A stretch of DNA of 63,995 nucleotides, the filler included, from Blastocystis sp. subtype 4 (Eukaryota), in NCBI RefSeq assembly GCF_000743755.1. It is 39 parts of 39 records of this genome, joined end to end, with 100 filler letters (N's around TTAATTAATTAA, not from the genome) between each part and the next. Parts side by side here need not be neighbours in the genome. Positions count along the whole stretch, not along the records: positions 5,566 to 7,039 come from NW_014568732.1; 38 more parts are not named here. One strand, written 5' to 3'. Below are positions 1 through 63,995 of this stretch, in pieces. Both the position numbers and the translations under genes were made by a program. Under the pieces are notes generated by a model. That model had not been told where the DNA came from. It worked only from the letters and a program-made list of their open reading frames with translations, and made no database searches. How positions within the stretch are numbered: the stretch's first letter is position 1; every line of letters starts with the position of its first letter.

Positions 1-1495
1 TGGAGAAATGGAGTGATTGGAGATTTGTCGACTTCATCCACTGTTGACAATTCATATACTGATTTGAAGTACTATGTTGTGACTCTTCCAGGCAAACAAG
101 CTGAGACAAGTGAAGTGACGAGTCCAGTGACATTCCTTCAATCTGGAAGTAACACAATTGCTATTGCCATTGTTGCTATTGATGATACTCAACTCACATC
201 CTATTTCGATGCCGTTGTTCGTTTGATGTCATCGTATTCTGAATCTCATATCTGGGAATTCAAAGCCACAAACACTGGATTCACTGCTTCACCTGAATGG
301 GTTTTGGATATGTATTCTGATACTAACTTCTATTCGGACTATTGTGGGAAAAACACTTTGACAATAACATTTTCCAATGATCGTCGTGAATGGATTAGTG
401 CTGTAGAGATCCAAAACTCTTATTCTGCGCCTGGATATTTGAATCAAGTTGGTCAGTTCTATTTGTTTGCTCGTAATTCTGTTAATGATACTTGGACTCT
501 TCTAACACATGTGACTGGTCTCACTTATTCTACCATAGCTCAGAGACGACGAATCTACTTCCCTAATAACGTTCCTAATTCAAGTTTGAGAACTTTACTA
601 CTGGTATACCAGGTGTATGTCTTTGGGAGATTCAATCTCTGGATCTGTATACTGCGAATGTGATGATTGATATTCCTGACTTCACCTATGATGCTTCAGT
701 CATTGTGTACAAAGGTGTGGTGATGACTCCAGTGGCTCCTCAGAACACGGATGATTATCTCAATTTCCGCATCTCTCCTTCTCTTCCTGATGGTATTGTG
801 TTGGATCCTAACACTGGTTGGATCTCAGGTACTCCTACTGTTGTGAGTGATCACACAACCTACACCATCACTGCTACAAAGGTGATTGGAGGAGAAGCAC
901 ATGCCACTATGACACTTACTGTAATGACTTGCTCTGGAGACAGAGCTATGATGACAGCTCGTTTCCATTCTGATTCTTCCCCTTTTATGAATTCATGGAA
1001 GCTGTTCCAAGGAAAGGGAACTTCGGGAACTATGGTACAACAAGCCTATTCTTTCCCCTTGAAAAATGATTACTTCTATGTTGATTTCTGTTTGGAGAAT
1101 GGATTCTACACGCTCCAAGGAGCTAATTCGTGGGGAGAAGGATGGAGAGCGGGAACTGGTTACACTCTGACTGTTGATGATGGTGCGATGGAGTTTGATA
1201 TCATGACGATGAAGGGAGAGGATTATTCACCTGTGTATGTGACTTCCATGTTCTCAACCTATTATCCTTTCCAGATTGAATACACAGATTGGAAGGTGAT
1301 GCAGAGTGATGATGAAATAAGTGGTTGGAAGACTGTCAGTTTCGATGATTCCACTTGGAACACATACAAGGCTGCTGATATTCCTACTACTGACTACGTC
1401 ACAACATATATCCGAAAGAGTTTCACAATGAGTGGAGTGAATGATTACCAAGTGTTGAATGTTCGAGTGAAGTATTCTGGAGGAGTGGCTGCCTA
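1..1495 (+). pseudogene. He_PIG/galactose-binding-like surface protein fragment, frameshifted
   Basis: ORFs 13-663 and 660-1495 are consecutive parts of the paralog at 31370-32786. About 7 nt (TACAATC in paralogs) are missing near 577. Contains the Ig motif LPDGIVLDPNTGWISGTPT. Could be an assembly error. Confidence 0.75.
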
Positions 1496-1595
1496 NNNNN
1501 NNNNNNNNNNNNNNNNNNNNNNNNNNNNNNNNNNNNNNNTTAATTAATTAANNNNNNNNNNNNNNNNNNNNNNNNNNNNNNNNNNNNNNNNNNNN
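1496..1595. other. Artificial contig linker N44-TTAATTAATTAA-N44 (first of 38 copies)
   Basis: Identical 100-nt spacer with stops in all frames, recurring every ~1.4-3.3 kb. ORFs ending in X...LIN are artefacts of it. Confidence 0.99.
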
Positions 1596-2067
1596 AAGAA
1601 TCCTTCAGAATCATATTCTCTTCAAACCAGTTGTTCAAGAGATAATCAGTGAGAATGAGAATACATTCAAGAGTTATTCCTTGTGTATACATATTCGAAC
1701 TCAAGGTCCTAGCTTTCTTCGTTATGATGATCTACCAAATGTCATTCGATGTATTGATGATCATCAACTCAATACTTCCAATGTATTTGTATGCAGTGAT
1801 AATTCCGTATTCCAGTCAACTCTTGGGAGGATGATTTCCAATACATCTAAGATATCTTATGAAAATGCAGGGGGAAAGAGGGGTTTCAACACTTTGAATA
1901 GAGGAGGACAAGCAGTATTGTTTGCAGAGATGAAACTCCTATCAATGTGTCAAACCTATTTAGGTACTTATCATAGTACTTGGTCATATACGAATGCTCT
2001 CCTTAGTAATGGAAGGAGATTGTTTATTGGACACAATTCTAGTTGTTCCAATACTGTGTCATTTTGA
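1596..2067 (+). CDS. Fucosyltransferase-like (FUT8/NodZ/GT37-type) protein, 3' part
   Basis: Motifs CIHIRT, VFVCSDN and EMKLLSMCQTYLGTYHSTWS match the GT-B fucosyltransferase motif order. Confidence 0.6.
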
Positions 2068-2387
2068 TTGGTTCTGGTGCTTGTAAGAATCATTGTTTGA
2101 TCATTATCAAACAAATCTTTGATCAGTATACAAGCATCTTTAGAATACAATAGTGGAATAGGTGAATCGTACTACTGATCTATATCACGAAGACAATCTT
2201 CATTCTCTGATGGATAATCATATGGATATGCTTCAAATAGAGTTCATTATGGATCTTATCTGTATGGAACTGCTAATCTATTCAAGACTTACGATAAGGA
2301 TTATCACAAAGGCAACAATACGGAATTTGATCTTAATGGTTGACATCCAATTGAAGACTGAAAAGAGAGGATACTCAGACACTTGAA

Positions 2388-3882
2388 GATGCCATTTAAC
2401 TCAATCTCATCAATACCACAAATATCACCATTCCTATTAACAATCCACATACTACAATCAACTTCAATAATGATATTCAACTCCTAACAACAGTTATATC
2501 ACTAGACTATCTGTTCTGGCAGATGCCAAAATACACAATATCACATCCACTCAGATTGTTGTTATTGATGGTGCTCAAATCATATTCAATCCAGGAACTA
2601 TTAGATTCAAGGTTGTAAACACATCTGTACACAGATTAGAAGTATTCTATCAACGCATTTGTAGAAAGGGTGTTCGATATTGTGATGGAACAACCAACTA
2701 CACATTCAATAGTACAGAGAACTTTGTACATTTAGATTCTCCAATCTCTATCAGAACCAATATCAACATTGAATCAACACAACAAGTATTCTCAAATGAT
2801 TATTCAATTGCTGCTGGTGATTATTCATTTGATGTTCTTGCTAAAGGAATCATAGATAATGTGAATTCATGTATGGCAAAACAATGTTGTCTGGTAGTGC
2901 AAACAAGATGTTATACAAAGTGGATTTGGTTGTATCAGAAGCAGTGATACAGTTTAATGATGGATGTGGTGGATCATTCCTGAACTTTATCAATCTACCT
3001 CAAGTGGTTACAGAAGGGTTTATCATGGGAGTATTTGTAGGAAATGGATGGTTAACTGGTTCATTAACAGTTCCTGCAGGAACTCAATTCACATTCATCA
3101 GACAAGAAGAGGAAGAATCAGGTGTTGAACCACATGTGTTTACCTTAACTCAGACCTCTACATGTACAAATGGTGGAGCTTCCTCTGGATTACTTAGTCA
3201 AATCAGAGGGTTAATTGGTAGTTACTATAATAGCATTGGTGGTGATTTAGCATTCACTTCATTTCTGATTTATGGTAAAGCTCATTGTTCATCTATTCGA
3301 GCTGGAGGATCATATGGTGTTTCCAAATTTGGAAGAGCAGGAGAAGGAAATCCTGAATTGTTGGATTATGTAACACTACCAGAAACATTCCTTTCTTCAG
3401 AATGGTATGTATTCAACAAAGTGAATCCCACATTCACACTTCCTAAAGGATACTATACTCAAGAAGAGGAATGTTCATATGTCAAATCAAGTGTTGAATC
3501 TTTGAATGTGTGGGATAAAGTGATTGATAAACCATGTTGGAGTACTGTATTAGAAAGAAGGATTCAAAGGATTACAGGTGCTACATGCTGTTCATTGACA
3601 TCTCATAATCCATTGTGGTTAGTATGTAAACCTAGTGGATCAGTATTCAATACTGGATTGTATACAAATGTGAATCTTCATTTCATAGATCCAAATGAAG
3701 ATATCAGTATGTATACTAATCAAATTGATTACACAGGACCAGATGGGACATCTTGGATGGTTGGATTCACATCTCAACCTACTACACAAGAAGATTGTGT
3801 TGAACAGATGAATGCGATGTTTGCAAGCAAGGGATTAGCGATCTCATGGAAGAAACAAGAAACATGTTACTCAATTGTAGCT
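2388..3882 (+). pseudogene. Long intronless penton/minor-capsid-like viral protein, frameshifted and 3'-truncated
   Basis: Frames join as ...NITIPINNPHTTINFNNDI / NNSYITRLSVLADAKIHNITSTQIVVIDGAQIIFNPG...YSIAAGDYSFDVLAKGIIDNVN / ORF 2869-3882 containing FTLPKGYYTQEE. The [IL]xxGxY motif repeats and no introns are evident. Confidence 0.5.
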
Positions 3883-3982
3883 NNNNNNNNNNNNNNNNNN
3901 NNNNNNNNNNNNNNNNNNNNNNNNNNTTAATTAATTAANNNNNNNNNNNNNNNNNNNNNNNNNNNNNNNNNNNNNNNNNNNN

Positions 3983-5465
3983 TACTAGTTGTGTTGAATC
4001 TCTGATTATTGATGATCATTTCAATCCTGATATATCATCATTGATACTGAACTATTCATTGATATCATTGAAACGAATTGACATTGGACATGATTGTTTT
4101 GAGAATGTGAGTCGATTTGAGATTGATGAATTGAATGAATTGGAGACTATCATCATCGGACAGAAGAGTTTCAAACTCGATGATGATGATACTGGAGAAT
4201 GTTTGATAATGAATTGTGATCATTTGAAACACATCAACATTGATAGGAAGTCATTCAAGTATTATGAATCATTTGAATGTAAGAATCTTCCTTCTCTCAT
4301 TTCTATTCAATTGGATGATAAAGCGTTCTATAGGTGTCAACGGATAGAATTTGATAGTATGAATGATTGAATGAATGATGAATGAGATCTTATTCGACTT
4401 GAATCCATCATTCTTGGATATGAGGCTCTATATGGTGATGAAGATACTATTAAATGGAATGAATTGATAATGAAGAGTATGAATGAAATGATGATTGATT
4501 GATTAGATCTTCCTTCTCTATCAATGATCAAAGGAGATGGCTACAATTTCTTCCAAATAGGGAAAGTACAATTGGATAGTAATGATTGATGATTGAATTT
4601 GAACTAGATATTCCATCACTGAGTGAAGAAGGAATTAAGATGAGATATGAGGGATTCGAGAATGTGAATGTATTGACCAGTGCGAGTATGATTGGCTTAT
4701 TGTTAATGAATGAGATGCTGATTGTCTTGATAGATTCATTCGGCAGCAAAGTGAGTATCTACTGGTGATAGATGAAGAATACGATTCTAGTAAAGCAAAA
4801 CGGTTTGAATATGCAAATGCACATGATTTGAATGTGTTCGATGCTAACAGCCTGAAAGGAATTGAGAGACTAGAGATTGGTGGTGATTGCTTTATAAAAG
4901 TGAATCGATTTGAGATTGATGGATTGAATGAATTGAAGAGTGTGATGATTGGAAGAGAGAGCTTCAATCGCAATGAAGAGAATAGAAAAGGAAGCAAATG
5001 TTTGATAATGAATTGTGATCAATTGAGTGAAATCCACTTTGGATTCAGTTCATTCTATTGGTATGAATCATTTGAATGTAAGAATCTTCCTTCTCTGATA
5101 TCTATTCTATTGGATGGTTATTCATTCTATGCTTGTCATTTGATAGTATTTGATAGTATGAATGATTGAATGAATGATGAATGAGATCTGATTCGACTTC
5201 AATCCATCATTCTTGGATATGATGCTCTTGAAGGAGATAGCAATGTATTCGGATGAATTGATAATGAAGAGTATGAATGATGGTGATGATTGATTGATGA
5301 GATCTGCCTTCTCTATCTATATTCAAAGGATCTGGCTACAATTTCAGATGGATAGATAAAGTGATCTTGGATAGTAATGATTGATGATTGAATTTGAATT
5401 AGACATTCCATCACTTACTGATGAAGGAATACAGATAGATGACGATTCATTTAAGAGAGTGAGAG
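3983..5465 (+). CDS. BspA-like leucine-rich repeat protein fragment (multi-exon)
   Basis: Repeats such as LKRIDIGHDCFENVSRFEIDELNELETIIIG and NLPSLISIQL. Recurrent ~30-nt introns (GTATGAATGATTGAATGAATGATGAATGAG). Confidence 0.8.
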
Positions 5466-5565
5466 NNNNNNNNNNNNNNNNNNNNNNNNNNNNNNNNNNN
5501 NNNNNNNNNTTAATTAATTAANNNNNNNNNNNNNNNNNNNNNNNNNNNNNNNNNNNNNNNNNNNN

Positions 5566-6241
5566 CGATATCATCTGGAAATGATTTCTTATCTATATCA
5601 ATGACTGCATGAGATTCACCAGCTGGTATAACAGCACTTATCACTAATTGACTCAATGGCAGACATTTTTCATTTACAACTCGATTCGAATGTTTCATCT
5701 TCAACAGTATTCAAGCATCTGGCTTGAGGATCATCAGTAATCATTGTAGTAATCAGATTGTTGTTCTGATTGACAATCTTAAGATCAAATGTTTGTACAA
5801 GTGAAAAATGTACTCGAATCACTTGTCTGTTTCTAGTGATATCAATGATATTTGTTCCTCTACCTTCTTGTTCATATTCTGTTTTTGTTAGACCCAGAAT
5901 ATCCATGATATCAGGTGCTTGAGAGAAATCAACTGAACAACTGGAATCAATATGAATACAACCATACTAGTAGCAGCATTGGATAATGAGAATGATGTAT
6001 ATTGCATTTGATTGAACATAGCAATGATGTGAGATGGAGTATTGTATCGTTTATCAAACACTAAGATTCTCCTTAGTATTAGAGAGTATTGGATTGATTG
6101 ATGTTTGAATAGAGCATCTGAAGGTGTGAATAGTACTATCATCATTGTAATGAATGGATTATTGAATCGATAAGAACTGTAGCGGTGAGTGATCCATTCG
6201 ATGGTTAAGCTTGAATGATGAATGATTATTGAGTAGTGCAT
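5566..6241 (-). pseudogene. Decayed Polinton-like minor capsid (penton) gene, longest copy
   Basis: MHYSIII...RFNNPFITMM...HIIAMFNQMQYTSFSLSNAA / GCIHIDSSCSVDFSQAPDIMDILGLTKTEY...TNIIDITRNRQVIRVHFSLVQTFDLKIVNQNNNLITTMITDDP. Follows a degenerate terminus ending at 6429. Confidence 0.65.
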
Positions 6242-6269
6242 TTACTTTATCGACACAATTCTTGTTGTT

Positions 6270-6429
6270 AATCACCTAACAATTTGTCTCGAAATGGTAA
6301 AGTGAGCCTTCTATTTTGATTACTTATTTCGAAAGTAACCCTGTATAGCTACCCAGAGTTGGAGGCCTATGTTGATGATGGTTCGTCTGCCTCCAATATG
6401 TATGTGATATACGTCAAAACCCTACTACT
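6270..6429 (-). mobile_element. Degenerate terminal repeat of the Polinton-like element
   Basis: Minus strand reads AGTAGTAGGGTTTTGACGTAT...CATAGGCCTCCAACTCTGGGTAGCTATACAGGG. Confidence 0.7.
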
Positions 6430-6833
6430 CACTCTTATGGTTACTAATACAGTAAGATAATTAGGATTCAAGAAATCTTTGGAAGCAGTAATATCCTTCT
6501 ACCAAACTAACTACCCTCTGATAGCAATTGGTTGAATGTTTATATGTAATGAATGAATTGTTCATATGAAGAAATAATGCTGTAGTATATGGATATGTTA
6601 CCCAGGATCGTGTGAATGGTCTGTACACTGAGCAGTAGTTGATTCTTGTACTGTTATGTAGTGATTATGATAGTTGGAATTAGGGTTTTGAAGAGTTTCA
6701 TATTCGCATTTTCGTCATCATATGTTACTAATGGTAGAACAAAAAGTTAGATAAACAAACTTCCCACAGACTAGTAACAATGAAATGATACAAAAGAGAG
6801 GAAACTACAACCTGGAATAGACAGAAATGGTTG

Positions 6834-7039
6834 TCAAATACTATCAACTAAAACAATATTTGACAATTTGCCAGTATATGCGTCGGGAGAAGAATTCGCA
6901 GATATATCTTCCTCTTCTGACTTCTGTGAAGATAAATGTCTCTTCTTTGATAGAATGATGAGAATGATGATGATTAGAATAATGAGAATGATAAGAATAG
7001 AAAGAGAGATGAGAATGATAGTGAGAGTGGATAGAGCAT
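6834..7039 (-). CDS. C-terminal transmembrane anchor plus short tail of a surface protein
   Basis: ALSTLTIILISLSILIILIILIIIILIILSKKRHLSSQKSEEED...SI*. Confidence 0.55.
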
Positions 7040-7332
7040 NNNNNNNNNNNNNNNNNNNNNNNNNNNNNNNNNNNNNNNNNNNNTTAATTAATTAANNNNN
7101 NNNNNNNNNNNNNNNNNNNNNNNNNNNNNNNNNNNNNNNTAGTTCTATTCATCAACGAATCTATCGAGTCACTCATTCTCCTGCTATTCATTTCAATCTC
7201 ACAACAAGATCATGTAATCAGTTTTAGTACTTTCTATTGTTTATTAATATGAAGTTCATAACAATCATTAGTAATAGAGGTTAAAAGAGTTGATGAGATA
7301 TTTCTAACCTATTATGTTATCATTAGAATTCC

Positions 7333-7870
7333 ATGTTTCAATCTTTCCAACTTCTGTTTCTATTCCTAGCTGTATTCCTTCTAACTCTTTGGATATCGTT
7401 AGGATTTCAAAAGTGTAATGATGAACTGAGTTTTGATTCAGTACATATTATTCATCGATCATCAAGTCATCTTCTCTTCGTCACTCCAGATATTCATTGG
7501 GGTACAAGTAATGACCTGGCACTATCATTTCATTCCTTTGGTCATTCACTCTCTTTAACAGTAAGTGTTCTCTTCCTCGTTATTCTCCTCTCTACAATAC
7601 TTCGATTACACCAGAACAGTATCTTCATTCAAACAATCATCAAGGAGAGGTGATTATTCCCAACAATACAATATGTGCTTTATCCAATTGCAAGGCATTC
7701 AATATGAGATATGTGGAGTTATTATGGTCTCTCTTTGAGAATGATTCATTGTTTAAGCAAGTGGATGCAGTCATATGCGTGTTCTATCCTTCTCATTGTC
7801 AGAACTATTTTGCCTTCAATAAGACAACCATATTCATTTTAGCACATCGTTTTACCATCAAACGATGTAA
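7333..7870 (+). pseudogene. Type II membrane protein (glycosyltransferase-like), apparently interrupted near 7870
   Basis: N-terminal hydrophobic anchor, then TPDIHWGTSNDLA and VDAVICVFYPSHCQNY...AHRFTIKRC. Sequence switches abruptly to a GC-rich structured segment. Confidence 0.45.
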
Positions 7871-8277
7871 TGAAAGAGATATTCAGAGGCCTGAGGCCAA
7901 GCGTGCACAGCGGAGGCAGCGGTGCAAGCGCCGCACCTCCTTGTGCTGACGCAATAATTGTATGCTAAATGGTAAAGAAAATGGTCAAATGGTGTGAACA
8001 AAGTTAACACAAACTTTCTAACACTAAAAGATGGTACAGCAAACAGGGTGACGAACAACCACCAAATGTGTGACCGAAATATGGGTTAATTTGTTGTTCA
8101 TATAACTGGATAGAAACACGGAAAGATGGATGGAGTGATGGATGACTGCACCAAAATGACTCAATATGGGGAAATGGAAAATCGACAAAATCAACCCGTC
8201 ACCTTTCCTTAATAATCTAGCTAAAACATCTATATAATCTAGCCAAATCATAGGGAAGAGTGACGGAGTGACGGGTA

Positions 8278-8474
8278 AGTAGTAGGTAATTGACGTATGT
8301 TACGTATTCTTTCAAACAGACAAACCGTCGCAAACATGGGCCTCCAACCCTGGGTAGCTATACACGCTTAACCCTACCAGACAAAATCGCCAGTAAAATG
8401 CAGACAAAAAGGCCCGCAGACATTTTGATCATAATTTGGAAACATATCCAACCCATTTCAACTCAAATCATGGG
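8278..8474 (+). mobile_element. Young terminal repeat (putative TIR) of the Polinton-like element
   Basis: AGTAGTAGGTAATTGACGTATGTTACG...CATGGGCCTCCAACCCTGGGTAGCTATACACGCTTAACCC...AAATCATGGG. Closely similar to 42015-42230, 56739-56954 and 29851-29966. Confidence 0.8.
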
Positions 8475-8738
8475 TATGAATATAGCACAAATTCTTTGTT
8501 GTTTGTTTTATCACAATGAAAGATTTTGACATTAATAAACAGTATGAGATTTCCTAATGATATGATTCAACGATACATTTCAGAAATGATAAGTCACCTA
8601 TTCACAAACTATNNNNNNNNNNNNNNNNNNNNNNNNNNNNNNNNNNNNNNNNNNNNTTAATTAATTAANNNNNNNNNNNNNNNNNNNNNNNNNNNNNNNN
8701 NNNNNNNNNNNNTTCGTTGATATTGAGAAAAGAAAGAA

Positions 8739-8809
8739 TGCAATAGCCGGGAATCGAACCCGGGCCTGATCCGTGGCAGGGACCTATCTTACCACTTGAC
8801 TACTATTGC
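8739..8809 (-). tRNA. tRNA-Gly(GCC)
   Basis: GCAATAGTAGTCAAGTGGTAAGATAGGTCCCTGCCACGGATCAGGCCCGGGTTCGATTCCCGGCTATTGCA: acceptor stem, GCC anticodon loop, GTTCGA T-loop, and a downstream T-tract. Confidence 0.96.
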
Positions 8810-10284
8810 TTTATCTAGTTCCTCATCGTTATTTATATTAAGATAATATAGTCTTGTCTTGTTGTTTTTGTGTAATTATGAATGAAGGTGAACAATTAAA
8901 GCAACAGACTAGGAGCAACTGGTTTATTAACCTTCTTCTGCTTCTTTTCGTAGTTTGTATTTTTAGGTTACTTCTCTATTTCGTTTTTATTCCTAGTCTA
9001 TATTTCTGGTTTTGCAAAAATATTAAAGTGAAGGAGGTAGTGTCATACTCTTTTACTTGATTGTTTAGAATGCTATAGTGTCGTCGTTCGTTTCCACTTT
9101 TTCGGATTGTGAGAGTTCGAACCAGCTTTCTAAAGGTCACTCTTTTCGAGTCGCATATGATATGGAGAGGGAGTATCATTTTGTTCAGCATAATGTAGAT
9201 ATGGAAATGAGGCGCAATAATGGAATTTATGGATTCCATCTGTGAGGATATTTAGTTTTTGCTTGACCTCTTTGTTGTCACAATTGATTATGAGTATTAC
9301 TTATTTTCCTTGTTTTGCTATTGCTGAGAGTGTATAGCTTGTTATGTTTCCTTATCGATAGAATCGGGTAGTCTTCACTTGTTCTTCTATTGTATCCATT
9401 GAGTCCCTCTTTGAATTGTGTATCTATAATTACTTTTCAGGATTAAACAGACTATGTATTTGAATCTTTTTTTCTTTATACTGAGCTGAGAATAGTAAAC
9501 AGGATACATCCTCATCGGGTTCGTTGACTTGCATTGCTAATTACCAATTGTATCACATGTAACGAAGCATTCTCTTTATTTTGACTAGATATGCCTATAC
9601 TGCATCTGAGAAACATATTCTTTTCATTACCACGGCCATAACTATCAGCGATTCTAGTCTCATTGAGGTTGTCTCATTCTACCATTCTGATATTTAGATG
9701 TTGAAGACACTGTATTCTACCTATATCGATTATCAGTTGAAACCGAGTATAAAGTCTCGATCTCCAGATGATTTTGGTAACCCAAGTCTTTTCAATGGTG
9801 TACACTCCTTTGTATGTATGCTTATGTAGATATCTGAACAATTGAAACAGTACGAGAAGAGTATGTCCTTCTAAAACGGTATGTTAGATACCCATATGAC
9901 CTAACGTGGATAGAAAAGTGATTTTCTTTGTTGTTTGTTGAAAGAGTTGCATTTGATTGTTTCTGAGTTGTCACTATGAATGTATTTTCTATATTTGGGT
10001 TTGATTTAGTTCACTTCCAGTCCTTCAAAGAACTCAGAAACGTCAGATTACCTCCCAGCCATTCTACCAACATCTAAGGTATCTGATGTCTTTATAAACT
10101 ATAATCAAATAGTTATTGATGATGAAACGGGCCGAAAGTGCTCTTACTAGTCGCCAATCGGAGCTTGACAAACACGAATATCGGNNNNNNNNNNNNNNNN
10201 NNNNNNNNNNNNNNNNNNNNNNNNNNNNTTAATTAATTAANNNNNNNNNNNNNNNNNNNNNNNNNNNNNNNNNNNNNNNNNNNN

Positions 10285-10587
10285 TATTCGAAGTCCCAAT
10301 TATTTGGGAGAAGTGATGATTTACTCTTCATATGGTCTGGTGGCCAATGTATTCATTAGATATTCGATCAATTCGTAGCATTGGATTCCGTGGATAATTC
10401 TGATATATGTTTGGGTTAGTGTTTTTGCGACACGTATTATCACAAAAGAAAAGCGAATGGAACGGTATGAATGAATGGGAAGGTGAATATCAGATATCCT
10501 GAATGGAAGGAGTATAAGAAGAGAACGAATTGTATAGTACCTCTCAAGTTCTTTTATCACTTATTCGAGAAGAAGAAGAGTGAATGA
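10285..10587 (+). CDS. DUF1295/steroid-5-alpha-reductase-like membrane protein, 3' part
   Basis: Spliced (2 introns of ~30 nt): IRSPNYLGEVMIYSSYGLVANHWIPWIIL...RYPEWKEYKKRTNCIVP...KKSE*. TGTTTGTT at 10590. Confidence 0.75.
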
Positions 10588-10706
10588 AGTGTTTGTTCAA
10601 TAACAGAGTATTGGGATATTGCATATTTGAAAGTGGATTGTTGTGAATCGGTCTGATATGTTGAGTTCATAAACAAAGAGAATATCAACAAGGCTCAGTC
10701 TCATTG

Positions 10707-12707
10707 TTAGGATAACAATGTATCACCCATCTCCCAGTTCCAAGTGAAACGACATTGATCAATATCTCTCTCATTAGTCATATCATAATACCAGTAGTTG
10801 TTAGCATACGTAGTAGAACACATTGGAGAATATATAACAGTCAGTTGCATAGCACGAATACTCACTCCAGTCTCAGCTCGATCACAAGCATTTCTCAAAG
10901 CAACATCAAATCCATCATTGTACTCTTTGTAAGCATTACCGTTGAAGTTCATCTGAGTCAATTTAGGGAAATTCTCCTTATCAGTACATATTGTATAAAG
11001 ATTTAAAACGATGTTATCTATTACCTCCGTGACATTTGTTGTAGCCTCATGAGAAGCAGCTTTGTGACCAGTCACTTGCAAGAATTCAAGATTCTTGAAG
11101 TATCCCTTATCACGATTATCAACCATCCATTGAATCAATGTGTTCCCATCTGAAAAGTACCATCTCCAAATACAATTCGAGAAGGACGAGTGAATTCAGA
11201 AAGAGAGATGAGAGGAATAGCAAGAGTAGCATCAACATATCTCCCAAGTTTGTAATCAGAATAGAAGTACATATCAATAGGAGATGGATTCTTCTTAGTT
11301 TGAGCAGCAAGAGATGTACGGAACAGCTCAACAGAAGGCTGAGTCATTCCAGAAAGAGCAAGAACTCGAGTGTGCTTAAGAGCCTTAGTAGGGAAAGCAT
11401 CTCTCACAGCCAGATATCTCCTCAGGACTTCAATATCAGAAATGATCTGATCAAAACAAGTGGTATTGGATTCATAATTGGTATTGTCTCCAAGAATGAA
11501 AGGATCATAAACAGGGAACCATGGTTCAGGAGTAGGAGTGACAGTGGGAGTAGGAGTAGGAGTGGGAGTAGGAGTAGGAGTAGGAGGTAGAGTAGGAGGT
11601 AGAGTAGGAGGTTCAGTAGGAGGTTCAGTAGGAGGCTCAGTAGGATTCACAATTTCAACTTCAACTGTTGTAGTTTCCTCAATCTTCTTCTTCAATTGTT
11701 CAGCTAATTGCATATCCATTTCACTTCCACTTGTTGTCAATCTCACAACAGAACTCAATGTGTTATTACCAATCTCAATCACATCAGCACTTCCACTTCC
11801 AATATCTAATCATCAAATCATTCTATCATCACTCACTCACCAATATCAGTTCTTCTGTCTTACCAAAACTTCCTTCTTCTAATGTGATGTTCTTCACAAC
11901 AGGCAATTCACTCAGATTGATCACAGTCACATTCGGGAATGAACCCTTTCCAAACACTGTCTCTTCCAAACTATTCTTCATCACAATCTCTTTCACTCCA
12001 GAGAATGAAGGAAGATCATCAACACTAACAGATGAATTCCCACTCTTTGAATAGGCGATATTGGCAATCATTTGTTTTGGATTGTTCATGAGATTGTATG
12101 TATTGAAATAGACAAATGAACTCTTATCAATCTTTGTTGAGATCAATTTGGGTTGATCAATCATTACGAATTGTTGAGCCTTTGCTCCATATTGTGATTC
12201 CTTGTCTGTTCCTTGGAAACACTTCTTACCAATCTCNACTTCTTTGATCATCTTCGAATCGATTGAGAATACAGATCCTGATTGACACACTTTGTTACCC
12301 AGTTTCATGACTTCGAGATTGGGTGTTCCATTTGTGACAAATGAAGAAGTGGATTGGAAAGGAGCACCCTTCTCTCCCTTCTCTCCTTCAATCTCAATCA
12401 TCTTCAGATTCTGTAGATTTGACATCTCGATATTCTTGATCTGTGTGAATGATCCAGCTGGAATCTTCATCTCTTGTAACATTCCATTGTTCTTCAGAGT
12501 CAACTTTGGGAAGTCGAATCCAATCTACGACCTTCAAAGGAACCAATTCCATTGAAACAATCCTCTCCCACTTGAATTGAATGAGCAGAGAGATCCTGAA
12601 GAATGAGAGAATGTGTGATAGGGAAGGAATGATTGTGGAAGAGAATGGTGTTCAATTGAGTCAATCCTATGAATGAATAGAGAAAGATATGATAACCAAT
12701 GATAGTG
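10707..12707 (-). CDS. LRR (BspA-like) protein with Pro/Thr linker, partial; possible frameshift near 11137
   Basis: LRR-like repeats at 11829-12503, an intron at ~11806-11840, a (PTEP)(PT)n linker, and a C-terminal LRR-like domain split across two frames. Confidence 0.7.
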
Positions 12708-12807
12708 NNNNNNNNNNNNNNNNNNNNNNNNNNNNNNNNNNNNNNNNNNNNTTAATTAATTAANNNNNNNNNNNNNNNNNNNNNNNNNNNNNNNNNNNNN
12801 NNNNNNN

Positions 12808-14279
12808 TCATTCTATCTCTTCTTCTGGTACATTTGATGGTCCTTCAAATGCATTTGATTACAGTTGGAATTATCGTGTATATATCTCTTCTTCTTCTCT
12901 TCCTGCCTATGTGATTGGTTCATTTGAAACTATCATTCCTCTTATCAATTCTATTCGATTATATACTGACTATATTCCAAGTTACTCTCCTTCTTCATTC
13001 ATTGTATCAGGAAGTGATTCTGATTCTTCTTGGACTACTCTATTGACTCAATCTGGTCAGACTTATAATGCGAATTCATGGAATCAATGGTCATTGAATT
13101 CTCCTTCACAATTCAAATCAATCAAGTTCACTGTCAATTCTGTTCAATCAACTGATAGTGCCTATATCACTGAACTTCAATTCATGACTTGTAATCAACC
13201 AAGTACTCTTTCTCTTCCTCAATCCTCCCATTCATTCTTCATTTATCAACCAATTTCATTAACAATTGATATGAATGGAATCACAAACTGTATCATCTCT
13301 CCTCCTCTTCCTCAAGGACTCATTCTCAATCCTTCTTCTTGTTCTATCTCTGGATCTCTCTCATCCTCCTATTCATCTATTCATACAATCACTGCTCTAT
13401 CTGGATCAAACTCTCTCATTCGTCCTGTTTCTCTCACCATCATTTCCTGTTATGAATCTCTATCCCTTCATCTCATTCATTCAACTCAATCCACTCAAGG
13501 ACAAGGATTCATCATTCATAACACTCTCACAAATCAAGTATTGAAGCAAGTCTCTTCTCAAGATCAACTCTCTATTGGAGATACTCATTATGCTATCTGT
13601 ACTTCAGATCCACTACAAATCACTCTCTCAAGCTCCACTGCTTATTGGTCTCCCAATTCCTATCTCTATCTCTATCAGGTTCATAATCCAGATGGAGAAG
13701 AAGAACTCTTGTTGAAGGCTCGATATGACATCTATGTTAGGAATACTCACACATTCCATATTCACAACTATCAAATCAACAGAAATCAACAATGGTATTA
13801 CAAGATGAGACTCATTCCTGACGATTGGTTCAATGATGACATATCAGGATGGAGACAAGCCAATCGAGATACATATCCACAGTCCTCCAATCAGATTCAA
13901 TTGTACAAGAATCTATTCAATCTCAACACTCTCGATCAAATCTCCTCAATCTCTCTCAATATCCGATATCTCTATGGATGCATAGTCTATCTCAATCATC
14001 ATGAAGTCTTCAGGAATCATGTCTCTGGTCCTCTATCTCCCTCTATCTTAGCAACTCAATCCTATTCTCAACTCCTCTATCGTTCCATCACTCTTCCTCC
14101 TAGACTCGTTGATTCTGGTCAATCTACTCCTCTCCTTCAACAAGGATCCAATGTCATTGCAATTGCTATCATTGCCATCTCTTCTATCAATCACAGAGAT
14201 TCTCTCTTCGATGCCTCTCTGCGATTCATTTACAATCAACCTCTCTCTCACATCTCTCCCTTCACTGTTGAGGCTTCGA
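12808..14279 (+). CDS. He_PIG/galactose-binding-like surface protein fragment
   Basis: LPQGLILNPSSCSISG and RYLYGCIVYLNHHEVFR. Close paralog at 62936-63995. Confidence 0.8.
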
Positions 14280-14745
14280 NNNNNNNNNNNNNNNNNNNNN
14301 NNNNNNNNNNNNNNNNNNNNNNNTTAATTAATTAANNNNNNNNNNNNNNNNNNNNNNNNNNNNNNNNNNNNNNNNNNNNCTAGAGATGAACGAAAATCAG
14401 CTACAATGTACCAATACGTCCGTGACCGGCACTAACATGTCCTCTGGCCTTTCTGTTCTTGCTGAATCTAGTAGGCTATAAAATGGTAAGTTGAAGAGAA
14501 ACAAAACAATGAAATCAGTCCAAACGACTGATTATGCACGGGAATTAACAACGAACCATTTAATAGTGGTGGTGAAATCGATTCTATGAGAAACAAGGTA
14601 AGAATGACAACCGCGGTTATCGCACAGTAACCAGAGACCAGAGGTTTTGATCAATAGACACATTAAAACCTCAGAGCAATACTTCAAGATGCGTTCCTGA
14701 ACAAACATGTCAAGATCGTTACAATAGACATAATGTAAAAGGCAC

Positions 14746-15187
14746 TTATATGACGGACTCCGGTCTATATCTCTTGAAGTCACTCTCCTGACTTCTGGGC
14801 ATCACTTCTCCAATCTCCGTTAGACGCTTCAACTAAACCCTTACAAAGTCACAGACAGTCATACAGCATCCTCAATAGCTGGAGGGGCAAGTCCCTCGAG
14901 ATCCATCTCCTTCGTATTGTTGTAGTCTACAAGTTAACAGTCATACATAAAAGGACCATAACGGGCAATCACCTTTGCACGAATTCCATCGCACTCTCTC
15001 ACGATGATGGGAAGAATGGGATTCATGGATTTAATACTATGGTACTGCTTTTCAATGAAGTCTCTATACGATTAGGACTCGTTTCAATCATAGGAGCCTA
15101 CCGAACTCCTTGGCTTCCAACAGAGTTCGCACAGTACAGAAAACGAAGCTCTTGAAGGTTCTTACCAATTCTATAACGCCACGCCAT
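14746..15187 (-). CDS. NDUFA2: NADH:ubiquinone oxidoreductase subunit B8 (CI-B8 domain), 3 introns
   Basis: Spliced: MAWRYRIGKNLQELRFLYCANSVGSQGVRDFIEKQYHSIKSMNPILPIIVRECDGIRAKVIARYDY...SVI*. TGTTTGTT (minus) at 14700-14707. Confidence 0.88.
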
Positions 15188-15410
15188 TTGAAATGATGAG
15201 TTATGAATCCAATCGGGTTAGGATTTATTGATTTAGGTGTTCAACAAGACTTGCATGTCGTTGCACACTGGAGAAAGGAGCCATTTATTGGGTTTGATGC
15301 TCATTCTCTATTAATACAATGTCAATCGTAATAAGGAACAATCAAACAAACAGTCTACAGGACAAGGTTAACCCAACAGCAGATAACACCCATGCTTCAG
15401 AGTCACACAC

Positions 15411-15878
15411 TTATGTATGAGGCTTCTCCTTCTTTCCACGGAACAGAGCGAGGAGAGAAGTCTTGGAGACACACACCACCTTGAAACGGACTCCCGGAAT
15501 ATCACCAACAGCATGACCAGAACGACCGAATCCAGCAATCAGGACCTCATCGTTCTCATCCACAAAGTTCAGACAACCATCACGAGGAACGAACGCAGTG
15601 ATCTTCTTTCCATTCTTGATCAACTGAACACGGACGCACTTACGAATAGCAGAGTTAGGCTGCTTAGCCTCTACTCCACTATCCATCAAACACATCCATC
15701 AAACACTTACACCTTCTCAAGAACAATTCCCTTAGCCATAGTGGCTCCTCCGAGGACATTAGCCTTAATCGAAGAGATGTTGTGTCCCTTCTTGTAAGTC
15801 TAGACAATGAGAACTATGAAAATCGCTAATCACCTTATCAGCCCATCTCTCGTTACGACGAACCACACGAAGTTTACG
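15411..15878 (-). CDS. RPS23: 40S ribosomal protein S23 (uS12), 5'-truncated
   Basis: RWADK|TYKKGH...[32 protein letters not shown]...[10 protein letters not shown]. Introns at 15679-15710 and 15800-15833. Confidence 0.97.
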
Positions 15879-15978
15879 NNNNNNNNNNNNNNNNNNNNNN
15901 NNNNNNNNNNNNNNNNNNNNNNTTAATTAATTAANNNNNNNNNNNNNNNNNNNNNNNNNNNNNNNNNNNNNNNNNNNN

Positions 15979-17464
15979 CCTGAGAAGGAATTCCTGAGAT
16001 GATTCCAGTAGATGAATTGAGAGATAGACCTATTGGTAGTGATCCTGATGTAATCGAGAATGATAGTTCATCTCCATCAACAGTGGGAATGATAGAGAAT
16101 ATATTACTCTTTGCCAGAATAAATGAAGATTGAGGATAAGAGAATGAAGAGATGGGAGTGATAACAGTGAATGAAAGAACAACAGTTTCAATTGCTGTTC
16201 CACTCACTGCTTCAATTGTGACTGATTGAGAAGAGAGTAATTGAGAAGGAGATCCAGAGATGACTCCAGTTGATGGATTGATAGATAGACCAATAGGAAG
16301 TGATCCTGAGACAATGGAGATAGTAGAGACTTTGGTGATATTGGGAGTGATAGAGAAGGATAGTCCTTGACCAATGATGAGATTGGTTTGAGGATATGAG
16401 ATGAGAGATGAAATGATCTCAATTGATACAATACGGATGAGAGTTCTTGAATCAGAAATGGCAGTGATATTGTAAGAAGAGAAAGAAAGAGAAGTGAGAG
16501 TTCCAGAGATAGTACAAGTAGTACGATTGAGAATGAGTCCTTGAGGAAGAGAAGGAGTGATGTGACAGTTCATAACACCATTCATATCAATAGTGAATGA
16601 GATGGATTGATGAATGAGAAATGAATAGGAAGATGAAGGAAGAAAGATTCGACGAATGAATATACAATGATCCAACTTGACTTCACCCAATACACCTCCA
16701 GAACACTCACGATATGAATATCCACTGTAACCCTCAGGACAAGAAGAAGGAGAGATTTGACCTTCACCCACTAAAGGATAGTTGCCAATTGAAGGACACA
16801 CAGATCCTGTTGGCTTACAATAGGCCATATGAACCGAGCCCAAAGTGGTTGTAGTTGAACCAGTATCAGTAACTTCCCATCGATATCTGCGGAATCCAGC
16901 CAAAGCCACAGGAACAGGAATCTGAGGCTTTGTTCGAGAAGTCACAGTCTGATCAACAGCACTCAGAATTGTAATAGTTTCCTCCTCATCATTAGGATTG
17001 GAATAAGCATAGATATCAAAGCCCAAAGAAAAAACAGTATTAGATCCAACTATGTTGAATGAATTCCATTTGCTTCCAACCAGATTCTCAACAGTCCATT
17101 CGATATAGGTTCCAATTGCATTAAGAAGTCTACCAGTAGTGTAAGGATCCAAATCCATGATTCCAGCAAGAGTACCTGAACTGGGATTCGTAGAAGTGAG
17201 AGAAGAATAAGAATCAACAACAGTAGAACAATCTTCAACTCCAAATACTCCAGTAGCATCAAACACAACAGGATCAGAAGACTGAATACATTACTACCTT
17301 CCTCAATTCCAGATGTTGAAAGAATCACATGGAACTTCGAGAACACAGTAGAATCATGATCAGTAATTGATAGACTCAAAGAATCGAAATTATCTTCAAG
17401 ATTGAATCGAGCAACCAGATTTCCATTCAGATAGGCAGCCACTCCTCCAGAATACTTCACTCGA
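15979..17464 (-). CDS. He_PIG surface protein fragment (frame break near 17280)
   Basis: Galactose-binding-like segment, Cys-rich CPEGYSGYSYREC, then Ig repeats (LPIGLSINPSTGVISGSP). Confidence 0.75.
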
Positions 17465-17564
17465 NNNNNNNNNNNNNNNNNNNNNNNNNNNNNNNNNNNN
17501 NNNNNNNNTTAATTAATTAANNNNNNNNNNNNNNNNNNNNNNNNNNNNNNNNNNNNNNNNNNNN

Positions 17565-17664
17565 GCAACTCAAAACACTCAATCCCATATCAAACTTATA
17601 CTATTAACACCTTAAACCCACTTAGCCCTCAGAGCCAATCCTTATCCCGAAGTTACGGATCTAT
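17565..17664 (-). rRNA. 28S (LSU) rRNA fragment
   Basis: Minus strand ATAGATCCGTAACTTCGGGATAAGGATTGGCTCTGAGGGCT is a conserved eukaryotic LSU segment. Similarity stops at 17664. Confidence 0.85.
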
Positions 17665-18129
17665 AATGTCTATGTAGGATGAGAAGGAAATGATTATTGG
17701 ATTTCAACTGTTTTATAAAAGGGTTAGATAGTAACATCAATGAGATGATTGGTTTCTTCGATTTTTGTGGTCAAGAAGGATAATCAGCATCATAGTTGTC
17801 GCTTATTGACACTATTCATTATAGATTGAGCAGGCAAACGAACCAGATCACGAGTCTCGAACCCTAGGTATCTATATAGCGTAATTGTACGAAATATGAT
17901 CAATAATTGAAGACTCACTATACTATTTCAAGCCAAAAGCCGAAACAGTGGCCTAGTAACTCGCTCAACCGTAGACTGAGCAATAAGAATAAAATTACAG
18001 CCCTACAGGCTGGTTCAAGCAGTTGAACTGTTGTTAATTGTTAACAACAGTCAACTGCCTGCGTAAGAACTAGAATAATCGTTAAAACAAATAGAATGGA
18101 ATATCGTAATCAGAGAATACAACGGTATA

Positions 18130-18259
18130 TATGAAATGGTAAAGTTACCTTTCATTTGCTTGCATCTTCCCTGTAGAGCTTCCAGGATTGGAGGCTCATG
18201 TTGGCAACGGTCCACCCTATACAAATTATGTACATGATAAGGGTCAACTACTTGCTACT
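18130..18259 (-). mobile_element. Degenerate terminal repeat of the Polinton-like element
   Basis: AGTAGCAAGTAGTTGAC...CAACATGAGCCTCCAATCCTGGAAGCTCTACAGGG. Confidence 0.6.
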
Positions 18260-18474
18260 AAGAGATTAACTGTAGGCCTTCAATTATATTACCACTTCAT
18301 CATACCATTCATTTCTTATTGCTATTTATATCTACACTCTCATATCATATTAATTCTATTCATTTTTCATAATTGATGGAGATAACCGCATTTTCCGCTA
18401 CGACATTAATTTGTTATAATCTCGTTAGTTCTTTTATGTTTGTTACCAAGATCTTGTATGATAATTTGATATGA

Positions 18475-19008
18475 TTGTTGTTGATTGTAGTATCAATCAT
18501 CTCATTCTATTCTTCACATTCTGTTTCATTCTTCATTCTACTCTCATTTCTAGTTATCCTTTTTCAATGTTCATCTAATCAAGATTATGTTAAGATCACT
18601 AAAACAACTACATATAACGCTAATCAAGAGTCATTTGAGATTGTTTCTGGTTCTTCTGTTCTATTCACTTCTCCTTCATTCTCAAACAATCAACAATATG
18701 TGTATGAAATCTGTTTGACTGCTTCTTCTAATCACATATTCACTCTTGTTATGAAATGTTCACAGAATGGTCTGTGGTCTTCAGGTACTTGGATTGAGAT
18801 AGAAGGAATGAATGGAAACATTGTGTACAAGGGAATGATGACTGAAGGGAGGGTTCAAACAGAACAGTTCTCTCTATATTCTCCTATCAACAAGAATGAT
18901 AGTTGGAAATACACAAACAGTGTTTCAGGCAATTGGAAGGATGTGAGTTATTCAGATGTTGATTGGAGTGATGTTGTGACAGGAAGTGCAACACAGTCAG
19001 TATCTGGA
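18475..19008 (+). CDS. Surface protein family, N-terminus with hydrophobic leader
   Basis: Hydrophobic leader, then CSSNQDYVKITK...WIEIEGMNGNIVYKGMMT. Paralogs at 24407 and 32887. Exact start uncertain. Confidence 0.7.
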
Positions 19009-19108
19009 NNNNNNNNNNNNNNNNNNNNNNNNNNNNNNNNNNNNNNNNNNNNTTAATTAATTAANNNNNNNNNNNNNNNNNNNNNNNNNNNNNNNNNNNN
19101 NNNNNNNN

Positions 19109-20551
19109 ATGTGTTCCAAGTGGAATCATCGAAACTGACAGTATTCCAATCACTTGACACATCACTCTGTATCACCTTCCAATCTGTGTATTCAATCTGG
19201 AAAGGGAGATAGCTTGAGAATACAGTGGTCACAGTCACAGGTTTGATAACATTTCTTGGTACTTCATTGATATCCAATTCCATTTCTCCCATATCAACAG
19301 TCAGAGTATAACCAGATCCAATTGACCATCCATCTCCAAATGAATCAATCGCCTGGAATGTGTAGAAGTCATTCTGAAGACAGAAATCCAGATAATAGTA
19401 CGACTGCTTCACAGGGAATCTGGTTACAGACTGAAGAGGAGTACCAGAAGTGGTTCGACCAGCAAACAGTTTCCATGAGTTTTCACTATCGAAGCTATCA
19501 GCTCGAATTCGAATCGTTATGAGACTCTGAGCACCAGAACACACATTAACACCAAGAGAGAAGGTGGTCGTATAAGAGGTTCCTGTGAACTGAGTAGCTG
19601 TCACAGTATAAGTCGTAGTAGGCGATTGGACCGTAGGAGTACCTGAGATCCATCCATTGAAGGCATCAATCACCAGACCCTGAGGCAGAGCAGGCGTAAT
19701 CTCAAAATGATTGTATCCAAATGAGACACTAGGGATCAACTCAGCCATTTCGATGTTCATAAACGCGGTCACAGACTCATAAGTGAAATCTTCTACGTCT
19801 TCTAACAGATTCTCAGCATACAAATTCAGAGATTGAACTCTCCATGTGCAAGCAGCATTATTACCAGTTCCAAAGTCTTCAAATTTGAACTGATTGTAAG
19901 GAACATTGTTATTAGTGTAAATACGACGCTTCTGAGCAGCCATTGAATAAGTGAGGCCTGATACTTCCGTAATCAGAGTCCATGATTCACTATTGGAGTT
20001 ACGTCCGTATAACTTGAACTGTTTAGCTCCTGAAACCGCCGTATCGTACGAGTTCTGGATTTGAACTGAACCAATCCATTCTCTTCTATCATTATTCAAT
20101 GTGATAGTTAGCGAATTGGAACCACATGAACTCGAACCAATGAATGTGGCTGATGTGAGATCAAAAGGATTTGAAGCACTTCCAGTAATACCACTAATAA
20201 CTCCTGAAAACTCCCAAATGTGGGCCTCAGGTCTGTTAGTCATCAAACGGACAGTCGCATCGAAGTAAGATGTCTTCTGAGTATCGAGAATGGACACAAC
20301 AGCAATAGCAATGGTGTTGAGACCTTGCTTCAGGTAAGTGACTGAAGGCTGTGAGGGATCCTTTGGCACGAACTTACCAGGTAGAGTTACCACACGATAC
20401 AAAAGATTTGTATACGAGTTTTCAGCTTGAGAATTGATCGACAGGTCACCTGTCACTCCATTTCTCCATGCTTCATTTCCATTCAAATACACAATCACTC
20501 CATATCTGTATCGAATCGATACAATCAATCCAGACACTTCATTCAATGAGG
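19109..20551 (-). CDS. He_PIG/galactose-binding-like surface protein fragment
   Basis: Open across the contig. GVIVYLNGNEAWR and LPQGLVIDAFNGWISGTPT. Confidence 0.8.
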
Positions 20552-20651
20552 NNNNNNNNNNNNNNNNNNNNNNNNNNNNNNNNNNNNNNNNNNNNTTAAT
20601 TAATTAANNNNNNNNNNNNNNNNNNNNNNNNNNNNNNNNNNNNNNNNNNNN

Positions 20652-22089
20652 ACTCTCTTCTCAATCAGTCACAATCGAAGCAATGAGTGGAACAGCAATT
20701 GAAACTGTTGTTCTTTCATTCACTGTTATCACTCCTATCACTTCATTCTCTTATCCTCAATCATCCTATATTCTATCAAGAGATGATCCTGTTTCAATCA
20801 TTCCTACAGTCAATGGAGATGATCCTTCCTTCTCTATCACATCTGGATCTCTTCCTATTGGTCTATCTCTCAATCCGTCAACTGGAGTCATATCAGGAAC
20901 TCCTTTTCTATCAGTATCATCTCAAACGGTTACTATCAAAGCATCAAATGAATTGAGTCATCAATCTATCTCACTCACATTCACAGTACTCGTTTCTATC
21001 TCTTCATTCTCATATCCTCAATCATCCTTTGTTCTGACAAAGAATACTCCATTTTCCATCTCTCCTTCTGTTGATGGAGATCAACTCTCATTCTCTATTT
21101 CATCAGGATCACTTCCTGTTGGACTCTCGCTCAATCCTTCAAATGGAATTATCTCAGGAAACCCTTCTCAATTTGTGTCATCTCAATCAGTTACAATCAA
21201 AGCATCAAATGAAGTGAGTGATCAATCATTCTCTATTTCATTCACTGTTCTCACTCCCATCTCTTCATTCTCATATCCTCAGACTTCCTATATCCTATCA
21301 GCTGGTGTATCATTCTCTATTACTCCCACTATCAATGGAGATGATCTATCATTCTCTATCATATCAGGATCACTTCCTTATGGATTGTCACTCAACTCTA
21401 CAACAGGAGTCATATCTGGAACTCCTTCTCAATCAGTATTACCTCAACCAGTTACTATCAAAGCATTCAATGAAGTGAGTGATCAATCTGTTGCTATCAT
21501 AATCACCATTCTCACTCCCATTTCTTCATTTTCATATCCTCAATCATCTTATGTTCTATCAAGAGATGATCCTGTTTCAATCATTCCTTCAATCAATGGA
21601 GATGAACTCTCATTCTCTATCACATCTGGATCTCTTCCTATTGGTCTATCTCTCATTTCATCAACTGGAATGATATCAGGAACTCCTTCTCAATCAGTAT
21701 CATCTCAATCAGTCACAATCAAAGCATTCAATGAAGTGAGTGATCAATCATTCTCTCTTTCATTCACTATTCAACTCATTCCTTCATCTCTCAACTACAA
21801 TCAAACCATCTTCATCATTCAAAACAACATCCACTTCAGTACAACTCCCACCTGTGAAGGAGATGATCTGTCATTCTCCATTATCTCTGGATCTCTTCCT
21901 ATTGGTCTATCTATCGATTCATCAACAGGAATCATATCTGGAACTTCTCTATCTTCAATTCCTCTCACAAACATCACCATTCAAGCATCCAATCAAGTCG
22001 GATCAACTCAATTCACAATCTCCATTCTAGTCATTATTCCTCTATCCAATCTTCATTATTCTCAATTCTCATTCACTCTCATCAAAGGA
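20652..22089 (+). CDS. Tandem He_PIG (putative Ig) repeat region of a surface protein
   Basis: About five 87-aa units (SFSYPQSS...GSLPIGLSLNPSTGVISGTP). Confidence 0.85.
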
Positions 22090-22189
22090 NNNNNNNNNNN
22101 NNNNNNNNNNNNNNNNNNNNNNNNNNNNNNNNNTTAATTAATTAANNNNNNNNNNNNNNNNNNNNNNNNNNNNNNNNNNNNNNNNNNNN

Positions 22190-22286
22190 GTAACTCAGCA
22201 AGATAAGAACCGTCCTGACCTGTAATACCTGTAATCAAAGCAACCTTCTTCTTCTTTCCTTCTTCTTTCACTAATTCACCTGACAT
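22190..22286 (-). CDS. GMDS: GDP-mannose 4,6-dehydratase, 5' end
   Basis: MSGELVKEEGKKKKVALITGITGQDGSYLAEL. Confidence 0.93.
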
Positions 22287-22506
22287 TTCAGAATGATTAT
22301 GACCTACTGTCCGTCAATGATTCGATCATGAAACTTCCTCGAAACTGAAATGAAATCGATTTCATTTCCCCTCTCTTCTATTCATTCCCGTTTCTTTCGG
22401 ATAATATGCTCATTTTCATTTACTATTCCTCTATTCATTTCCATTCCTAAAGGAACAAACAAACAAATCTATAATAAATCATATATCTAAAGAAACACTG
22501 AACACA

Positions 22507-23400
22507 TCAGTTATCTTTGAACTGTTGATACTAGTTTCGAAATCATTCTAAAATGCCTACCTTTCGATTAAACACTTCAATCAGTTCCATTTCCTCTGCT
22601 TTCTCATCCTTCTCCTTTATACTTTGTATCACCGCTTTTCGAAGGGCATCCACTAATTCTACTTGTCATATCATAACATTTACTTACATCTAGGTTTTGT
22701 CGAATCAATTTGGCTACTTGTTTCTCGTATTTTGATCCTTTTGCAGTTTCAGAAACTTCCTTCTTCTCTACAGTCTCTTTCTTTTCAGGTTCCTCCTTTG
22801 TTTCCTGACGCTGCTTGGCAATTTCCTTTGATTTTTGCTGACGTTCCACCTTCTTTGCTTCCTTTTTCAACTCTTTCATCACAGATCGCTAATAATGAAA
22901 ACAAGATACAAAACGAACTCGATCATGACGATAATTACGACACGCCAGGATTTGCTTCCTTTTCCATTGTTGCATCTCATCAAATAATTTCTTTGCAGTT
23001 TCGGTTGAGATATGGCAGAATTCAGAAATGTTCTTTACAAAGCCAGCTTCTTTCGTTGGGACCGTGTCCAATTTGCATAGTTGGTCGAATACCGGTTTCA
23101 ACTCTTCATCCTTGTTCTCAAATGCCATTCGATCGATAATACGCAAAGTATCAACTCCTGCATTTTGAGATTTCTACACAATAAAAACGATACAACAAAC
23201 TATACAGCTTTAGGATTGTATAATGCAGGAGCAATCGTTTTGATCGCTCTTTCACAATCCAGATGGTTTGAAATGTCCTGTACTCGCAATTCCTCGTTAC
23301 ATTCGCTACAATCAAAAGTAGTTCCACGACACTTATTCACATGTAATAATGCATTCTCCTTTCGGAAAGCTCGATGACATTTTGTACAAATCCAATACAT
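22507..23400 (-). CDS. LYAR: LYAR-like C2HC zinc-finger nucleolar protein (multi-exon)
   Basis: MYWICTKC...HVNKC...CSEC...NHLDC, a Lys/Glu-rich middle, and spliced C-terminus LRKAVIQS...ELIEVFNRKYQQFKDN*. TGTTTGTT (minus) at ~22454. Confidence 0.75.
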
Positions 23401-23548
23401 GTTCTCTTATTCAAGTGTGAGGTCATCGCCACTTGGGCTAGTTGGGACCGAAGAATGTCGTCACATATCCCAACCGCAGTAACCACAATCGCGGGAATCC
23501 CGTTCATTTCTATTCATTCAACCACATATTCGCCCTAAAGAACTAGAA

Positions 23549-23626
23549 ATGTCTGAAGGTGGTTTGTGTCTTCCTCTTTTGATTTTATAGTGCCTGTTGA
23601 AGTTCCTACTGAAGCTCCTGCTGAAG
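23549..23626 (+). CDS. 5' end of an unidentified gene with an acidic N-terminus
   Basis: ATGTCTGAAG|GT..AG intron|...MSEVPVEVPTEAPAE. Divergent from LYAR. Confidence 0.45.
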
Positions 23627-24406
23627 NNNNNNNNNNNNNNNNNNNNNNNNNNNNNNNNNNNNNNNNNNNNTTAATTAATTAANNNNNNNNNNNNNNNNNN
23701 NNNNNNNNNNNNNNNNNNNNNNNNNNCTATTGACTCCAACTCATAATCATCCAGATATCTCTCTTCTGACTTCAATACACTCAATTCGATATTGTTTCCA
23801 ATCATTCTATGAACAATTCATTACCATTCATTTTAATGAAATCATAATGAATATGAGATGGAAGTGGCTTGACAGTGATTATCACTCATTCTATCCATAT
23901 TCAACCATTCTATTCATATTCATCATTCCATTCCATTCATCATATTCAATCATCTCACAATCATCTGTTCATCACATCATTCAGTCATTCATTCCCGTGA
24001 TTCTAATCAGTTTCTATCATTTCACATTACAATCAATCAAACATCAATACTAATTCTGTCATCATTCATACGACAATTCGGATCCCCAATTACGCCATTC
24101 CCCATTAGCCCATTTCATTCATTTCACTCCACATTCACTTTCATTCATATCTCACTATTCTACTATAATCTACTATCATCTCTTCATTCCTATTCAATAT
24201 TACTGAATACAATCACGGGAATATCATTTTCATCATTCATTACTCATATCATTCATTTCTTATTTCCTATTTCCATTTATATCTACACTCTCATATCATA
24301 TCAATTGTACTCAAATTTCATTATTCATGCTAATCATTTTCTTTCTCTTCTCTATCAATTTGTTATCATTTCATTAATTCTCATCCGTTAATTTCTTCAT
24401 CACTAA

Positions 24407-25151
24407 TTGTTTCATATGATTGTTGTTGATTGTAGTATCAATCATCTCATTCTATTCTTCACATTCTGTTTCATTCTTATTCTACTCTCATTTCTAGTTA
24501 TCCTTTCTTACTCTATTCAATGTTCATCTAATCAAGATTATGCTAAGATCACTAAGAAAACTACATATGATGCTTCTGAAGAGTCATTTGAGATTGTTTC
24601 TGGTTCTTCTGTTCTCTTCTGTTCTCCTTCATTCTCAAACAATCAAGTCCATGTGAATGAAGTCTGTTTGAATTCTTCTTCTAATCACATATTCACTCTT
24701 GTTATGAGGGATTTATATGGTGATTCATGGTCTAATGGTGGATGGATTGAGATAGAAGGAATGAATGGAAACATTGTGTACAAGGGAATGATGACTGAAA
24801 AGAGTGTTCAAACAGAACAGTTCTCGTTGTATTCTCCTATCAACAAGAATGATAGTTGGAATTACACAAACAGTGTTTCAGACAATTGGAAGGATGTGAG
24901 TTATTCAGATGTTGATTGGAGTGATGTTGTGACAGGAAGTACAACACAGTCAGTATCTGGAACTCAGTACTTCCGTAAAGTGTTCAATGGAGTTGAAGGG
25001 ATGGCTGCTGTTGAAATCGAATTGAAGTATCAATACGGAATTGTTGCTTATTTGAATGGAGTTGAAGTGTATCGAGATAACATGTCTGATGGACAACCAT
25101 CAATTGATACTCTCGCTACTGGTAGTTACACTTCCTCTGATTATCATGGAG
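24407..25151 (+). CDS. Surface protein family, N-terminus
   Basis: Close paralog of 18475-19008. Continues to YGIVAYLNGVEVYR. Confidence 0.75.
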
Positions 25152-25251
25152 NNNNNNNNNNNNNNNNNNNNNNNNNNNNNNNNNNNNNNNNNNNNTTAAT
25201 TAATTAANNNNNNNNNNNNNNNNNNNNNNNNNNNNNNNNNNNNNNNNNNNN

Positions 25252-25349
25252 GCACGGTATCCCATACCAGTGTTTCTTGGGGGAATCTTGTATACATAGC
25301 ATCGACGGATGTGACAGAGGTTCTGCTCGAAAATATCGTCGTCTTGCAT
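25252..25349 (-). CDS. NECAP: NECAP (adaptin ear-binding coat-associated protein), 5' part
   Basis: MQDDDIFEQNLCHIRRCYVYKIPPRNTGMGYRA matches the PHear-domain start (VYxIPPR...GYRA). Confidence 0.75.
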
Positions 25350-25521
25350 TATCTACAACTAAATAGCGTTAGCAACAAAGTAATAGCCATTGGCATCACA
25401 ATTCCATCTTCACTCACAAACCTTGTTCTGTTAATCTGGAGATTGATTCCATCAAGTAGAATCGCGGGGATTTCTAGTATAAAGAATTATCCTAGAAATC
25501 GCATCTGGTGGTCAAGTCAAC

Positions 25522-26181
25522 ATGTCTGCATCAGATAGTAGTATGTGCATGTGAATATATATGAAAGAATAGATAAAGATGAGAAGATAAAGGTCGAGGA
25601 GAAGAACAATATTAAAAACGAGACCATCAACCACCTATTATCATATATCAACAAAGAAATGAAATCATTCAAAAAGACGGGTTCAACCTTGTCAGTCGAG
25701 AAGACACTTCAGAAAATAGAAAAAGCAGTTGATTCGAATAAAAGTGAGGACTTATTGAAAGTGTTGAATCGTTCTCGGAGAGTTTTACTGGGCTTGCTGT
25801 TTGATTTTGTAGGTGGCAGAACAGGCTGCTGAACGAATTGATGTGCGATACGTTGTGCCTATTTTGGATGTGATTCTGAAGCGTATTGAAGAAAATCCTC
25901 GAGTACTAACTGTGAGTGACGATAATGTGTAGAGCGGTAATCATTTATTCCCATGGTTGCATGCTATTTTATACTATCACTGTACTTACACATCAACGAT
26001 TCCAGATCTGAGGACAAAACTCACATTCTTCCACCGATTGCTAGATACCCGTGCGAATACATATACACGTCTTTTAAAGCTGAATGGTCGATTAGCCTTA
26101 TTCATGGAATTAACGAGTTCTACAGAATTGGATCATAATGCTGTACCTATGGAAATTGAAGGTATGGAGGAGGATTCATAA
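25522..26181 (+). CDS. Utp12/Dip2-domain protein (WDR43/Utp5 C-terminal-like)
   Basis: VVPILDVILKRIEENP|..FPWLHAILYYHCTYTSTIPDLRTKLTFFHRLLDTRANTYTRLLKLNGRLAL. Short introns. Confidence 0.7.
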
Positions 26182-26381
26182 GACTTGCCATTGATATGTT
26201 TTATCTTTCATGAAGAGGGGTGATATCTTTAGGATGTGATCTTTTTGTTGAACTAAAATTAAAGCATTCTGTGGTTAGTCAAAGAGGACACAGCGGAATA
26301 CTATGTATTAGGTGTCTGCCGTTTTATCCAGATTCCGTCGTTGTTTTATCAGAACAACAAGTATTTCATTTCACAACTACT

Positions 26382-26686
26382 ATGGTATGTTTTGGTGGTA
26401 TTCTAGAGTCCTAATTAACGAATATATAGAGCGAAAAGGCAAACGTCATGCGTAACATCCGAGTTGAGAAACTAGTCATCAACATTTGTGTTGGTGAGTC
26501 TGGCGATGCCGTTTCGAAGGCTGCTCGTGTCCTTCAACAAATTACTGGTCAGGAACCAGTCTATGGAAAGGGTATGAGATTTGCTGATTGAAAGTGTTAA
26601 TACTTAGCTCGTTTCACGATTCGTTCTTTCTCTATTCGTCGTAATGAGAAGATCTCTGTTCATGCCACCATTCGTGGAGAGAAGGC
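26382..26686 (+). CDS. RPL11: 60S ribosomal protein L11 (uL5), 3'-truncated
   Basis: [27 protein letters not shown]...[37 protein letters not shown]. Confidence 0.96.
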
Positions 26687-27639
26687 NNNNNNNNNNNNNN
26701 NNNNNNNNNNNNNNNNNNNNNNNNNNNNNNTTAATTAATTAANNNNNNNNNNNNNNNNNNNNNNNNNNNNNNNNNNNNNNNNNNNNTGAATAGAATGAAG
26801 AATGAAAGATCATGTGATTAGAAGATCAAAACGGGGAAATGGTCAATTGAACAGTGTGACTACTTTGATTATCAATATCACTGAGTATACAAGAGTTTCA
26901 TTCATGATTCTTTCACATTTCATGTTCCTTAAGCGCTAGTCCTATCATCATATCATCATTACTATCATCATCACAAATGCTATTGATTAACAAATCTACT
27001 CATATTACCTTCAAGTACTACTTCATTGTCATTCTACTCATTCTTATATCATTTCATTTTATATTCATATTCATTCTATTCAATCATTCTCATATCATTA
27101 TTATCTCAAATTGTTGTTCTGAATGATACTATTCTCATCAAATCATCATCATTCTCATATTCTATCTCAATCGATTCTATATCATTACATCTATTCAATC
27201 AATATCAATTCACAATTTCAAACACTCTTCTTCAGACAAACAATCAATTCATATATTAAATTCACTTCTATTTCCTTATTCTATTTCACTCTCCCTTTCA
27301 AATCATCTCTATTTCATTCATATGTTATCATATTCACTTCTATCATCAATACTCTTATCAATCTTCAATCAACTATCTTCTCTAACTACTGTCAAATCAG
27401 TATCTCTTTCTTCATTTCATTCTCATCATTGTTTGAATCATGTAATTCTTTCTTGATTCGGGATTACTGTGATGATACGATCAATGGATTAGATTCAAAC
27501 AACAATGGTTGATGTGCATCACTGCTTTGTTCCAGAGAATGCTAATACAATCACTCTTCACATCCATCTTGTTGTAGCAACATAATAACACAGTATTAAT
27601 ACACTTCTTGACTTATTGAGGATACTTCAATAGTTCAGC

Positions 27640-28016
27640 ACAACTAGTTGTGTATTAATATACCTATTTGATGGATCAAATACTACTAATCAAAGGCAAA
27701 CTTCAAACTGGTTGCTAGAATCATGAACAACAACAAAGGATGATGAACAGTTCTGAAGATTGTTGGATCGATAGTAGTTGAAAGTGAATTCTCAATATCC
27801 ATAGGTGGCAACTGTGATGAAGACAACATTATTCTCCTTTGTCAGGTTTATCATCTCATCAATACCTATTCGAGAATAGATACCATGGAAGTGAAGATTC
27901 TGATAAAGTGACCATTCTTTATTTCCAATAGAATTTTGATTGAGATTGATTCCCACAAACTGATAGAATTGACTATAAAGTGTACATAAGTGAAGAGTAT
28001 TGAAGAACCAATTCAT
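27640..28016 (-). pseudogene. Nucleotide-diphospho-sugar transferase-like gene with an in-frame stop
   Basis: NNVVFITVATYGY*EFTFNYYRSNNLQN..FVVVHD. The 3' extent is uncertain. Confidence 0.4.
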
Positions 28017-28055
28017 TCATTATTCGTTCATCTATTTGAATCCATTCAAATCCTG

Positions 28056-28230
28056 ATGAAATCAGTTGTCTTTCAATGTCTTCTTCTTTCTATCATCCTC
28101 TATCATTCCTGTTTCATTCGACAATACTCTGTCTCATATCCTAAAGTCATTCAGATTCCTTATCACATTGTTCCATTCAATCTTTCCTTGTTTGAGAAGA
28201 GGAATGATGGATGGATTCGTCATTGTAGAG
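28056..28230 (+). CDS. 5' end of the DUF288/STELLO-like gene continued at 54025-54893
   Basis: MKSVVFQCLLLSIILY signal anchor. 28162-28230 is the reverse complement of 54825-54893. Confidence 0.75.
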
Positions 28231-28529
28231 NNNNNNNNNNNNNNNNNNNNNNNNNNNNNNNNNNNNNNNNNNNNTTAATTAATTAANNNNNNNNNNNNNN
28301 NNNNNNNNNNNNNNNNNNNNNNNNNNNNNNGGAAATGATTAAAGTATATTCATAACTGGGTCTCAATAGTTAATGGTGACAGGAATGAGAGAATAGAAAC
28401 TCTCTTAATACAATAAGAATGTATCTGATACTGAAAGCATTATATCATTGGATAAACAAATCAACTTTCAGTAGATGGTTCATTTTAGTCTTTATCGTAT
28501 GTAATGTTTGAGTAAGATAATAGAGATAG

Positions 28530-28964
28530 ATGGAAGAATTGAAGAGGGTTCAAGAGGAACTTGTGTTTGCTAAAGTAGATGCCAAAGTCGCTAAAGAGAA
28601 TACTGATACTCTAGCTAAGGAAGTGGTTGGATTAAGGGAGAAACTGGCTGAAACTCCTACATTCTACAACAACATTGACAACAATCCAGAAATACTCAAA
28701 TCACTGTATCAAAAGAATATGGAGGTAGAACAGTTACGAGAAATGCTTCAACAAGCCCAGAAAGAGGCTTTGTTAAATCAGGCAGCTGTAGAAGAGAGAA
28801 TAGCTGCTGAGATCAGGAAGAAAGACATTGAATTGATGGAACAAAGGATTAGATACTTGAAGGAACTAATTGATGAAGGTGACAGATATCGCAAGAAACT
28901 GAATGAAAAGGAATCAGTGATTCAAGCATTGTATTGCGAGATTGACAGAGTCAAAAGGGAATAA
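28530..28964 (+). CDS. Intronless coiled-coil protein, possibly an element gene
   Basis: 144-aa E/K/Q-rich ORF. Its stop overlaps the next ATG (TAATG). Lies internal to a degenerate terminus at 29379. Confidence 0.6.
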   Translation: MEELKRVQEELVFAKVDAKVAKENTDTLAKEVVGLREKLAETPTFYNNIDNNPEILKSLYQKNMEVEQLREMLQQAQKEALLNQAAVEERIAAEIRKKDIELMEQRIRYLKELIDEGDRYRKKLNEKESVIQALYCEIDRVKRE

Positions 28965-29239
28965 TGGGAAGATAAAGATATGGAAACAATTGGTTTACAA
29001 GAAAAAGACAATGAAGAATGAATCTAGACTGGCTTATACTCTCAAGACATTCAACCGAGCTGTTGGCATTTCAGTCATTCTCTCTGAAGAACAAGGTACT
29101 GAAGATTCTTGGATGACTGAAGTCAATAATTAATGCATTTACTTTGTACGTGATGATCATTATGAAGAATACTTTCATCTTGTCTTATACCACTCAGCAA
29201 TTTGGTTAGAGTTGTGATATGAAGAATACAGATGTACTT

Positions 29240-29379
29240 GTTGTTGTTAATTACCCACTAATTTGATTCGAAATGATAAAGCGAGGATTCCATTTTTGTC
29301 ATTTTCCTGTATAGCTACCCAGTGTTAAACGTCCATGTTGGTGAAGGTTTGTACATGATATACATCAATTACCACTACT
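29240..29379 (-). mobile_element. Degenerate terminal repeat of the Polinton-like element
   Basis: AGTAGTGGTAATTGATGTAT...CAACATGGACGTTTAACACTGGGTAGCTATACAGG. Confidence 0.7.
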
Positions 29380-29850
29380 TATCTCATTAATTGTTCATAA
29401 TTGAAAAAGAGAGGATTAAATATTGAGAACAATGACAATTGTGGTGATGAATAGGATGATAAGTGGATTAAAGAGAATGGTGTGTATTATATTGATGATA
29501 TCATTCATATCCTATGTGAATACATGAGATAGATTGAAGTGATTGATTGTACTCCTATTCATCAGCTCAAACCATCCACAACACATCTCATTCTATATCG
29601 AATCATCATGATTTGAATATGAATTGTGTCATCTCTGATAATCTCTCATTTAACGTATCCCATTCAAATCATCATTTTATCTGATACATCATCCATCCAC
29701 TCTATCAACATCTCCTATTCACATCAACACACTCAACTATCTACACTCTCNNNNNNNNNNNNNNNNNNNNNNNNNNNNNNNNNNNNNNNNNNNNTTAATT
29801 AATTAANNNNNNNNNNNNNNNNNNNNNNNNNNNNNNNNNNNNNNNNNNNN

Positions 29851-29966
29851 TGGCGTTTTTGTCTGGTAGGGTTAAGCGTGTATAGCTACCCAGGGTTGGA
29901 GGCCCATGTTTGCGACGGTTTGTCTGGTTGTAAACAATACGTATCATGCTTCAATTACCTACTAGT
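29851..29966 (-). mobile_element. Young terminal repeat (partial)
   Basis: ACTAGTAGGTAATTGAAGCATGATACG...CATGGGCCTCCAACCCTGGGTAGCTATACACGC. Confidence 0.8.
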
Positions 29967-30180
29967 CGTATATAGTGTTATCAATTCAATCAGTCCTTGT
30001 TTGGACCATTATGTTCTGAAGGAAGAACTGACACTTCATATCACCGTCACCATTACAGTTGTATTCACTCATTCGGTTCAGTGATTATAGTATCTTCAAA
30101 TGTTGTATTGATACATATTACAGAATCATAGGCATCAAGTATCTGTGTTAGGATATTGGAATTAAGTAATATCCTGATGT

Positions 30181-31060
30181 AGTAGTAGCAGTTAACGACA
30201 TATTATTATGGGGTATACTACCAAAAAGGGTTTCCAACCCTGGGAATCTACATGGAAATCACAAAAAGATGGTAAGTTCACTTTACTATTTCGAATCATG
30301 TTGGTGGGTGATAAACAACTGAGTCATTGTGTCTATTCTCCCATTCATGAAAACGTGTTGCTCAATAATCATTAATGGCAAACAACAAATGGTCCATTCA
30401 CTGGAGATATTATGTACATTAGAATCCTTTCATTACAATCAAGAAAGTACTACTAACACCATATTCAGATGCCCTATTCTCAAATATTGATCACATCAAT
30501 ACTGTTTCTAATACTAAATGAGAATTTGTTGTTTGATTAATGATACTCTATCTCACATCATTGCTATTCTCCATCAAATGCATTACGCATTATTCTCATT
30601 ATCCAGTGTTGTTTGCTGTTACCGTTGTATTTACATTGATTCCAATTGTACAATGTGAATACAACCATAACAGATGTTGATTGATAGAAACAGAATAGAA
30701 CACTGATAACAATCCTAAAGTATTTTTAGGACTGAGGGATTGATATGAATGATGAACTGTAATGAAATAATATGTGAATTGTACATTAATGAGAATTGCT
30801 TCTGAATATCATTGAATCACTTCTTTACGCTCATTATCCTGAATCAATGTTCATTAGAGATGGATTTGTGAATGAGGTGTAGTTACTCTTCATGATGTAT
30901 ACCTCACACTAACGTAATGTATGACATTAGTATGCATCAATATGAGAACAGATAAGTGAGTGATAAACAAAGAAGATGCTGCAGTGAACAAGATGTATTG
31001 ATCATTAGATAGTATCTGTCAGATGGATTTGAATGGACAAGAGGTTGATAGTATGATTGA
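30181..31060 (+). mobile_element. Degenerate non-autonomous derivative: terminus, truncated penton-like gene (30353-30660), shared internal segment
   Basis: AGTAGTAG...TTCCAACCCTGGG, then CACATCATTGCTAT...ATTGATTCCAATTGTACAATGTGAAT, then sequence shared with 39850-40245. Confidence 0.65.
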
Positions 31061-31369
31061 TATGTGATGAGATGATTAGTGGATAGAAAGAGTTGTATCA
31101 TCAATAGTCCTTTCTATCATTGTTTGTGATTGTTTGATTAGAATCAAAGAGTTGAAATGACAAATGATACATTATACAGAATGAGATGGATTTGGAATAC
31201 GATTCTCAACAGATTTCACTTCTTCTATTGACTTCTTTGGTAGAGTATGTTTCTTCTTCTTTGATAGAANNNNNNNNNNNNNNNNNNNNNNNNNNNNNNN
31301 NNNNNNNNNNNNNTTAATTAATTAANNNNNNNNNNNNNNNNNNNNNNNNNNNNNNNNNNNNNNNNNNNN

Positions 31370-32786
31370 TGTTGACAATTCATATACTGATTTGAAGTAC
31401 TATGTTGTGACTCTTCCAGGCAAACAAATGCAGACTTCAACAGTAACCACTCCAGTGACATTCCTTCAGTCTGGAAGTAACACGATTGCTATTGCGATTG
31501 TTGCTATTGATGATACTCAACTCACATCCTATTTCGATGCAGTTGTTCGTTTGATGCCTTCAGAACAATCTGAATCTCATATCTGGGAATATACTGCTAC
31601 ATCTACTGGAATATTTGGAGCTTCTACTTATCCTTTCGATATGTATCATGGAACATACATCTACTATCAATCCTGTACTCCCAATTCTCTGACTGTGACT
31701 CTATCAAACAATCGTCGTGAATGGATCAGTTCTGTTCAGATTCAAAACCATTACACAGGAACAAATGACTATTGGAAAGTTACTCAATTCAATCTGTATG
31801 GTCGTAACTTGGGAACAGATGAATGGACACTTCTGAAGGAAGTGACTGGTCTCACTTATTCGTTTGCTGGTCATAAGAGAAGAATCTATTTCCCTAACAA
31901 TACTCCTTACAATCAATTCAAGTTTGAGAACTTTGCTACTGGTGATCCTTCTTCTTGTGAATGGAGAGTTCAATCTCTGGATCTGTTTGCTGATAATGTG
32001 TTGGCTGATATTCCTAACTTCACTTATGATTCTCCAATCACTCTATTCAAGAATGTTGAGATGTCTGAAGTGATTCCTCAGAATGGAGATGGTTACATGA
32101 ACTTCAGAATCAATCCTTCTCTTCCTGTTGGTATTGTGTTAGATCCTCACACTGGTTGGATCTCAGGTACTGCCACTTCTGAGAGTGCGGCTCAAACCTA
32201 CACCATCACTGCTACTAAGATTAGTGGAGGAGATGTGACTGCCACTATCTCTCTATCAGTTTCAATATGTACTGGAGGCAAGGGATTGATGACTGTTCGT
32301 TTCAGAACTGATTTTTATCCGAAGGAGAATTCATGGAAACTGTATGAAGGAAGAGGAACTTCAGGAACTGTGTTGAGATCTGTAGAACAATTCCCTGTAT
32401 CGAATGCAGATTACTATGTTGATTTCTGTTTGAATAATGGAATCTACACACTAGAGGACCTTCGTTGGTGGGACGAAGGATGGAGAAGTGGAACTGGTTA
32501 CACTTTGACTGTTGATTTGGGAGAGATGGAATTGGATATCATGACAATGAACAGACAGAATACCATACCTGTGATTGTGACAACTGTATTCTCAACATAT
32601 TTCCCTTTCCAGATTGAATACACAGATTGGAAGGTGATACAGAGTGATGTACCAAGTGATTGGAATACTGTCAGTTTCGATGATTCTACTTGGAACACAT
32701 ACAAGGCTGTTGATATTCCTTCCACTTCTTCAATCACAACATATATCCGAAAGAGTTTCACAATGAGTGGAGTGAATGATTATCAA
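31370..32786 (+). CDS. He_PIG/galactose-binding-like surface protein fragment
   Basis: Open across the contig. LPVGIVLDPHTGWISGTAT. Confidence 0.82.
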
Positions 32787-32886
32787 NNNNNNNNNNNNNN
32801 NNNNNNNNNNNNNNNNNNNNNNNNNNNNNNTTAATTAATTAANNNNNNNNNNNNNNNNNNNNNNNNNNNNNNNNNNNNNNNNNNNN

Positions 32887-33362
32887 ACATCTGAATAACT
32901 CACATCCTTCCAATTGCCTGAAACACTGTTTGTGTACTTCCAACTATCATTCTTGTTGATAGGAGAATACAAAGAGAACTGTTCTGTTTGAGTCAAAGGT
33001 GCAGTCATCATTCCCTTGAATACAATGTTTCCATTCATTCCTTCTATTTGAATCCAAGCACCATCAGTCCAAGCATCAGCAGCTGAATCCCTCATTTCAA
33101 GGGAGTATTGATAGTTGGTTGTACTTGGTAAACAGACATCAAGAACTCTTTCTTCGTTGTCCGTTAAAGATGGTGCTGTATAGGCGATAGTTGAACCTGC
33201 ATAGACCATAAAAGACTCCTCACTTGACCAACTACCAGTCTTCTTTGTAATTTTTGCATAAACTTCATTCGATGAGCAGTCGACAGCAGTAACAAACACT
33301 ACTATAGATAAAAGAATCCCAAGATAATAACCTGTAACGCAGAAGAACACAAATGACTTCAT
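32887..33362 (-). CDS. Surface protein family, N-terminus with signal peptide
   Basis: MKSFVFFCVTGYYLGILLSIVVFVTAVDCSSNEVYAKITKK. Confidence 0.75.
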
Positions 33363-33756
33363 AACTAAAAGAGAAATATGACAAAATACCCTCACCACTA
33401 GTAATAATAGTCTGTTACCACGGTCATAATAGAATTCTAATAGAATACACGAACAATGATTTCCTTGATTATTATAGAATCCGCAACTGGTACGAAAAGT
33501 AAGAGATTGTCGTGTGGGTATTTTCAATAGAGTATTACACTTGCATATTAGTGTTTTCATCCATCCAAATATCGTTACATGCTGAGTACCATATTATTGG
33601 ACGCACTATAATTGACCAATGAATAGACGACATGCGGAAAAACCGCCAGTGTGTGTGGATGGAGATAAAATGTGGTTATTATTCGTATTCGAGCAAGAAT
33701 AGAGTGTAGATTACGATTAGATTTATGTCTTTTGTCTTTCTGATAATTCCTATTGA

Positions 33757-34303
33757 TTGTTTTCGAATGGGCTTCTCGAACCTATAATTGTTCTTCTCTC
33801 CTCCTTTCTATTCATTTCATTCCTCTTTCTCACTGAACGATTTGTATCTACAGGAATTCCTTCATTCATCAATACTGTTCAGAGATGGTATCTTTCTTCT
33901 CAGACTCTTCCTGATGGATTGATATTGGATTCACTCACAGGAGAGATTTGGAACTCAACCACTGTCACATCAATCACTTCCTATTCAATCAATGCTGAGA
34001 ATGGAGGTGGATCTGTTTCTGTTTCGATTTCAATTGAGATCATTTCATCTCTCATCTCATATCCTCAAACCAATCTCATTATTGGTCAAGGACTATCCTT
34101 CTCTATCACTCCCACTCTCACCAAAGTCTCTACTATCTCCATTGTCTCAGGATCACTTCCTATTGGTCTATCCATCAATCCATCAACTGGAGTCATCTCT
34201 GGAACTCCTTCTCAATTACTCTCTTCTCAATCAGTCACAATCGAAGCAATGAGTGGAACAGCAATTGAAACTGTTGTTCTTTCATTCACTGTTATCACTC
34301 CTA
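33757..34303 (+). CDS. He_PIG repeat surface protein fragment, divergent from the previous gene
   Basis: LPDGLILDSLTGEI and the module ISYPQTNLIIGQG... shared with 16190-16425. Confidence 0.65.
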
Positions 34304-34403
34304 NNNNNNNNNNNNNNNNNNNNNNNNNNNNNNNNNNNNNNNNNNNNTTAATTAATTAANNNNNNNNNNNNNNNNNNNNNNNNNNNNNNNNNNNNNNNNN
34401 NNN

Positions 34404-35819
34404 CACTTGACACATCACTCTGTATCACCTTCCAATCTGTGTATTCAATCTGGAAAGGGAAATACGTTGAGAACACACTTGATACATAGATCGGTTTGTA
34501 ATTCTGTCTATTCATTGTCATGATATCCAACTCCATCTCTCCCAAATCAACAGTCAACGTGTAACCAGTCAGAGTGTAACCAATTCCACTATCCCAACCA
34601 TCTCCATATGAATCAGATCCTTCAAATGTGTAGATACCATTATCCAAACAGAAATCAACATAGTAATAAGCACTTGATACAGGGAACACAGATACCGAAT
34701 CCAATACAGTTCCTGAGGTTCCTCTTCCTTCATACAATTTCCATGAATTCTGATTAGGATAACCATCAGTTCTGATACGAACAGTCATCAATCCCTTGCC
34801 TCCAGTACATACTGAAACTGAGAGAGAGAAAGTGGTACTCATATCTCCTCCACTAATCTTAGTAGCAGTGATTGTGTAAGTTTGAGGAGCATCCTCAGAA
34901 GTGGCAGTACCTGAGATACAGCCAGTATAACGATCCAACACAATACCAGTAGGAAGAGAAGGATTGATTCTGAAGTTGAAGTAACGATCTCCATTCTGAG
35001 GAATCACTTCAGACATCTCAATATCCTTGACTAAAGTGATTGAAGAATCATAGGTGAAGTCAGGAATATCAGTCAACACATTATCAGCAAACAGATCTAG
35101 AGATTGAACTCTCCAAGCACAAGAAGAAGGATTACCAGAACCAAACTTCTCAAACTTGAATTGATTGTAAGGAGTATTGTTAGAGAAATAGATTCTTCTC
35201 TTCTGACCATAAAACGAATAAGTGACACCAATGACTTCCTTCAGAAGTGTCCATTCATCTGTATCTGAGTTACGACCATACAAATTGAATTCAGTTGCCT
35301 CCTGATCACAGTATGATGATAAATGGTAATGGCTCTGAATCTGAACAGAACTGATCCATTCACGACGATTGTTTGATAGAGTCACAATCAAAGAAGTAGT
35401 AGGACAGAATGGATAGTAGATGGTGGTTTCATGATACATATCGAAAGGACTGGTTGCAGTTCCATACATTATTGTAGATGTAGCAGTGAATTCCCAGATA
35501 TGAGATTCAGATTGTTCTGATGACATCAAACGAACCATTGTATCGAAATAGGATGTGAGTTGAGTATCATCAATAGCAACAATGGCAATAGCAATCGTGT
35601 TACTTCCAGATTGAAGGAATGTCACTGGACTCGTTACTGTTGAAGTTTGCATCTGTTTGCCTGGAAGAGTCACAACATAGTACTTCAAATCAGTATATGA
35701 ATTGTCAACAGTGGATGAAATGGACAAATCTCCAATCACTCCATTTCTCCATGCTTCATTTCCATTCAAATACACAATCACTCCATATCTGTATCGAATC
35801 GATACAATCAATCCAGACA
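34404..35819 (-). CDS. He_PIG/galactose-binding-like surface protein fragment
   Basis: Open across the contig. Paralog of 31370-32786. Confidence 0.82.
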
Positions 35820-36169
35820 NNNNNNNNNNNNNNNNNNNNNNNNNNNNNNNNNNNNNNNNNNNNTTAATTAATTAANNNNNNNNNNNNNNNNNNNNNNNNN
35901 NNNNNNNNNNNNNNNNNNNTGATTTCTCTCAACCAACTGATATCATCGATAAGGTCTGATGTCAGCTAGTATAAGACCTCACTCCCATCCATCACTGAAT
36001 GCCGACTATCTTGGATAAACCAGTTGTTGAAAAGGAAGTGTTCTCTTGACAATCTGGTTATTATTGTATTATGATGATAATCCAAGGGTGAGAAATGGGA
36101 TAGAAATATCCTTTGGATTTCAACTCTCCACATGAAAGGATGACTAGATAGCATCATCAATCAGTTTCG

Positions 36170-36400
36170 ATCAGATGATTGGTTTCTTCGATTCTTGATA
36201 GTTATGGAGGATAATCAACCATGATATGGATGAAGTGAGAGAAGTGTTAACAGAGTTGATGGTTATCATATGTGAATGATGTGATTTGTAGTAGAGATAT
36301 GAACGATTACAAGATGCCTTGTCTAGTTTGCTTGATTTGAGTCTTGAACGAGGAAGCAAAGACAATATGAGTGTGTTGGTTGTACTCTTGAATAAACCTC
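36170..36400 (+). CDS. PP2C-type phosphatase-like C-terminal fragment (possibly decayed)
   Basis: DALSSLLDLSLERGSKDNMSVLVVLL matches the PP2C motif GSxDN[IM]S. Boundaries uncertain. Confidence 0.45.
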
Positions 36401-37445
36401 CTTTCTAAGAAATGGAATTCAAGATGAGAACTAGGATTGATTCTGTGAAAGTGGAAACCCAATAAGAAAAGGATCGATTGAAGAGAGAGGCAGAGGAACA
36501 AAGCGAAGAGAATTGAAGAAGAACAGAGAATGGATAATGATAAGGAGATTTCTCTTGTTTGTTGATAGATCATTTCAATCTGAGAATCAGGTTACAACTC
36601 ATGACTTCGAACAAACAGACTATCTGAATGAACTAGACATAAGAACTCCGGCTTCGAATAAACGATTCAAGAGCAACAGCATCTAAATCTTATCTTCAAA
36701 TGTTAATCAGACTCGTTGCATTCAATTCATAAACACTCACAAATTGATAACTACCACCTCCAGTAATGATATCAATTGAAGTGAGAATTGGAATATCTAC
36801 TCTCAACTCAATTCATTACTCATACTCTCTAAAACAACAGATCCAATATACCTGAAACAATAGACAAAAATATGCATTGAAATAAGAACATTCAGATCTA
36901 ATCATCATTCTTGCTTCTATTCATCACTCTTCATTGTTAGAGTGTTTCGATAATTGAAAGGAGGTGTGCTATTCGATTTACGATCATCTCCTCCATCTCC
37001 TTCAAATGCTCCTTGATAAAGATACATGGATTCAAGTCTTGGTAGATCTGATTATTACTCCTTCATTCAATCATGACTCTCAAATTGAACTGAATGACAA
37101 CCACCAAATGAATAGCTGCCTACAGACATTGAATCCAGTAAAGGTAGATCTGACTATCATTTCATCTTCAATCTTTACTCTCAAATCGAACCAAACGGCA
37201 ATATCTGAATGAATTACTGGCAAATGATATGGATTTAAGTGAAAGAAGATCTGATTATTACTCCTTCATTCAATCATTACTCTCAAATCGAACTGAATGA
37301 CAATGACAGAATGAATAGCTTCCAATAGATATGGATTCAAGTGAANNNNNNNNNNNNNNNNNNNNNNNNNNNNNNNNNNNNNNNNNNNNTTAATTAATTA
37401 ANNNNNNNNNNNNNNNNNNNNNNNNNNNNNNNNNNNNNNNNNNNN

Positions 37446-37677
37446 ACCTACAAAGTCACTTCTGTTCTTCATTTTCACCTCTTCCCATTCTAGCATATTC
37501 AACAATCTCAACAGGAGCAACAGTTGCTAAATCTAAACGAATCATATAATCTATACCTCTGTCTTTTATCCAGTTCATGAACTCAGTCACATTATCTCTT
37601 TCTTGCTCCACATTTTGTTGTAGAGATGCATACCACACTGCAACAAGCAAAAGCAAGCAAATGAACAATGAAGCCAT
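37446..37677 (-). CDS. SET-domain (SETD3/LSMT-like) protein N-terminus with a signal-peptide-like leader
   Basis: MASLFICLLLLVAVWYA...EFMNWIKDRG...VEIVEYARMGRG. Confidence 0.5.
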
Positions 37678-37721
37678 TCAATGAATGGAACAAACAAAAC
37701 CAATTTGAATAGACCATCTCC

Positions 37722-38751
37722 TTAGTGAAGGGCAGCGGAGATAAATCCAGTAATCTTTTGAATATCCCGATTCTTCACACTACAATTACAAGCATAAACC
37801 TTGCAAGGGGCATCCTTTTCAAAGGAGAATTTCTGTCCTTCCACACCTAATTTGTTAGTGTTGCTTTCTCCAACGGCTTCTACAGAACCTCGACTCTCTT
37901 TGATCAAATCACTAATAATAACTCTTCAAAGACAACAGTACAGTTCGTTCTCAATCTTTTCAAATACAGACTGGTTGTCCTCACAGTTCGGAAGGTCCGA
38001 TTTGTTGATAGCGAGAAGAAGTGGACAAGGATGAGTAACAAAGGCAGGATTCACAAAGAGATCATACAATTCCCTATGACTCATTATCCAATATCACTAT
38101 CAACTCTGCAATAGCCTTCACATCATAACTAGTTCCATCAACCATATAAACAATTCCGGCAGCATGAGGAATGTGATCATTCACTCGACTAAGATTAAGT
38201 ACAACCCGATAATCAAACTTGCGAACTGCAGGATGTCCAGGGATGTCAACAATCTTACCAATAACACGCTTGGGATCCTTTCCACCTATATCTTCATTGA
38301 TCGACGCACAGGTAATAGACGCAATATTCTCCTTAATGGAGGTTACAGTCTCAGGGAATTGGTTTTGAGTGGCCTTAGTATCATCCTAAATCTCCAAATA
38401 CCTACTACATAGAATAAAGCTGTCTTACCACTATCGCAACAGCCAATGAGAAGAATGGAGTCCCCATGAATTGTGTGATACCTTCTTTCTCCCGTTTTGA
38501 CAAAAACACGCACTACAAATAATGAACGAAGGAGAAATTGTGTACATGTCATGAATCCCACAACCACAAGATAACAGAGCGATAAAAGAATCATAAGTGT
38601 GATACCAAATGCTTGTTGCTACAGATCAAATACCAGTTTATCGAAATACATCAGTCACATGGAAGAAAGACGCTACATTAAATTGAACGTAATAGAATCC
38701 TGTGAGTAACCAATTAGGTAGGTTTTTGAACTGAAGATACAAACTGGACAT
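37722..38751 (-). CDS. SRPRB: Signal recognition particle receptor beta subunit (multi-exon)
   Basis: N-terminal TM, ILLIGCCDSGKTALFY, DIPGHPAVR, LYDLF...PLLLAINKSDL...IENEL. Start approximate. Confidence 0.85.
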
Positions 38752-38950
38752 ACACAAAGAGAAGAATGACAACTTCGTTTCAACAAACAATCAAGAGAAG
38801 CAAACTTCACATTACAGTAAACATAAAACAATTTAAGAACGATCGACCTTNNNNNNNNNNNNNNNNNNNNNNNNNNNNNNNNNNNNNNNNNNNNTTAATT
38901 AATTAANNNNNNNNNNNNNNNNNNNNNNNNNNNNNNNNNNNNNNNNNNNN

Positions 38951-39476
38951 GATTATTTGGCTGTCAGGATAAATGTTCAGTATCTGATATACACTGTTAA
39001 GGACAATGCTTTGAATACATCCAGAAACAGTTTATTCGTGCTTATGAAGCAATATGAAATGAGAAATGATTGTCTATTATCCTTTTAGTGTCAAAAGCAC
39101 ACTGATCTGTTGAGAGATGGCAATAACGGTATCGAAGAATAGAAATCAATGTGATTGTGTATAATGCTCATACTAAGAGGTGATTTGATTCTTCGTTTCG
39201 TCAATAATCATAATGAGGAACTTCAATGTCTTTGCTGGTATTAACAATACCTAAATCATCTTAGAACGATAGAGATGAGCAGTTAATACTAATCATGCAC
39301 AACCAAGTATGTCGCCAAAATGAATCTTCAATCCTTAATAGCAATAAATGGAAATGTGAAGAAAATGGTAGGCTATGCTCATCATTACGAGCTGCATTGG
39401 GGTGAATAAACGAATTGTTTTAGTATATTCTAATCGAATGTAGGTGGATGGTAACAGGGTATGTAGAAGATACACA
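38951..39476 (+). repeat. Segment duplicated (inverted, near-identical) at 59539-60078
   Basis: GATTATTTGGCTGTCAGG...GAAGATACACA matches the reverse complement of the start of that contig. Confidence 0.9.
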
Positions 39477-39534
39477 ACTATTCTTCATAATTCTCGTCAC
39501 ATCATGTGAATGTGTTTATTCTTCATTCATTAAG

Positions 39535-40245
39535 ATGTATTAATCAATAATCATTCAAGACTAATCATCTAATAGATCATTCATTTGGAACAATCCTTAT
39601 CGATTCAATAATCATTTCATTACATACATCAAAGTACTTCACACCTCTTCAAATACACTCTTTACAAACATCAATCAATTCAATACTCTCTTCAATATCA
39701 AATGTGAATCAATCATATTTGATAAACGATACTATACTCTACCTCACATCATTGATATGATCAATCAAGTACAATACACATCAATCTCAATATCCAATTC
39801 TGTATCCAGTTATGGTTGTATTCATATTGATTCCAGTTGTACAATGTGAATGAAGAACAAGTGATTATGATTGATAGAAACAGAACAGGATACTATATGA
39901 TAACAATCCTAAATGATTGATATGAGACTGAAGAATTAACATGAATGTTGTGGTGATGTGTTGAGCTGATATAGAGTGGTGAGAATGCCTTCTGAATATC
40001 ATTGAATCACTTCTATACAGTCGATTTCCTGAATGATTATTCATTAGAGATGATGTTGTTAATGAAGTGTAGTTTCTCTTTATGACGTATACCTCACACC
40101 GATATAATGTATGCCTAAAGTATACACCAATATAAGAACAAATAAGTGATGATAAACAAAGAAGATGCTGCAGTGAACAAGATGTGTTGATCATTCGATA
40201 GTATCTGTCAGATGGATTTGAATGAACAAGAGGTTGATAGTATGA
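39535..40245 (+). mobile_element. Truncated penton-like relic plus shared internal segment
   Basis: ATG..TCAATAATCATTCAAG...CCTTATCGATTCAATAAT...GGTTGTATTCATATTGATTCCAGTTGTACAATGTGAAT. Abuts a He_PIG module at 40245-40418. Confidence 0.65.
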
Positions 40246-40518
40246 TTGAAGATAAGAGAATGAAGAGATAGAAGTGATAACAGTGAATGAAAGAACAACA
40301 GTTTCAATTGCTGTTCCATTCACTGCTTCGATTGTGACTGATTGAGAAGAGAGTAATTGAGAAGGAGATCCAGAGATGACTCCAGTTGATGGATTGATAG
40401 ATAGACCAATAGGAAGTGNNNNNNNNNNNNNNNNNNNNNNNNNNNNNNNNNNNNNNNNNNNNTTAATTAATTAANNNNNNNNNNNNNNNNNNNNNNNNNN
40501 NNNNNNNNNNNNNNNNNN

Positions 40519-41914
40519 AGGCTTGTAAAGACGTTGAATCAGTGAAATCATGGTACTCTTTCCACAACCACTAGGACCCACAAAAGCAACAGATTTGCCT
40601 TGGGGAATTGTAAATGATACCGATTTGAGAATCGGAGCTTCAGGACGTGTTGGATAGGTGAATGAAACGTCCTTGAAGGTGATATCACCGTTCTGACCTT
40701 CTGTCTTGATCTCGCGAACTGCATCATCTTCACTCTTCTGGCCCAAGATCCCCACAACAGTATCAGCAGCCTTTCTAGCTAGTTTAAGAGAAGCAGCAAA
40801 GGCCATTGTGAAACTTGCTGTCGAGGCACTCGTAGATACTGTCATATACACGAACAACAGCTGTGTGAAGGTAATCCAACCGTGGTTCATGAACCAGGAA
40901 CCCATACTCAACATCACAATCACATAGACACATGGAATGAGTTGAGTGAAGAATTGACCAACTGATTGACGAATCATTCGTGTCTTCGTCCTCTCATCTG
41001 CTTGTTTTATGTCCTTATCAATGGAATTCAGTAAGGTATCCTCCAATCCATAAGCTCGAACTGTGTGGATATTCAGTAAATAGTCTGTAATGACACCTGA
41101 CTCCTTCGTGAGGTCTGCATCTATCAATTCAGTTGTTCTGCCTACAACCATGTACTGAAGATAACTTACAGACAACAGAAATGGAGTCATTACGAGAGCG
41201 ACCAAAGCCAACCTCCAACTTCCCAGAGGAGAGAAGCACATAACCAGATTGACAATGGCTATCATATAGTTTTCAACTATCATTCCACTCTGATCCTGGA
41301 TATCTCGTATGCGTCGACATTCAATTCCAACACGGGATGTGAGAACTGCAGGGAAGTGTTTGGGGTCGTCAAAGAAAGCCATCTGCATGGAGAGATACTT
41401 CTTTAGTAGCCGTATTCGAAGTTCAGCAATGAGATTTTCTCCTAGAATACTTGTCATCACCCAATGAAGGATAGTACCAAAGACATCCGAGATACATGCA
41501 AGAACGATAAACCAAACACACATCCAACCTCGCTTCACAAAATATGTGAGATCAAATATATAGAGCAGTTCTTGCATTTGGGACACGGCATACGAATATG
41601 CTGGTGGGTATACAACACGGAAGAAGTTACCAATGAATCCAACCCAGAATGTCCAAGCATAACGAGGAATGAATGTTAACAACTGGTTCATTGAGACATG
41701 TTCATACTCTTCTTCTGTTTCTACTTCCACCACCTCTTCCTCTGCTTCAACTTTCTGTTCAGTCTGTTGGTCTTCTTTTGGAGTCACAGACACTGATGGA
41801 GCCGTGTCTTGACTTTCATACAGAGCAGAGTAAATGCCCTTCTTATTCAATAACTCCTCATGAGTTCCTTCCTCAACCACATGTCCTTCATCCACAACCA
41901 CAATTCGATCACAC
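40519..41914 (-). CDS. ABCB (P-glycoprotein/MDR-type) full transporter, internal fragment
   Basis: End of NBD1 (EEGTHEELL), TMD2, start of NBD2 (FTYPTRP, GPSGCGKST). Confidence 0.93.
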
Positions 41915-42014
41915 NNNNNNNNNNNNNNNNNNNNNNNNNNNNNNNNNNNNNNNNNNNNTTAATTAATTAANNNNNNNNNNNNNNNNNNNNNNNNNNNNNN
42001 NNNNNNNNNNNNNN

Positions 42015-42230
42015 CCATGATTTGACTTGAAATGGGTTGGATATGTGTTCCAAATTATGATCAAAATGTCTGCCTTTTCGAGCTTGTTTATGGGCCTTTT
42101 TGTCTGCATTTTAGTGGCGTTTTTGTCTGGTAGGGTTAAGCGTGTATAGCTACCCAGGGTTGGAGGCCCATGTTTGCGACGATTTGTCTGGATAATAACA
42201 ATACGTAACATACGTCAATTACCTACTACT
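42015..42230 (-). mobile_element. Young terminal repeat (putative TIR)
   Basis: AGTAGTAGGTAATTGACGTATGTTACG...AAATCATGG. Confidence 0.82.
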
Positions 42231-42250
42231 ATCACACCTATCAAGAACAT

Positions 42251-42405
42251 AGTATCGTTTTGATGTATATTATATTCAAATTGGAAGCAGACAAAACTGT
42301 CACCAACATGGGTCTTCCAACCCTGGGTAGTTATAGAGGGAAATGGCAAGAAGATGGAAGGCTCACTTCCATTTCAAGTCAAATTGTTAGGTGATTAACA
42401 ACAAG
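42251..42405 (+). mobile_element. Degenerate terminal repeat, back-to-back with the previous one
   Basis: AGTATCGTTTTGATGTAT...CAACATGGGTCTTCCAACCCTGGGTAGTTATAGAGGG. Confidence 0.65.
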
Positions 42406-42569
42406 TTTGATAAGTTTGAACATTTGAATGTGAGACAGATGAAAATGATTGAACGAGAAGAAGAGTGTAGAAGCTAAGGATTGGATGAATTTGAATTGAT
42501 GATTGTACCATTATTGATATTTGTTGTTGAGATATTAGATACAGATAGGAGAAATCGAGTGTATTGAAG

Positions 42570-43021
42570 CCATTCACTGATATTCAGAAGGCATTCTCAC
42601 CACTGTACATCAATTCAAACATCACTACAATTCATCATTCATATCAATTCTTCAATCTCATATCAACCTGTTAGAAATGTTCAAATAGTGTTCTGTTCTG
42701 TTTCCATCAATCACAATCTCTTGCTTCACACTGAACAATTGGAATCAATGTGAATACAACCATAACTAGCAGTATTGGATAATGAGAATGATGTGTGTTG
42801 TATTTGATTGAGCATAGCAATGATGTGAGATAGTATAGTATCTTTTATCAAACATGATTGATTCACATTTGGTACTGAATTGATGTTTGAAAGAGTGCGT
42901 TTGAAACATGTATGAATAGTACTTTGATGAATATAATGAATGGATTGTTGAGTCAATAGAATTGTTTCAAGTAAATGATCCATTTGATTGTTTGTCTTGA
43001 ATGACTATTGAGTAAATACAT
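42570..43021 (-). mobile_element. Truncated penton-like relic plus shared internal segment
   Basis: SHIIAMLNQIQHTSFSLSNTASYGCIHIDSNCSV, then the same downstream segment as 39850+. Confidence 0.65.
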
Positions 43022-44249
43022 CTTACTGAAGCATTAGGATGCTGTACCATACAATTCTTGCTTAGTACTATTTGAATTCAGTATAATCATGAATACAATA
43101 AACATAATTCTTTCTCCAATGTAGATGTATAATAAAACAAAGAAGCATCTCTAACTTGAGAGTTCATACAGTATATTCTATGTTGTACATATTCTCATAT
43201 TATCTCTTCATCTTTGTTCTATTCCTTCTCTCTCAACAATCCCGCCTTTCTTCATATTCAATAAGATATAATATTCCATTGTCTATTCGAAGAACAGATA
43301 GATTAGGATGGAATCAATTTCATGAATTCTATGAGGATTATGTAAGCTTCTATCAACATCAGACAAATGGCAGTTGTGATACTTCTTATTTCCTTTATTC
43401 TTTACCNNNNNNNNNNNNNNNNNNNNNNNNNNNNNNNNNNNNNNNNNNNNTTAATTAATTAANNNNNNNNNNNNNNNNNNNNNNNNNNNNNNNNNNNNNN
43501 NNNNNNTATTACCAATCACAACACTTCCAACAAACTTCAATCAACTCAAATCAACCACATTAATGCTATCTTCATTACATCAATTCCCAGTTACACTCAC
43601 TGCACTTACATACCAACCAATACTCAAATATCAATCCCAATTATTCACTCTCTATCTACTCATCAATCAACACTCAATCAACTCACCAATCACTCAATCA
43701 ACTCACACTATTCTCACCAATAATCACTTCATTCAACAATTCATATTCAACACCTCTCATATTCACAATCTCATTCTCAACACCTCTCATTCTCACAATC
43801 TCATTCAAAGACTTCGAACCAATCACTAATCACTTCAAATCAACAAATCGANNNNNNNNNNNNNNNTACAACAATTCTCACCAATCATCATTACATTCTT
43901 CATTCTCATCACTCTTATTACAATTATTTCACTCTTTCTATTTAACTCAATACAATCACCGTATTCTATCAACTCATTCATCCTTCTTCTTTTCAACCTC
44001 ATATTCATTCCATTCTCATCTACATTCAATTATCATATTCATTTCATACATATCTCATTTCATCTTATAATCACTTCATTCCCCATAACAAATTCTTAAT
44101 CATCCACTCATTCAAATACTCATTCATTCTCATTCATTCTCATTATTCACATACTCTATGCATCATATTCAACCGCCTTTCATACCTAACTCTACATTCC
44201 ATTCCAATTCTTAAAGGATTCTTCTCTCACACATTCAGCTAAGCTTCAA

Positions 44250-44955
44250 TTCTTATACTTTAATTCAAACCGCTTTCATCACTCATGCGAAATATACTAT
44301 CCAATACTACAAATCTTACTCACAACCTGATCTCCACTAATACTTCGAACTTCATCCTTTCTATTATGCCATTCAATTATACATCTTACAACTAATCAAA
44401 TCAAACCAACTTACCAAAATCGATAATTCAAATTGTACATGTCTTCTCACACTTTCTTCAAAACACAACTTTCTTTCATTCTTTCATATTTCATTCATAT
44501 TCACATTTCTATTCGAATCATACTATCTAAACAACCTTACTCACTCTAACACTCTAATACACTTCTATTCATAACAAACATCATACTAATACTATCTCTA
44601 TTACAATCATTACATTCAATTCCAATTCTAACAACCTTCAATTCCTATACTTCAATTCAAACCGCTTTCATCACTCATGCGAAATATACTATCCAATACT
44701 ACAAATCTTACTCACAACTTGATTTCCACTAATACTTCGAACTTCATTCAATTATACATCTTACAACTAATCAAATCAAACCAATTTATCAAAATCGATA
44801 ATTCAAATTGTACATGTCTTCTCACACTTTCTTCAAAACACAATTTTCTTTCATTCTTTCATATTTCATTCATATTCACATTTCTATTCGAATCATACTA
44901 TCCAAACAACCTCACTCACACTTTACTCACTCTAACACTCTAATACACTTCTATT
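44250..44955. repeat. Tandem duplication (~390-nt period) of extremely G-poor sequence; possible kinase relic
   Basis: 44250-44570 is near-identical to 44640-44955. Minus strand reads IIDFG and ICSIG*YISHE. Confidence 0.75.
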
Positions 44956-45055
44956 NNNNNNNNNNNNNNNNNNNNNNNNNNNNNNNNNNNNNNNNNNNNT
45001 TAATTAATTAANNNNNNNNNNNNNNNNNNNNNNNNNNNNNNNNNNNNNNNNNNNN

Positions 45056-46427
45056 TATGTTGTGACTCTTCCAGGTAAACAAATGCAAACTTCAACAGTA
45101 ACGAGTCCAGTGACATTCCTTCAATCTGGAAGTAACACGATTGCTATTGCCATTATTGCTATTGATGATACTCAACTCACATCCTATTTCGATACAGTTG
45201 TTCGTTTGATGTGATCAGAACAATCTGAATCTCATATCTGGGATTTCACTGTAGACACATTTAGGATTTACGTTGGTTTCAAAGCTTTTGATATGTACTA
45301 TGGAACCCATATCTCTTCTTCATCCTGTTATTTCAGTTATCTCATTTTGACTCTATCAAACAATCGTCGTGAATGGATCAGTTCTGTTCAGATTCAGAAC
45401 TATTACACTTTATCAATACCATACAGTAGTCAGATGGCAACTCAATTCAAGTTGTATGGTCGTAACTTGGGTACAGATGAATGGACACTTCTTACTGATG
45501 TGACTGGTATAACTTATTCCACTCCTGGTCAGAAGCGAAAGATCTATTTGTCTAACAATACTCCTTACAATCAATTCAAGTTTGGTAACATTGCTACTGG
45601 TGATTCTTCTTCTTGCACTTGGAGAATTCAATCTCTGGATCTGTTTGCTGATAATGTGTTGGCTGATATTCCTAACTTCACTTATGAATCTTCAGTCAGT
45701 GTATTCAAGGATGTTGAGATGTCTGAAGTGATTCCTGAGAATGGAGATGGTTACATGAACTTCAGAATCAATCCTTCTCTTCCTGCTGGTATTGTGTTGG
45801 ATCCTCATACTGGTTGGATTTCAGGTACTGCCACTGTTGAGAGTAGTGCTCAAACCTACACCATCACTGCTACAAAGATGACTGGAGGAAATGTGACTGC
45901 CACTATCTCTTTATCAGTTTCAGTGTGTACTGGAGATTATGGACTAATGACTGTTCGATTCAGAGCTGATTATTATCCTAAAGAGAATTCGTGGAAGTTG
46001 TATGAAGGAAGAGGAACATCAGGAACTGTTCTTCAATCAGTATCTGAATTCCCTGTATATAATGCTTATTACTATGTTGATTTCTGTTTGGATAATGGAA
46101 TCTACACATTTGAAGGAGCTGATTCATGGGGAGATGGATGGGATAATGATTCTGGTTACACTCTGACTGTTGATTATGGAGAGATGGAGTTGGATATCAT
46201 GGAAATGAGTAGTCAGGATTATTCACCCATTTATGTATCAACTGTGTTCTCAACCTACTTCCCTTTCCAGATTGAATACACAGATTGGAAGGTGATACAG
46301 AGTGATGTGTCAAGTGATTGGAATACTATCAGTTTCGATGATTCCACTTGGAACACATACAAGGCTGTTGATATTCCTTCCACTTCTTCAATCACAACAT
46401 ATATCCGAAAGAGTTTCACAATGAGTG
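45056..46427 (+). pseudogene. He_PIG/galactose-binding-like surface protein fragment with a premature stop
   Basis: In-frame TGA at 45212-45214 where the paralog at 34404-35819 has TCA. Otherwise open. Confidence 0.7.
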
Positions 46428-46527
46428 NNNNNNNNNNNNNNNNNNNNNNNNNNNNNNNNNNNNNNNNNNNNTTAATTAATTAANNNNNNNNNNNNNNNNN
46501 NNNNNNNNNNNNNNNNNNNNNNNNNNN

Positions 46528-47897
46528 AAAGAGAGAATGATTGATCACTCACTTCATTGAATGCTTTGATTGTTACTGATTGAGATGATATTGATTGAGA
46601 AGGAGTTCCTGAGATCATTCCAGTTGATGAATTGAGAGATAGGCCAATAGGAAGAGATCCTGAAGTGATAGAGAAAAAAGGATTCGTCCCTTGCTTTTCT
46701 GGTGAGACAGAATAGTCTTCTCCAAGAGAAAGGATATAAGAAGTCTGAGGATAAGAGAACGAAGAGATAGGAATTAGAACAGAAAATGAAAGAGAATACG
46801 TTCGATTACTCACTTCATTGAATGCTTTGATTGTAACGGATTGAGATGACACTGAATGAGAAGGAATACCTGATATCATTCCATTTGATGAGTTAAGCAA
46901 CAGACCAATAGGAAGAGATGCTGATGAAACAGAGAACGATAAGTTATCTCCAGTAACCGTAGGAGTGATGAAGAATGATTCATCTATTGATAGGGTATAC
47001 GAAAACTGAGGATATGAGAATGAAGAGATAGGAGTGAGAACAGTGAATGAAAGAGAGAATAATTGATTCTCCAATTCATTAGATACTTTGATTGTTACTG
47101 ATTGAGATGATACTGATTGAGAAGGAGTTCCTGATATCATTCCATTTGAAGAATTGAGTGAGAGTCCAACTGGAAGAGATCCGAATGTAGTCAAGAATGA
47201 AAGCTCATCTCCATCAACAGTAGGAGAGATACAGAATGGACTGTTCTTTGACAGAACATAAGATGATTGAGGATAAGAGAATGAAGAGATAGAAGCGAGC
47301 ACTGTGAACGCAAGTGAGATAGTTTGATTACTCACTTGATTGAATGCTTTGATTGTTACTGATTGAGATGATACTGATTGAGAAGGAGATCCTGATATCA
47401 TTCCAGTTGATGAATTGAAAATCAAACCAGTAGGAAGCAATCCTGATATGATAGAGAAAGACTGCTCATCTCCATCAACAGTAGGAGAGATACAGAATGG
47501 ACTGTTCTTTGACAGAACATAAGAAGATTGAGGATAAGAGAATGAAGAGATAGAAGCGAGCACTGTGAACGCAAGTGAGATAGTTTGATTACTTACTTTA
47601 TTCGATGCACTGATTGTAACTGATTGAGATACGACAAACTGAGAAGGAGTTCCTGATATGACTCCGTTTGATGGATTGAAAGATAATCCAGTAGGAAGAG
47701 ATCCTGATGTGATAGAGAATGAGACCTCATCTCCATCAACAGTAGGAATGATAGAGAATGGATGATTCTTTGTGAGAAAATAAGATGATTGAGGATATGA
47801 GAATGAAGAGATAGGAGTGATAACAGTGAATGAAAGAACAACAGTTTCAATTGCTGTTCCACTCACTGCTTCGATTGTGACTGATTGAGAAGAGAGT
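46528..47897 (-). CDS. Tandem He_PIG repeat region
   Basis: About five 87-aa Ig-like units. Confidence 0.85.
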
Positions 47898-47997
47898 NNN
47901 NNNNNNNNNNNNNNNNNNNNNNNNNNNNNNNNNNNNNNNNNTTAATTAATTAANNNNNNNNNNNNNNNNNNNNNNNNNNNNNNNNNNNNNNNNNNNN

Positions 47998-49366
47998 GAC
48001 AGTATTCCAATCACTTGACACATCACTCTGTATCACCTTCCAATCTGTGTATTCAATTTGGAAAGGGAAATATGTTGAGAACACAGTGGTCACAGTCACA
48101 GGCTTCACACCAGTGTTCGGTACTTCATTCATATCCAACTCCATCTCTCCATAGTCCACAGTCAGAGTATATCCACTTCCTACAGCCCAACCATCACCCC
48201 AAGAATCCTGAGCTTGGAATGTGTAGATTCCATTCTCCAAACAGAAATCCAGATAGTAATAACCACCTCTCACAGGGAACGTATTGACTGATTGAAGAGG
48301 ATCTCCAATAGCTCCTCTTCCTTCATACAGCTGCCATGAATTCTCTGTAGAATATGTATCCGCTCGAATACGCACAGTCATCAGCCCACGAGTTGTAGTA
48401 CACAATTCCACCGAGAGAGAGAATTGGACAGTCACACTTCCACCAATCAACTTTTGAGCTGTGACTGTGTATTCTGTCAAAGGAGTCAAGACAGTAGCTG
48501 TACCAGAAATCCATCCATTAGTCGAATCAAATTGAAGGCCTGAAGGAAGAGCAGGACTGATTGTGAAGTTAATATACCCATCTCCTTCGGGGATCAGTTC
48601 AGCCATTTCGACATCACGAATCACAGTCGTTGAAGCAGGATAGGTAAGAGGTGCTGGATCACTGAGGAGGTTATCAGCATAGAGATTCAGCGACTGAATC
48701 AACCAATCACACGATTCACCACTCTTAAAGCTCTCAAACTTAAATTGATTGTAAGGAGCATTGTTCACAAAATAGATTCGTTTCTTCTGACCAGCCATCG
48801 AATAGCTCAAACCATCCACATCCGCCAATAGTACCCAATCTGTATCTATTCCATTACGACCATAGAGTTTGAATGCAGTCACCGATTTGGCATTTGCCTC
48901 ATAATTGTTCTGAATCTGAATCGAACTCACCCATTCTCTTCTGTCATTGTCCATCACCAATGTCAATGAACTGGTGCAAACACTACCATAGAAAGTATCA
49001 GCATATCCCAAGCTGAATGCATTTGCTCCACTTGATGAAGCATTCATTGTGGTTGATGTAAACTCCCAGATATGAGACTCTGAATGACTTGTCATAAGTC
49101 GAACAGTAGCATCAAATAATGCCTGTGTTTGTGTCTCTGTAATGGCCACAACAGCAATTGCAATCACATTAGTACCCTGCTTGAGATAGTTGACTACTGG
49201 AGACGACCCAACAGAGATCGTACGACCTGGGAGGGTTACTACATGGTACTTCAAATCAGTAAAAGCGTTCTCAGCAGTGGATGAAGTGGACAAATCTCCA
49301 ATCACTCCATTTCTCCATGCTTCATTTCCATTCAAATACACAATCACTCCATATCTGTATCGAATC
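47998..49366 (-). CDS. He_PIG/galactose-binding-like surface protein fragment
   Basis: LPSGLQFDSTNGWISGTAT. Paralog of 19109-20551. Confidence 0.82.
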
Positions 49367-49466
49367 NNNNNNNNNNNNNNNNNNNNNNNNNNNNNNNNNN
49401 NNNNNNNNNNTTAATTAATTAANNNNNNNNNNNNNNNNNNNNNNNNNNNNNNNNNNNNNNNNNNNN

Positions 49467-49668
49467 GAAGGTGAAGCTGGATGTGGGTGAGTTCATTAAG
49501 GGAGAGAACCGTTTCACCACATTGGATAAGAGTCTACCTGATGTGGCTGAGAAATTGCACTCTACTTTGCGAGAGCAGTTGAAGGAGAGGCAGGAGGAGA
49601 GAGTGCGTATGGCCATGTCTGATAAACAGCTCTATAAGTATCTTGCTAAGAAGTTCGAGAAGAAGTAA
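49467..49668 (+). CDS. PFO: Pyruvate:ferredoxin oxidoreductase, C-terminus
   Basis: EFIKGENRFTTLDKSLPDVAEKL resembles the PFO C-terminal ExR[FY]xxL...PxxAxxL motif. TGTTTGTT at 49714. Confidence 0.7.
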
Positions 49669-49748
49669 GCTTGCTTATTTCACGTCTATTATAATTATCT
49701 TTTATTGTGTGGTTGTTTGTTTGAAAGAACATTTGGATTGATCATTGT

Positions 49749-50536
49749 ATGGACGGATGCTTGTTTGCTGGTACAATCCTACGATAGGTGCGTATTTGTG
49801 TAATGAGGGTGAACGAGTGAGAAAACGGTGATTCGTAGAGGTATTATCGGAGGATGATAATATGTACTGCATTGAGCTCTTAGAATCTGTTCTATTTGAA
49901 ATGGAGAGACATGGAGCGTTTGTGGTGCATCTCCCAACAAATAGGGAATTGTCTCTAGATGAATTCTATCTACTGGCGAAGAAGACAGAACCGCTATTCT
50001 GGTATAGATATTTCGTGTATTGCTGTTTGAAGGAGAAGGGATGGTGGAGGTGATGCATATTTTTAATTTCTAGGAATATCCGGGATGCTGCTGATATAGG
50101 CGCTGATTATTATCTCTATGCAACTGAAGTATCTGAATCCCATTCGCTATTTGTTGTTTCTATTGACTATGGCGAATTCTGTGACTCTATTGTGGATGAT
50201 AATAAAGGATATGTGGAAGAAATGATTCAGGGGAAGGAATGGAGTGGATATCAAACAGATGTAGTCCTAGAACTGGAATTTCTGTCTAGTGAATCGGAAA
50301 TAGTTCATAGCCAGCAATCGGGACTCCTGTGGAAAGATGTTCAAAGAATGACTCGACTAGCAAGTTCTGTGAAGAAGATATGGCTGAAAGCACAGTTGGA
50401 AGGAGATTTCCAAAGACTAGACCCTAATCGGTTGAATTCGGTTAAAGAATGTCATCTGAAGCTGAATTTGCTTCGATTTGATCATTGGTCGCCAACAGAA
50501 CCCACTAAATTCCTTCATGCTGTGATTTCGAAGTAA
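49749..50536 (+). CDS. tRNA-splicing endonuclease catalytic subunit (Sen2-like)
   Basis: FWYRYFVYCCLKEKGW|..GADYYLY...SHSLFVV...WKDVQRMTRLASSVKK...WSP. Tyr/His/Lys triad positions present. TGTTTGTT at 50633. Confidence 0.78.
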
Positions 50537-50931
50537 CTTGTTATTAGAATGAAAATATCTGTCACTTTGTGAGAGTAGAAGTAGAAAGGTCTCCTATATC
50601 CAGGATTCATGTTGCATTGTTCTAGAAGAATATGTTTGTTGATATCTGGATACTTCAATACACTTTTGTTTACTTCCTACTCTTGAAATCATTGAGAATA
50701 GAAAGAATCCTTCTACACAAGCGAAAAGAGAAATCCAATTGCGTCATTTCATTGGCTATGATCAAATCTTGACAATTGTGTGCTCTATCAACTCAATCGA
50801 TTCATATTTATTTCAATTCAATCAACGAAATNNNNNNNNNNNNNNNNNNNNNNNNNNNNNNNNNNNNNNNNNNNNTTAATTAATTAANNNNNNNNNNNNN
50901 NNNNNNNNNNNNNNNNNNNNNNNNNNNNNNN

Positions 50932-53142
50932 CAACTTGACAAACCTGATCCCGATAGATAGTTGCTAACACTTGATATTTCCAGGAATTGAAGATAAAGT
51001 ACTGATTAACAGAGATACCAATACGCGAGTCAGTATCTCTCAGATAAGTGAGAATGTCCTTATCTGCTATATTACAGAGACGATTGATTTCAATTATGGA
51101 GACGAGCGGATTCTTCGCAGTTAATAACTTCCGAATATCTTTCTTCACTAAATAGATGAACTTTTGCGTTTCAGGATCCAATGTTGTCTTCATATCTACC
51201 TTCAAATCAAGATGATCATAGAATAGACTATATAGATGCTTTGAAGTCCTTTTGAATAGCCCCTTATCATCAATAAACAATTGACCAATCTCCTTTTGAT
51301 TCAGAAAGAATAATCCATCTCCTTCTCGGGCATGACTCATGTAATAGTCTCGAATACTTCTCAACAGAGGAATTACATCCATCTGAAGAGTAGTGTCAGC
51401 TTGACAAATAGCGATTCCTTGAACCAATGGTTGAAGATAATATACTGTTCTCAGAAGCTCCCTTTTATCAATCTTTCCCATTGAAGCCATGAATTCATTC
51501 TTCTTTTGTTTGCTGTAGGCAGTAGGGTTCTGTTTCATATCCTTATATAAAGCTTTCATAGACTCATACAATGAATAGAATCTTCTCATAACTAAAACTG
51601 CACTATACCACCGCGTTTCACAGTATGATAGGAGTTTATATCGCCTATTCCTCTTTCTCTTAGGAATCCAAAGATCAGGAACAGCAATACAACTATCGTT
51701 AGCGTCACTAGAATCGCTGGAGTCATCCCCTGAGTCATTAGGGAGAGTACTGTCTTTGATATCATTATTCATACTAGTATCATCAATCCATATGTGCTCC
51801 ATTTCATTCCTTTCGTAGAGTGATTCACGGACATACTGAACGATTGGTCCTTCATCAAGATTACCTATAGATAATTAAACAATCCAAGAAATACTCCTAT
51901 TCTCATAACACCAGGACCACTCAAGGATCTGAGGAATTGGCTCAAACGGTGAGATTTGTTGGAATTCCATCATCTTGTTGTAGAGAATCTTGGAGGATAA
52001 TACACAGGCATTTGCTTCACGCACCTAATAATGAGAGAGATAACCATCACGGACATTATTCCAAAGAGTCTTTAGAGGCTCCTGTTTCAACATCTTCTTG
52101 AGTATTCCATTCAGATAATGTGATACACAAGGAATACGAGGTATACTCCTTCCACAATAAGCTTTCACAAAATCCTCTGTTCCTCGCATGACACTACAGT
52201 TGTCTGTTGCATATGCAACAACATCAAGGCCCAGTTTAGTTAACTCCTTCACTTGATCAGCTATTGCCTTCCCAACATCACTAGATGCTCTTGTTTCCAT
52301 ACTAATACTGTCCCAAAAGAAAACGTTCACCCCTCTCATATCAATATCACTATCTGCTGCTAACACGAAATTGTAATAAGAACAATGATTCTTCCTCATC
52401 TCATCAACAACTAGAGTCACTTTACAACCCATTAGTTGATTCACAACAAAATCCATCACCTTCTTTGCAGTATGAGGAAGCAGCTTATTACAGAATGTCG
52501 TCGAACTTACTCTACGAAACTCCGGCGCACAAGATTCCATGAATATTCTCCACCAAGGAGAATCCAACAGAGATAGCGACAAATTGGCATTTGAAGCAAA
52601 TAACACCAAATCATCATTGCTAGTAGCAGTTCGTTTCACGTAGTGATCCATTGTTCCTTCTTCCTGATGAGTCTAGAGGTTGTGAACGAATCACAATTAT
52701 ACTCGTTTTATAGATTTCATGCCACAAACGACATCAATACTATTATTCATCATCTTAGTGTTGTAGGTGCTCACAATCTACTATTAACTCTATTCCAAAA
52801 TGTTACATCCCTTATTGTAACTGAGTAAATGGAATAATCACTCGAGAAATGGTTTTGATATGGTTGATGCATTTCTTCTTATCCGCAGAAATCAGTTTCT
52901 TACATATGAAACCTGCAATTGAACATAGCATACAGTCACATACATGTTACTTTACATTTATTTCTCTTTGAATATAGAATCATCCTCTTATCCCCAGAGA
53001 ATACCTCAATATACTTATCATCTGGCATACTCCTAGGATCAGTAACCATAACTCTGCCATAATTGACTAAGATGTCTGATACAATCTCCGATGAAGGTAG
53101 TTCCACTCCCCTTTTCTCTAAACAAGTCTTTAGGAGTTCCAT
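50932..53142 (-). CDS. hAT-superfamily transposase-derived protein with introns, 3'-truncated
   Basis: BED-like CFIC..H, TLVVDE, YATDN, CxxH (PCVSH), ETRWYS. Confidence 0.8.
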
Positions 53143-54024
53143 TCGTCTGTTAACAAATAAACAATCTATATCATATTAATGGCGGCATTGCGGCAAAAGG
53201 CGTTTCATCAAAACTCTTTCCGCTCTATTTGGAGGTCTGGATTTGACTTGATATTCACAACCGCGGGGATTCCTTATAAACACTTCGTTCCAGCATAGTT
53301 ATTCGCAATGGATGGTTTGTTCATACAATTTCAATTCACGTCTAGAGTCATCAAATACATCAAAGTACCTCTTGATGTCGATGCAGGATCTTTGTTCGGC
53401 TCTGAATCAAGATAACCCTGTGGANNNNNNNNNNNNNNNNNNNNNNNNNNNNNNNNNNNNNNNNNNNNTTAATTAATTAANNNNNNNNNNNNNNNNNNNN
53501 NNNNNNNNNNNNNNNNNNNNNNNNTACAATAATCAATAATTGAAAATGAGAATGAAGATTCAGATAAGGAACACACAAATACTCCATTCCACTTCCATAA
53601 GGGATTGTAGGATAATTCTTGTTATTGATTGTTCTACATGAGAAAGGCTTTCCAAATCAATGATAACAATCCAATTCCACTTCACATTCATCACAAATTC
53701 GATACTCAAGAGAAACAAAACTCAAGTATTGCTTGTATTCTATTGAATTGAACTTCTATTCTCTACAGATGAATAAGGATTCATGATAAGAGAGTTATGA
53801 AGAGGAATGACAATGAACGAAGAAGAGAAGCAAAAGAAGAAGGGATAGTATTACATATAAACACTAAAGTAATAAGAAACGATAAAGATAACCAAGAATA
53901 ATAGAAATATCAAATCCATTCCCTTTCTGATGATCAGAGAAAGAGAATAGTAATTGAGTGATTGTTGATATGTCAACTTGATTATTATCTCAACCAATTC
54001 CAAACTGAATATCAACAAACAATC

Positions 54025-54893
54025 TCATATCCATTCTGAATCAGCTTTCATCATACGATTGATACATCGAATTCGATTCTCATTCACACTAAACTTAACA
54101 GGATGAAGATGATAGGAAATAGTTGTCTTATTACAACCATGATTACAAGATGGAATCGCCTTGGCATTCAAACAGTTCAATACAACAGGAACTGCCATCT
54201 CTAGAAACACCAACTCAGAATACATCTCTTCAAACAATATGGATAAAGAATTTACATCTCTTGAATGAACATAGAATGCATCACTCCATCCAATCATCTG
54301 ATTCTTCAATTCCAAACATTCATCATATTCTGGATGTTTCAATCTCATCTTATTGGTTGCATTACTCAAAGCATCACGATACATTATCCCCCTTTCATTC
54401 TTGAATCGAATCCAATACCACTTTGATTCTGGATCATATCGACTTCTTCCTTCACCAAAGCTACTAGATAAGTTCATAGTATTCAATTGATGAGGATCAA
54501 TACAACTATCATCATTAATCAGAAAGTATCCTTTGTAATCAAATCCATCAGTTCGTGAGAATCGATCTAATACTCTATTCAAAGACATATATGAATAGTA
54601 TCCTCTTTCTGGAAGCTCATTTGATAGAACTTGATTGATTGAATCCTCTTTGGGTCCAATGAATACATAATCGAAGTCAGAATCGAATTGAGAACAGAAT
54701 GAAGGGAAATACTGATTATCAAAGAATGAAGTGTTGTAAAATGAAGAATAATGATGATTGACAATGAATAGAATGACAGAAGAAAGAGATCGTTGATAGT
54801 TGATTGAAGGAACAATTGTCCTGTCTCTACAATGACGAATCCATCCATCATTCCTCTTCTCAAACAAGGAAAGATTGAATGGAACAATGTGAT
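54025..54893 (-). CDS. DUF288/STELLO-like glycosyltransferase-type protein
   Basis: GYFLINDD, WYW, GWSDAFYV, FLEMAVP, HPVK. Confidence 0.65.
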
Positions 54894-55154
54894 NNNNNNN
54901 NNNNNNNNNNNNNNNNNNNNNNNNNNNNNNNNNNNNNTTAATTAATTAANNNNNNNNNNNNNNNNNNNNNNNNNNNNNNNNNNNNNNNNNNNNTTGAATT
55001 GGGCGGGTTATTGATTTAGTTTACTAAATTGATACTAGCAAGAGTGTCCTTAATATTGCACTATAGTTGAGTGATGCTCACCGTCCTATTTTTGAATTGA
55101 ATTTGTGATTTTGTTGTTGACGTTTTCGATTGATTCGCTAGTTTTGTCTTTAGT

Positions 55155-56369
55155 TTGGTTATTCTAATGATTCTATCTCTCTTTTTACTTCCATTCCTAT
55201 TCTTTATTTGCTTCCTGTCTTTTATTCCTACTTCTACTTCTCAATTATCTATTAGTATTCTTTCTTATCGGTTTAGTGGGAAACTGAATGTAGTTTCTGC
55301 TCTATCTGTTTCTGAAATAACTGTTATTCCAACCACTGGTATCTCCACTCTATCAACTGGTAGTATCAATACTATATTGGCTTCTAATAATACAAGTGGA
55401 AGAGATCCAGTTTATGAACTTCGACAAGCGATCGGAACACCTCTTGTTATTCCTACAAAGAATGGATCGGAACTGCGTTCAGTTAATTCTACTAATGTCC
55501 CAACACCTTTTGTTAACCTTAGAGCAGAACCATCACTACAACCATATCGTTCTTCTTTTACTAAAACTGTGAATACGGAGAATGAGATGCCAACTCCATT
55601 TGTTTCTTCAGTAGTTCAGTTAAGTCCAACTCCCTCCAAGGCTACGTCTCCTACTGTGAACCCAGCTTCTAATTCTAGTGCATCTCATTCAGCTTCTGTG
55701 AATCCAACTCATTCTTCACTTCCAATGGATTCAACATCTGCTCAATCCAAGTCTACAGCCTCAAACTCAACTCAACCCAAACCTACACCATCAGCTTCAA
55801 CTCATTCCAAACCTATATCCTCAACCTCAATTCAACCTAAGCCTACATCAACTACGGGATCAGAACCTCCGAGTTCTTTAAGTCTTGTTCGTAAATGGGA
55901 TCAGGAGTGTGGTAATCTTCCTTACTCTGCTTCGTTTGCTTGCTATGATAAGCACTTTCAAGAGTATTATAGGTTAAATGATTCCTCTCTCTGGAATGTC
56001 AAATCCTACTTCAATTCACTAATTGATACCAATCCCACTCCTATTACTGAACCTTGTCATAGTTCGAATCTGTTCTCATGTTCATTCATAGGTTTTGAAA
56101 CTTTTCTCAATCGTCATTATTCTCTTTTGACAAAGAATTGTACCGATGTTCATCAGTATTCACATTGTCAAGTCTATTCTCTGATTGAATTCAATCCATT
56201 CAAACAAACATGTTCCTCTTGGCATCGTCAGCCATGTTTGTCTCATTTACTCCATTCATGTTTAGATGTGCATAAGGAATACACAGGCGTTACTCTTGTG
56301 ACTCAAATCTCATTATCTCGTATTGATCGTCTTCCTTATCATTTGGCACGATGGAAGGAACTCAAAGTG
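55155..56369 (+). CDS. Type II membrane protein: S/T/P mucin-like stem plus start of a LARGE/GT49-like domain
   Basis: N-terminal TM, long S/T/P region, Cys-rich segment, VTLVTQISLSRIDRL...RW. Confidence 0.65.
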
Positions 56370-56469
56370 NNNNNNNNNNNNNNNNNNNNNNNNNNNNNNN
56401 NNNNNNNNNNNNNTTAATTAATTAANNNNNNNNNNNNNNNNNNNNNNNNNNNNNNNNNNNNNNNNNNNN

Positions 56470-56692
56470 CGATTATGTCAGCTAGAGTATAATATCCTTT
56501 CTCAAATACTACAGATTCTCCTTTATCATTAGATACAGTATTGGTTTGATCAATGTTTGAAAAGAGTGAATCTGAATTTGGTGTTAATAGTACTTTCATC
56601 ATAGTAATGTATGGATTATTGAAACGATAAGGATTCTCTCATGTGAATGATCCATTTGATGGTTTGCCTTGAATGATTATTGAATAATGCAT
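56470..56692 (-). pseudogene. Penton-like gene 5' part, least decayed copy (single in-frame TGA)
   Basis: MHYSIIIQGKPSNGSFT*ENPYRFNNPYITMMKVLLTPNSDSLFSNIDQTNTVSNDKGESVVFEKGYYTLADII. Starts ~47 nt inside the terminal repeat. Confidence 0.7.
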
Positions 56693-56738
56693 TTATTGCT
56701 AGAAAGAATTAACGACAACATTCTTGTTCTTATTGTTG

Positions 56739-56954
56739 CCCATGATTTGACTTGAAATGGGTTGGATATGTTTCCAAATTATGATCAAAATGTCTGCCTT
56801 TTCGAGCTTGTTTATGGGCCTTTTTGTCTGCATTTTACTGGCGTTTTTGTCTGGTAGGGTTAAGCGTGTATAGCTACCCAGGGTTGGAGGCCCATGATTG
56901 CGACGATTTGTCTGTATGTTAAGAATACGTAACATACGTCAATTACCTACTATT
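56739..56954 (-). mobile_element. Young terminal repeat (putative TIR)
   Basis: AATAGTAGGTAATTGACGTATGTTACG...AAATCATGGG. Confidence 0.82.
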
Positions 56955-57109
56955 AAGATTATGTAGAACGAGTCCGAGGCCTGAATGGTATGGACATTAA
57001 GTGCCCGCTACGGCATCTAAGTAGTGTTTATAGTGTTTAACATCTATTTTGTAACAAACAATATCTAATCACATTAATCTTAAACCCCTACACATATCTC
57101 GCTCGTATA

Positions 57110-57940
57110 TTCTCTCCTCTTAAATGTACATATTCTTCTGTTGAATGAATCGATTAAGAGAATCAGCATCTCATTCATTATCAATCAATCAATCATACTT
57201 GAACTATGCAATTCTCTTACCCCTTCAAATGGTTTATCTCCGTAATATTCCATCTCAATTCCTTCTTCACTCAGTGATGGAATGTCTAATTCAAATACAA
57301 TCATCAATCATCACTATCCAAGATCACTTTCACTATGTACTTGAAATTGTAACCATCTCCTTTAAGTGTAGATAGAGAAGGAAGATCTCATCAATCAATC
57401 ATTGTCATTCATACTCTTCATTATCAATTCATTCGTTTCTCTTGTATAATCACCATATAGAGCCAATGATCCAAGAATGATGGATTGAAGTCGATTCAGA
57501 TCTTATTCATCATTCATTCAATCATTCATACTCTCAAATACTATCCGTTGACAATTCTTAAATGCATAACCATCCAATTGAATGGATATCAGAGAAGGAA
57601 GATTCTTCAATTCAAATGATTCATACCAATAGAATGATCTGTATCCAATGTTGATGTCACTCAATTGATCACAATTCATTATCAAACATTTGCTTCCTTC
57701 TCTATTAACCCAATCAAGACAGAAGCTGTTCTTTCCAATAACCAAAGTCTTCAATTCATTCAATCCATTAATCACAAATCGATTCACATTCTTAAAACAA
57801 TCATGTCCAATCTCAATTCGTTTCAATGATATCAATGAATAGTTCAATATCAATGATGATATATCAGGATTGAAATGATCAGCAATAATCAGAGATTCAA
57901 TACAACTAGTAACAATCAATTCACAATCATCAATCCATTT
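57110..57940 (-). CDS. BspA-like LRR protein fragment
   Basis: Paralog of 3983-4760 with the same short introns. The 3' end is approximate. Confidence 0.75.
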
Positions 57941-58040
57941 NNNNNNNNNNNNNNNNNNNNNNNNNNNNNNNNNNNNNNNNNNNNTTAATTAATTAANNNN
58001 NNNNNNNNNNNNNNNNNNNNNNNNNNNNNNNNNNNNNNNN

Positions 58041-59438
58041 AGTAGGAAGAGATCCTGATATGATTGAGAATGAGAGTTCATCTCCATCAACAGTAGGAGA
58101 GATAGAGAATGATTCACCAGCAGATTGAACATATGTAGACTCAGGATAAGAGAATGAAGTGATGGATTGAAGAACAGTGAATATGAGTATGGCAGGCTGA
58201 TCACTTACTTCATTGAATGCTTTGATAGTGACTGATTGAGATATGACAGATTGAGAAGGAGTTCCTGATATCATTCCATTAGAAGGATTGAAAGATAGAC
58301 CAGTAGGAAGTGATCCTGATATGATTGAGAATGAGAGTTCATCCCCATCGATTGAAGGAGAGATAGAGAATGGATCATATTTGGATAGAGTATATGTAGA
58401 ATTAGGATAAGAGAATGAAGTGATGGATTGAAGAACAGTGAATGAAAGAGAGAATGATTTATCATTACTCACATCATTGAATGCTTTGATTGTGACTGAT
58501 TGAGATAAGACAAACTGAGAAGGAGTTCCTGATATCATTCCATTTGAAGGATTGAAAGATAAACCAATAGGAAGAGATCCAGAAGTAATAGAAAATGAAG
58601 GTTCATATCCATCAACAGTAGGAGAGATAGAGAATGGATCATTCCTTTTCAGAACATATGTAGAGTCAGGATATGAGAATGAAGTGATGGATTGAAGAAC
58701 AGTGAATGAAAGAGAGAATGATTTATCATTACTCACATCATTCGAGGCTTTGATTGTGACTGATTGAGATAAGACAAACTCAGAAGGAATTCCAGAGATG
58801 ACTCCAGTTGAAGGATTGAGAGACAAACCAGTAGGAAGAGATCCTGATGAGGTAGAGAATGATAAATCATCTCCATCGATTGAAGGAGAGATAGAGAATG
58901 GATCATTCCTTGATAGAACATACGTAGAATTAGGATAAGAGAATGAAGTGATGGATTGAAGAACAGTGAATGAAAGAGAGAATGATTTATCATTACTCAC
59001 ATCATTCGAGGCTTTGATAGTAACTGATTGAGATATGATGAATTGAGAAGGAGTTCCTGATATCATTCCAGTTGTTGAATTGAGAGACAAACCAGTAGGA
59101 AGAGATCCTGATGAGGTAGAGAATGATAAATCATCTCCATTGATTGAAGGAGAGATAGAGAATGGATCATTCCTTGATAGAACATACGTAGAATTAGGAT
59201 AAGAGAATGAAGTGATGCGAGTGAGCACCTTGAATGAAAGAGGGAAGGTCTGATTACTTACTTCATTGAATGCTTTGATTGTAACTGATTGAGATATGAT
59301 GAATTGAGAAGGAATTCCTGATATCATTCCATTAGAAGAATTGAGAGACAAACCAGTAGGAAGAGATCCTGATGAGATAGAGAATGATAAATCATCTCCA
59401 ATGACAGTAGGAGAAATAGAGAATGGATCATCTTTGGA
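58041..59438 (-). CDS. Tandem He_PIG repeat region with highly homogenised units
   Basis: Near-identical 264-nt (88-aa) units, e.g. at 58456, 58720 and 58984. Confidence 0.85.
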
Positions 59439-60284
59439 NNNNNNNNNNNNNNNNNNNNNNNNNNNNNNNNNNNNNNNNNNNNTTAATTAATTAANNNNNN
59501 NNNNNNNNNNNNNNNNNNNNNNNNNNNNNNNNNNNNNNTGTGTATCTTCTACATACCCTGTTACCATCCACCTACATACGATTAGAATATACTAAAACAA
59601 TTCGTTTATTCACCCCAATGCAGCTCGTAATGATGAACAAAGCCTACCATTTTCTTCACATTTCCATTTATTGCTATTAAGGATTGAAGATTCATTTTGG
59701 CGACATACTTGGTTGTGCATGATTAGCATTAACTGCTCATCTCTATCGTTTCTAAGATGATTTAGGTATTGCTAATACCAGCAAAGACATTGAAGTTCCT
59801 CATTATGATTATTGACGAAACGAAGAATCGAATCACCTCTTAGTATGAGCATTATACACAATCACATTGATTTCTATTCTTCGATACCGTTATTGCCATC
59901 TCTCAACAGATCAGTGTGCTTTTGACATGTGCTTTTGACACTAATAGGATAATAAACAATCATTTCTCATTTCATATTACTTCATAAGCACGAATAAACT
60001 GTTTCTGGATGTATTCAAAGCATTGTCCTTAACAACGTATATCAGATACTGAACATTTATCCTGACAGCCAAATAATCAGGAAGGATCCAATAAATGTAC
60101 ATTTGACTAATAGAATAAAGGACCAAATACCCAATTATGATCCTATAATATGTGCATGTTCAGTAATGTGACATTGTGTTGCTTGTTATTACCTCCACAT
60201 ATTACCTCCACATCGTAGAAACGATGAATGGTGGAATACACTCGCTTGTAGTATAATTCATTTGAGAGAATACTCAAGCAAATA

Positions 60285-62096
60285 TGCGCAAGTACAATAA
60301 AGCAGCTAGGCCTCATCCAGAACCTCACACTACTAACTCCAGCAGCTATCCAGAAGCGACTCCGTATTCCAACAAGAAAGAGAGGTATTGTGAGGGTGAT
60401 TAATCAATGAATAGAGCCATTGGGAACATTGAAAGAGGTTCTTTGACTTCTGAACAATTTGATGTACTCACTACTGTTTTGAAGGGCTATGTTTGTGTTT
60501 GCTGTTGATTCATAATGAGAATGTCTTTTTCACTGGTGAAGCAGGAACTGGAAAGAGTCACTTACTCCGAGTTATTGTAACAGCTCTTCAACAACAACTA
60601 GGAGCCAACCATGTTTATGTGACAGCATCTACAGGCATTGCTGCTAATCACATTGACGGGACCACTATTCACTCCTTTGCAGGAATGACATCTCCTGACA
60701 TTAATCCTGCATACATCTACAAGCAGATACTAAACCAAAGTACCAAGGAAGTGATAAATCACTGGAAGACTTGTGAAGTCTTGATCATCGATGAGATATC
60801 GATGATAGATGGTCGCTTTTTCGATACGCTTGAATACAAAGCCAGACGTGTTCGGAATAACAATCTTCCTTTTGGAGGAATTCAAGTCATTCTTTGTGGT
60901 AGATTCTTTGATATTCACAATCATTCTTAGGAGATTTCTTCCAGTTGCCTCCTGTGGGACTTGACAAGAATGGTGTCAAGTTTGCTTTTGAGGCACATTC
61001 ATGGGATACAGTGATTGAAGTGGACTTTGATTGATAGATTAATAGATAGAAGAAAATGGTACTTACAACCGCTTTCAGGCAACAAGATCAGCGTTTGCAA
61101 AAACTGTTGAGAGATATTCGATATGTAGGATTTGTTTGTCTAGTTGTCAAGATAGGGTCAATGCTCTCAACAATCTTTACAACTCATTGATGAAATGAGT
61201 AATCATGATGTAGATGCGATGCTGAGTAACTCTACACCTGATCATGAAATGGGTGAAGTTGTTGAGGAGATTGGTCAAGAGAGTATGGTAATTGAAAGTA
61301 CTCAGTAGGAACTGGTTGATAGAATAACAACAGTCTATTCGCAAAGAATGATTGAAAGTACTCAGTAGGAACTGGTTGATAGAATAACAACAGTCTATTC
61401 GCAAAGAATGATGAAGCTAATAAGTATAACAAGATGAAGCTAGATGAGTTAAGAGGTTCATCGAAGCCTTACAAAGCTGTTGACAAGGAATGTACAATCT
61501 GTATTGAATTACAACCATAGTTGTTGCTAATGGCATCAAGAAACTGAATAAGCATTGTTTAGCTGCNCAAGTATTGAGATAAAGCAAGGAGCTCAGGTAA
61601 TGCTATTGAAGAATTTGGATTTGAAAATGGGATTGGTGAATGGAGTAAGTGGAAAGGTTATCTCCTTTGCTAGGGATTGTGAAGGCGGTGAATTGTTGCC
61701 TCTGATAAGATGGAAAACGAGAAATGGAGATTTGACCAAGTTGTGTCATCGAGTTGAGTTCAAGATTTCTAAAGAAGGTAAAACGCTTGCATGTCGTTCT
61801 CAACTTCCAAATGAATGAGGAATGTGATCTAGGCATGGGGAGTAACCATTCACAAGGCACAGGGAATGACACTTGAGTACTTAACGATCGATTTATCAGA
61901 TGTGTTTGAATGTGGCATGACGTATGTGGCTATGAGTCGAGGAGTAACTTGTGATCACATGTGTGTGAAAGGATTTAAGAAGGAAGATGTGAAGACGAAT
62001 CCAAGAGTATTAGCATTTGATAAGACAATTCGAGGAGAGAGAGAAGCACCTCATCCTGTTCAATCAGCACCAGTGATTCGTTTATATCCTTTCTAG
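60285..62096 (+). CDS. PIF1: PIF1-family SF1B DNA helicase (multi-exon, with lesions)
   Basis: FFTGEAGTGKS, TASTGIAA, GTTIHSFAG, LIIDEISM, PFGGIQVILCGDFFQLPPV, GAQVMLLKN, TIHKAQGMTL, YVAMSR. Start approximate. Confidence 0.9.
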
Positions 62097-62935
62097 AATC
62101 CAAAACAAGTCTAGAAGGATTATTTGAATCTATTTCTATTATCATTCGAAATGAATGCTATTCTTTGTTAACAAACTCAATGATAGATGTTTATCAATCT
62201 CACTAGATAATTGTGACTGAAGAGAAATCATTGTTGATAGATTGTATTATCGTTATTCTCATGATTCACTTTCATAAGAATAAGAGAGATCATCAATTCC
62301 AAATGAATATAAGTCATCAATAGAAACAATCACTCATCCTCTTATGAAGAGAGGCCACCAAATCTATTCATGTTTGTAATACAGATAACAGTAAGAATCC
62401 ATCATTCCCTTGTTGTCACCTGTATTCAATAACTGCTATTTGGTAGTACTACTCAATGACCAATTGAACATCACAACCATAGAAGCCTCAGACTGGCTTA
62501 TATAAGAAGTACAAAGTATCTAATATCACTACATGCAAAAGAGTAATAAAAGGAGATGGACATGAGTTATGCACTGCTGATAATGGATTCGGAAACAATA
62601 ATGCTTTATGTACTTTCTGAAATTGGGTTGCATTCATGCACAATGTTGTAGTAAAACCACTATTGGTTGTTTGGGCCCTGTTATCAACAACACCAACAAT
62701 GTTATCGCTCAGTTGGTGGTGTATGCTTTGTCATACAATTGTCAGTGTTAGCGAAAAAGGAGGCCTCATCTCTGATCTCTACCAAACATGATGGCCTCAA
62801 TACTACTCATATAGATGTTCAATGATAAGACAATANNNNNNNNNNNNNNNNNNNNNNNNNNNNNNNNNNNNNNNNNNNNTTAATTAATTAANNNNNNNNN
62901 NNNNNNNNNNNNNNNNNNNNNNNNNNNNNNNNNNN

Positions 62936-63995
62936 CTATCGATTTCAATTCTTTCATTTCTTATCAATCTGGCATTTCTACTGATAATCCTTGTTCTGTT
63001 TATCCTCATTCTATCTCTTCTTCTGGTTCCATGAATGATGCTTCATGGGCATTTGAGTATTGGATTATTGCTGCATCGATATCTCCTTCTTCTCTTCCTG
63101 CTTATGTGATTGGTACATTTGAAACTATCATTCCTCTTATCAATTCTATTCGATTATATACTAGAGATTATCCAAATCGATCTCCATCTTCATTCACTAT
63201 ATCAGGAAGTGATTCTGATTCTTCTTGGACTACTCTATTGACTCAATCTGGTCAGGCTTATTCTTATAATTCATGGAAACAATGGTCATTGAATTCTCGT
63301 TCACAATTCAAATCAATCAAGTTCACTGTCAATTCTGTTCAATCAACTGATCGTGCCAATGTCAATGGACTTCAATTCATGACATGTAATCAAGATATCA
63401 CTCTTTCTCTTCCTCAATCCTTCCATTCATTCTTCATTCATCATCCAATCTCATTAACAGTTGATATGAATGGAATCACAAACTGTATCATCTCTCCTCC
63501 TCTTCCTCAAGGACTCATTCTCAATCCTTCTTCTTGTTCTATCTCTGGATCTCTCTCATCCTCCTATTCATCTATTCATACAATCACTGCTCTATCTGGA
63601 TCAAACTCTCTCATTCGTTCTGTTTCTCTCACCATCATTTCCTGTTATGAATCTCTATCACTTCATCTCATTCATTCAACCCAATCCACTCAAGGACAAG
63701 GATTCATCATTCGTAATACACTCACAAATCAAGTATTGAAGCAAGTCTCTCCTCAAGATCAACTCTCTATTGGAGATACTCATTATGCTATCTGTACTTC
63801 AGATCCACTACAAATCTCTCTCTCAAGCTCCACTGCTTATTGGTCTCCCAATTCCTATCTCTATCTCTATCAAGTTCATAATCCAGATGGAGAAGGAGAA
63901 CTCTTGTTGAAGGCTCGATATGACATCTATGTCAGGAATACTCACACATTCCATATTCACAACTATCAAATCAACAGAAATCAACAATGGTATTA
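62936..63995 (+). CDS. He_PIG surface protein fragment
   Basis: Open frame, closely similar to 12808-13800. Confidence 0.8.

Follow-up and report, generated by a model that had tools for sequence, protein, structure and literature searches.

In the pentons of mavirus, Sputnik and adenovirus, an insertion domain lies between strands D and E, as described in the text of PMC6048507. Each of these pentons has one jelly roll per chain and forms a homopentamer, whereas the intact protein described here has two jelly rolls per chain and an extension of 467–674 aa in the insertion of the second. Long insertions as such are on record: P1v1 of PBCV-1 carries a two-domain DE insertion (text of PMC9617893), the EhV penton has an insertion of 538 residues and five domains (text of PMC11006232), and for adintoviruses the text of PMC11071296 reports pentons with double or triple nested inserts as well as duplicate penton genes. 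P1v1, the penton of EhV-201 and the long-insert pentons of adintoviruses are precedents for a core combined with a spike, as in the second half of our protein, but each is a single jelly roll and the duplicates are separate genes. Adintoviruses further have animal hosts and an OTU-bearing PolB (text of PMC11071296), while the host genes of the stretch analysed below point to a protist. Finally, the vertex of the tectivirus PR772 is a P5/P31 heteropentamer in which spike-bearing and spike-less paralogues share one ring (text of PMC6750898). This is an analogue for a mixed vertex, although the PR772 chains have one base domain each and the spike-bearing chain here has two.

A member of the same protein family is already present in UniProt under the label penton: A0A8S5L5B1 (MELD virus sp., 996 aa) is 50% identical over 1028 columns to P0005, the nearest intact relative of our copies. 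It probably comes from the Blastocystis MELD virus that Starrett et al. published in 2021 (PMC8502044; preprint 10.1101/697771), a study whose text reports a Blastocystis virus with PolB, an integrase and divergent virion proteins; the parts of that text available to us describe no domain architecture, decayed genomic copies or deletion derivatives. A second match, a 236-aa "uncharacterized" protein of MELD virus sp., resembles the 226-aa single penton of a complete related element (G001:C142) discussed below. Among the open-access texts searched, none describes two penton jelly rolls within one chain; figures or supplements may show such a protein. Published work thus already covers a Blastocystis MELD virus, penton inserts that are long or nested, duplicated penton genes and a vertex built as a heteropentamer. 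The apparent novelty is the fusion of two pentons in one chain with its own variable spike, a variant worth a structural test.

Here, we analyse five stretches that are probably the broken, integrated remains of the first part of a gene from a Polinton-like (MELD) virus of Blastocystis. This gene is predicted to encode a double penton, for which a mixed vertex is our first choice among the assemblies considered, at less than even odds. The fossils record repeated integration of at least two Polinton-like lineages into what is likely a Blastocystis genome, and they tie a protein family that is widespread in gut metagenomes to a host.

Decayed penton copies in the window

The window, i.e. the whole stretch of 63,995 nucleotides analysed here, consists of 39 short contigs with spacers of the form N44-TTAATTAATTAA-N44 between the parts. 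Because the spacers are artificial, adjacency across them carries no meaning; the five penton copies are on five different short contigs. DNA identity among the copies is 73–84% over 203–305 aligned columns. In a tblastn search with P0005 (1019 aa, encoded on a 21.5-kb contig) as the query, copies 1, 3 and 5 scored 127–146 bits and copies 2 and 4 scored 48–53 bits; against these values of 48–146 bits, the maximum in 30 locally shuffled windows was 28.5 bits.

Copy 1 (5700..6241, minus strand) is a decayed 5' part that corresponds to aa 1–183 of P0005, and its open stretch is 72% identical to P0005. It stops matching at aa 183, 134 nt short of the contig end, and the remaining positions 5566–5700 gave no matches to the complete element G001:C142 or to 33 full-length proteins of the family. 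Copies 2 (30354..30844, plus strand), 3 (39535..40058, plus strand) and 4 (42527..43021, minus strand) each join two separate parts of P0005, namely aa 4–105 to aa 274–344, aa 1–105 to aa 274–352 and aa 3–105 to aa 274–350, respectively. Break counts from our own frameshift-aware alignment are approximate and amount to ~6 frameshifts in copy 1, ~5 frameshifts and four stops in copy 2, ~2 and five in copy 3, and ~5 and five in copy 4. Copy 5 (56470..56692, minus strand), which is cut by a contig end, covers aa 1–74 of P0005 at 96% identity; its 74 codons contain a single stop and are free of frameshifts. In addition, we detected a sixth fragment (2373..3882, plus strand) that corresponds to aa 246–321 and 559–984 of P0104, a divergent member of the family, with 77–97% identity; it comprises second jelly roll and spike, and has an internal deletion, frameshifts and a truncation by the contig end.

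The first-pass annotation had placed five related stretches of a penton-like gene at these positions, and with the identities and bit scores given above, the latter far exceeding the shuffled maximum, this is borne out; the motifs that it listed as typical of Polinton, Polinton-like virus and virophage minor capsid proteins are likewise present in the three-frame translations. The ends that it assigned need correction: the match of copy 1 is confined to 6241–5700, and copies 2–4 run on into a second penton domain at 30640–30844 (copy 2), 39831–40058 (copy 3) and 42744–42527 (copy 4). The protein sequence that it merged from the copies is built on real copies, but past ~aa 105 copy 1 is the sole source, and the merge covers only 183 of the 1019 residues of the nearest intact protein. 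What this earlier reading overlooked is the gene's length of ~1000 aa, its two jelly rolls and its long insertion, a deletion common to three of the five copies, and the flanking terminal repeats.

The jump from aa 105 to aa 274 of P0005 occurs at an identical DNA junction in copies 2, 3 and 4, and, therefore, these three copies go back to one deleted ancestor and are not independent. Copies 2 and 3 share ~200 more bases past the penton match (30844–31060 and 40058–40249), which do not match the complete element, and the tails of copies 1–4 in general gave no convincing match to it. All six copies bear stops or frameshifts. The copies are non-coding, and as fossils they are ordinary Polinton-like debris. 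No Pfam or PHROGs family was found for the copies or for their intact relatives. Relative to copy 5, the substitution spectrum is mixed with many transversions, and we rejected RIP-like or methylation-driven decay. The observed/expected ratio of CpG is 0.46 in the window, 0.80–0.89 in three young terminal repeats and 0.10 for the sixth fragment, whereas the viral part of the related locus L001 has 1.1; compared with copy 5, C>T is found in five of eight CpG cells and G>A in none of eight. These base counts give a weak hint that CpG may have been lost after integration.

Intact relatives and their predicted fold

A protein search queried with copy 1's longest open stretch identified 93 relatives among 126 candidates >172 aa, and 16 of these 93 relatives have a length of 972–1121 aa. 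A profile search of a library clustered at 50% gave 404 proteins at E≤0.001, of which the best 150 were examined. From both searches together, we drew 33 proteins of ≥950 aa as the full-length set. Scans of IMG/VR and of GenBank phages found no relative; a metagenome scan yielded at least one locus from 597 candidate stretches and a genome scan one locus from 107.

A profile of aa 1–224 matched all 33 full-length proteins in the same pattern: the whole profile aligns at the N-terminus, and then its first half recurs at ~aa 240–370 and its second half at the C-terminus. For hhalign, see the values below: it gave probabilities of 99.4 and 99.2 for this split second copy of domain 1. Specifically, P0005 consists of a complete penton-like domain (aa 1–222) and a second one divided between aa 236–355 and aa 930–1016. 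Across the full-length set, the second jelly roll is split near the end of its own insertion by the variable segment of 467–674 aa. Mean pairwise identity is 0.34–0.46 in both cores and the first inserts versus 0.18–0.26 in the long insertion. Partial echoes of the insert motifs inside the long insertion, weak and mostly non-significant when taken singly, suggest nested repeats, and we consider that the long insertion is likely a spike. In an unrooted tree of 22 of the 33 proteins, a single branch with support 99/98 separates core 1 from core 2, which fits a single ancient duplication that preceded the family's spread. The two cores are joined by a linker that is short and variable in length and sequence; a protease cut between the cores is unsupported, with a Gly-Gly pair in none of the 33 linkers.

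A search of PDB sequences with the domain-1 profile had no hits. To examine the fold, we used an AlphaFold2 model of P0005 based on 140 sequences (pLDDT 80.9), which superseded an earlier 16-sequence model with low confidence in both cores; because the pTM is 0.52, the placement of the domains relative to each other is uncertain. Residues 1–226 of the model align with adenovirus penton base with Z 10–11 over ~217 residues at an rmsd of ~6, with a PBCV-1 capsid chain of 504 residues with Z 10.7, with the mavirus penton with Z 8.8 and with a Sputnik capsid chain with Z 8.2. The alignments with pentons span core and insert (~217 of 226 residues), in agreement with a DE-loop insertion domain, and residues 44–135 alone match an adenovirus-derived domain (8coi, Z 6.2). 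Residues 236–1018 align with the mavirus penton with Z 10.3 over 223 residues; the rmsd of 27 Å arises because the insertions fail to superpose. Thus, both halves of P0005 align with solved pentons at Z about 10, as proteins with an eight-stranded jelly-roll core do. The spike domains gave only matches of Z 5–6, which is a common range.

In Foldseek comparisons with viral models, the top match was the 996-aa "putative penton capsid protein [MELD virus sp.]" with 50% identity over the full length. Next came the 236-aa MELD virus protein, then adomavirus LO5, minor capsid proteins of giant viruses and that of mavirus; the matches also include minor capsid proteins of 820–888 aa from Klosneuvirinae. 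Against the PDB, the first row was a capsid chain of EhV-201 that fits poorly (rmsd 34), and the mavirus penton (6g41/6g42, E 5e-6) and adenovirus penton base came after it. The comparison by AlphaFold and Foldseek that the first-pass annotation proposed for its merged sequence was run on the intact relative P0005 instead, and the penton identity is upheld by the MELD virus putative penton at the top of BFVD and by the penton structures that align with the model; unrelated host proteins, which the annotation had named as evidence to the contrary, were not the best structural matches, which are viral pentons. The single jelly roll that it expected is correct as to a jelly-roll fold of the penton type but not as to number, in that two homologous cores per chain are present in all 33 intact relatives.

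Terminal repeats and a complete related element

Eight repeat ends were identified by self-comparison of the window and aligned into a profile, which added two ends with E 3e-10 and 2.5e-5 as well as two that match weakly. When eight older ends served to train a second profile, the full set of 12 was recovered, including the four untrained young ends with 46–57 bits versus ≤5.0 in 10 shuffles. The four young ends agree at 105–109 of 114–115 positions and start with TAGTAGG. AGTAG termini are typical of Polintons.

Copies 1, 2, 3 and 5 begin 20–120 nt inside an AGTAG-ended terminal repeat. Based on the repeat profiles, older-type repeats lie directly upstream of copy 1 (6264..6429, minus strand) and upstream of copy 2 (30180..30319, plus strand). 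The repeat upstream of copy 3 (39270..39414, plus strand) is strongly decayed and was recognised by alignment; it is weak with the first profile (E 0.47) and was not in the training set. Copy 5 is preceded by a young repeat with the terminus TAGTAGG (56724..56953, minus strand), found by self-comparison and profile. For copy 4, no upstream terminal repeat was detected, and an older-type repeat recognised by the profiles faces it from downstream (42250..42402, plus strand), likely the right end of a mini-element. Among the 12 ends in the window, two pairs or arrangements are inward-facing.

The remaining ends lie apart from the penton copies. No viral gene was detected behind the young repeat at 8278..8490 (plus strand), and at the young repeats at 42015..42231 and 29851..29965 (both minus strand) the element leaves the contig. 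A further older-type repeat (29243..29378, minus strand) was recognised by the profiles; ~280 nt inside it, an intact ORF of 144 aa at 28530–28964 (plus strand) is coiled-coil-like, matches no family above cut-off and is possibly the terminal gene at the other end of the element. A facing decayed pair at 17793–17954 (plus strand) and 18117–18260 (minus strand), with E 2.5e-5 and 3e-10 and outside the training set, has no detected gene between its ends. This old remnant is the only one with both ends on one contig, and its flanks do not match as a target-site duplication, of 6 bp in Polintons, would. The last end (59601..59745, minus strand) is a decayed repeat in a duplicate of the region upstream of copy 3, on a contig that ends before the gene. 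Specifically, 38951–39476 and 59539–60078 are 95% identical and include the terminal repeat of copy 3, indicating that duplication spread some copies. We also observed that two of the four young repeats end back to back with an older element end at distances of 18 nt (42231/42250) and ~215 nt (29965/30180); such back-to-back ends are possible insertion hot spots or shared permissive regions.

Two related loci show how penton genes and terminal repeats can be arranged. In L001, the order read by eye is an AT-rich flank, AGTAGTAGG and the start of the penton gene ~490 nt on; this penton is 57% identical to P0005, and its gene is directly inside the terminal repeat. The complete element G001:C142 (loci L002 and L004), which is from a scan of prokaryote genomes, has a length of 23,175 bp with 85-bp exact inverted ends. 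Its presence in a gut bacterial MAG is most likely due to misbinning, and its assignment to a host is inferred. A Polinton unit is roughly 15–25 kb long, and the element falls within this range; 15 of 61 relatives are on contigs of 18.6–23.6 kb and none is on a longer contig.

The genes of G001:C142 are, in order, a 1722-aa polymerase-like ORF, a 1035-aa double penton, a 109-aa ORF, a 226-aa single penton, an 893-aa ORF and a Gly-Gly-rich 348-aa ORF, followed by protease-like, ATPase-like and capsid-like ORFs, KilA-N and an rve integrase. Pfam supports a role only for KilA-N and the rve integrase (PF00665, E 3.8e-16, above the curated cut-off). The double penton is 38% identical to P0005, and its gene is internal, after the polymerase-like gene, and not at the terminal repeat. 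The 226-aa ORF is a single penton by its match to the domain-1 profile (E 5e-16; hhalign 91.7). The 109-aa ORF between the two penton genes (L002 9065–9394) has a weak match to the C-terminal strands of pentons (E 0.003–0.014 among 16 proteins, hhalign probability 0.2), and judged from this similarity it may be a minimal, insert-less fourth jelly roll. The 1722-aa ORF had no Pfam, PHROG or PDB sequence match; read by eye, it contains YLDANNLYG, KLLANSIYGK and GQDTDS, which resemble motifs of PolB, the protein-primed family B polymerase. Pentons of Polintons, Polinton-like viruses, virophages and adenoviruses occur together with genes for a double jelly-roll major capsid protein, a packaging ATPase and a protease. 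The protease, ATPase and major capsid candidates of G001:C142 had no Pfam or PDB sequence match, with P-loop and protease-like motifs seen by eye. For the candidate major capsid protein of 424 aa, the Atlas score to viral clusters is 0.97; one of these clusters has Capsid_N on 15% of its members, and this lead is to Nucleocytoviricota-type clusters. Rumen virophages are described as having no recognisable penton in the texts of PMC4409740 and PMC9952930, and the virophage-type major capsid protein is recognised by established HMMs (text of PMC9952930); a link to rumen virophages is unsupported by the capsid lead. With 21 proteins of G001:C142 as queries, no further viral gene was found in the window, the rve integrase included, indicating that the parent of the copies is not seen whole.

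In principle, copies 1 and 5 could also be the ends of short non-autonomous elements, composed of a terminal repeat and a penton gene, and not of full proviruses with a terminal penton. The internal position of the penton gene in the one complete relative would fit this, as would the existence of deletion derivatives (copies 2–4 and the pair at 17793–18260) and the break in copy 1 ahead of the contig end. However, L001 also has its penton gene directly inside the terminal repeat, which suggests that this is the natural gene order in some lineages, and P0005 is on a contig of 21.5 kb; we consider short elements possible but doubtful. Our working hypothesis remains that a virus with a double-penton gene integrated repeatedly by means of its integrase, in at least two waves and from two lineages. 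Copy 5, whose repeat is 92–96% identical to three others, would represent the recent wave; copies 2–4 would derive from a single mini-element with an internal deletion, which multiplied either in trans or through segmental duplication, and neutral decay would have followed the spread of this deleted derivative.

The capsid vertex and the host

We suggest that the intact protein would form the vertex of the capsid, its two jelly rolls being part of the shell and its long insertion projecting as a fibre-like attachment spike. If both cores are in the ring, a two-core chain alone is unable to fill a five-membered ring, which argues for a mixed vertex; together, the equal conservation of the cores, the short variable linker and the adjacent single penton make a mixed vertex our best guess. 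Tentatively, we propose that this vertex might be completed by the 226-aa single penton, e.g. as two double chains and one single chain. Going further, we speculate that a covalent penton dimer with its own spike may have replaced the homopentamer across a whole family of Polinton-like viruses of gut protists. The dimer would give either an asymmetric vertex together with a single penton or, as a trimer, a penton-derived pseudo-hexamer, which would repeat the proposed step towards double jelly-roll capsid proteins; this proposal, too, we regard as plausible but somewhat short of probable.

A different assembly would be a homopentamer in which each of five long chains contributes a single core to the ring and keeps its other core peripheral or stacked; it might sit at a special vertex, and the 226-aa penton would build the ordinary vertices. 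PBCV-1 has a comparable division of labour, in that the long-insert penton variant P1v1 occupies the unique vertex, with the short P1 at the other eleven (text of PMC9617893), and the 504-residue PBCV-1 chain is among the best structural matches (Z 10.7). The variation of the linker in length and sequence is also compatible with a second core outside the ring. However, P1v1 has one jelly roll, and equal conservation of both cores is easier to understand if both make ring-type contacts. We consider the homopentamer somewhat less likely than the mixed vertex. It is even less probable that three double pentons form a spike-bearing pseudo-hexamer at hexon positions, which would be a second, penton-derived origin of the double jelly roll. 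Taken together, both cores do align weakly with capsid proteins of the double jelly-roll type (Z 6.1 for STIV), but Z values of this size fall in the tool's common range, AlphaFold may set any two linked jelly rolls side by side, and the related element G001:C142 has its own 424-aa candidate major capsid protein. That the copies belong to a domesticated or ordinary host jelly-roll gene family is very improbable, because, although they sit among host multigene families (Ig-like, LRR), stops or frameshifts are present in six of six copies, the intact relative whose surroundings can be seen is part of a viral-type element and the best structural matches are viral pentons.

A chain with two penton cores would break the rule of five identical vertex subunits, and its variable spike is a candidate for what determines attachment to the host among Blastocystis subtypes. 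Because the complete genome of 23 kb carries every candidate capsid gene, the vertex question is directly testable with virus-like particles.

The host of the window is likely a divergent Blastocystis, as judged from its genes. An ABC-transporter fragment had 22 matches, of which only two are named, Blastocystis subtypes 4 and 1, at ~50% identity. Introns of 32–34 nt were read by eye in what is, from its translation, presumably a ribosomal-protein gene, and TGTTTGTT occurs 19 times versus 10.5 expected. Host multigene families fill most contigs, i.e. expanded families of Ig-like (He_PIG) repeats with units of ~88 aa and LRR-like proteins (e.g. 19109–22089, 45056–49366 and 58041–59438). Two ORFs at 50932–52672 (minus strand) with a weak match to DUF659 (E 0.006) look like a transposase remnant of the hAT type, and a PIF1-like helicase fragment at 60463–60930 (plus strand; E 2e-31) is from a host gene or a mobile element. 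The integrated viral remnants make up ~6.0 of 60 kb in the window, a share that applies to unplaced short contigs, which are probably repeat-enriched.

What the first reader, a model, noticed from the sequence alone, without database searches (positions are those of the whole stretch)
8278..8474. Nine copies of one terminus in two age classes, with different interiors
Young, closely similar copies: 8278-8474, 29851-29966, 42015-42230, 56739-56954. Old copies: 6270-6429, 18130-18259, 29240-29379, 30181-30330, 42251-42405. Outer similarity ends at the AGT-type end. After AAATCATGGG, the 8278 and 56739 copies continue into unrelated sequence, as expected for left and right TIRs. Two copies sit at contig edges, consistent with collapsed repeats. 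Suggests at least two waves of activity, one recent.
Basis: partly seen in the sequence, partly recalled or inferred. Interest (0 to 1): 0.75.

Follow-up and report, generated by a model that had tools for sequence, protein, structure and literature searches.

The report
Ends of an integrated Blastocystis virus
These repeats are the matching end sequences of an already described 21.6-kb DNA virus (Blastocystis MELD virus, a Polinton/Maverick-type element) found at many places in the genome of the gut protist Blastocystis, together with decayed ends that likely come from an older relative, so the thing is ordinary in kind but shows that the virus is really integrated in its host.

Summary
The nine copies are real, and three fainter ones exist (12 in all). 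The four young copies are 91-97% alike. They are the ~225-245-bp terminal inverted repeats (TIRs) of a Polinton-type endogenous virus. One public gut-metagenome contig carries both TIRs, inverted and 21,617 bp apart. One end leads to a protein-primed DNA polymerase B, the other to a 1019-aa penton-fold minor capsid gene. Window copy 8278 is a polymerase-side end and 56954 a capsid-side end. Four element proteins are letter-identical to the GenBank record 'Blastocystis MELD virus' (Starrett 2021). Near-identical genes recur on several long contigs of Blastocystis ST4 strain BT1. Young TIRs join at least 16 different flanks, and three of these sites are empty in homologous DNA. The old copies lack a ~75-bp block, are 50-82% alike and often adjoin broken capsid remnants, so they likely come from an earlier lineage; two short TIR-bounded derivatives exist. 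No target-site duplication was found. I could not read the middle ~11 kb (integrase, major capsid, ATPase). Verdict: a known virus of a known kind; the evidence for integration and older invasions is a modest addition.

The parts
8278..8484 (+). Young TIR, polymerase-side end of Blastocystis MELD virus; starts AGTAGT; has an 18-bp internal deletion
8485..8612 (+). Start of the virus interior on the polymerase side; first 99-aa ORF begins at 8544; cut by the contig end
   Evidence: 89% to the L010 end over 354 bp; tblastn 97% over 31 aa
56730..56954 (-). Young TIR, capsid-side end; first bases altered (AAT/AGTAGG)
56470..56692 (-). 5' part of the 1019-aa minor capsid (penton) gene, 96% aa identity, with a premature stop at codon 18; cut by the contig edge
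42015..42230 (-). Young TIR cut at the contig start; its outer end lies 20 bp from an old TIR, back to back
29851..29966 (-). Young TIR (outer 116 bp) cut at the contig start; same site present in public contig L024
6261..6429 (-). Old short-type TIR; same site present in L026
5700..6244 (-). Frameshifted remnant of the minor capsid gene, 78% nt to the young gene
17794..18259 (.). 466-bp mini-element bounded by two old TIRs facing inwards (17794-17937 + and 18104-18259 -), with a 46-bp palindrome at 18016-18061; no TSD
30181..30322 (+). Old short-type TIR, back to back with the young 29966 copy (214 bp apart)
30362..31060 (+). Broken minor capsid gene remnant and adjoining sequence shared with 39511-40249
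39307..39405 (+). Extra, very degenerate TIR
   Evidence: E 4e-9
39513..40058 (+). Broken minor capsid remnant with an internal deletion (about aa 105-274) shared with 42527-43015 and L006
42250..42405 (+). Old short-type TIR; with 42406-43015 it forms most of a ~1-kb deleted derivative like L006 (linker 90% identical)
42527..43015 (-). Broken, internally deleted minor capsid remnant
59610..59708 (-). Extra degenerate TIR inside a segmental duplicate (59539-60078 = 38951-39476, 95%)
52776..52971 (+). Empty site: homologous (94-95%) to the flank that carries a young TIR in L005 and L025

Best explanation
The young repeats are the left and right terminal inverted repeats of Blastocystis MELD virus, a 21.6-kb Polinton-type DNA virus whose ends join many different Blastocystis flanks, and the old repeats are likely decayed ends of an earlier relative. 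Shown: TIRs of about 225-245 bp that start with (AGT)2, a pPolB gene inside one end, a penton-fold gene inside the other, many flanks, and empty homologous sites. Inferred from known Polinton biology: the TIRs are origins for protein-primed replication, with the AGT repeat serving slide-back initiation, and are the substrates for the retrovirus-like integrase that Starrett et al. report for this virus. Copies that integrate then decay by stops, frameshifts and internal deletion, leaving solo ends and short TIR-bounded pieces. Short-read assembly collapses the multi-copy interior and breaks contigs at the TIRs, which is why only ends appear in this window.
For: Geometry: loci L023 and L010 are the two ends of one 24,736-bp contig with inverted TIRs spanning 21,617 bp. 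The TIRs are 94% identical over 225 columns. Polymerase: the 1602-aa protein has vOTU Cys/His in 19 of 19 aligned homologues and exonuclease/polymerase motifs in at least 18 of 19. It is 55-56% identical to Pfam DNA_pol_B_2-positive homologues, and its model matches MELD-virus and adintovirus PolBs. Capsid: the model of the 1019-aa protein (pLDDT 81) matches the MELD virus sp. penton at 49% identity over its length and the mavirus penton 6g41 at E 3e-6. Identity: 4 of the 6 small ORFs looked up are letter-identical to DAC81483, DAC81484, DAC81485 and DAC81497 of 'Blastocystis MELD virus'. Host: six BT1 accessions for the 227-aa gene, seen on contigs of at least four lengths (0.62-0.98 Mb), and pPolB on a 0.98-Mb contig; BT1 is ST4. 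Sites: 16 distinct young flanks and three empty homologous sites. End motif: (AGT)2 is the reported Maverick end motif.
Against: No exact TSD of 4-6 bp in 153 flank pairings or in 3 two-ended elements. L023/L010 gives AAGTG/AAATG, 4 of 5, but 6 of the 153 pairings reach one mismatch in 5, so this is no support. The integrase, major capsid, ATPase and protease were not seen by me, because the middle ~11 kb could not be read. Pfam gives P0001 itself no DNA_pol_B_2 match, and PDB sequence searches were blank. The same flank joins different interiors in L005 versus L025 and in L011 versus L017, so short-read contigs may be chimeric across the TIR, including L023/L010. Empty sites are 94-98% identical and may be paralogues rather than alleles. 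Two old copies (18259, 29379) have no capsid remnant beside them.
Confidence: 0.93

Rival explanations
1. The repeats are TIRs of a cut-and-paste DNA transposon (hAT or MULE) or its MITEs, carrying captured genes.
For: Long TIRs, many flanks and short TIR-bounded derivatives fit this. A hAT-like ORF (DUF659, E 0.006, below the Pfam cut-off) lies at 52025-52672.
Against: The 5 kb inside each end encode pPolB, a likely ssDNA-binding protein and a penton, and no transposase was recognised there. The hAT-like contig carries no copy of the TIR. No exact TSD even of 4 bp was found.
Confidence: 0.02
2. The young TIRs are viral, but the copies reached their sites by host repair or by recombination between TIRs and segmental duplication, not by the viral integrase.
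For: No TSD was found. At 56954 and at the L005 site the last 3-11 bases before the TIR differ from the empty homologue. 5 of 17 flanks have an LRR gene reading toward the TIR within 0.5-2 kb, so the regions are repeat-rich. One faint pair is a segmental duplicate.
Against: Most junctions fall exactly at the first AGT. The L012 site matches its empty homologue up to the junction. Starrett et al. report an integrase in the Blastocystis virus. TSD tests on short-read contigs are weak because the two flanks of one insertion are rarely linked.
Confidence: 0.2
3. The repeat is a SINE, a non-coding RNA gene, or a promoter shared by a host gene family.
For: It sits just upstream of a recurring ORF. 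Pieces occur in contigs of two RNA libraries.
Against: No Rfam match. Folding z-scores are only -1.7 and -1.4. The recurring ORF is the viral penton, and the repeat occurs inverted at both ends of one 21.6-kb unit. RNA-library contigs do not show transcription.
Confidence: 0.01
4. The old copies belong to an unrelated family that shares a core motif by chance or convergence.
For: They are only 51-72% identical to the young TIR and lack a ~75-bp block.
Against: They align colinearly from the AGT end to the inner end. Three of five adjoin remnants of the same capsid gene at 71-79% nt identity.
Confidence: 0.04

Closest known systems
Blastocystis MELD virus (GenBank TPA proteins DAC81483-DAC81497; Starrett et al. 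2021, PMC8502044)
   Same: Four proteins from the two ends are letter-identical, in consecutive accession order at the capsid end. The paper describes PolB, integrase and inferred virion genes. The young element is this virus.
   Different: In the passages I read the paper gives no integration sites, TIR anatomy, TSDs or older copies. A 2026 review calls the source of the genome 'unclear' (PMC12835684). I did not see the record's DNA or Figure 5.
Polintons/Mavericks (class Polintoviricetes)
   Same: [quoted passage not shown]
   Different: The penton is about 1019 aa, against about 300 for the mavirus penton. The 6-bp TSD of vertebrate Mavericks was not found. MCP, ATPase, protease and integrase were not tested here.
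MELD virus sp. (DAD57286 penton, A0A8S5L5J7 PolB) and pPolBs in the B. hominis genome
   Same: 49-50% penton identity; 55-56% pPolB identity to CBK20298 and CBK24960.
   Different: These are sister viruses at about 50% protein identity. Their TIRs were not examined.
EMALEs of Cafeteria burkhardae (Hackl et al. 2021, PMC8547959)
   Same: Multi-copy endogenous dsDNA viruses in a heterotrophic stramenopile, with strain-specific sites, often near repeats, and with truncated copies that still carry TIRs.
   Different: EMALEs are mavirus-type virophages with TSDs mostly of 3-5 bp and a known giant-virus helper. No helper virus is known to me for Blastocystis.

Membership tests
Blastocystis MELD virus | Protein identity with the deposited genome | tested here: met
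   4 of 6 small ORFs looked up are exact matches to DAC81483/84/85/97. The 134-aa and 99-aa ORFs, and the pPolB and penton variants looked up, returned no DAC accession among the members listed.
Polinton/Maverick | Terminal inverted repeats of a few hundred bp | tested here: met
   About 225-245 bp, 94% identical, inverted on one contig.
Polinton/Maverick | 5'-(AG)3 or (AGT)2 end motif | tested here: met
   AGTAGT opens 20 of the 25 public termini read (L009 has no terminus) and 2 of 4 young window copies; the other two differ by one base. Motif from PMC8097293.
Polinton/Maverick | Length of about 15-25 kb (range recalled) | tested here: met
   21,617 bp between termini; one contig only, possibly chimeric across the TIRs.
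Polinton/Maverick | Protein-primed family B polymerase with vOTU domain | tested here: met
   Catalytic motifs conserved, fold matches, homologues carry PF03175. Motif labels are recalled. The terminal-protein domain was not tested separately.
Polinton/Maverick | [quoted passage not shown] | tested here: met
Polinton/Maverick | [quoted passage not shown] | not testable with these tools
   The middle ~11 kb was not obtainable.
Polinton/Maverick | RVE integrase | not testable with these tools
   Reported for the Blastocystis virus in PMC8502044; not seen in the 5 kb at either end.
Polinton/Maverick | Packaging ATPase and Ulp1-type protease | not testable with these tools
   The middle of the element was not read.
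Polinton/Maverick | 5-6-bp target-site duplication | tested here: inconclusive
   0 exact matches of 4-6 bp in 153 pairings and in 3 two-ended elements. The flanks come from different samples, two of the three elements are old, and the third may be chimeric.
hAT/MULE DNA transposon | DDE transposase between the TIRs | tested here: not met
   Viral genes occupy the 5 kb inside each TIR; the middle was not read.
SINE or structured ncRNA | Match to a known RNA family or strong structure | tested here: not met

The most novel reading that the evidence does not exclude
The virus is still mobile in Blastocystis ST4, integrates without the canonical 5-6-bp duplication and near earlier insertions and LRR-gene arrays, and its older lineage spawned 0.5-1-kb TIR-bounded satellites that were copied in trans: MITE-like parasites of a Polinton. 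The same capsid deletion recurs at 39513-40058, 42527-43015 and in L006, and the 42250 and L006 copies share their interior but not their outer flank.
Probability: 0.2. Interest if true: 0.6.

Novelty: already known. Interest (0 to 1): 0.3.

Why it matters
The virus and the kind of element are known, so this is not a new system. It still adds something. A 2026 review calls the source of the Blastocystis viral genome unclear, and the long-read Blastocystis genome paper has no main-text mention of Polintons or Mavericks. The data here place the virus in ST4 chromosomes in several copies, at variable sites, with traces of an earlier invasion. ST4 is culturable, so it would be a direct system for an open question: whether Polintons excise and form virions, and whether a helper giant virus is needed. 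The variable junctions could also serve as strain markers.

Tried and rejected
No whole genome is held for the window and the metagenome records are not held for further reading, so the middle of the element was not seen. Blank searches: IMG/VR for the TIR and for pPolB, single and aligned; GTDB genomes for pPolB and the TIR; INPHARED phages for the penton; PDB sequence searches for pPolB; Pfam on the penton and small ORFs, with nothing above cut-off; earlier scan findings. TSD pairing found nothing. Free linear ends: none shown; L014's flank looks like a sequencing adapter (recalled) and L009 starts inside the TIR, so both were dropped from flank counts. L004 (truncated, atypical end) was left out of the TSD test but kept in the LRR tally. 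Expression: two RNA libraries hold patchy contigs over the polymerase end (21 and 17 of 30 bins), but contigs cannot show transcription. Contig depth is higher over the TIR than over the interior and flank in X4 (about 32-41 versus 4-15 versus 2.5); the tool warns this is no copy number, so I do not use it. A Helitron 3' end (short hairpin plus CTAG) and a tRNA-type SINE were considered by eye and dropped once the viral interiors were found. Kapitonov and Jurka 2006 could not be read; its claims are cited through PMC8097293 and PMC8547959. Bellas 2023 screened Blastocystis assemblies (Table S1 rows), but the stored file is cut, so a Blastocystis hit in later sheets cannot be excluded.

Full report
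Setting. The window is a string of about 39 short contigs (42 N-free segments, mostly about 1.4 kb) joined by N spacers. The best named homologues of a host ABC transporter in it are from Blastocystis. It is rich in repeated gene families, as expected for the collapsed tail of a short-read assembly. No whole genome is held.

The observation. All nine copies are real. Young copies are 91-97% alike. Old copies are 50-82% alike among themselves, 51-72% to the young ones, and all lack a central block of about 75 bp. In a tree of 14 copies the four young window copies and two public termini form the one well-supported clade, and the branching of the old ones is unresolved. A profile search adds three faint copies, at 17803, 39307 and 59610, and finds nothing in a reversed control. 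The last two lie in one segmental duplicate.

What lies inside. A scan of public metagenome contigs with a 24-nt core gave 26 loci. Two of them, L023 and L010, are the two ends of one 24,736-bp contig, in inverted orientation and 21,617 bp apart. The ends share about 225-245 bp at 94% and then diverge. L002, L007 and L010 continue into three small ORFs and a long ORF. The full product is 1602 aa, with vOTU Cys/His, exonuclease and polymerase motifs conserved across 18-19 of 19 homologues (motif names recalled, domain order as in PMC11161782 passages). Homologues at 55-56% identity carry Pfam DNA_pol_B_2, though P0001 itself does not score. A model of the first 1175 aa (pLDDT 72) matches MELD-virus, adintovirus and related PolBs. 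The 163-aa ORF resembles viral ssDNA-binding proteins, which is a lead only. L009, L014, L023 and L025 continue into a 1019-aa ORF (L014 only in part) whose model (pLDDT 81) matches a MELD virus penton over its full length and the mavirus penton crystal structure over one domain. In the window, 8278-8612 is the polymerase-side end and 56470-56954 the capsid-side end. The latter copy has a stop at codon 18 of the capsid gene, so it is young but broken.

Identity. Four small proteins from the two ends are letter-identical to 'Blastocystis MELD virus' TPA proteins DAC81483, DAC81484, DAC81485 and DAC81497. Starrett et al. [quoted passage not shown] Cluster members include six BT1 accessions of the 227-aa gene on contigs of at least four lengths, pPolB on a 0.98-Mb BT1 contig, and one gene of the 'Blastocystis sp. 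subtype 4' genome. BT1 is ST4 and was assembled from long reads. So the host is Blastocystis, most likely ST4, and the virus is chromosomal and multi-copy.

Insertion sites. Young TIRs join 16 distinct flanks among the window and public loci, and two more appear as loose ends in runs X1 and X2. Three sites are empty in homologous DNA: the L005/L025 flank is empty at window 52776-52971, the L012 flank is empty in L005, and the window's 56954 flank is empty in five contigs. These homologues are 94-98% identical, so alleles and paralogues cannot be told apart. Two window sites (29966, 6429) recur with identical flanks in public contigs. Against a clean integrase model, no exact TSD of 4-6 bp was found in 153 flank pairings or three two-ended elements. 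The test is weak: flanks come from different samples, and one flank can join either interior (L005 versus L025, L011 versus L017), which points to chimeric assembly or inversion across the TIR. Two of four young window copies sit back to back with an old TIR (20 and 214 bp away), and 5 of 17 flanks have an LRR gene pointing at the TIR within 0.5-2 kb. I have no genome background for these figures.

Old copies. Three of five, plus the 39307 copy, adjoin capsid remnants at 71-79% nt identity with stops or frameshifts. The remnants at 39513 and 42527 and in L006 share one internal deletion. L006 is a ~960-bp unit with short-type TIRs at both ends, and window 17794-18259 is a 466-bp TIR-bounded unit. 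I infer an earlier sister lineage with shorter TIRs, since reduced to fossils and deletion derivatives. Whether the derivatives moved in trans is open. Truncated elements that keep TIRs are also known among EMALEs (PMC8547959 passages).

Mechanism. Shown: the anatomy, gene content at both ends, many junctions, empty sites and decay. Inferred from Polinton biology: the TIRs act as protein-primed origins and integrase substrates. (AGT)2 is a reported Maverick end motif (PMC8097293 passages); its slide-back role is recalled. Untested: the integrase, MCP, ATPase and protease, excision, virions, expression and any helper virus.

Literature. Eight full-text searches turned up no paper on integration sites, TIRs or old copies of this virus; most subscription papers are not covered. 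Lind 2025 (PMC12129017, passages) has no main-text hit for Polinton or Maverick. Shaw 2026 (PMC12835684, passages) calls the source of the viral genome unclear. A 2022 preprint uses the virus only in a polymerase tree (one passage), and the egovirus preprint discusses polintons of Parabasalia, not of Blastocystis (passages). Bellas 2023 lists Blastocystis assemblies as screened (supplement rows; file cut). Figures and bioRxiv supplements were not visible.

Verdict. The element is an already deposited Polinton-type virus. The added value is evidence of multi-site chromosomal integration and of older invasions in ST4. Interest 0.3.

Noticed in passing
window 50932-52672 (-): Two ORFs that look like pieces of a hAT-type transposase (DUF659, E 0.006, below cut-off). 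The empty site of L005/L025 lies just upstream, at 52776-52971.
   Followed up: partly
window 60463-60930 (+): PIF1-like helicase fragment (PF05970, E 2e-31), about 400 bp from the segmental duplicate that carries a faint TIR.
   Followed up: no
runs X5, X7, X3, X14 laid on window 56771-56816: All four runs hold a contig with a diverged 46-bp piece of the TIR next to a GATGTGAATAA simple repeat; possibly a further decayed or sister TIR at a shared site.
   Followed up: no
L025 and L012 just inside the TIR; loose ends in X2 and X4: A variant of the capsid-side end with about 140 extra bases between the TIR and the capsid gene, so at least two young subvariants exist.
   Followed up: partly
window 18016-18061: 46-bp near-perfect palindrome in the middle of the 466-bp TIR-bounded mini-element.
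   Followed up: no
window 7884-8116 versus L005 1863-2099 and L023 1262-1319: A block with a GC-rich stretch upstream of the 8278 TIR recurs (82-83%) in the flanks of two other insertion sites; perhaps another host repeat.
   Followed up: partly
window 15979-16400, 20652-22089, 46528-47897, 58041-59438 and others: Large host protein families with 261/264-bp tandem units (87-88 aa, Ig-like by recall) and LRR arrays (3983-5465, 57143-57940) make up much of the window.
   Followed up: no
L003 beyond 984 bp inside the TIR: The viral sequence switches abruptly to a bacterial-looking ORF; probably an assembly chimera.
   Followed up: no
protein searches: Many related pPolB and penton clusters at 35-64% identity lie on contigs of 19-24 kb, suggesting numerous sister viruses, probably in other Blastocystis subtypes.
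   Followed up: no
window 8739-8809 (-): tRNA-Gly(GCC) gene, on the contig after the finding and unrelated to it.
   Followed up: no

What the first reader, a model, noticed from the sequence alone, without database searches (positions are those of the whole stretch)
56470..56954. Endogenous Polinton/Maverick-like virus: AGT-repeat terminus followed by a minor-capsid-like gene
Seen: a ~215-bp repeat ending (minus strand) in A(G/A)TAGTAGG is followed ~47 nt inward by an intronless reading frame. The same terminus-then-gene arrangement recurs at 6429->6241 and 30181->30353. Established: Polintons/Mavericks have TIRs of a few hundred bp starting with 5'-AG short tandem repeats (linked to protein-primed replication) and encode a single-jelly-roll penton. 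Inference: this is the end of an integrated Polinton-like virus family in a probable Blastocystis genome. The ORF track misses it because copies are decayed. I cannot tell whether it has already been reported.
Basis: partly seen in the sequence, partly recalled or inferred. Interest (0 to 1): 0.92.

Follow-up and report, generated by a model that had tools for sequence, protein, structure and literature searches.

The report
End of integrated Blastocystis MELD virus
This is one end, with a broken capsid-corner gene, of an already catalogued DNA virus that likely copies itself around the genome of the gut protist Blastocystis; whether it still makes particles is untested.

Summary
Real, correctly read, already known. 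56470-56956 (minus strand) is a ~225-245-bp terminal repeat followed by the first 74 codons of a penton gene with a stop at codon 18; the contig ends there. It is 94.9% identical to the left end of an intact element in gut metagenomes (L007). The same repeat leads into the opposite arm (L002/L005/L008, and window 8278-8612), which carries pPolB and an rve integrase. The left arm carries an A32-like ATPase, an adenain-type protease and pentons. The penton fold was confirmed by AlphaFold2 and two structure searches. Four ORFs are letter-for-letter proteins of GenBank's 'Blastocystis MELD virus' (Starrett 2021), and both arms have consecutive gene numbers in the ST4 BT1 assembly. Not seen here: the major capsid gene (middle of the element not held) and target-site duplications. 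Possibly undescribed: 99.5%-identical arms at different flanks (recent spread), an older decayed subfamily, and a tandem double-penton protein with a ~560-aa insert beside a third penton gene.

The parts
56711..56956 (-). Terminal inverted repeat, left (penton-side) end, young subfamily; starts AATAGTAGG here, AGTAGTAG in most copies; strict shared part ends near 56732
56470..56692 (-). First 74 codons of the 1019-aa tandem penton gene; in-frame stop at codon 18; cut by the contig end
   Evidence: 71/74 residues identical to P0003, 67/74 to L007; fold of the intact domain
56966..57940 (-). Host-side flank: a repeated segment, then a leucine-rich-repeat-like gene piece (57521-57940); the same segment lies about 670 bp outside the terminus in L001, L009, L013, L016, L017
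8278..8612 (+). Opposite (pPolB-side) end of the element on another contig: terminal repeat and start of the 99-aa ORF
   Evidence: 89% over 354 nt to L002; 23/23 residues of the 99-aa ORF
42015..42231 (-). Young terminal repeat, cut by the contig end
   Evidence: 96% over 217 nt to 56740-56955
29851..29966 (-). Young terminal repeat fragment, cut by the contig end; same junction in L019
5700..6432 (-). Old-subfamily left end: degenerate terminus and frameshifted penton residues 1-183
   Evidence: 76.5% over 596 nt to L007; tblastn
30181..31060 (+). Old-subfamily left end with decayed, internally deleted penton gene
39514..40249 (+). Old-subfamily penton fragment: residues 1-105 joined to 274-352
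42250..42405 (+). Old-subfamily terminus, back to back with the young repeat at 42231
42530..43015 (-). Old-subfamily penton fragment with an internal deletion like that of 39514-40249
29238..29352 (-). Old-subfamily terminus remnant

Best explanation
The stretch is the left terminal repeat and the stop-interrupted start of the penton gene of the Blastocystis MELD virus, a roughly 22-kb Maverick/Polinton-type DNA virus that sits in several copies in Blastocystis (likely subtype 4) chromosomes and likely still moves. Shown: repeat, penton fold, integrase, pPolB-like and ATPase-like genes in intact copies, host-flanked junctions. Inferred from family knowledge: an excised copy is replicated by the protein-primed polymerase from the AGT-repeat ends and re-inserted by the rve integrase. 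It would be packaged by the A32-like ATPase into a double-jelly-roll capsid matured by the protease, which would cut the 338-aa protein at its Gly-Gly sites. The vertex would be built from the tandem penton protein and the separate 227-aa penton. This particular copy cannot make the long penton and would depend on other copies.
For: Window 56917-56470 is 94.9% identical to L007 6-454, whose ORF is 1019 aa and open. The same repeat leads into the penton arm in 3 sequences and into the pPolB arm in 7, of the 12 where the inner boundary motif was found; one more was degenerate and two ended at the boundary (13 rows in all less L016). Integrase: Pfam rve 5.8e-11. pPolB: motifs A/B/C at 1130, 1299, 1400; a 56%-identical relative hits DNA_pol_B_2 at 5.8e-16. 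ATPase: Walker A/B, Atlas Pox_A32 0.98. Penton: pLDDT 88.7; mavirus penton E 3.8e-8 and adenovirus penton bases; 'putative penton capsid protein, MELD virus sp.' 66% identical; VIA Z 11.0, rmsd 5.3, 212 aligned to an adenovirus capsid chain, and Z 9.4, rmsd 6.9, 213 aligned to mavirus penton. Identity with the known virus: exact matches DAC81483, 81485, 81494, 81497; same 90% cluster for DAC81484, 81487, 81488. One locus: BT1 KAK8797670 (pPolB), 71 (integrase), 75, 76 (ATPase), 77 (227-aa penton) on a 979,865-bp contig. Recent spread: three 10-kb right arms 99.5-99.6% identical with three different flanks; 22 junctions fall into about 14 flank groups and 17 of 22 start AGTAGTAG.
Against: No major capsid gene was seen: the two arms held do not overlap, and the gene is only inferred from one unfilled slot in both numbering series. 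No target-site duplication could be paired. The element's own pPolB, ATPase, protease and penton hit no fitting Pfam or NCBIfam model. No single sequence read here carries both termini. The window copy's first bases differ from the usual terminus and 11 nt next to it do not match the shared flank, so it may be a rearranged remnant. No relative was found in IMG/VR.
Confidence: 0.9

Rival explanations
1. Copy-level rival: this window copy is not the end of a whole provirus but a short dead fragment, spread passively with the leucine-rich-repeat gene segment beside it.
For: Stop at codon 18. The flank is a repeated segment that stands next to the terminus in five other loci at a different distance. 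The old copies in the window and L013 are all short left-end pieces, three with a like internal deletion.
Against: 95% identity runs to the last base of the contig with no frameshift; the break is the assembly's.
Confidence: 0.35
2. Life-style rival: the virus needs a giant helper virus, as mavirus does, and serves as an antiviral defence rather than replicating on its own.
For: Same toolkit as mavirus (pPolB, rve integrase, adenain, A32); best solved match of the penton is mavirus. No RNA polymerase among the 17 ORFs held.
Against: Starrett describes its PolB and integrase as Alpha-adintovirus-like. The egovirus preprint reports no gene flux between those gut giant viruses and Blastocystis. 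A shared fold says nothing on life style.
Confidence: 0.2
3. A self-synthesizing transposon that has lost its major capsid gene and no longer forms particles.
For: Major capsid gene not seen here; no particle data.
Against: Pentons, ATPase and protease are open in L007 and their proteins recur on hundreds of contigs. One gene slot is unfilled in both numbering series. Starrett reports inferred virion proteins.
Confidence: 0.06
4. A free virus or contaminant, with junctions to host DNA made by the assembler.
For: All junctions read here come from short-read contigs; repeats cause misjoins.
Against: The same junctions recur in separate assemblies (L002/L011; L008/L012/L018; L019/window) and in run X1. 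The proteins are annotated on 0.5-2-Mb BT1 contigs.
Confidence: 0.03

Closest known systems
Blastocystis MELD virus (Starrett et al. 2021, PMC8502044; proteins DAC81483-DAC81497 seen)
   Same: Four ORFs identical letter for letter, three more in the same 90% clusters, gene order matches the accession order; PolB plus integrase plus divergent virion genes as in section 3.4.
   Different: Nothing shown to differ. The text read does not describe termini, copy number, flank variation or penton architecture; Fig. 5 and the cut supplement could not be seen. The 1019-aa penton was not among the named members read (40 of 589).
MELD virus sp. penton A0A8S5L5B1 / DAD57286 (996 aa)
   Same: Same long penton, already named 'putative penton capsid protein'; 66% identical in the first domain, 51% over the whole alignment row.
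   Different: A sister lineage; its host was not tested here.
Vertebrate Mavericks/Polintons (PMC8097293)
   Same: (AGT)2 end motif, terminal inverted repeats, intronless pPolB, integrase, ATPase, protease, minor capsid.
   Different: Protist host; three penton domains in two genes; a 369-aa fibre-like and an 830-aa ORF; 6-bp duplication, major capsid, PZ/PW/PM not shown here.
Mavirus and endogenous mavirus-like elements (virophages)
   Same: Penton fold; pPolB plus rve integrase in a stramenopile host (recalled).
   Different: 12-14% penton identity; no helper virus known to me; virophage marker profiles not tested.

Membership tests
Blastocystis MELD virus | Protein identity with the deposited record | tested here: met
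   Exact: DAC81483, 81485, 81494, 81497; same cluster: DAC81484, 81487, 81488; window piece 94.9% to the L007 copy
Maverick/Polinton | Terminal inverted repeats with (AGT)2 or (AG)3 ends | tested here: met
   One repeat leads into either arm; 17 of 22 junctions start AGTAGTAG; motif definition from PMC8097293. Both ends were not seen on one sequence.
Maverick/Polinton | 6-bp target-site duplication | tested here: inconclusive
   No complementary flank pairs among 15 flank strings and no clean empty site; loose ends gave no pair. Both junctions of one insertion were never in hand.
Maverick/Polinton | Protein-primed family B polymerase | tested here: met
   1602-aa ORF with motifs A/B/C (motif patterns recalled); 56% relative hits PF03175; the protein itself does not hit the Pfam model
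Maverick/Polinton | Retroviral-type integrase | tested here: met
   Pfam rve 43 bits, cut-off 32.6
Maverick/Polinton | A32-like packaging ATPase | tested here: met
   Walker A at 123, Walker B at 219; Atlas Pox_A32 clusters at 0.98; no Pfam hit
Maverick/Polinton | Adenain-type cysteine protease | tested here: met
   His and Gln/Cys motifs; near-identical by eye to DAC81487 'adenain'; no Pfam hit
Maverick/Polinton | Single-jelly-roll minor capsid (penton) | tested here: met
Maverick/Polinton | Double-jelly-roll major capsid | not testable with these tools
   Middle of the element not held; records not available by handle; four further scans and one phage search found no relative. One unfilled gene slot in both numbering series.
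Maverick/Polinton | Intronless genes | tested here: met
   Continuous ORFs of 1019 and 1602 aa
Maverick/Polinton (vertebrate type) | PZ, PW, PM genes | not tested
   No profiles at hand
Virophage (Maveriviricetes) | Virophage-type hexon, ATPase and protease by their own profiles (PMC9952930) | not tested
   Profiles not available and hexon not held

The most novel reading that the evidence does not exclude
A still-mobile, particle-forming endogenous DNA virus of a common human-gut protist, present in several insertion-variable copies per subtype-4 genome in humans, rats and mice. Its vertex is built from three paralogous penton domains, one carrying a ~560-aa variable spike, an architecture conserved in a family of ~1000-aa pentons and not described in the papers I could search.
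Probability: 0.4. Interest if true: 0.62.

Novelty: already known. Interest (0 to 1): 0.33.

Why it matters
The element itself is catalogued, so the finding is a rediscovery. It still has uses. Blastocystis ST4 grows in culture, so it offers a place to look for Maverick-type virions, which PMC8097293 says have not been observed (search listing). Insertion sites would be strain markers. The passages of the long-read genome paper that I saw do not mention the virus, and its genes are labelled hypothetical there, so it is an unannotated source of gene disruption and of viral-looking contigs in gut metagenomes.

Tried and rejected
No whole genome for the window; the long contigs could not be read further by handle. 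Pfam on 9 window fragments gave nothing for the penton pieces; PDB sequence searches gave nothing for penton or pPolB. IMG/VR: 0 loci in 4 scans. GTDB contigs: 0. Phage records: 0. Rfam on 3 loci (L004, L017, L010): 0, so the flank segment is not a known RNA family. Target-site duplication: no pair. A 5-nt complementary match by eye between the L015 flank and one X3 loose end was set aside as within chance. RNA runs X16-X18 cover 23, 21 and 17 of 30 bins of the left arm with low-depth contigs; no silent control was laid, so this is not taken as expression. A first codon comparison was out of frame and was redone. An estimate of ~23 kb from contig lengths was dropped in favour of ~22 kb (21,706-bp record; many 21.3-21.9-kb contigs). 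The Atlas look-up of the penton insert did not complete. The full-length model is weak in the insert (pTM 0.39), and its Foldseek hits come from the penton domain. No complex was predicted: paralogous pentons would tend to pass by likeness to solved pentamers. Earlier findings of this scan: none returned.

Full report
Setting. The window is a set of short contigs joined by N linkers; no whole genome is held. Contig GC is 30-43%. Open frames include many Ig-like repeat and leucine-rich-repeat-like proteins (names by eye). The finding lies at the left edge of contig 56470-57940.

Observation. On the minus strand a repeat starts near 56956 and an ATG follows at 56692. A 16-nt core has 7 matches in the window against 0.01 expected. 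The frame has 74 codons up to the contig end and one stop, at codon 18.

Intact relatives. A 25-nt pattern from the repeat found 19 metagenome loci and none in IMG/VR. L007 begins inside the repeat and holds a 1019-aa ORF, then ORFs of 114, 227, 95 and 445 aa, and on the other strand 176, 338 and 830 aa. Window 56917-56470 matches L007 at 94.9%. L002, L005 and L008 hold the repeat followed by a different interior: 99, 163, 153, 1602, 188, 182, 339, 70 and 369 aa. The window has this opposite end too, at 8278-8612. Left and right ends share 217 of 233 nt, so the repeat is about 225-245 bp.

Gene identities. The 339-aa ORF is an rve integrase. The 1602-aa ORF has polymerase motifs A, B and C, and a 56%-identical relative hits DNA_pol_B_2, though it does not itself. 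The 445-aa ORF has Walker motifs and is nearest to Pox_A32 clusters. The 176-aa ORF is nearly the deposited adenain. The 338-aa ORF has eight Gly-Gly-Ala sites, which I read as protease sites from recalled adenain specificity. The 369-aa ORF looks fibre-like by eye only.

The penton. From 230 relatives, 120 were listed; 55 passed my length and redundancy filter, 54 of these plus the query and the 227-aa protein made alignment A2. The model of residues 1-223 has pLDDT 88.7. Its best solved matches are mavirus penton (E 3.8e-8), adenovirus penton bases and Sputnik penton; VIA-align agrees. The best predicted match is a 996-aa MELD-virus protein already named penton. A profile of this domain shows one whole copy at 1-223 and a second copy split into 246-360 and 923-1014 around a ~560-aa insert. 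All 20 long proteins tested show the first domain and the start of the second; 15 of 20 also show the closing part at E below 0.01. The 227-aa ORF is a third copy, 31% identical. The full-length model agrees on the two cores but is weak in the insert. I infer a mixed vertex with a projecting spike; this is untested.

It is known. Four ORFs, two from each arm, are identical to proteins of 'Blastocystis MELD virus' and three more share its clusters. Starrett et al. 2021 describe that virus in three sentences (PMC8502044: passages and all of section 3.4 read; figure not visible; supplement cut, no hit; preprint passages). A 2022 preprint uses its polymerase in a tree (one passage). In the ST4 strain BT1, pPolB, integrase, the 338-aa-type protein, ATPase and the 227-aa penton have accessions KAK8797670, 71, 75, 76, 77 on one 979,865-bp contig, which ties the arms together. 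Among the members listed, BT1 has 6 accessions for the 227-aa penton, 5 for the integrase and 4 for the ATPase. Both numbering series leave one slot between the 830-aa and 369-aa genes, where I infer the major capsid gene. Passages of the BT1 paper (PMC12129017) do not mention the virus. Bellas 2023 lists Blastocystis assemblies among those screened (Table S1 rows; file cut, so its results for them were not seen; main-text passages). Searches for Blastocystis with Polinton, Maverick and MELD virus gave 5, 5 and 3 papers; searches and passages of PMC9952930 and PMC12220804 showed no account of the tandem penton. Subscription journals and bioRxiv supplements were not searched.

Mobility. Three right arms of 10 kb are 99.5-99.6% identical and have three different flanks. 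Twenty-two junctions fall into about 14 flank groups by eye (15 strings by script; one flank is mostly adapter), and 17 start AGTAGTAG, the commonest Maverick end motif (PMC8097293 passages). Some junctions recur in separate assemblies and several flanks occur in one run. Runs that hold the left arm include rat and mouse gut metagenomes; only 4 runs were laid on it. No target-site duplication could be paired.

This copy. It is young (71 of 74 residues match P0003) but carries a stop. Its flank is a repeated segment beside a leucine-rich-repeat-like gene; five loci have the same segment with about 670 more bases before the terminus. It is either a separate insertion into a favoured repeat or a deletion product of that shared site. 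Whether the rest of the provirus follows beyond 56470 is unknown.

Verdict. The element is a known virus; the major capsid gene and duplications remain to be read from the long-read assembly. Interest 0.33; novelty: already known. The open, more interesting questions are current mobility, particles and the three-penton vertex.

Noticed in passing
window 50932-52672 (-): Two frames that look like an hAT-type transposase; only a weak DUF659 hit (E 0.0056, below cut-off).
   Followed up: partly
window 60463-60930 (+): PIF1-like helicase piece, Pfam 2.3e-31; cellular or mobile origin not examined.
   Followed up: no
window 42231/42250 and 29966/30181; L013 3320/5638: Young terminal repeats lie back to back with, or close to, old-subfamily termini, which suggests repeated insertion into the same regions.
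   Followed up: partly
window 30181-31060, 39514-40249, 42530-43015: Three old fragments join penton residues ~1-105 to ~271-350 and two share further downstream sequence: a short deleted derivative that was itself amplified.
   Followed up: partly
L002 1686-2461, also L011: The right terminus abuts the nucleotide-binding part of an ABC transporter frame, likely an insertion inside that gene; the junction is also in run X1.
   Followed up: partly
window 56966-57040; L004 670-1315; L013 2578-3318: A ~700-bp repeated segment of unknown nature stands outside the terminus in five loci and inside a truncated terminus in L004; no Rfam match.
   Followed up: partly
L007 6467-7480 (-): 338-aa protein with eight Gly-Gly-Ala sites next to the protease: candidate cleaved core protein.
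   Followed up: no
P0493: The sister-lineage penton carries a source label naming the subtype 7 reference assembly, a hint that relatives occur in other subtypes; 25 pPolB clusters at 43-100% identity were found.
   Followed up: no
window 15923-17290, 20608-22137, 46472-47941, 57993-59486: Large families of 87-88-aa tandem Ig-like repeat proteins (261-264-bp period) and related surface-type proteins.
   Followed up: no
window 40471-41958 (-): ABC transporter (multidrug/MDR-like by eye) fragment.
   Followed up: no
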